DNA of 27,095 nt from a virus (taxonomy: Duplodnaviria > Caudoviricetes): IMG/VR virus record IMGVR_UViG_3300048762_000473, positions 1 to 27,095 of that record; one strand, written 5' to 3'. The number at the start of each line of letters is the position of its first letter. Within the stretch, counting starts at the first letter, position 1. Under the pieces are notes generated by a model. That model did not search any database and was not told where the DNA came from. It saw only the letters and a list, made by a program, of their open reading frames with translations. Shown piece after piece: positions 1 through 27,095 of this stretch. The translations under genes and the position numbers were made by a program.

Positions 1-132
1 ATGAGTAACCTTATGGATTACCTGAATTTTATTCCGCATTTGATTGCTCGCTGTGCTTCAACGCAATTTTTGCTGTTGGCGATGGATTGTTGCCTTGAGT
101 TAGAGAACCTTCAATGTATGGAGGTTTCTTAG
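1..132 (+). CDS. Small hypothetical protein (43 aa)
   Basis: ATG at 1, open to TAG at 130-132 (MSNLMDYL...CMEVS); below the ORF-track cutoff; no recognisable motif. Confidence 0.3.
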   Translation: MSNLMDYLNFIPHLIARCASTQFLLLAMDCCLELENLQCMEVS

Positions 133-138
133 GTGAGT

Positions 139-300
139 ATGCAGTCTCTTGATGAGAAATGTTTGTGTTTGAAGTGTCCTTTTCGCCTCAGAAAAGATTG
201 CCTGCATTATCGTGATGTTTGTTTGGCGTTTCGCAGTTGTAGTGCCTGCCAAGACAACAACGAAGTTATGGTGTCCTGCGAGAAATTGGAGGTTTCTTGA
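139..300 (+). CDS. Small Cys-rich, putative metal-binding protein (53 aa)
   Basis: Hand translation MQSLDEKCLCLKCPFRLRKDCLHYRDVCLAFRSCSACQDNNEVMVSCEKLEVS has 8 Cys, including two CxxC; GGAGG/AGGTGA SD-like sequence just upstream. Confidence 0.55.
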   Translation: MQSLDEKCLCLKCPFRLRKDCLHYRDVCLAFRSCSACQDNNEVMVSCEKLEVS

Positions 301-417
301 TGTGGGGTTTTCATAGTAAATGGTCCACACTACGGGGTTTAGGTTCTATGTTCTTCATCAAGAGGCATGGAGAAAGCATGTTGCAGTGTCATATCTTATG
401 GTTAGGATGGGTGTAAT

Positions 418-681
418 TTGAGTGAAAAATGGAAAACGGAAAAAATTGGTGTTGTAGCCCTTTGCAGAATAAGCGCTAAAGGCGGTGAAGGCTTGTACTT
501 GTATATTCCCAAGAATTTCGCTGATGCCTACGGTATTTTGGGTGCGGAGTTTGCTGAGGTGCAGTTTAGGAAGCTTTTCAGGGCGAAGCCTTTGGATTCT
601 GAAGAAACGACTGGACCTGTTGATCTTAGATGTCGAAGCAAGAAAAAGGTAGAGGAAGAGGAGATAAAAGAAAATGAGTGA
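418..681 (+). CDS. AbrB/MazE/SpoVT-like swapped-hairpin DNA-binding protein
   Basis: GGEGLYLYIPKNFADAYGILGAEFAEV resembles the AbrB-type pattern G.Sl.i.IPk.ia..lgi..Gd.vev; acidic C-terminal tail; overlaps the next gene. Confidence 0.55.
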   Translation: MSEKWKTEKIGVVALCRISAKGGEGLYLYIPKNFADAYGILGAEFAEVQFRKLFRAKPLDSEETTGPVDLRCRSKKKVEEEEIKENE

Positions 682-1237
682 GAAGAAAACGACTTTGAGT
701 GTTCCGGCGGCTTATGTGCCTCTGCTAGAAGATATTCGATTGTTGAAGAGTGATGAGCAAAATCCTAATCGGACTACGGTTAAGCAGCGTGAGCAGATTT
801 GGAAGAGCCTCAGTAAATACGGCTGGACTTATCCTATCATCACGAATAAGGATGGTGTTTTTACGGATGGGGAGCAGCGTGCGGAGGTTCTTCGTGAGCA
901 TGGGGAGTTTTTTGCTCCGGTGCTTCGCCTAGACGTGGAAGATGTTGACCGGCGGATGCTTCGGCAGATTCTCAATAAACTCAAGGGTACTCATAACAAG
1001 GAGTTGGATGCGGCTGAGTTTAAGCGGATCGCGGAGCTGGGGCAGAAAGAGGACCTGAAGTTATTGTTGGCGTCTGTGGGTGAGAGGCTTCCGGATGATT
1101 TGAGCGGCAAGAAGGATTCGGTGACGGTTCCTGAGACTTGGGAGCTCATTATTGAATGCAAAGATGAGAGTGAACAGCAGCGGTTTTATGAGAAGTTGAA
1201 GACGGAGGGGTATAGGCTACGGATTTTGACATTGTAA
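674..1237 (+). CDS. ParB/Srx N-terminal domain protein
   Basis: NPN...KSLSKYGWTYPIITNKDGVFTDGEQR matches the ParB-N motif (NPn...SI..yG...Pi.v.....iDGehR); short C-terminal domain ECKDESEQQRFYEKLKTEGYRLRIL. Confidence 0.85.
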   Translation: MSEKKTTLSVPAAYVPLLEDIRLLKSDEQNPNRTTVKQREQIWKSLSKYGWTYPIITNKDGVFTDGEQRAEVLREHGEFFAPVLRLDVEDVDRRMLRQILNKLKGTHNKELDAAEFKRIAELGQKEDLKLLLASVGERLPDDLSGKKDSVTVPETWELIIECKDESEQQRFYEKLKTEGYRLRILTL

Positions 1238-1899
1238 AAACTTGGAGTCAAGCGGATAGTTTTCGAGCTCAAAGCGTGGTTGGCTCGTTTACGTTGTTGG
1301 ATGTGAAGTTGGAGAAGCGTATCAAGGGGTCTTTGCCGATTGAAGAGATGCCTTGGCAGGTAGGCGTAATTGTTGGGCGTAGCGGATCGGGCAAGAGTAG
1401 TATCGCTAAAGAATTGTTTCCTGAAGCATACATTCGTGCCTTCGAGTATAACAACAAAAGTATCCTGGATGATTTTCCCTCTGGATTGCAGACTGGGGAT
1501 ATTACTAAGGCATTGTCAAGTGTTGGCTTCGCTAGTCCACCGGATTGGCTCAAAAGTTACGATTGTCTTTCTCAGGGGGAGAAGATGCGGGTTGATATCG
1601 CTCGTGCGTTGTGCTTGGATAGGGACCTGATTGTCTTTGATGAGTTTACGAGTGTTGTTGATCGGGAGATTGCGAAGGTTTCTGCGTTTGCTATTGCTAA
1701 AGCGGTTCGCAGATCTAAGAAGCAGTTTATCGCTGTTACCTGCCATTATGATGTTGTTGATTGGCTTGAGCCCGATTGGGTGCTCTGTACGGATACGATG
1801 GAGTTTACGCGAAAAAAAGAAGCCGGCCGCCCGTTGAGCTCAAAGTTTATCGGTGCGGCTCTAATCTGTGGCAGATGTTTCGGCAGTATCACTATCTAA
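1219..1899 (+). CDS. Soluble ABC-family ATPase (start uncertain: frame open from 1216, first canonical start is GTG 1276)
   Basis: Walker A GRSGSGKS, signature LSQGEKMR, Walker B/D-loop IVFDEFTSVVD and H-loop VTCH; no neighbouring permease. Confidence 0.9.
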   Translation, partial: TDFDIVKTWSQADSFRAQSVVGSFTLLDVKLEKRIKGSLPIEEMPWQVGVIVGRSGSGKSSIAKELFPEAYIRAFEYNNKSILDDFPSGLQTGDITKALSSVGFASPPDWLKSYDCLSQGEKMRVDIARALCLDRDLIVFDEFTSVVDREIAKVSAFAIAKAVRRSKKQFIAVTCHYDVVDWLEPDWVLCTDTMEFTRKKEAGRPLSSKFIGAALICGRCFGSITI

Positions 1900-2303
1900 G
1901 CGGATCTATTGCTAAGGGTTCCAGGTGTTATGTTGCGGTGTATCAGGATAAGCCTGTTGGGTTCATTGCGGTTATGCATATTCATATGAAGAGTAGGTAT
2001 TTTCGGGTGCATCGGTTGGTGGTTTTGCCTGATTACCAGGGGATAGGCTTAGGGAAGAGATTGCTGAATTTTATAGCGGAGCTCTACACTTCGCAGGTAA
2101 AAGCGCCTTTCTACATTGTTACCAGTAACCCTCAGATTGTTCGGGGGAATTTGGATCGTTGGAGTGTTCGGCGGTATGGGCATGTGAAGCGTTCAGGAGA
2201 AGACACTCGCTTGAATAGTGAGATTAAAGCTAGTGTTAGTGCCAAGCGTATTAGTATAACTTTAGAGTATAAGCCGATTGTTGGGCAGGACTGTATTAAA
2301 TGA
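1812..2303 (+). CDS. GNAT acetyltransferase (Mom-like HY motif), probably translated as a -1 frameshift fusion to the ABC ATPase
   Basis: FRQYHYLS, CYVAVYQDKPVGFIAV and acetyl-CoA motif A RLVVLPDYQGIGLG; lies in the -1 frame and overlaps the ATPase 3' end from the A7 run at 1812-1818. Confidence 0.85.
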   Translation, partial: KKRSRPPVELKVYRCGSNLWQMFRQYHYLSGSIAKGSRCYVAVYQDKPVGFIAVMHIHMKSRYFRVHRLVVLPDYQGIGLGKRLLNFIAELYTSQVKAPFYIVTSNPQIVRGNLDRWSVRRYGHVKRSGEDTRLNSEIKASVSAKRISITLEYKPIVGQDCIK

Positions 2304-2342
2304 ATAAAATAGGAAAGAATTTTCCTACTGGAGAGAATATCT

Positions 2343-2852
2343 TTGAATGCTGAGCTTTTGAATAGACGTGAAACTTTGCTCAAGTATATGGTTAAGGGTT
2401 CTAAGCTTCAGGTTGTTGCGGAGGAGATGACGAAGGATATTTCTGATTTAGTTGAACGTGAAAAACAGATTGCTGTGATTCGTCGAGACTGGGGCAACCG
2501 TAAACACTGGATGACTAATGTTGTGCGTCTTCAGGATGAGTCATTTTTGGCTGAGTTGATTGCTGGGATGAATGAGGCTATGAAGCATTGTTGGATTGAG
2601 GGGTTGCGGGAGAAGAATAATGCTTCTGTTCGTGTGGCTGCTTTGCGTTCGATTATTATGGGGGAGTCAAGGGTTGGTTTGTTGTTGATGAAGGCGGGGG
2701 TTATTCAGGTGGCGCCGCAGCAGATTGAGTCGAATGTGACGATTGCGGGGACTCCGTTTGATGTGGATCCTGAGTTTAGACGTTTGTTGCTAGCTGAATC
2801 TGAGCGTCAGCGGCTTGAGAAAGCGGGGCAAAATGTCAAGTCTCAGTCTTGA
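2343..2852 (+). CDS. Probable terminase small subunit (N-terminal HTH-like, helical)
   Basis: Lies immediately upstream of and overlaps TerL; 169 aa and helical. Assignment is mainly positional. Confidence 0.55.
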   Translation: MNAELLNRRETLLKYMVKGSKLQVVAEEMTKDISDLVEREKQIAVIRRDWGNRKHWMTNVVRLQDESFLAELIAGMNEAMKHCWIEGLREKNNASVRVAALRSIIMGESRVGLLLMKAGVIQVAPQQIESNVTIAGTPFDVDPEFRRLLLAESERQRLEKAGQNVKSQS

Positions 2853-4101
2853 AAAGACTATTCCTGGCGAGAATAGTTTACTTTATTGCCCGACGCCTAA
2901 GCAGTTTATGTTTCATGCTGGTCGCGGAGTGTATTATGAGCGGGCTGCTTTGTGTGGGGGTGGCGCTGGAAAAACTATTTGCGGGTTGTTTGAGGATATT
3001 CGTTGGGCTCTTGATTATCCTGGATCTGTAGGAGTTATTACTGAGCCTTCTTACCCGATGGTGCGCCTCAACATTATTCCAGCGTTGGAATCAAAGTATC
3101 TGTTGGGGTGTGCGTTTCCTTTTACACGTCACCCATACATTGCTAATTTTAGTCGACTTGAGATGCGCCTTGATTGGAAGAATGGTTCGCAGTGGTGGTT
3201 TCGCAGCTGGGATAATCCTGAGTCGATGGAAGGCGCAAACATTGATTATATTCACCTAGACGAGGCAAGGTTGATCCTGCATTTGGATACTGCTTTGTTG
3301 ACGGCTAAGCGTCGGCTCCGCGGATCTGGAAGGTGCAAGGTTCCCATTAATCCTGCTCTGTGGATAACGACGACGACTGACAAGTTGTTGAGTGTCTTGT
3401 TTAATGAGTTGGAGAATCCGTTGACTAAGAATCCGGAGTCGAAGATTTATCGTTGGAGTATTTTTGATAACCCATTTTTGCCTAAGGCCTTCATTGACGC
3501 GATAGTTCAAAGTCACACCGGAGGTCTTGCTGAACGCTTCGTGTATGGTAGGTTTGCGAATGTTGGTGCTGGGAGTTTTCCGTTTGATACTTCTGTGCAT
3601 GTTCGGGATCAATCTGATAAGCGGTTGTTTCGTGATGTCCGTTACGGTGTGGATTTTGGCTGGACTAATCAGTCTGCGATTGTGGTTTTGGCATATGATT
3701 ATGATGGGCGGGTGTGGGTGCTTGATGAGTTTTATAAGACGCAGTGTTCAGCTGAGGATTTGATTGCTGTTCTGCAGAAGTTTTTTGGGTTGTATGGGCG
3801 GGGTGAGATTTGGTGTGATAAGTCTGAGCCTGAGTCTATTGTGAAGATGCAGCGGGCGTGTTTGCCTGCTCAGGCTTATCCGCATAGGCGTGAGGATGGG
3901 ATTCGTGAGTTGGGTGCCAGGTTTCCTAAGGCGGGGGATGGGTTGCCCAGGTTGTTCATTTCGCATCGTTGCATAAACCTAATATCAGAACTTTTGGAGT
4001 ACAAGGTTGATGTTAAAGAACGTGATCATGCAGTTGATGCGTTGCGGTATGCGTTGAAGTTGCAGGTTACGGCGCCTTTGGGGGCATTTAGGTTTGGGTG
4101 A
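2833..4101 (+). CDS. terL: Terminase large subunit (PBSX/SPP1-like)
   Basis: Walker A GGGAGKT, Walker B YIHLDEA, coupling motif TTT, DNPFL, RNase H-like GVDFGWTN and C-terminal DHAVDALRYA. ATG 2833 is preferred over TTG 2815. Confidence 0.95.
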   Translation: MSSLSLEKTIPGENSLLYCPTPKQFMFHAGRGVYYERAALCGGGAGKTICGLFEDIRWALDYPGSVGVITEPSYPMVRLNIIPALESKYLLGCAFPFTRHPYIANFSRLEMRLDWKNGSQWWFRSWDNPESMEGANIDYIHLDEARLILHLDTALLTAKRRLRGSGRCKVPINPALWITTTTDKLLSVLFNELENPLTKNPESKIYRWSIFDNPFLPKAFIDAIVQSHTGGLAERFVYGRFANVGAGSFPFDTSVHVRDQSDKRLFRDVRYGVDFGWTNQSAIVVLAYDYDGRVWVLDEFYKTQCSAEDLIAVLQKFFGLYGRGEIWCDKSEPESIVKMQRACLPAQAYPHRREDGIRELGARFPKAGDGLPRLFISHRCINLISELLEYKVDVKERDHAVDALRYALKLQVTAPLGAFRFG

Positions 4102-4111
4102 CCTTGTTTTA

Positions 4112-4130
4112 AGCAATAAAACTCTTAAGT
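4112..4130 (+). promoter_or_regulatory. Late-promoter motif copy 1 (GCAATAA + CTTAAGT)
   Basis: AGCAATAAAACTCTTAAGT, intergenic, upstream of ORF 4181; matches the repeated motif. Confidence 0.6.
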
Positions 4131-4180
4131 GGATTTTTTGAGTATTGGAGTATTAACATCCTCTTGATGGGCGGGAATGT

Positions 4181-4546
4181 TTGTTGAGTGACAGTAAAAG
4201 ACATTCTATAACACAAGGCGAATGCACCGCAAGACATAAAGAAACTGATGCACGCATCTCAGAAATGAAGGATGACTTACGTTTAATTAAATCTGCGTTG
4301 GTTGGCACGGACTTGCGTGGGGGACTTGTTAATCAAGTAAATACTTTGGCGGATCGTCTTGGAGACATTGTTGTAACTCAAAAAGTAACTGATGATAGAC
4401 GAACCAAACTTCAAACTGAAGAGAAGACATTGAAAGAAAAAACTAAAGATATGCGGGATGATATCATAGCACGCTATAAGATAGCGGTAATCGGAATTTT
4501 GGGGACACTTATTGGTATTATCCTCAATCACTTTCTGAATCTTTAA
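4181..4546 (+). CDS. Coiled-coil protein with a single C-terminal transmembrane helix (holin/XhlA-like architecture)
   Basis: Charged helical N-terminus followed by hydrophobic IAVIGILGTLIGIILNHFL at the C-terminus. Confidence 0.6.
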   Translation: MLSDSKRHSITQGECTARHKETDARISEMKDDLRLIKSALVGTDLRGGLVNQVNTLADRLGDIVVTQKVTDDRRTKLQTEEKTLKEKTKDMRDDIIARYKIAVIGILGTLIGIILNHFLNL

Positions 4547-4568
4547 AATTTAAAAAAGGCTGTATAAA

Positions 4569-4886
4569 ATGAAAATGTTCAAGTTAGGGATAAACAAAAA
4601 AACGTTTAGTTTGCAGTTTCCAGAAGTGACGGTTACTCTCGTGGAGATTGAGCGTTTCCGCGAACAGTTGGCCCTGTTTGATTGTCCAAGTTGCGGCGAG
4701 AAGGCTTTGAAGCTTGTATCTTATGTTCAGGGACCTACCGGGTGGAGTTCAACTTTCTTTTGTACTTCCTGCGATACTCGAGGGGAACTTAACAGTGATG
4801 GCTTCAGTGTTGAGTTAACCGAGGCTAAGAAGGAACCTCAAGAAGAGGAGCCCAAACCTAAACAGAGAAGGGAGATTAAGAAGTAA
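4569..4886 (+). CDS. Zn-ribbon protein
   Basis: CPSC...CTSC pair; the stop overlaps the portal ATG (TAATG). Confidence 0.7.
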   Translation: MKMFKLGINKKTFSLQFPEVTVTLVEIERFREQLALFDCPSCGEKALKLVSYVQGPTGWSSTFFCTSCDTRGELNSDGFSVELTEAKKEPQEEEPKPKQRREIKK

Positions 4887-6802
4887 TGTCGACGGGTTTT
4901 AAATCTGCGTTAGATGGAAAAGAAATTCTTTCAGTTAAGGAGCTTAGGAAACGGTTTGCTGCTGACGTTGGGGAGTCGACAAATTATGATTCTATTGCTT
5001 TCTCAACTTTAAGGAATCCAACTACTAGGGGCTTGTTTGGCAGTAAAATTGATGATCGCGAATTGTTGTTTGCTGTTCAACGTGAGCCCGCTGCGTTCCG
5101 CATTGTTTTTGGTGTGGCTAAGGATACGCTTGATAATTGGTTCACCGTCGAGTTAATCGGTAAAGATGATAAAGGAGCAACTAACGAGAAGGTTCAGAAG
5201 GAACTTACGCGGCTGCAGGCTAAGTGGAAGTTTATTAAGCTGTTAACGTTGAAGCGTCTTTTTGGCTATTCTATTCTGATTAAGGGGTACAAAGATGACG
5301 CTGCTAAACTTGAGAATGAATTAACTGATAAAACAGCGCAAATTGCCTACATTGAGCCCTATTCGAAACTTGAGATTAACCGTTTCATAGATGTGGATGA
5401 TCCTGAAGATGAGCGAGATGGTTACCCTAATTTCTATGTTATGAAGAAATCTGCGGGGCTTGTCAGTAACCAAGTTAAAGTTCACTATTCACGCGGTATT
5501 TTGTGTTCTTCGTTGGTTGTGGATCACCGCTATTTAGGCTGGAGTGTTCTGCAGGCCTTGTATGATGACATTACGGGTTACCGTTACATGCGCTATGGGT
5601 TTTATCAAACGATTATTCGTTACGGCAGCGGGTTCCCTGATGTGACGTTGATGGGTCCTGAAGCTGACCAAAAAGCCATAAATGCCTTCATTGCGTCGGG
5701 TCAATTTGATAATTTGAATGGCATGAAGTATTTTGTCCATAATGAACAACAGAAACTTGAATTCAAAGGGTTTGCCGCTGCAACACTAAACCCAATTAAT
5801 TATTATCAGATAGCATTGGAAACTTTGAGTATGGGCTCAGGTATTCCTGAGCCTGTTTTGAAGGGTAGCCAGGCGGGGGCAATCACCGGATCCGAAATCA
5901 ATGAGCGTGCATACTTTAAAGTTATTAGTGATGAGCAGACAGATTTTGAGCAGGTTATTCGGGATCTTGTAGATTCAATTTTGCTGTACCTGAATTTGAG
6001 CACTGAAGAGGAGCCGTTGGATTACAAGATTGTGTGGAAGCCAAGTTATGAGCCTACCCAGAAAGAGAAGGCTGAACTGGATTTCTTGAATGCTCAGACT
6101 GCTGAAAAAGAATTGCTCTGCAAAACAGTTGATGAAGTCCGCAAGGATCGCTTTAAACTGCCTGCGTTGCCTGATAAAGCTGGGGCAGTCGTGATAGGCT
6201 TAGCGAAGCCTTCTCAGCCTCAGGGGCAAGGTGTTAACCCGTTTAATCCGGATGGAACACCGAAGTCGCCTCAGCAGATAGCCGATGAACAAGCGGCTTT
6301 AGATGCTCAGCAAACGGGTCAACCTCAAAGTTCACCTGTTAAACCTGCTGTGGCTCATACGAAACAGGAGTCTCCTCCTCAGCCTGGATCTGATGCTTCA
6401 GAAGTTGCGGTTGTCGTAGCGGAAAAAAAAAGTAAACCTGAATCTGTTGACGAGAAGAGTATAAGCCGTACGTTGCCGATGCTGATGCGCGAACTCGGGT
6501 TAGCGGTAATGGGTAAGACTGCAGACGGAGACCCGAGATCAGAGGGACCGATGTCACGGTCCGAAGCTTCTGTGCGTGGAAAAAACATGATTGTTGAGTA
6601 TGCAAGGCTTGAAGAGGAACAGGCCTTGTTATGGGTTAAGCATAAGTCTGGTTTTCCTGGGGTAGTTGTGGTTCCTCCGGAGATGAAGCGTAAACTTGCG
6701 GATCAACATAAGCGGTTTTTATCGGATCTTGACGGGATGCTTTTGGATGCTGAGGCTGTTTTCAAAAAGAAATCTGCTCCAGTTGCTAGTGGTGCTGCTT
6801 AA
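4886..6802 (+). CDS. Portal protein (DUF1073-type) with a long C-terminal extension
   Basis: Follows TerL; motifs RLFGYSIL, VHYSR, GWSVLQ, GIPEPVLKGSQAGAITGSE...YF..I...Q and TVDEVR; then a Q/P-rich linker and an extra helical domain. Confidence 0.88.
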   Translation: MSTGFKSALDGKEILSVKELRKRFAADVGESTNYDSIAFSTLRNPTTRGLFGSKIDDRELLFAVQREPAAFRIVFGVAKDTLDNWFTVELIGKDDKGATNEKVQKELTRLQAKWKFIKLLTLKRLFGYSILIKGYKDDAAKLENELTDKTAQIAYIEPYSKLEINRFIDVDDPEDERDGYPNFYVMKKSAGLVSNQVKVHYSRGILCSSLVVDHRYLGWSVLQALYDDITGYRYMRYGFYQTIIRYGSGFPDVTLMGPEADQKAINAFIASGQFDNLNGMKYFVHNEQQKLEFKGFAAATLNPINYYQIALETLSMGSGIPEPVLKGSQAGAITGSEINERAYFKVISDEQTDFEQVIRDLVDSILLYLNLSTEEEPLDYKIVWKPSYEPTQKEKAELDFLNAQTAEKELLCKTVDEVRKDRFKLPALPDKAGAVVIGLAKPSQPQGQGVNPFNPDGTPKSPQQIADEQAALDAQQTGQPQSSPVKPAVAHTKQESPPQPGSDASEVAVVVAEKKSKPESVDEKSISRTLPMLMRELGLAVMGKTADGDPRSEGPMSRSEASVRGKNMIVEYARLEEEQALLWVKHKSGFPGVVVVPPEMKRKLADQHKRFLSDLDGMLLDAEAVFKKKSAPVASGAA

Positions 6803-6948
6803 TGCCTGAAGAAAATAAAACCTTAAGCCTTTTTCATCCTGCAGAGTTAACCGTAAATGAAGAGGGCAAAAAAATAATAGTTTGGTTTACATCGAAACAA
6901 GACCGAGAAATATTCCAAAAACTAATTCAAAGGATAAGAGAATCTTGA
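6802..6948 (+). CDS. Small hypothetical protein (48 aa)
   Basis: MPEENKTLSLFHPAELTVNEEGKKIIVWFTSKQDREIFQKLIQRIRES; coupled on both sides (TAATG with the portal, TTGA with the next gene); not in the ORF track. Confidence 0.6.
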   Translation: MPEENKTLSLFHPAELTVNEEGKKIIVWFTSKQDREIFQKLIQRIRES

Positions 6949-7505
6949 CTGAGCAGGCCGTTGACGGGGTTGTTGTTGATTATTGGCAATCTCAAGATGG
7001 TATTCTAGATCGTTTTAGTATGCTTGCGGAGGATGTGCAGCTTGGGACTTTTAATGGCGCCGTCAAAGTTTATGGGACTGCCTATGGGGTAACAGACTTC
7101 ACTATTAGCGGAGACTTGAAAGCCACAAGTTGTGAGTGGTGTGTTTCTCATGTTGGCGTCACTTATCATCGTGGACAGTTTATGCCAGATTTGCCCCGGC
7201 ACCCCAAATGCCCGCATTTTTATGATATTACACGTGTTGGTGAAGACCCGCAGGTTGCGCAGGAAAAAGCGTTTTTCGAAGCGATGAAGAGCGCTATAAA
7301 TGATTGGTATCAACGGGCATTAGATTTCAATGCTGTTGGCTACATGAAAAATATCGTTAGTACCTTCACCTATGAGGTTCAAGACATCATTAGTAGTCCT
7401 TCTTTTTGGAAGTTGTCGCTTGAGAATCAGTCTAAGATTAATGCGCTTATAGTTGAGTTGACTGCCCAGCTTGAGAAGGTAACGGGAGAAAAGCTTTCTC
7501 TATGA
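6945..7505 (+). CDS. MuF/SPP1 gp7-like minor head protein
   Basis: TSCEWC...G..Y...PDLPRHPKCPH resembles the MuF C..C...P.HPnCRC motif; located after the portal. TTG 6945 is preferred as start because it is coupled to the upstream stop. Confidence 0.75.
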   Translation: MTEQAVDGVVVDYWQSQDGILDRFSMLAEDVQLGTFNGAVKVYGTAYGVTDFTISGDLKATSCEWCVSHVGVTYHRGQFMPDLPRHPKCPHFYDITRVGEDPQVAQEKAFFEAMKSAINDWYQRALDFNAVGYMKNIVSTFTYEVQDIISSPSFWKLSLENQSKINALIVELTAQLEKVTGEKLSL

Positions 7506-8020
7506 GAATCACCAATAAGCAACCTGAGTACAAAGATTTTGATATTGGTGATTGGACGTTTGGCTGCCCGACTATAGTCGTCTGCGAGGGCGAGCAGGGC
7601 AAGTTGAAGATTGGGAAGTTCTGCAGCATCGCTGATGGCGTTAGGATCCTACTTGGGGGCGAGCACAATTATAGGAATGTGTCGTCTTACCAGTTTGATA
7701 ATCTGTTCATAAGGTTCAAGCAATTGGGTCCTACTGTGAGGACTAAGGGCGACGTCGTCATTGGGAACGATGTTTGGATAGGGTACGGCGCATTGATTTT
7801 GAGCGGAGTTACGGTTGGAGATGGAGCAGTGATAGGCGCTGGATCAGTTGTTACGAGAGATGTCAAGCCTTATGCAATAGCATGTGGTAACCCCGCTCGC
7901 ATAATCAAGTATCGCTTCAACAAATATGTTATTAGGCGTCTTCTTAGGGAGAAGTGGTGGGATCTGCCCTGGAAGGAGCTGCGTGAGAAGATTCCGTGGC
8001 TTATGAGTTCCTCTGTTTAG
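7502..8020 (+). CDS. CatB/Vat-related hexapeptide-repeat (left-handed beta-helix) O-acetyltransferase
   Basis: LKIGKFCSIA, GGEHNY, KGDVVIGNDVWIG, GVTVGDGAVIGAGSVVTRDV.PYAI..GNPARIIKYRF and KWWD. Confidence 0.92.
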   Translation: MRITNKQPEYKDFDIGDWTFGCPTIVVCEGEQGKLKIGKFCSIADGVRILLGGEHNYRNVSSYQFDNLFIRFKQLGPTVRTKGDVVIGNDVWIGYGALILSGVTVGDGAVIGAGSVVTRDVKPYAIACGNPARIIKYRFNKYVIRRLLREKWWDLPWKELREKIPWLMSSSV

Positions 8021-8022
8021 TT

Positions 8023-8043
8023 ATGCAATAAATTTCTTAAGTA
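8023..8043 (+). promoter_or_regulatory. Late-promoter motif copy 2
   Basis: ATGCAATAAATTTCTTAAGTA, intergenic, upstream of ORF 8084. Confidence 0.7.
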
Positions 8044-8083
8044 TTCAATGTAAATAATTTCTTGAAGGGTGAAGGGGAAATCT

Positions 8084-8245
8084 ATGAGTAAAAATGTGAA
8101 TGCTGTTTTTCCTGTTCCGCTAGATCAATCTGTTTTGGATGATCTTGGCAAGTTGAATGACCAGGTGTTACATGATTTGAAAGTGGATATGGCGACGGCT
8201 CTGAAGAACCGTGTTGCCATGTGGATTCGAGTTACTGATGTTTAA
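8084..8245 (+). CDS. Small protein, possible ribbon-helix-helix DNA binder (53 aa)
   Basis: MSKNVNAVFPVPLDQSVLDDLGKLNDQVLHDLKVDMATALKNRVAMWIRVTDV; GGTGAAGGGG SD-like sequence upstream; strand-helix-helix pattern; not in the ORF track. Confidence 0.55.
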   Translation: MSKNVNAVFPVPLDQSVLDDLGKLNDQVLHDLKVDMATALKNRVAMWIRVTDV

Positions 8246-8639
8246 AATGCCTCGTCGCTCAAAAAACATGTTACTGTATGAAGTTCTCTCAGCTCTGCAT
8301 TCGTCCCCCCTGAAAATCACTAGTTTAATGTATAAAACAAACATTAACTGCGGTGTTCTTGCTGATTTAGTTAGGATTCTTGTAAATAACGGCTATGTTC
8401 AGGCTCCTTATTTTGTAGAGAAGCATCCTTTAAGCTTGAAGAAAACAAGGAAAAAACCCAAGTACCCAACCTTCGGGTATCCTTACACCTTAACTCCGAT
8501 TGGCAAAGCATTTTTTGAGCGTGTTGCCCCAGTTATGGAAGAGTTTCAAACTCTTGTTAACGTTGTTGATGCACAAACTTATGCTTTAGAGGCTCAACGT
8601 TACTCGGTTATTCTGCAGAAAGGTTCTGCCATGCAATAA
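8238..8639 (+). CDS. Archaeal-type winged-helix transcription regulator (HTH_45/ArnR1-like)
   Basis: RRSK..LYEVLSAL...PLKITSLMYKTNIN...L..LV..GYV...YTLTPIGKAF matches the archaeal pattern RRs..ei..dIL...kT.imYkaNl...Y.lTekG. Start is ATG 8238 or 8247. Confidence 0.85.
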   Translation: MFKMPRRSKNMLLYEVLSALHSSPLKITSLMYKTNINCGVLADLVRILVNNGYVQAPYFVEKHPLSLKKTRKKPKYPTFGYPYTLTPIGKAFFERVAPVMEEFQTLVNVVDAQTYALEAQRYSVILQKGSAMQ

Positions 8640-8663
8640 GGGTTTTATGCAAAATTGCTGATA
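8631..8663 (+). promoter_or_regulatory. Late-promoter motif copy 3
   Basis: ATGCAATAAGGGTTTTATGCAAAATTGCTGATA; supplies the stop codon of the wHTH gene; about 22 nt from the TATA-like box to TTG 8672. Confidence 0.75.
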
Positions 8664-8671
8664 GCCTTTCT

Positions 8672-9400
8672 TTGCGGAGACTGTTTAGTTTGGCTACTAT
8701 TGGAATTATTAACGGTGAAGTTGATGCTTCAAAAGCGATTGTTGAGACAGATGATGAGTTGGTTATCCCAGCAATTCTTGCGAGGGAAGCTGTTTTGCCG
8801 TATCCAAAAGGCAAAGCCTACCGGAGTGCCCAAGAACTTCAAGATGCACTATTTACTTTTGATAAGGCTTGGGTAACAGCGGAGAAGCACCCTGAACCTC
8901 TCATAAGCATAGTGACAGATCGGAAACGTCAAATCAAAGGCACTTTATCTGACATTAAACTTGATGCTGACGCTGTGAATCCAGCTGGAAAGAAAAGCCC
9001 GGCAGTTCGGGCGAATGTGCATCTCTTCAAGAAAACTCTCCCTAAGGCCTTCATTGAAGATGTTAAATCGGGTAAACGTAAGGATGTAAGCGTCGGTTTT
9101 ACTTATGATACTGTTGAGAAGTCGGGTGAGTGGCAGGGCGAAAAATACGATTTTATCCAGGAGAACCTGCTCATTAATCATGTTGCTGTTGGCGTGCCTG
9201 TTGGGCGTATGCGGGCTCCATTTATCGGGTTAGGCTGCGATTGCGTTGACTTCGAAACAGAATCAGCCAACTCAGATCTTGCCCAGAAACCTGCTCCAGA
9301 AACTGTAGACACGGCAGCTAAAATCGAAGTTACGTTGCCAATAACACATGAAAACACATCTAACCTAATCGACAAACTCAAACAGATAGCCAACTGGTAA
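8672..9400 (+). CDS. DUF2213-family prohead protease-like protein
   Basis: AREAVLPY, YRSAQEL, VTAEKHP, SGKRKDVSVGF and YDFIQ...NHVAVG...GR; located between the portal/MuF and scaffold/MCP genes. Confidence 0.85.
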   Translation: MRRLFSLATIGIINGEVDASKAIVETDDELVIPAILAREAVLPYPKGKAYRSAQELQDALFTFDKAWVTAEKHPEPLISIVTDRKRQIKGTLSDIKLDADAVNPAGKKSPAVRANVHLFKKTLPKAFIEDVKSGKRKDVSVGFTYDTVEKSGEWQGEKYDFIQENLLINHVAVGVPVGRMRAPFIGLGCDCVDFETESANSDLAQKPAPETVDTAAKIEVTLPITHENTSNLIDKLKQIANW

Positions 9401-9403
9401 AGA

Positions 9404-9470
9404 GGATTAAATTTTAATCCAACCAACGTCTGAAAACCACTCAGTGTTGTTTGCTTCTAAACTTTTTTTT
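9404..9470 (+). terminator. 17-bp palindrome followed by an oligo-T tract
   Basis: GGATTAAA-T-TTTAATCC at 9404-9420, just after the stop codon; T8 at 9463-9470. Confidence 0.4.
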
Positions 9471-9491
9471 CAGCTGTTTTTGTGCAACGTT

Positions 9492-9524
9492 ATGCAATAG
9501 CATTTTTAAGCATTTTTTGTGATA
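9492..9524 (+). promoter_or_regulatory. Late-promoter motif copy 4 (capsid operon)
   Basis: ATGCAATAGCATTTTTAAGCATTTTTTGTGATA, followed by GAGG SD and ATG 9554. Confidence 0.8.
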
Positions 9525-9553
9525 ACTCATTTCTTAATACAAGAGGAACCTAA

Positions 9554-9952
9554 ATGGCAGAACAACCTAAAGATTCTGGGGTGGCACCAAACATGATGCC
9601 TCTGGTAAGGATGAGTTTAGATGAAGCCCTCGACAAAATTAACGTTCTTGAGGCAAGCACCAAAACTTTGGATATCCAACTAAAGCAAGTGACTGAGGAG
9701 AGAAACCAAGTAAACAGTGTTCTCGCCGCTCAAGTACGAGCTTCATTTCTCAACAAGGCTCGGGCTTTAACTCAGATTCCAGAAACCCAACTTCACAAGA
9801 TGGGCAACGACGAACTTGAAAGCATCGTGAAGCTTGCAGAGCAAATTAAACGCCCAAACCCCAAAAGCATCATGTTTAGTGCAGACTCAAACCGAAACGA
9901 AGGTCTCATAGACCTTTATGGCGAGCGAATGAAAAAATTTGGAAGTAGATGA
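9554..9952 (+). CDS. Probable capsid scaffolding protein (coiled coil)
   Basis: Heptad-rich helical sequence; located between the protease and cement/MCP genes. Confidence 0.55.
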   Translation: MAEQPKDSGVAPNMMPLVRMSLDEALDKINVLEASTKTLDIQLKQVTEERNQVNSVLAAQVRASFLNKARALTQIPETQLHKMGNDELESIVKLAEQIKRPNPKSIMFSADSNRNEGLIDLYGERMKKFGSR

Positions 9953-10443
9953 ACATGGGACAAGACATAGTTTACCCAAACAACACAGTAATAGTTGAAG
10001 ACAACGGACTCATAATTGAAGAGTTCGAAGTCGGCGCCAACGCAACTCCAGCAAAGATGCTTCCTGGCAACTGGGTAATTTACGACACCCTTGCAGGAGA
10101 CATTAAAGAGGCAGGAGCCAAAGCACACGGAGTCATAGGCTTACTTTTGGAAAAACCAAACAGCGCCTTAACTGACGCTTACGCTGTTGGAGATCAAGCT
10201 CGCGTAATCACCGGTGGAAACGGCAAAGTCATGGTTCACAGAGCAGCCTCAGCTGGAAACATTGTTCCAGGAACAGCCCTGGTTACTGCGGCAGATGGAC
10301 AAACTACTTTGCAGGCAGTCGGAGGCGCTGGAACACAAGGAGACGTCGTCGCAGTAGGCGCAGTCATACTCGCAGACTCAACCGCAATCGCAAACGTTGT
10401 GGCTCAAATCCAGAAGTCAAATGAGCCAATGGCGGCAACTTAG
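9949..10443 (+). CDS. Capsid cement/decoration protein
   Basis: Gly/Ala/Val-rich beta protein (PG..V...GVIG...YAVGD...V...G...IVPGTALVTAADG), immediately upstream of the MCP. Confidence 0.7.
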   Translation: MNMGQDIVYPNNTVIVEDNGLIIEEFEVGANATPAKMLPGNWVIYDTLAGDIKEAGAKAHGVIGLLLEKPNSALTDAYAVGDQARVITGGNGKVMVHRAASAGNIVPGTALVTAADGQTTLQAVGGAGTQGDVVAVGAVILADSTAIANVVAQIQKSNEPMAAT

Positions 10444-10455
10444 GAGCACAAGAAA

Positions 10456-11355
10456 ATGTCCCCACAATTTAGTATGAGTAGAGTTGGAGCAGACACAGCA
10501 CAACTGCTCGATTCAGACCTTCAATATATTGAAACTCAAGTAACCGAGGCTGTTCGCCAAAAACTCATAGGACGCAACCTGTTTTCACCTGTGAGACTGC
10601 CGGACATCGGCATCAAAGAATGGACCTCCTACGACTTATCAGATATGAGTCAAGCACGCATTGACATGGATGGCTTAAACAAGAGCTTTGATCGCACAAA
10701 GAAAACTGCTAAAACCGTTGCTGTGCCAATGATTCATAAAGAATACAAGCTTCTGTTCCGAGACATAGCAGCTTCCCGACGAAGCGGAATGCCCATAGAC
10801 GTTACTGAACCCCAAAATGCAGCAGTTCAAGTCGCTGAGGAAGAAGACAAACTCCTGTTAACAGGCGAATACACCGGCTGGAGAGCACTTGGAATCGAAG
10901 GCTTAGCCACAGCCACAGGCAGAAACACAGAAGCATCAGACGGAGCATGGAGCACCGCAACAAACATCATAAAAGACGTATCCGACGCCATCGCCGAACT
11001 TGAAGCAGACGGCCACAACGGACCCTACGACATGGTAGTAAGAAGCGCATTATCCGCGGATCTAAGACTGTTAATTGCCAACACAGGCATAACCGCAAGG
11101 GAAAAACTTCTTGGACCAGGATTCATACGCGAAATCTTTGTCAGCGATAACCTCTACGCAAGCAACGGAGCAACCACAAGCGCCCTAGTCGTTGAACCAG
11201 GCCCAATGAACTTCGTCGTTGGCATCGAGCAAGAAGTATCTGTCAACAACTTTATCGACGAAGACATGAACACCAAAGGCAAAGTCTGGGAAATCCTCAC
11301 ACCAAAAATACGCAGACCCACGAGCATATGCGAAATTACAGGAATCACCGCTTAG
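10456..11355 (+). CDS. HK97-fold major capsid protein, encapsulin (Linocin M18)-like
   Basis: LIGRNLF, VPMIHKEYKL..RDIAASRR.G.PID, AAVQVAEEEDKLLLTG...GIEGL and DAIAELEADGHNGPY are motifs shared with family 1 encapsulins; head-module position; GGAG SD. Confidence 0.9.
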   Translation: MSPQFSMSRVGADTAQLLDSDLQYIETQVTEAVRQKLIGRNLFSPVRLPDIGIKEWTSYDLSDMSQARIDMDGLNKSFDRTKKTAKTVAVPMIHKEYKLLFRDIAASRRSGMPIDVTEPQNAAVQVAEEEDKLLLTGEYTGWRALGIEGLATATGRNTEASDGAWSTATNIIKDVSDAIAELEADGHNGPYDMVVRSALSADLRLLIANTGITAREKLLGPGFIREIFVSDNLYASNGATTSALVVEPGPMNFVVGIEQEVSVNNFIDEDMNTKGKVWEILTPKIRRPTSICEITGITA

Positions 11356-11407
11356 GCGGTTCAATTTTCCCCTTTCAAAATAACCTTTTTTTGTTTTTAT
11401 TCTTTTG
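11347..11407 (+). terminator. Terminator after the capsid operon
   Basis: Short hairpin ACCGC-TTAG-GCGGT over the stop codon, followed by several oligo-T tracts. Confidence 0.6.
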
Positions 11408-11766
11408 TGCTATCATCATGTGATTTGACCCTAAGCTCGGCTGGAGATTTCACCCGAAGACTTTACTATTAATAAGTTTTTTTGACCGATTTGATATACT
11501 CACTAACGTTAAAATGAGCTCTTTTATCAATAAATATCCTGCTATTGCCCTATTTACGGAAAAGCAGTTCTAAACGACAGTCTGACGAGAGGGTTGTGGG
11601 TATTGACGCTTTAAACGTTCATCATTAGGGCTGAAATAAAAGCAGTCCTGTTTTAAAAAATATAACTATAATGTATTTACTTCGGCTTTTGAAATGGATA
11701 AAGTATGATTTTAAGGCACCATTTAGATTTTTTAGAATTAAGCAAGTTAACTATAACTAATTATCG

Positions 11767-13857
11767 CTATTTCTGCGGCACTAATTTTATGAAGCTTTCG
11801 ATGTTAGAATCTTCAAGATTTTGATAAACATCGAGATATTTTCCTGTACGGTATGACCTGTTCTTATGAAGACCTTTCAATTGCCTAATCGTCTCTCCTT
11901 TACGTGGCTCTAAAGAGTTAGCTTGATAACTAGCTTCAAAATTAGCTAACAAGGTTGCTGCTTTTTCCGCTATTTGAGTCTCATTTTTGCTCAAAGCAAC
12001 GGCGCCAATTACACCAATGCGCGCAGCAAGCCTAGAAACACCATAACCCGATTTGTCACGTTTAATCATTGAAAGACACATTTCATTTAGCGCCTCTAAG
12101 CCTCCATCGGTTATATCTTTTGCAAATTCAAGAGCTAATACAGCTATCGTTGTAACTGCGTCACCAATTTCTGATGGAGCTGATAAAAACCATTCTTCAT
12201 CAAAGCTATATCCAGCAATATGAATGTAAGCTGACTTCATAATTTTAATTACTATCAGCAGCTCTTCCTTGAATCCTTCTGTTAAGGATTTGAATTTTTC
12301 ATTCAGCATTAATAAAGATAAGTCAAGCAAACAATCAATGCTTGAACCAAGTATATGGGCTGAATGGAGTTTAGATGAAGTATTCGCTATGTTGCCTATT
12401 GCTCTTACTAACTGATTCATGATCTCTTTGCTAAATTCTTCTCTTTGGAACGTTTCTTTCTCTGGATATTCTTCATTCTTTGCTTTTAACGCCGCAAATG
12501 CAACTTTTTGAATAGAATATTCTGGTAGTAAGGTAAAGAGGCTTGTTTGAATTGCCCAATGATTCATACGGTTTTCCATACTCAGCGATGCAAGTTTATC
12601 TATAAATTTTAAAATTCTTCCAGATGCGTAGACATTCCCCTTGAATAAAACAAAACCGTAAAGTAAATCCTTGAGCTGAATAAGTGCAATCGATAACATA
12701 TACCAGCTGTTTTTTTGGATTCCTGCTTTTCCCATTTCAAAGATATAATCCGATGATAATCCTTCCCCACCATTTTTTTGAATAGCCGAATAGCCCACTT
12801 TCTTCATTGACTCCATTGCTATTGTCGAGACATCAACAAAATCTTGTTCAAGAGCTTTCATTCCAAGGTCACGAATATGTGTAAACACTAGGTTCGTGCT
12901 TTGAGGTGGGTAACATTCACTAGATTTCAGCTCAGTTGTCAAACAGCCTATTTCTGTGAAAGCGTACAGGACTTCCTGCATTAAGGCTGTGTCTTTGTTG
13001 TCTAATCCAAGGCTAAATGCCGTTAATAGTTGAGCATTGATATACTCCAAAAACTTGTCTTGAGTCGTAAAGTCATCCTTTCTAATAGTAATATAATTTC
13101 TTGTGATTCTTGTTATCGCCTGGAATCCTTTAATGCTAGTTTCAATTTCTCTTCTTGAAGCGGCTTTGTTTATGACATCATTTATCAATAGAACCTGTTT
13201 TTTTATCGGTTCTTGTAAAGTAGAGTCATTGTAAAAAACAAATTGACGATAAAGTGGCGTACTTACTATAGAGCGTTCATAGGTAGTGCTTGGTTTGATC
13301 TTTTTAATTATTGATTGGACTTTTGAAGGAATTGATGTGATATATTTAATACAATGCTTTTCCGCTCTTTCAATGATATTTCTAGGGTCAATTAGATTAA
13401 TTATGTGAATAAAATGCAATCCAAGTATAAAAAACGAGAAAATGAATGTAACTAATATCATATTAACAATGTATAAATCATTTGAGAATTGTAAACCCAT
13501 TATCGAAAATATTAATGCTCCAACATAATAGCTAAAGAATAATAGTGTAAGGTCATCGCGTTTGTAACTCTCAATAATGCTTGCAGTATAATTGCTCGCT
13601 GCATGTTGAATAACAATTATGGCGATTGAAAAAGATATGGCGAGAATTGTGGCTAGAATTGCGCCAATTGAAGAAAGCATAGTTTGAACCGAAGCAGTGT
13701 TCCAGACTAACCTTAGAGTGTATACATCAAGGGTTGGATTGATTTTTGAAAGAAGACTTGAACTCCAAAATAGGCAAAGAAAATACAAAGAGATAACTAA
13801 CCAAACATAATTTACCTTTATTTTCCGTAAACCAAACAATCGCAAGCTTTTTTTCAT
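11767..13857 (-). CDS. Membrane protein, DUF2254-like N-terminal TM domain plus large helical cytoplasmic region (moron)
   Basis: About four TM helices at the N-terminus with ILATILAISFSIAIIVIQHAASNYT (DUF2254-type Q.as..ys motif); AT-rich and antisense to the structural operon. Confidence 0.75.
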   Translation of the reverse strand: MKKSLRLFGLRKIKVNYVWLVISLYFLCLFWSSSLLSKINPTLDVYTLRLVWNTASVQTMLSSIGAILATILAISFSIAIIVIQHAASNYTASIIESYKRDDLTLLFFSYYVGALIFSIMGLQFSNDLYIVNMILVTFIFSFFILGLHFIHIINLIDPRNIIERAEKHCIKYITSIPSKVQSIIKKIKPSTTYERSIVSTPLYRQFVFYNDSTLQEPIKKQVLLINDVINKAASRREIETSIKGFQAITRITRNYITIRKDDFTTQDKFLEYINAQLLTAFSLGLDNKDTALMQEVLYAFTEIGCLTTELKSSECYPPQSTNLVFTHIRDLGMKALEQDFVDVSTIAMESMKKVGYSAIQKNGGEGLSSDYIFEMGKAGIQKNSWYMLSIALIQLKDLLYGFVLFKGNVYASGRILKFIDKLASLSMENRMNHWAIQTSLFTLLPEYSIQKVAFAALKAKNEEYPEKETFQREEFSKEIMNQLVRAIGNIANTSSKLHSAHILGSSIDCLLDLSLLMLNEKFKSLTEGFKEELLIVIKIMKSAYIHIAGYSFDEEWFLSAPSEIGDAVTTIAVLALEFAKDITDGGLEALNEMCLSMIKRDKSGYGVSRLAARIGVIGAVALSKNETQIAEKAATLLANFEASYQANSLEPRKGETIRQLKGLHKNRSYRTGKYLDVYQNLEDSNIESFIKLVPQK

Positions 13858-13955
13858 ATCAAAATGATAATTTAGTCGGTGTTAGAATAAATGTCTTTGG
13901 AAAAACTGTTTGATTATCTATAAATTATTTTTCTTTTACGGGTTTGGCATGTTTT

Positions 13956-13974
13956 ATGCAATAAAACTTAAGTA
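13956..13974 (+). promoter_or_regulatory. Late-promoter motif copy 5
   Basis: ATGCAATAAAACTTAAGTA; restarts + strand expression after the antisense insert. Confidence 0.7.
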
Positions 13975-14006
13975 AAAAATCTGTTTTTTAATGGTGTGAT
14001 TGTTGT

Positions 14007-14291
14007 ATGCTGAGATTTAAGGTTCTTTCAAAGGTTCATGGTTTTCATTTTAAGGGGAGAAGGTATTTTCCTGGTGAAATTGTTGAGTGCTCTGAAGAGG
14101 ACGCTGCACTTTTTAACTTGGATTTTCTTGAAAGTGTACCTGAAACGGCTCAAAAAGTTGAGGTTTCTGTTTCGGATGTGGTGAATGCGGTTGCCCTGTT
14201 GGAGCCTGAAGTTAAAGTTGACGAGTTATTTGTTCATCCTGAAGGCAAAAGAAAAGTAAAGCCGAGAGTTTTACCAAAGGTTCAACCATGA
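14007..14291 (+). CDS. Small head-associated/hypothetical virion protein
   Basis: FKVL...FHFKGRRYFPGEIVECSEEDAA pattern, typical of small proteins encoded after the MCP. Confidence 0.6.
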   Translation: MLRFKVLSKVHGFHFKGRRYFPGEIVECSEEDAALFNLDFLESVPETAQKVEVSVSDVVNAVALLEPEVKVDELFVHPEGKRKVKPRVLPKVQP

Positions 14292-14464
14292 CGCGGATCC
14301 GGGTTTGTGGAACTGTGGATTCTGCGCTTGCTCGAGAAATAGATCTTGAGTATGAAGAGCGTAAACGTCTATCTCATAAGCTTGGAGAAGAGGAGCCAAG
14401 TTACAGTGATGTTCTTCAGGTGCTTTTGAAGAAGGGTCTTATTCGTGTTAAGCCTGTGCAATAA
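14288..14464 (+). CDS. Probable ribbon-helix-helix protein (58 aa)
   Basis: MTRIRVCGTVDSALAREIDLEYEERKRLSHKLGEEEPSYSDVLQVLLKKGLIRVKPVQ; ATGA-coupled; S.SdVl..lL..GL second helix; not in the ORF track. Confidence 0.65.
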   Translation: MTRIRVCGTVDSALAREIDLEYEERKRLSHKLGEEEPSYSDVLQVLLKKGLIRVKPVQ

Positions 14465-14485
14465 GGCTTTAATTGTTTCTAGATA
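14456..14485 (+). promoter_or_regulatory. Late-promoter motif copy 6
   Basis: GTGCAATAAGGCTTTAATTGTTTCTAGATA; supplies the stop codon of the RHH gene; GAGG SD before TTG 14507. Confidence 0.65.
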
Positions 14486-14506
14486 ACTGGGCTTGAGGCT
14501 AAATTA

Positions 14507-15121
14507 TTGACTGAGCAAGTCGCGATTATTGTGATCGGGCAAACTTTTGTTGATGTTCCCCACGGTTCATCTAGTACGCTAACTGTTGACGACATCGCTG
14601 TTACTCCTCATGATAATTTGGGGGGGCGGAGCTGGTGGATCGACACTATTGGCTCAGCCAATTTCCGCTTGAACATAAGCTCTGCTGATGGCGGATCCAC
14701 TCATGAGTTTGGGTGGCGTCTTCTCTCAGAAACATATGAGCCTGCAGCTGGTCGCTATGGTATTTTGGTGGCTGTGAAGAATCTTTGCTTAATTGATTTA
14801 GCTGAGACTTCTTTTGATGCTCAGTTGGATACGATGATTAAGGCAGCTGACAACATCATCAACACTACCCTCAAACGTTGCGGCGCCACAGTTCCGTTGG
14901 TTTCTCCAGACGATATTATTCATGATATAAGCAATTATCTGGCTGCTGGATTGTTTAAGCAAAAGGATGTTCCAGATGAGAAGGTGCATAGTTTCTACAC
15001 GGTTGGCATGAACCTGCTTAAGGAGTATGTTGCAGCAAACTACCCCGCTGAGGCTTCTATAGGAGGTTCAGTTCCTACAACTAATCAGTCGTTGGCTTAC
15101 GGTGTGGGGCTCGCGACTTAG
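14507..15121 (+). CDS. Head-tail adaptor (gp15/gp6/Mu gp36-like) with an extra N-terminal beta domain
   Basis: C-terminal half VKNLC.I......DAQL..MIKAADNIINTTL...VPL...DIIHDISNYLAAG is a helical adaptor pattern; the first ~72 aa are beta-rich. Confidence 0.7.
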   Translation: MTEQVAIIVIGQTFVDVPHGSSSTLTVDDIAVTPHDNLGGRSWWIDTIGSANFRLNISSADGGSTHEFGWRLLSETYEPAAGRYGILVAVKNLCLIDLAETSFDAQLDTMIKAADNIINTTLKRCGATVPLVSPDDIIHDISNYLAAGLFKQKDVPDEKVHSFYTVGMNLLKEYVAANYPAEASIGGSVPTTNQSLAYGVGLAT

Positions 15122-15562
15122 ATGTCTATTCGTCTTTCTGTTCGAGCTCAATATTCGCGTGTGCAGGCTTACTTGAAGGCAGCTCCGCAGCGAAGTGAGG
15201 TTGTTAAGCGGCTTTGGTGTGAGCAGGGAAGCGAAGAAACAGCTAATTTTATGAGGGGGATTGTCCCGGTGAAAACAGGTTTCTTGAGGGATAGTATATC
15301 TGCAAAGATTACTGCTAACGGTTTTTCTGTTTTCCCAACAGCATCCTACTCGAAATTTGTAGATCAACCTACCAAGCCTCACCGCATTTTTCCTAAGGGT
15401 GCACGTGTTCTTAGGTGGTTTGGTGAAGGTGGATCTCCGATTTTCTCTGCGTTTGTTGAGCATCCTGGAACTAAAGGCGCCTTCTTCATTAAACGGACTA
15501 AGGAAGGGATGAAGGCGGTTCTGAAACAACTTTATGTTATGATTTGGAGGGAAAATAATTGA
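15122..15562 (+). CDS. HK97 gp10-like tail completion/neck protein
   Basis: PVKTGFLRDSI, YSKFV..PTKPH.I.P and V.HPGTKG..F. Confidence 0.85.
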   Translation: MSIRLSVRAQYSRVQAYLKAAPQRSEVVKRLWCEQGSEETANFMRGIVPVKTGFLRDSISAKITANGFSVFPTASYSKFVDQPTKPHRIFPKGARVLRWFGEGGSPIFSAFVEHPGTKGAFFIKRTKEGMKAVLKQLYVMIWRENN

Positions 15563-15975
15563 CTCAGGATGCTCCAGCAATTAAGGCGGCTATTCTTTCA
15601 AAGTTGATTGCTTCAGTGGATCTTTCTGCTGTTAAGAAGTGGCTTAAAGCTGAGCCTATACCAACTCAGTACCCGACTTCTCCGTTTGGGTGGGTAGAAT
15701 ATAATGGGGGACCGCGTAAGCCTTCTGCTGGAACTAAAGAAGTGTTCGACGACTTCTTTGTTGTAATTGTGGTTAAAAGCGGAAAGCCTGATGAGAATGA
15801 GGATTCTGCTATGGCATTAGCGAAGGCCGCGGAGGCTGTCCTAGAGGCGGATCCGCAGTTGAACAACACCACTTTTGACAGTTACGTTAGTAACCGTGAG
15901 AAACAGAAGGTTTTCGCGTCTGATTACGATATTGTGGCTATTCGTTTAACTGTTCACACTTGGCGGTATGCTTAG
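15559..15975 (+). CDS. Probable tail terminator protein
   Basis: Size, alpha/beta pattern (IKAAILSKL...YP...V...VLEADPQL) and position between the gp10-like and tail tube genes. Confidence 0.65.
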   Translation: MTQDAPAIKAAILSKLIASVDLSAVKKWLKAEPIPTQYPTSPFGWVEYNGGPRKPSAGTKEVFDDFFVVIVVKSGKPDENEDSAMALAKAAEAVLEADPQLNNTTFDSYVSNREKQKVFASDYDIVAIRLTVHTWRYA

Positions 15976-16095
15976 CACAAGTGCGAAGAGAAGTAACCAC
16001 TGTTTCCGTCATTGTATCAAAAAAATTGGATCAAGACAAGATTGCTGTTTCTTGCTTGGTCGACTGCATGTGGGAGCTAAAAGAACGACTCTGTA

Positions 16096-16329
16096 TCAGT
16101 AGGTCTGATTTTGAGCTTTCTTAACACGCTCTGTCTCGTCATCAGTAGCTTCTTTTGTTAGTTTAGCATCTTGATCAGTAGCTTTTTTGGTGCTTTTAGC
16201 ATCTTGGTCACTAGTTTTTTTGGTGCTTTTAGCATCTTGGTCACTAGTTTTTTTGATTCGTTCAGCCTCTTGGTCTTTGGCTTTTTTGATTCGTTCAGCC
16301 TCTTTTTTATCTAAATCTATTTGAGTCAT
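16096..16329 (-). CDS. Small hydrophilic protein built from 11-aa tandem repeats
   Basis: Six units such as KDQEAERIKKT / SDQDAKSTKKT / TDQDAKLTKEA; has its own GAGG SD and an upstream TTTAAAAA box on the - strand. Confidence 0.7.
   Translation of the reverse strand: MTQIDLDKKEAERIKKAKDQEAERIKKTSDQDAKSTKKTSDQDAKSTKKATDQDAKLTKEATDDETERVKKAQNQTY
16113..16311. repeat. 33-bp tandem repeat (about 6 degenerate units)
   Basis: TTTTTTGGTGCTTTTAGCATCTTGGTCACTAGT occurs exactly at 16183-16215 and 16216-16248; flanking units are diverged. Confidence 0.9.
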
Positions 16330-16389
16330 AAGATGGTTTCCTCATTATACTAAAGTTTTTTAAACTAAAAAGTCTTTAGCTGAGAAACT

Positions 16390-16422
16390 GTGCAATAAGG
16401 GTTTTAAGCATTTTTTGTGATA
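16390..16422 (+). promoter_or_regulatory. Late-promoter motif copy 7 (leaderless tail tube 1)
   Basis: GTGCAATAAGGGTTTTAAGCATTTTTTGTGATA; ATG 16433 lies about 24 nt after the TATA-like box with no SD. Confidence 0.8.
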
Positions 16423-16432
16423 AACTGTTTTT

Positions 16433-16822
16433 ATGTCAACTCCATTGTTAGGACGGAATGCTCGCTTATACAAAGACGGCAGCCCGATTGGGTTCTGCAA
16501 AAATATTTCTGTGAAGGCTTCTGCTGAACTTATCAAAGAATACAGTATGGACTCCTTGGTGCCCGCTGTCATAGGCGCTGGAAAACAATCTTTCACCTGG
16601 AGTGCTGAGCGACTTTTCACTGATGATACTTACGTTGCTTTGCTTTTGGCTGGAACCCAGTTTGACCTAGTGTTTAACCCTGATGGAACTCCTCAAGATG
16701 CCGATTTAGCTGAGACTTGGACTAACTGCACTATTCTTTCGTGTGAAAGAACTGCAGGCGAAAGTGGCGGTTTGCTTGAGAAGATTTCTGGCGAAGCAGA
16801 AAGCGTAACAACTCCAGCCTAA
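16433..16822 (+). CDS. Major tail tube protein, paralog 1
   Basis: 129-aa beta-rich protein (GRNARL...IG..KNISVK...GKQSFTWS) upstream of the chaperone and tape measure genes. Confidence 0.8.
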   Translation: MSTPLLGRNARLYKDGSPIGFCKNISVKASAELIKEYSMDSLVPAVIGAGKQSFTWSAERLFTDDTYVALLLAGTQFDLVFNPDGTPQDADLAETWTNCTILSCERTAGESGGLLEKISGEAESVTTPA

Positions 16823-16845
16823 ACGCCTAGTATAGTTTTTTGTCT

Positions 16846-16878
16846 ATGCAATAGGGTTTTTATGCATTTTTCATGATA
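16846..16878 (+). promoter_or_regulatory. Late-promoter motif copy 8 (tail tube 2 operon)
   Basis: ATGCAATAGGGTTTTTATGCATTTTTCATGATA, followed by GGAG SD and ATG 16913. Confidence 0.8.
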
Positions 16879-16912
16879 ATTCGTTTTTATCATATGGAGA
16901 GATTAATTTAAA

Positions 16913-17305
16913 ATGTCTATACCTGTACTTGGAAGAAACGCCCGACTTATCAAGGGCAATACACCAATCGGTTATGGCAAGAACATATCCGTAAAAGCGT
17001 CTGCTGAATTGATAAAAGAGTATAGTATGGATGCGTTGACTCCTGCGGTTTCTGGATCTGGAAAACAAAGCTTCACTTGGAGCATGGAACGCTTATTCAC
17101 AGACAAAACATATCTCGACTTGCTCATCAATGGAACCCTATTCGACCTAGTCTTTGCCCCCGAAGGTACACCCACGGCAGGAACCAAATATGAAACATGG
17201 AACGACTGTGTTATCCTCTCATGCGAGCGAACCGCTGGGGAAACTGGCGGGGTCCTTGAAAAAATCAGTGGTGAATCAGGTTCAATTACGTTCCCTCCAG
17301 CATAA
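16913..17305 (+). CDS. Major tail tube protein, paralog 2
   Basis: 92 of 129 residues identical to paralog 1 in an ungapped hand alignment. Confidence 0.8.
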   Translation: MSIPVLGRNARLIKGNTPIGYGKNISVKASAELIKEYSMDALTPAVSGSGKQSFTWSMERLFTDKTYLDLLINGTLFDLVFAPEGTPTAGTKYETWNDCVILSCERTAGETGGVLEKISGESGSITFPPA

Positions 17306-17323
17306 CCTTGGTTAGTGATTTAG

Positions 17324-17800
17324 ATGACTCCAGAAACCAAAGATAATAAGGCTAAATCTGCCCCTAAGGATTTCACCGTTAAAACTAATTGGGAGGAGCA
17401 AGCTGAGGCAGACGACCTTAAGCGAGCGAAAGCTGATTCAGCTCAGAGGCGAATATTCGACCCCGTTAAGCTTACTCAGAACTCCAACCTAATCCATGAG
17501 GAGGAAGATAGCAACCTTGGATTCATCAAATATGGTGAACTCACCCTCCACGATGCCTTCATTATCGAGCGATGCAAAACAGACCAGGATAAAACCTCGA
17601 TGGCTGCTTACCTGATGCTTAAGAAAGGCAACCCTGACATGCCGGTTTACACTCCTGAAACCATCGTTGAATGGGAGAAAACAATGCCGATGGCTGAAGG
17701 CGCTATGCTTCTGCTATTCATACGGAGAACGCCTGCTTTTTTACGAACGCAATCGGTGCCTGGCTCACAAAAAACCACGATGCCCAAAACATCGCCTTAG
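17324..17800 (+). CDS. Tail assembly chaperone (gpG-like)
   Basis: Located between the tail tube and tape measure genes; slippery T-TTT-TTA near the 3' end. Confidence 0.75.
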   Translation: MTPETKDNKAKSAPKDFTVKTNWEEQAEADDLKRAKADSAQRRIFDPVKLTQNSNLIHEEEDSNLGFIKYGELTLHDAFIIERCKTDQDKTSMAAYLMLKKGNPDMPVYTPETIVEWEKTMPMAEGAMLLLFIRRTPAFLRTQSVPGSQKTTMPKTSP

Positions 17801-17910
17801 TCCTCAAAGCCTTTCCCCAATACACTCTTGAATCAATTGGGAGATTAACCATCTTTCAATTTCGGTATTTGGTTTCAGCATCTAAATGGTTAAAGGAGAC
17901 TAACCAATGA
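17737..17910 (+). CDS. Tail chaperone -1 frameshift extension (gpGT-like)
   Basis: The -1 frame from the heptamer at 17737-17743 reads FFTNAIGAWLTKNHDAQNIALVLKAFPQYTLESIGRLTIFQFRYLVSASKWLKETNQ; its TGA overlaps the tape measure ATG. Confidence 0.8.
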   Translation, partial: FFTNAIGAWLTKNHDAQNIALVLKAFPQYTLESIGRLTIFQFRYLVSASKWLKETNQ

Positions 17911-20651
17911 GCGACAACAGCATCCTAATCGATATTCAAGCAACTGACAACGCTAGTTCTGTTATTTCAGGTGTCTCTAACACACTTGTTGCCAGTTTTA
18001 AGAATGTCGATGCAGCTTCTGCAGGGTTAGCTTCCTCAGTCAATTCTGCAATCGCTCCTTTATCTCAAGTTGAGCAGGCCCAGTTAGGTTCAGCTGATGC
18101 TTCAATACATCTTCAAGATGCCCAAACTCAGCTTAGTTCTAAGCAAGCTAACCTTAGTAATGCTGTAAGGCAATATGGCGTTGACAGTGAGCAAGCCACC
18201 GTTGCTCTCAGGGATTTTAACAGTGCCCAATCCCAAGTTGCATCCCTCACTCCTCAAATTACCTCAGCAATAGAACAGCAATCAATCAACTACAAGGATT
18301 TAGCCATAAGTGTTTCAGGAGTTGCCACAGCCAGCTTCGGCCTTTACATGGCTTATGATAGTGTTGAGAAAGCCAGCGTTCAAGTTGACCGCGCAAACAT
18401 TCTAGTTAAATCCAGCACTAACACTGCTGAGAAAGCTCAAACCGCTTACAACGAAGCCGTAGCTAAATATGGAGCTAACAGCGCTGAGGCTGTTCAGAAA
18501 GCCACCGACCTCGGAATCGCCAATGACCGAGCTGCCCTTGCTACTGAACGCGCTCAAATGTCTGAAGACAACTATTCTAACTCTATGACGCGTGGAGCGT
18601 TAATGGTTATTCCTTCAGTTATCACCTTAACCGCTGGTTTATCTAGCGCTGTGAAAACCCTTTCTGATTCAGAAGGCATCGGGGCTGTTGCTGAAACCGC
18701 TTTGTCATGGGCTAAGATGCTTGCCGTGGCTCCAACCGCAACCCTCACAGCAGGCATGATTGGTTTAGATGCGGCTATGGATGCGAACCCAGTTGCCGTT
18801 GTTGTTTTAGCCATAGCTGCTTTAGTCGCTATCTTCATCGCCGCCTACACCTACATAGCCCCATTTAGGGATGCAGTGAATAGTGTAGGGTCAGCTATAA
18901 TGAACGCCCTCAAACCCGCTATCGATGTTATCGTTGGAGGTTTGACGTGGCTCTGGAACAATGTCCTTGTTCCCTTGGGAAATTTCCTTCTTGAGGTTTT
19001 CATTAAGAATCTCGAGGCAGTTGCTGCCGCTATCAAGTGGGTTTCTGATGGGATAGGCGCCATTGCTGGGTGGATAGGTGATTCATGGGCGAAGCTCACA
19101 GGCACTTTCAAGGATTCAGTTGCCCAGGGGATGGCTGATCAACTCGCTGTGGTCGAGAAGGGTTTAGCTGACCAAACCGCTGAGGTCAACAAGAAATATG
19201 ATGAGATGGTTTCCACAGTTGAAACCGCTTATACCGATGAAACCAATGCTGCGCTCGCTTCATGGAATAGCCGCCTTACCCAAGAGGTTACAGGTTGGGA
19301 TAAAGTCCTCAAGACTGCTAATGAGCAGAGCGATGCCTTGGTCGATGCTGTTACCTCAGGTTTGAAAGACACCGAGTCCTCAATTAACGATGGCTACGAC
19401 TCCCAACTCAAATCTCAGCAATCGGCATATAGCGACCAACTCGCAGGAATCAATAGTTTCTATGATGATGTCATAGCCACGACCCAAGACAAGCTTAATG
19501 CCATCAAGAATGCAAGGTCAACTGACCTCGATAACCTCGAACTCAACTACCTCCTACAGAAGCAAGCTATGGAAGGCACCCTCAACTCCTACGGAAGTAC
19601 CCTTACTGTTGAGCAGAAGCAGTCAGTCCTCTCAGCATTGGAGAAAACCTACAATGACAAGCGAAGCGACATCTCTGATAATTACAGAATCCAAGAACTC
19701 GAAGCCGAGAAAACCAACGATGCCAATATCGAGCAGGCTAACAAGGACAGGGCAGCCGCTCTCCTCGCCGCAGGGAACACTGAGATAGCCGCTGAATTAG
19801 CTCTCCTCAATTCCAAGAACTCCCAGTTAGCAGCAGCCGAGGTCGTTGCCAACGGTAAAATCGCCCAAATTAACAGGGACAGGAACGCCACTCTCAAGGA
19901 AATAATGAATGACAGGGACACTATTGAAAGCCAGCATACTGCTGAACTTAAGCTCATAGCTCAAAACCGTGAAGATGACCTCACAGCCATCGCCCGTACA
20001 GCGGCTTTGGAAAGGGAGCTTATAGCCAAGAACTCCAACGCATTAATCGCAGGGTACAATGGCACAGTTACAATCACAAGCCCTGGCGCTGCACCACTCA
20101 CAGTTCCTTCATCACCCGCAACTTCCCCCCTGCCACCTGAGCCTGGTTCAGCTAATGCACCTGGCGGTGTTAATTCTCCATGGCAACCTTCAACAACTCC
20201 AGCTCCAGCAGGCACCTTCTTCCCGATAGCCACAGCTCTCTCCCAGATGCTTTCCGCTTACCCATCTGCTTCAGGACCTCAAAACCTCGCTGACAAACTC
20301 GCCCTTATAACAATGCAGAACGGAGGCAAGTACAATGACGCAACTACCCTCGCACTCATGCTTTCCCAGAGTAAAGGTTGGTCAAGCGCTCAGCTCTCAG
20401 CTTTTGATGCATTAATACCTAGATTTGCTGAGGGAGGAACTGTTGATTCTCCTATGCTTGCTTTGATAGGTGAAGCTGGACCTGAGCGAGTTACTCCTCT
20501 CTCTAAGTTTAGTGAGTCCTCTCAATCTAACCAAACTAACACTATCTATGTTAACATTAACATTGGGGATATCTCGGCTGAAGTTGACCTTGACGATGTC
20601 AAGAAAGCCGTCATAGGCGGGGTAGTTATCGGCGTGGGGAGAAGAAGCTAA
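17907..20651 (+). CDS. Tape measure protein
   Basis: N-terminal I.I.A.D.AS, Ala-rich coiled coils, ANPV+hydrophobic segment, Trp-spaced amphipathic repeats and C-terminal FAEGG.V..P.LALIGEAGPE.V.PL. Confidence 0.93.
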   Translation: MSDNSILIDIQATDNASSVISGVSNTLVASFKNVDAASAGLASSVNSAIAPLSQVEQAQLGSADASIHLQDAQTQLSSKQANLSNAVRQYGVDSEQATVALRDFNSAQSQVASLTPQITSAIEQQSINYKDLAISVSGVATASFGLYMAYDSVEKASVQVDRANILVKSSTNTAEKAQTAYNEAVAKYGANSAEAVQKATDLGIANDRAALATERAQMSEDNYSNSMTRGALMVIPSVITLTAGLSSAVKTLSDSEGIGAVAETALSWAKMLAVAPTATLTAGMIGLDAAMDANPVAVVVLAIAALVAIFIAAYTYIAPFRDAVNSVGSAIMNALKPAIDVIVGGLTWLWNNVLVPLGNFLLEVFIKNLEAVAAAIKWVSDGIGAIAGWIGDSWAKLTGTFKDSVAQGMADQLAVVEKGLADQTAEVNKKYDEMVSTVETAYTDETNAALASWNSRLTQEVTGWDKVLKTANEQSDALVDAVTSGLKDTESSINDGYDSQLKSQQSAYSDQLAGINSFYDDVIATTQDKLNAIKNARSTDLDNLELNYLLQKQAMEGTLNSYGSTLTVEQKQSVLSALEKTYNDKRSDISDNYRIQELEAEKTNDANIEQANKDRAAALLAAGNTEIAAELALLNSKNSQLAAAEVVANGKIAQINRDRNATLKEIMNDRDTIESQHTAELKLIAQNREDDLTAIARTAALERELIAKNSNALIAGYNGTVTITSPGAAPLTVPSSPATSPLPPEPGSANAPGGVNSPWQPSTTPAPAGTFFPIATALSQMLSAYPSASGPQNLADKLALITMQNGGKYNDATTLALMLSQSKGWSSAQLSAFDALIPRFAEGGTVDSPMLALIGEAGPERVTPLSKFSESSQSNQTNTIYVNINIGDISAEVDLDDVKKAVIGGVVIGVGRRS

Positions 20652-21031
20652 TGGCTTGGTCGATAGGTTCAATCACTTTACCTTCAGGTCCCAAGGATAT
20701 CGCTGATGATTCTGACTGCGAGACTGATTCTCTTCCGCTTGACGGAGCTGAGTCCATAGTCTTTGCAACTGCCCCTGGTATGAGGATAGTTTCTTGGTCA
20801 GGCAGCTTATTTGACTCTTCAAGCCCTACTAAAGCCGATTTAGAATCTGACTATTGCGCTGCCCTTAGGGGATTCCAAGGGACTTCTCAATCAGTGGTTT
20901 CTCCAAGTGGAGCTTATACCGGTACATGGTTCATTAAGAAAGTCACATTATCTGAGCAGGCGGAAGGCACCTTAGCCCGCATCAGCTACACCATAATTAT
21001 GTGGCAAGGTTCATTCACGGAGGTTCTTTGA
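20651..21031 (+). CDS. Distal tail (Dit-like) protein, paralog 1
   Basis: 126-aa beta-rich protein directly after the tape measure gene (TAATG coupling). Confidence 0.65.
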   Translation: MAWSIGSITLPSGPKDIADDSDCETDSLPLDGAESIVFATAPGMRIVSWSGSLFDSSSPTKADLESDYCAALRGFQGTSQSVVSPSGAYTGTWFIKKVTLSEQAEGTLARISYTIIMWQGSFTEVL

Positions 21032-21034
21032 TTT

Positions 21035-21427
21035 ATGCCCGCTCCCTTAACTTGGACTATTGGAGATGTAGAGTTTCCCTTTAGTCCCTCCCAGATAAAT
21101 GACGAGAATGAGAGCGTGACCGAGTCTTTTGATTTAGACGGTGTTGCTGCAGGGATATTTGCAACCGCTCAAGGTGTTCGGGTTGTTCAAATCTCAGGCA
21201 GTATCGCCCTCGAAGGTTTAGATAAAGCCGCTATCGAAGCCGCTTATTCCGCTCCCCTTCGAGCTTACCAAGGCACATCCCAAACCGTTGAGTCTCCCTC
21301 AGGAGCCTATGATGGCGATTGGTTAGTCAAGAAGGTTTCATTTAAGGAGCAAGCCGAAGGCGCTTCACTCTCCCGCATAATCTACTCAATAACTCTCTGG
21401 AAACCCTCTGTTTTGGTGGTTCTTTAA
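21035..21427 (+). CDS. Distal tail (Dit-like) protein, paralog 2
   Basis: Shares W.IG, LDG, FATA.G.R, QGTSQ.V.SPSGAY.G.W..KKV, EQAEG and RI.Y.I..W with paralog 1. Confidence 0.65.
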   Translation: MPAPLTWTIGDVEFPFSPSQINDENESVTESFDLDGVAAGIFATAQGVRVVQISGSIALEGLDKAAIEAAYSAPLRAYQGTSQTVESPSGAYDGDWLVKKVSFKEQAEGASLSRIIYSITLWKPSVLVVL

Positions 21428-21428
21428 C

Positions 21429-23954
21429 ATGGTTGCTAAATGGATTCTTGAATACTTCATTGCTCCCTCAACTTGGATTCCGCTTCAAGCTAAGTTCAAC
21501 CAAACCGTTGAAGAGCTTAATGGTCACGAGCAAGGAGACATCACCCTTCCCAACACCTCAGCTAACAGGGCGATAGTTGCCTCCAATAAGACAGTTAGGA
21601 TTTCCTTTGACACTCATGTCATTTACACGGGTCAGCTCTCAGCCCTTTCATACAGCGCCGCCCAGCTCAAATGCGTTCTCTACAATGCGGTTTATGAGGC
21701 TATGAAAGCGAAGACTATCACAGCCGATTATTCCGCTGGAGAAGCCGCCGATGTTATCTTTGCCGCTATCTGCGCAGCTGCGGGAGTCACAGTGGGGGCT
21801 TGCCCGTCAACCACTATCGCTGTGAGGTTCATCGATGCCGAATGCTATACCTCAGCTATGTTCCTTGCTGATGTCCTCAACTCTAACTATTACGCTTCAG
21901 GCGGCACCTTCACCATCGGGGCTGTTGGTTCCCTCAAGACTGCATCCCATTACAAGATTCAGAGCCGAGGCATAGACCGCGCCAAGAAGCGCGATAAGGT
22001 GAGGGTTAGGGGAGTCAGCTCGGCTGGCATCCCAATCACAGGCGAAGCGGGCACAGGCACCGATGTCAAGGTTTACATTGAGAACAAGGTTTCCGACCAA
22101 GCCTCCCTTGACAGCCTCGCCGCCAAATACCTTGCCGACCTCAACACCGACAGCCAAGGAGCCCCACTCGTCTTTCCAATCACTGAAGCCTATGATTTCC
22201 ACCCTGGCGACACCTTCGCCGTCACCAATGCCCGCTACAACCTCGCTGGCACCTACGCCATGAAAAGCATAACTAAAACCTCCACCAAGGTTACGGTTGC
22301 CCTTGATGTCGCGCCCCAAACGCTTGAGCAGATGATAGTTGACTTCCAGAAGTATGAGGACTATGGCATCTACGGAGGATTAATCCCCACTACCCTGAGC
22401 CACCAAAACCTTGAACTCTACCTATACATGAATGAAGGTCAGGATATCTACATCGCAGATTACGGCCCGTTCTGGAGACAGGGAATCGGTTACGCCATCA
22501 CTTGGGGAGCTGAGGGCAACATTTGCACCTTTGACGGCACTTCCTCCTTCATCAATTGCGGAAACGACTTCGACCCAGAGGGCACTGACCAACTCACCGT
22601 CATGGCTTGGATAACACCTATTACTCCAGCCGCTCCCGAGAAAGCTTATGTAATATACAGAGATAATTTTAGCCTTAAATGTACTGAAAATAACACTGTA
22701 ACTGCAGGAATTGTAACTGCTGGTCACGGTTGGACTCTACTAACAACTCCAGTCGGCTCAATCCCCGAGGGAGTTCGAACATTCGTCCTGATGAGGTACA
22801 ATGGTTCTAAACTTCAAATATTTATTAATGGAAGTCTATCAGTCGAGAGGGCTATAACTGGACTTCTCTCTTGGGTTTCATTTATGCCTATGCTGATAGG
22901 AGCTATGACCCATGTCGATGGTTTTTACAAGGGAGGTTTAGATCACATAGCCGTGTTCAGCCGATTCATCACTGATAGGGAAATAGCCGACATCTACTTC
23001 TACAACGGCATTCTCAACCCTCCTCCATATCACGCCGTTAACAACCTTGACCTCTCGGGTTTAGAGCTTCTTATCCACGCCAATGAAGGTTCAGGAGCTG
23101 CAATCACAGATTCCCTTGGAAAGGGCTATGTTGGAGCAATCCATGGAGCCGCATGGTCAGCCGACGCAATTCCAAAATTGACCTTTGCCGCCACTGATTA
23201 TGTTGAGGTTCCTCAAGTTCTCCCAATTGAGGGTTTAGGAGCTATCTCCGTTGGAGCATGGGTAAAACCCAGTTCCCTCGGCGACAAGAACTACCTTATC
23301 AAGAATGCACAGTTTTCAATTCAGCTTAAGGATGATGGGGTTTGGGTGACGATTGCAGGCAACACCGTAACAGCTCAGTTTGAGCTTGTTCAGTTAAACG
23401 AGCGCATATTCGTCATGGGAGTTTATGATGGGGCGCATCTTATAGTTTATGTTAATGGCACTGAGCGAATGAGGGAAGATCAGACAGGTACTATTGGTTC
23501 AGCCGCAGGCTCCACCTTCATTGGAGCCATAGATGATACAGGGCAGAAAGCTCTCAACGGCTACCTTCAAGAAATTATGGTTTGGACCAGAGGACTAAGT
23601 AGAGAAGAGGTGGTAATGCTCTACTTTTTTCCCCTTACTCAGATTATAGGCGGCGGAGGAGGCGCAATCTCTGGTTGGATACTCACGGTTTCTCATGGAG
23701 CAGGCGCTTCCTGCAGCCCCGAAGGAGTAGTGAACGTGGGGTCTGGGCAAAGCGTCCAAGTGGAAGTCACAATCACCCCAGGCTCAGGGTATTGGTTCAG
23801 CGGCTGGTTCCTCGATGGGCATGGAGCAGGCAAAGACAACCCACTTATAATCGCTTCTAAGCCCGACGGCAGCATCCACACGCTTGTTGCACAAACCTCA
23901 AGTCCAAGTAACAAAAACACAAGATTCTATATAGTGAATATTCCGCCAGTGTAA
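21429..23954 (+). CDS. Tail hub/tip protein with two LamG (concanavalin A-like) domains and a C-terminal InlB B-repeat-like domain
   Basis: N-terminal ~310 aa hub-like; two copies of L.....NEG.G....D...F....Y/F...T/SV.AW..P...Y.G..L..Y/F.NG...IGA...G.L......R.L...E; C-terminal GYWFSGWFLDG. Confidence 0.8.
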   Translation: MVAKWILEYFIAPSTWIPLQAKFNQTVEELNGHEQGDITLPNTSANRAIVASNKTVRISFDTHVIYTGQLSALSYSAAQLKCVLYNAVYEAMKAKTITADYSAGEAADVIFAAICAAAGVTVGACPSTTIAVRFIDAECYTSAMFLADVLNSNYYASGGTFTIGAVGSLKTASHYKIQSRGIDRAKKRDKVRVRGVSSAGIPITGEAGTGTDVKVYIENKVSDQASLDSLAAKYLADLNTDSQGAPLVFPITEAYDFHPGDTFAVTNARYNLAGTYAMKSITKTSTKVTVALDVAPQTLEQMIVDFQKYEDYGIYGGLIPTTLSHQNLELYLYMNEGQDIYIADYGPFWRQGIGYAITWGAEGNICTFDGTSSFINCGNDFDPEGTDQLTVMAWITPITPAAPEKAYVIYRDNFSLKCTENNTVTAGIVTAGHGWTLLTTPVGSIPEGVRTFVLMRYNGSKLQIFINGSLSVERAITGLLSWVSFMPMLIGAMTHVDGFYKGGLDHIAVFSRFITDREIADIYFYNGILNPPPYHAVNNLDLSGLELLIHANEGSGAAITDSLGKGYVGAIHGAAWSADAIPKLTFAATDYVEVPQVLPIEGLGAISVGAWVKPSSLGDKNYLIKNAQFSIQLKDDGVWVTIAGNTVTAQFELVQLNERIFVMGVYDGAHLIVYVNGTERMREDQTGTIGSAAGSTFIGAIDDTGQKALNGYLQEIMVWTRGLSREEVVMLYFFPLTQIIGGGGGAISGWILTVSHGAGASCSPEGVVNVGSGQSVQVEVTITPGSGYWFSGWFLDGHGAGKDNPLIIASKPDGSIHTLVAQTSSPSNKNTRFYIVNIPPV

Positions 23955-23967
23955 GGAGAGACCTGTA

Positions 23968-24858
23968 ATGCCAATAATTGGAGCTAACGTCGAGATTCGG
24001 AACCAAGATGGTGTAACCATAGCTACCGCAGTCACCGATGGCGACGGAAAATGCGACATTTACCTCAACCAAGGCACCTACACAGTCATCGTGACTAAGA
24101 CAGGGTACCAAACCACTCAATACACCATAGTCGTGAACGACGACAACACTCAGCTCGACTTCAACTTACCTACATTCAACATAGGTTCAGTTACTTCCCC
24201 ATTAATCCAGCTTCAAATAACTGAGGCTTTAACAGGCAACAAAGTGCCTTTGCTTTCTTTATCAATGTCTGAATCTTTGAACTGCACCCAAGGCGGTTTG
24301 ATGGCGGCTAAAACAGTTTTAGAAACCTTAACCTTCGCCATTAACCCTGGCGTCTGGCTTATCTTAATTGAGACTGTAAACTTCATTCTCCCCTTCAACG
24401 GCATAGTCACCCCAAACGGCGACCAAATCATAGTTGTAGGCGGAACACTCCCCACAACAGCCACCACTAAGCAGTATAGCCTTTACGGTTATGAGTACCA
24501 AGACAACGCTATCGTCAACAACACCGGTGTCAACTACGAGTTAGTGAACGTCGCCCACAACTACACTATCCCAGCTCAGACTCAGGGGACAAGGCACATT
24601 TTCCTCGTGGTCTTCTATGGCGCTTGGGAATGCACATTAGGCACCTCAGGCGCTGGCACAATAAACTTGGCTTCAGGCACCTATGAAGTCCGCTCTGGGG
24701 GCGGCATGCCATCTGTTACAGCCACCGCTAACGGCGGCAGCCACTTCGTCAACTGGAGACTTGACGGAGTAATCATGAGTACAAACACTGCATACGCTTG
24801 CCCAGCTCAAGGCGACGCCACCAGCCACACTTTAACGGCGAACTTCGCCACCCCATAA
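23968..24858 (+). CDS. Ig-like adhesin/tail appendage (carboxypeptidase-regulatory-like domain plus B-repeat-like domains)
   Basis: PIIGANVEI...TDGDG....L..GTYTV.VTKTGY at the N-terminus; VTATANGGSHFVNWRLDG...HTLTANF at the C-terminus. Confidence 0.7.
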   Translation: MPIIGANVEIRNQDGVTIATAVTDGDGKCDIYLNQGTYTVIVTKTGYQTTQYTIVVNDDNTQLDFNLPTFNIGSVTSPLIQLQITEALTGNKVPLLSLSMSESLNCTQGGLMAAKTVLETLTFAINPGVWLILIETVNFILPFNGIVTPNGDQIIVVGGTLPTTATTKQYSLYGYEYQDNAIVNNTGVNYELVNVAHNYTIPAQTQGTRHIFLVVFYGAWECTLGTSGAGTINLASGTYEVRSGGGMPSVTATANGGSHFVNWRLDGVIMSTNTAYACPAQGDATSHTLTANFATP

Positions 24859-24877
24859 ATAATGGAGAGAACCCGAA

Positions 24878-25618
24878 ATGAAAGAAATAACCCTTAAAGG
24901 AGAACATTGGCAGGACAACTTAATCGGCTTGTCATGGAATGATAGGCTCAAAGACGCCATCGCCCAGAAGTACCTCCGCGAAATCCGATTAGCCAAAGCC
25001 GAGTTAGACCTCAAAACCCTCGATTTAGGTGAAACCCCAATTCAATCCACGATTGAATGCACTTTCTTCACCGCCCTCAAAAGCCCTTCTAAACCCAAAA
25101 TCGAAGACATAGGCTTCAGCATCCCAGAAGACATGTTCACCAACAACTTTGGGCTTTGGCTCGCAGGCTTCTTTCAAGGAGCAAACCAGCTGAAGCCCAG
25201 CGGCGGCCAGTTCACTGGGATAAACGAAGCTAACGGAGGATTATCAGGCTTGATTTACGCAACCTACTACAGTTCCTATCAGTACCCATTCAACAACACC
25301 ACAGGCATGGGCACTCAATTCAAGATTGGTTCATCAAACGCCGCCGCCGCTAGAACACAGTACGCTATTCAAACAGCTTTCGGGACAGCTCCAGAAAGTA
25401 CCCGTTTCCCTACTGGGCCAGGCTGTTACGCCGTTGCAGGTGGAGTAATCAGCTTTTGCGGAGCCATCACAGCTGGAGGTTCAGGGACAGTGAACGAAGT
25501 GGCGTTGTTCGGTAACTGGTACAACGGAGTTGAAATGCTCGCCCGCGATGTACTTGGCGGGGGAGTAGCTTTTGTGGCTGGCAACAGCCTCGTGGCGACA
25601 GGAGCGATTAGCATATGA
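24878..25618 (+). CDS. Putative tail-tip/fibre-associated protein, paralog 1
   Basis: Shares DMFTNNFG, F..GS, IQTAFG.APES, ITAGGSGTV/INE and MLARD with the next two ORFs. Confidence 0.55.
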   Translation: MKEITLKGEHWQDNLIGLSWNDRLKDAIAQKYLREIRLAKAELDLKTLDLGETPIQSTIECTFFTALKSPSKPKIEDIGFSIPEDMFTNNFGLWLAGFFQGANQLKPSGGQFTGINEANGGLSGLIYATYYSSYQYPFNNTTGMGTQFKIGSSNAAAARTQYAIQTAFGTAPESTRFPTGPGCYAVAGGVISFCGAITAGGSGTVNEVALFGNWYNGVEMLARDVLGGGVAFVAGNSLVATGAISI

Positions 25619-26334
25619 GTGAATATGTAGGTTTAGAATGGACTAAAGAGCTTGAAGCATCTCTCCACAGAGACCACATAAGAGAGATACATAGGTTTAG
25701 AGCTGAAGACACCATAGCGAAGTTGAAAGCTAACAAACCCTATGATTCCCTGCTTGGCTCAATGATTGAGTCATCCATCGTTGTGGCTTTGAAAAGCAAA
25801 AAAAACCCTTCAATCGTGGCTTTAGGCAAAAACGTGCCTGAAGATTTATTCACTGATAACTGGGGTCAGTTCCTCGCCTCCTTTATTCAAGCGCCGAGTT
25901 TAGGTGTAGTCGGGTACCCAATGAAGCAGTCTTCAGGCGCTGTTTACCTCACAGAAACCAATTACGGCGCTTATGGAGGGCAATTTGGCGGATGGTGGAA
26001 TTACAGTAATGGCTCTTGCTCAGGCACTGGATTCCAATTCCAGTTTGGCTCTGGGGCGACAGCCGCTACGAGGGGAGATTTCAACATTCAAACAGCCTTT
26101 GGCGCATCCCCTGAAAGCGCAGTTTTCGATTGCGGCTTAGCCAATTATTCAGGAGGCTACATCACCGTCGCCAACAGCATCCCTGCAGGTGGCTCAGGCA
26201 CCATAAACGAGCTTGTCATGTTTATGATATGCAAACTGGGAAGTCTCAAATTCCTTATGAGCCGCGATATAGTGACAGCTGTGCCTTTCACTGCAGGCAA
26301 CGTGTTGATTGCGAGTGTGTCGATAGCGATTTAG
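25615..26334 (+). CDS. Putative tail-tip/fibre-associated protein, paralog 2
   Basis: EDLFTDNWG, FQFGSG, NIQTAFGASPES, AGGSGTINE and LMSRD; ATGA-coupled to paralog 1. Confidence 0.55.
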   Translation: MSEYVGLEWTKELEASLHRDHIREIHRFRAEDTIAKLKANKPYDSLLGSMIESSIVVALKSKKNPSIVALGKNVPEDLFTDNWGQFLASFIQAPSLGVVGYPMKQSSGAVYLTETNYGAYGGQFGGWWNYSNGSCSGTGFQFQFGSGATAATRGDFNIQTAFGASPESAVFDCGLANYSGGYITVANSIPAGGSGTINELVMFMICKLGSLKFLMSRDIVTAVPFTAGNVLIASVSIAI

Positions 26335-26348
26335 GGTAGGCGTTTGAT

Positions 26349-27095
26349 ATGGATGTTAAGCTGGTTGGGGAACATTGGAGAGACAACTTGGGCGGGCTCA
26401 AATGGAGCCAGCGCCTCCGAGATGCCATAAGCGAAACTCACATCAGAGACAACAGAATCCGAAAAGCTGAGTTGGACATTGAGAGGCTTGAGAGTGGAGG
26501 AGACCTCGACCAAACAATCTGCGAAGCTTCCTTCGTCACAGTCCTCGATTCTAAAGATAGAGTTAAAGAGGTGGGATTCAACGACCCCTCTGACATGTTC
26601 ACCAACAACTTTGGGTCGTTCCTCGCAGCCTGCTTTCAGCCTACATTGCATTTTAAGATGGGCGCATCATGGGCTATGAAGAACCTCTCCAATGCTGACA
26701 GAGGCTTCGATAGAGTTTATCAAACCTACTATGGTTCCACGAGGTACAACACCTACAACTCTTTGGCAGGCGGGACAAAGTTCCAGTTTGGTTCAGGCAA
26801 CAGCCAGCCTCTCCGAACAAACTACAATGTCCAGTCTCCCTTCGCTACAGCTCCCGAAAGCGGCTTGTTCCCTACTGGACCAGGCTACTTTAGTTATGGG
26901 ACTGGAGTCGTGAGCTTCGCTGGTATGATTACTGCTGGAGGTTCAGGCACCATAAATGAGCTTTGCCTCTACGCTTATTGGATGTACACCCAAAACAGTT
27001 GGGATACATTCATGCTTGCCAGAGATGTCTTGCAGAGCCCAATCACCTTCGTTGCTGGCAATAGGTTAGTTGCTAATGGAGTTGTGAGTTGTTGA
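26349..27095 (+). CDS. Putative tail-tip/fibre-associated protein, paralog 3
   Basis: GEHWRDNLGGLKW, DMFTNNFG, FQFGSG, APES..FPTGPG, ITAGGSGTINE and MLARD; the stop is the last codon of the window. Confidence 0.55.
   Translation: MDVKLVGEHWRDNLGGLKWSQRLRDAISETHIRDNRIRKAELDIERLESGGDLDQTICEASFVTVLDSKDRVKEVGFNDPSDMFTNNFGSFLAACFQPTLHFKMGASWAMKNLSNADRGFDRVYQTYYGSTRYNTYNSLAGGTKFQFGSGNSQPLRTNYNVQSPFATAPESGLFPTGPGYFSYGTGVVSFAGMITAGGSGTINELCLYAYWMYTQNSWDTFMLARDVLQSPITFVAGNRLVANGVVSC

Follow-up and report, generated by a model that had tools for sequence, protein, structure and literature searches.

A passage of PMC7824862, citing its authors' 2013 paper, predicts that the ABC-ATPase-coupled GNAT of phages is a DNA-base acylase. 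The family described there has the same two domains as the gene considered here, and its member in Tenacibaculum phage pT24 is also a tblastn match of the ATPase in our window (the whole stretch of viral DNA analysed, 27,095 nt). In that passage acylation is given as a prediction, and a frameshift, two products, an ACG start and archaeal members are absent from it. Two other enzymes invite comparison, both as treated in an excerpt of PMC13219725. Phage Mu Mom takes charged tRNA as its donor, requires an HTH-like insertion, and has in H58 and Y59 residues important for its activity. TmcA, like the fusion we propose, holds an ATPase and a GNAT in one chain, with acetyl-CoA as donor and a base amine as acceptor, but it is cellular and is made as one product. 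ParB-N proteins, which are encoded beside our gene, have been found to activate phage DNA dioxygenases (PMC13229309).

The expression of the gene has parallels elsewhere. According to excerpts of PMC5009743 and PMC3711429, dnaX (tau/gamma) and magnesium chelatase genes likewise yield an ATPase in two lengths, the longer one with an added domain, from A-run sites, and the kind of slip (ribosomal or transcriptional) as well as the arrangement of frames differ between lineages, as they appear to do here. However, those are AAA+ ATPases of cells, whereas the present family is an ABC ATPase of viruses. Archaeal -1 frameshifts are represented by fucA1 (A_AAA_AAT with a stem-loop), whose heptamer is A-rich like ours, and by halovirus tail chaperones, as described in part of PMC8211752; in fucA1 the shift is needed for the only active product, whereas selection appears to maintain both products of the window gene, whose site is conserved in ~90 loci. 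The literature searched held no description of the frameshift or of the cassette, and the 2013 DNA-modification paper, the 2020 ABC classification from the same group and the cluster tables of PMC3711429 could already list the joint. PMC10848311 gave 0 matches for frameshift, ABC, GNAT or ParB, the first 300,000 characters of PMC5009743 do not mention ABC, and the main text of PMC3711429 does not mention acetyltransferase.

The ATPase-GNAT gene and its joint

The first-pass annotation had read three overlapping ORFs before the terminase genes, for a ParB-N protein, an ABC ATPase and a GNAT. These ORFs exist, as does their link to the terminase, but ATPase and GNAT do not stand as independent ORFs. 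The phrog_11143 profile spans both frames, the ATPase matching its positions 11-201 (E 5.5e-58) and the GNAT its positions 196-348 (E 3.8e-31), and GNAT homology begins at about 1812. Judged from sequence, the window gene belongs to the ABC-ATPase-coupled GNAT family (PHROG 11143), and its ATPase and GNAT are the two halves of one family gene, offset by -1 at A_AAA_AAA. This offset is kept in 89 out of 97 close loci, mostly from Bathyarchaeia, counts that overstate independent events because the loci are related; the GNAT frame is intact 3' of the HY motif in 78 out of 82 anchored -1 loci. We estimate the family at ~2,400 stretches in one viral collection, from the patterns of one query, and it occurs in well-studied cultured phages, where it is annotated as 'ABC transporter'. 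The family counts used here leave out 39 of 484 loci in which the ATPase anchor failed and 29 more in which the GNAT anchor failed, and some contigs were retrieved twice before dereplication. The conserved offset, the main feature of the locus, had been missed in the first reading.

Unshifted reading would give a short product, the ABC ATPase with a 27-aa tail (1219..1899, plus strand; 226 aa, ~25 kDa if it starts at ACG), while the GNAT domain in the -1 frame (1818..2303, plus strand) would complete a predicted ATPase-GNAT fusion of 361 aa (41 kDa). The tail overlaps the GNAT N-terminus in a dual-coded stretch (1819..1899, plus strand), with its stop under the L of HYL. The tail frame is open for 24 codons, and the stop position is identical, in 63 out of 63 fused and 18 out of 18 split representatives; for the stop position a null expectation would be 16 of 63 and 5 of 18. 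Moreover, synonymous variation in the dual-coded stretch is 0.1-0.27, compared with ~0.55 elsewhere, and the constraint peaks at the joint. Because the -1 offset (89/97), the +1 signals described below (48/63) and the alternative tail (81/81) are all retained, the two products look selected, and we have high confidence in a predicted pair of short ATPase and long ATPase-GNAT fusion.

The predicted -1 shift site is the slippery heptamer A_AAA_AAA (1812..1818, plus strand), conserved against synonymous change and in the X_XXY_YYZ phase of the zero frame. A predicted stimulatory RNA hairpin (1825..1860, plus strand; -20.7 kcal/mol, z -3.3 to -4.0) follows 6 nt 3' of it, within the usual spacing of 5-9 nt. 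The heptamer codons are NNA AAA AAA in 64 out of 64 representatives, whereas 13 of the 96 Lys-Lys pairs in other parts of these genes are AAA AAA, and hairpins with z<-2 against synonymous shuffles occur at 48 out of 51 A7 loci and 0 out of 12 A9 loci; distinct loci are somewhat overcounted in these figures, which were dereplicated by ungapped comparison. The lower stem is invariant, and 0 of 7 consensus pairs carry a compensatory change, with covariation measures not above those of shuffles. We predict that the slip at 1812-1818 is likely ribosomal rather than transcriptional. The window has a second slippery heptamer, T_TTT_TTA, in its tail-chaperone gene.

Recoding signals differ elsewhere in the family. 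The same joint also separates the two halves in the cultured phages P335, 315.4 and Vinitor-27, where it falls on T-runs or other heptamers. Among the 63 in-frame representatives, 48 have GG[AG]GG or GGGAG, then 3 nt, then [CG]TT at the joint, an RF2-like +1 signal for which the synonymous null is 0.5 (maximum 4 in 500); many members appear to use it, although a sense codon takes the place of the stop found in RF2. Four further in-frame representatives have an A run of at least 8, four have the SD-like part only, and six lack a signal by strict patterns. Internal initiation at the SD-like motif of the fused genes was considered and rejected, as the rows checked by eye have no start codon at the usual spacing. 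The joint type switches at least 40 times on a FastTree of 179 rows, the only tree made, and since it is unrooted we claim no direction of change. It looks, from these signals, as if the slip mechanism changes across the family while the two-product outcome stays.

The ATPase likely starts at the ACG at 1219..1221 (plus strand), within the end of the ParB-like gene. Homology to the ATPase sets in at about 1219, which is 19 codons before the first GTG (1276), and the frame has a stop at 1213; a Shine-Dalgarno-like GGAGG (1204..1208, plus strand) precedes the ACG by 10 nt, the same spacing as in 37 out of 41 ACG loci. ACG occupies the start position in 41 out of 44 overlap-type loci without a canonical start, 26 of these 41 have an in-frame stop just 5' of it, and the same codon is ATG, TTG or GTG in 16 relatives. 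We also considered whether ribosomes might reach the ATPase by slipping -1 out of the ParB frame, but rejected this, since no heptamer occurs in the interval from the 1213 stop to the stop of ParB, and the ACG codon is replaced by a canonical start in relatives.

The first-pass annotation had called the ABC ATPase complete. Walker A (GRSGSGKS), signature (LSQGE), Walker B (DE), D-loop and H-loop are indeed invariant or nearly so in 108 homologues (invariant residues G53 S55 G56 G58 K59, L117 S118 G120, D141 E142 and H176), and the Pfam ABC_tran match is above the cut-off, but the same 108 homologues show no invariant Gln (Q-loop) between Walker A and signature. ABC domains function in pairs. 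Of the 21 long homologues found, ten have a pair of ATPase domains and one GNAT on the same chain; these look eukaryotic (one bears the label Gymnodinium), and DNA need not be their target.

The cassette and its terminase neighbourhood

Upstream of the ATPase lies a ParB-N-like protein of 187 aa (674..1237, plus strand), which carries a small beta-alpha-beta domain at its C-terminus (~1127-1234). The ParB-N motif reported earlier is supported by PHROG profiles (matches to 620 and 498; ParB-like E 3e-14) but not by Pfam, in which ParB_N (PF02195) gives no match at E<=0.01; homologues from P335 and Vinitor-27 are above the Pfam cut-off for PF02195. ParB-N is upstream in 66 out of 69 family representatives. 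The small domain precedes the ATPase in 217 out of 219 representatives with enough flank and is, on this pattern, a near-universal upstream partner. In Mu-like phages it is a stand-alone ORF of 49-54 aa; Com had been considered for this ORF, which has no Pfam match and was identified as the small partner domain. Three loci (L067, L070 and L387) hold ParB-N, small domain and ATPase in a single ORF. A complex prediction for the ATPase with the small domain (score 0.00, mark 0.32) speaks neither for nor against pairing.

Downstream are a putative terminase small subunit, TerS (2343..2852, plus strand), and the large subunit, TerL (2815..4101, plus strand). TerL is identified by phrog_2 (E 2.6e-27), whereas TerS, as first annotated, is placed by position, its ORF having no Pfam or PHROG match in profile searches. 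The suggested coupling to packaging does not hold as an obligate one: TerL lies within 3 kb in 47 out of 67 family representatives and 18 out of 31 of the Bathyarchaeia clade, and was undetected within that distance in the other 20 and 13, several of which sit amid host genes. Terminase linkage is thus common, not obligate. The absence of a permease was confirmed, with no membrane segment in the cassette genes (maximum 19-aa hydropathy <=1.3) and no permease family recognized in a scan of 59 neighbour proteins. PanD adjoins 5 and CoA-transferases adjoin 6 of 81 representatives whose neighbours were surveyed, which favors an acyl-CoA donor, and PADLOC returned only generic ATPase and ParB-N matches.

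The GNAT domain and a proposed mechanism

The GNAT was correctly recognized (Pfam Acetyltransf E 5e-11; structure model pLDDT 89.6), and its invariant QGxG acyl-CoA loop, of canonical form, points to an acyl-CoA donor. Its description as Mom-like was not upheld. Pfam Mom PF25680, with which Mu Mom scores 2e-75, has no match to the window GNAT at E<=1; and hhalign gives probabilities of 0.3% and 5.8%, the latter over the N-terminal HY region only, a similarity that is not significant. The modelled domain of 161 aa has the plain GNAT element order without the HTH-like insertion of Mom (~35 aa), apart from one short low-confidence helix at 132-136, and the Mom block D149/R151/Y159 (AD..CG..G.VYQA, invariant in the Mom alignment) is matched, as a loose pattern, by only 6 out of 81 representatives. 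By these comparisons the GNAT is not a member of the Mom family. Mom (8BV8) is also absent from the fold matches listed and from the sequence matches, though absence from such a list does not exclude a family. Likenesses to Mom comprise the GNAT fold, a basic surface, the invariant H26/Y27, which align with Mom H58/Y59 in both comparisons, and the genomic slot, as in Mu-like phages the ATPase-GNAT gene comes after the tail-fibre genes, where Mu has com-mom. An invariant R67 lies in strand 4, as does Mom R111, but the tools do not align the two. Unlike Mom, with its charged-tRNA donor, the window GNAT has the acyl-CoA loop and, as we propose, needs the ATPase and the small partner domain.

Several features of the GNAT suggest a nucleic-acid target: a pI >9 in 81 out of 81 representatives (median 10.1, compared with 5.6 for the ATPase cores and 10.0 for Mom homologues), the Mom-like HY, the mom position in Mu-like phages, and fusions to TerL (5 proteins, 47-55% alike, which may be a single event). 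Single fusions to DNA polymerase A and to a QueC-like domain were also found, and the ParB-N gene upstream and the alignment of TmcA with the fused model (below) point the same way. We slightly favor DNA as the substrate; a tie to packaging is somewhat doubtful.

We propose the following mechanism. Translation would begin at the weak ACG, with low output as a result. Most ribosomes would end at 1897-1899, while a fraction probably slips back on A_AAA_AAA before the hairpin and reads on into the GNAT, a step that the joint strongly supports, so that the long fusion would be less abundant than the short ATPase. Since ABC domains pair, short and long chains may form a unit of two ATPases and one GNAT. 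The upstream protein would contribute its small C-terminal domain as an accessory subunit, and ParB-N would be a loader that is not always needed. Turnover of ATP might then serve to open double-stranded DNA or to load it, and a base amine would be acylated from acyl-CoA by the basic GNAT, in the way that TmcA acts on tRNA. The weakest step is the last, in which this would happen late in infection, on new genomes near terminase, and protect them from host nucleases. As a whole, this account, in which a Bathyarchaeia-type tailed provirus makes a short ATPase and a slip-made ATPase-GNAT from one gene and acylates viral DNA, seems to us evenly poised. The modification of viral DNA near packaging, needing ATP and acyl-CoA, as originally suggested, is still the best-supported reading of the predicted function. 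Extended to the whole family, the idea is more tentative: that a widespread, non-Mom viral DNA-acylating machine, in which a pair of ABC ATPase heads works with one acyl-CoA GNAT, modifies bases during packaging, both subunits being supplied by one gene through recoding. The recoding would have been retained across a range that runs from phages of bacteria to viruses of Bathyarchaeia, with its means alternating between the -1 heptamer and hairpin, slippage of the polymerase on A9-A10, slips on T-runs and the RF2-like +1 signal.

If this is true, anyone who assays the predicted DNA modification will have to produce both subunits together with the small partner domain, because cloning the annotated ORFs misses the enzyme in split members and mis-sets the ratio in fused ones. 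The conserved -1 site would also join a very short list known from archaea, the family would offer a natural series of opposite slips that lead to the same two-product outcome, and the phages named here would be concrete places to seek an unusual DNA base.

Alternative readings

The same two-product gene could instead make a fusion that acetylates a protein, whether terminase, portal, another virion-assembly protein or a host target. We consider this unlikely. The nearest solved folds of the GNAT are those of protein acetylases (N-terminal and ribosomal-protein) and small-molecule acetylases, namely RimI, Naa50 and SpeG (Z 13-14, 10-17% identity, no clear winner), RimI is also the best NCBIfam match (weak), and the best 50 fold matches listed are acetyl-CoA GNATs. 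Clustering with ordinary acetylases, named at the outset as a point against DNA modification, was thus found in part. The TerL fusions suit a protein substrate too, and the window strongly avoids GGCC, CCGG, GATC and CTAG (O/E 0.20-0.50), which argues against blanket protection by modification. However, the GNAT is uniformly basic and shares its HY motif with Mom, the gene has the mom position in Mu-like phages with no terminase adjacent, other copies occur without terminase, and the fusions to DNA polymerase A and the QueC-like domain weigh against a protein target.

Concerning only the decoding step, production of the long protein by RNA-polymerase slippage on the A run is improbable in the window, which has only A7, in exact slippery phase and with a hairpin at the usual spacing. 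In its favor are A9 lacking a hairpin in 12 close representatives, in-frame runs of A>=8 in 17 out of 222 family representatives, and a precedent in Thermus dnaX (in part of PMC5009743). Contigs from RNA runs of relatives cross the joint without a gap and speak against it, but weakly, because contigs drop minor variants.

Returning to the substrate, the fusion might be an ATP-dependent RNA acylase like TmcA, acting on tRNA or rRNA and kept scarce because it harms the host, which we regard as distinctly improbable. TmcA, at rank 7, can be aligned with the fused model across its two domains, but with a TM-score of only 0.30, and its ATPase is of helicase type, not ABC. The basic GNAT and two independent brakes on expression (weak start and frameshift) would fit an RNA acylase, as would the ASCH-domain genes that adjoin 13 out of 81 representatives; the ASCH protein YqfB has N4-acylcytidine hydrolase activity. 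On the other side, the proteins encoded nearby, and those to which family members are fused, serve DNA packaging and DNA replication.

It is very improbable that the cassette encodes three separate proteins, with a Mom-type GNAT made alone, either from the listed TTG at 1776 or by ribosomes that restart where the ATPase stops. The frame is open from that TTG, but 1776-1811 falls within the ATPase core and encodes, in the other frame, the conserved part with which the ATPase ends. Re-initiation could be permitted in 32 out of 81 representatives, which have ATG or TTG under the tail stop, but the window has CTA at that place, and re-initiation there would lose the invariant W19, F22, H26 and Y27; the Mom comparisons above likewise weigh against it.

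An assembly error or a decayed gene is already refuted by the conservation described above, even though homopolymer runs are error-prone and vary among close loci in L016 (A10, in frame) and L134 (A8, +1), and the A7 run is no assembly slip, since the short-read contig of a second run, X3, has 0 differences over 1802-1952, while run X1 matches the whole stretch.

Probable recoding at the ATPase-GNAT joint

Recoding is the best-supported result of our analysis, and it is very probable that two products are made from one gene. In the window, a ParB-like ORF (674-1237), an ABC ATPase (from ~1219) and a GNAT (ending at 2303) overlap one another; downstream of them lie an ORF that is probably TerS and an unambiguous TerL. 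The first-pass annotation had described three ORFs ahead of TerS and TerL. These ORFs are present and overlapping, but the description is inaccurate in detail: the ATPase and GNAT are covered end to end by a single PHROG profile (phrog_11143) and joined by a -1 offset. The crossover falls on CGA AAA AAA GAA (1810-1821), and the predicted product lengths are 361 aa after a slip back on A_AAA_AAA and 226 aa if translation stops at 1897-1899. The A run at the joint is confirmed by short-read contigs. A predicted hairpin begins 6 nt past the heptamer and opens with GGCC, the window's most avoided 4-mer (O/E 0.20).

The offset is conserved among 97 close loci (the window, 16 from IMG/VR and 80 from GTDB): the frame at the joint is -1 in 89, in frame in two and +1 in one, while four are unscorable and one lacks the joint. 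The codons at the joint are NNA AAA AAA in 64/64 clean representatives, whereas, outside the joint, 46% of the Lys codons of the same genes are AAG. Where the run has seven A residues (A7), the hairpin is better than synonymous shuffles in 48 of 51 loci (control positions: 1/51, 1/51 and 7/51); where it has nine (A9), it beats them in 0/12. This contrast suggests that A7 sites slip on the ribosome and A9 sites by polymerase slippage, for which dnaX provides a precedent (PMC5009743). The stem sequence is invariant and no stem covariation was found; what supports the structure is folding energy and synonymous constraint.

Our family set numbers 484 loci: the window, together with those from five scans of viral sequences, one of genomes and eight phage regions that were already annotated. 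Among the 416 scorable loci, ATPase and GNAT are in frame in 213, offset by -1 in 200 and by +1 in three. The 81 representatives below 70% identity comprise 18 split and 63 in-frame (fused) members. A heptamer or homopolymer lies at the joint in 17 of the 18 split members, and an SD-like pentamer, 3 nt and then CTT or GTT in 48 of the 63 fused ones (synonymous shuffles average 0.5), the next base being nearly always C. The release factor 2 signal has an SD-to-shift-site spacing of 3 nt. It pairs a CUU_U shift site with an internal SD (PMC5009743), which the SD and CTT/GTT joint of in-frame members resembles, except that a sense codon replaces the stop. A +1 slip in fused members would lead into the tail frame, that which terminates the short ATPase of split members. 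This frame is open for 24 codons, with a stop under the L/M of HY[LM], in 81/81 representatives, and control frames are open over the same span in 21-25 of the 63 in-frame and 1-3 of the 18 split ones. The entire family seems to make two products.

On an unrooted FastTree phylogeny with the joint columns left out, at least 40 changes are required to explain the eight joint types (113 when shuffled), and Bathyarchaeia-type loci form a single branch (support 100) among bacterial-phage rows. Cultured phages include split (P335, 315.4, Vinitor-27) and fused (phiE255, Axumite, Komp_PAO1_1) members; in the deposited record of phage pT24 (L164:3433-3630), the GNAT is broken further downstream and annotated as two genes. 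Our literature search found no account of the joint in the article texts that it covered.

Elsewhere in the window, a T_TTT_TTA heptamer (17737-17743) lies near the end of ORF 17324-17800, and its -1 frame has no stop codon before one that overlaps the beginning of the tape-measure gene. This is a predicted classic tail-assembly-chaperone frameshift.

Initiation of the ATPase

FDIV, the N-terminal motif of the ATPase, is encoded upstream of the first GTG, and the frame has a stop codon at 1213. Across 79 close loci, a start stands three codons ahead of the F in 19, and ATG, TTG or GTG two codons ahead in 16. A canonical start is absent in 44, of which 41 have ACG two codons ahead of the F; in 41 of these 44, the overlapping ParB frame encodes its Leu with CTA or TTA (background 22%). 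GGAGG lies 10 nt 5' of the ACG in 37 of the 41 ACG loci, where the distance to the following canonical start varies widely, between 3 and 95 codons. The simplest reading of these sequences would be that the ATPase initiates at ACG. At one locus, L155, it apparently starts at CTG.

Predicted function and partners

DNA modification by the cassette, already predicted for the family, is plausible. The ABC-coupled GNAT of phage pT24, also matched in our own search, has been named a predicted DNA-base acylase (PMC7824862). We lean slightly towards DNA as the substrate of the predicted enzyme, and give the combined mechanism, recoding plus predicted DNA acylation, about an even chance. Two points count against DNA acylation: the substrates of the nearest GNAT folds are proteins and small molecules, and palindromes in the window are still avoided.

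The predicted structure (pLDDT 89.6) has a simple GNAT fold; its nearest matches are acetyl-CoA enzymes, none of which is clearly the best. The GNAT's invariant residues are W19, F22, H26, Y27, R67, P72, Q75, G76, G78 and W116. The initial view of it as Mom-like is inaccurate in detail. The GNAT falls outside the Mom family, but it shares with Mom an HY motif, important for Mom activity (PMC13219725), and is equally basic, and the fused gene of Mu-like phages occupies the com and mom slot of Mu, after the tail-fibre genes. In these phages, a formyltransferase comes next.

ParB-N lies upstream of the ATPase in 66/69 representatives. In 217/219, the upstream protein terminates in a beta-alpha-beta domain of 35 aa; this domain is free-standing in Mu-like phages without ParB-N and, at three loci, shares a single ORF with ParB-N and the ATPase. 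TerL lies within 3 kb in at least 47 of 67 representatives, a lower bound that depends on the queries used, and, with the same query set, in 18 of 31 in the Bathyarchaeia branch; other copies sit amid host genes or close to an integrase. The proposed coupling to packaging holds as a common, though not obligate, linkage.

Among 8,000 candidates scored, 21 long homologues exceeded 698 aa, with TerL (5), DNA polymerase A (1) and a QueC-like domain (1) as extra domains. Ten of the 21 carry two ATPase domains ahead of one GNAT, a chain that mirrors the proposed short and long pair. The homologous proteins P0131, P0132 and P0135-P0142, in which two ATPase domains accompany a single GNAT of the viral family, are apparently eukaryotic, one being labelled Gymnodinium smaydae. 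Genes for aspartate decarboxylase and CoA-transferases adjoin some copies of the cassette (L059, L074, L075, L335, L337, L345 and L394); such PanD/CoA-transferase neighbours fit an acyl-CoA donor and hint at a special one.

Genomic setting and host

The window ATPase is 91-97% identical to those of Bathyarchaeia genome loci, and, of the best 80 genome loci, 77 come from records of archaea (74 of them under the name Bathyarchaeia or Bathyarchaeota) and three from bacterial bins. Every sequence word sampled from the window also occurs in two peat metagenome runs, which may be its source. We infer a Bathyarchaeia-type archaeon as the probable host because the ATPase matches sit mainly in such records. 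Single Bathyarchaeia genomes can hold several cassette copies (L081-L160), with six loci in one record set. Many of these copies lack a terminase and are accompanied by two or three small uncharacterised genes, either amid host genes or close to an integrase; they are possibly small elements or remnants.

The window is a block of morphogenesis genes from a tailed virus: TerL, portal, protease, HK97-type capsid, neck and tape measure. Inserted between the portal region and the head protease is a hexapeptide-repeat O-acetyltransferase (7502-8020; Pfam Hexapep), which we take to resemble the xenobiotic acyltransferase family. Directly after the capsid gene, in opposite orientation, is a low-GC gene for a DUF2254 membrane protein (11767-13857, minus strand). 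Tandem paralogues, 72% identical, occupy the tail-tube position (16433-16822 and 16913-17305); two small proteins, 47% identical to each other, follow the tape measure (20651-21427), and the tail block ends with three 240-aa proteins encoded in tandem, paralogues that share 34-46% identity (24878-27095).
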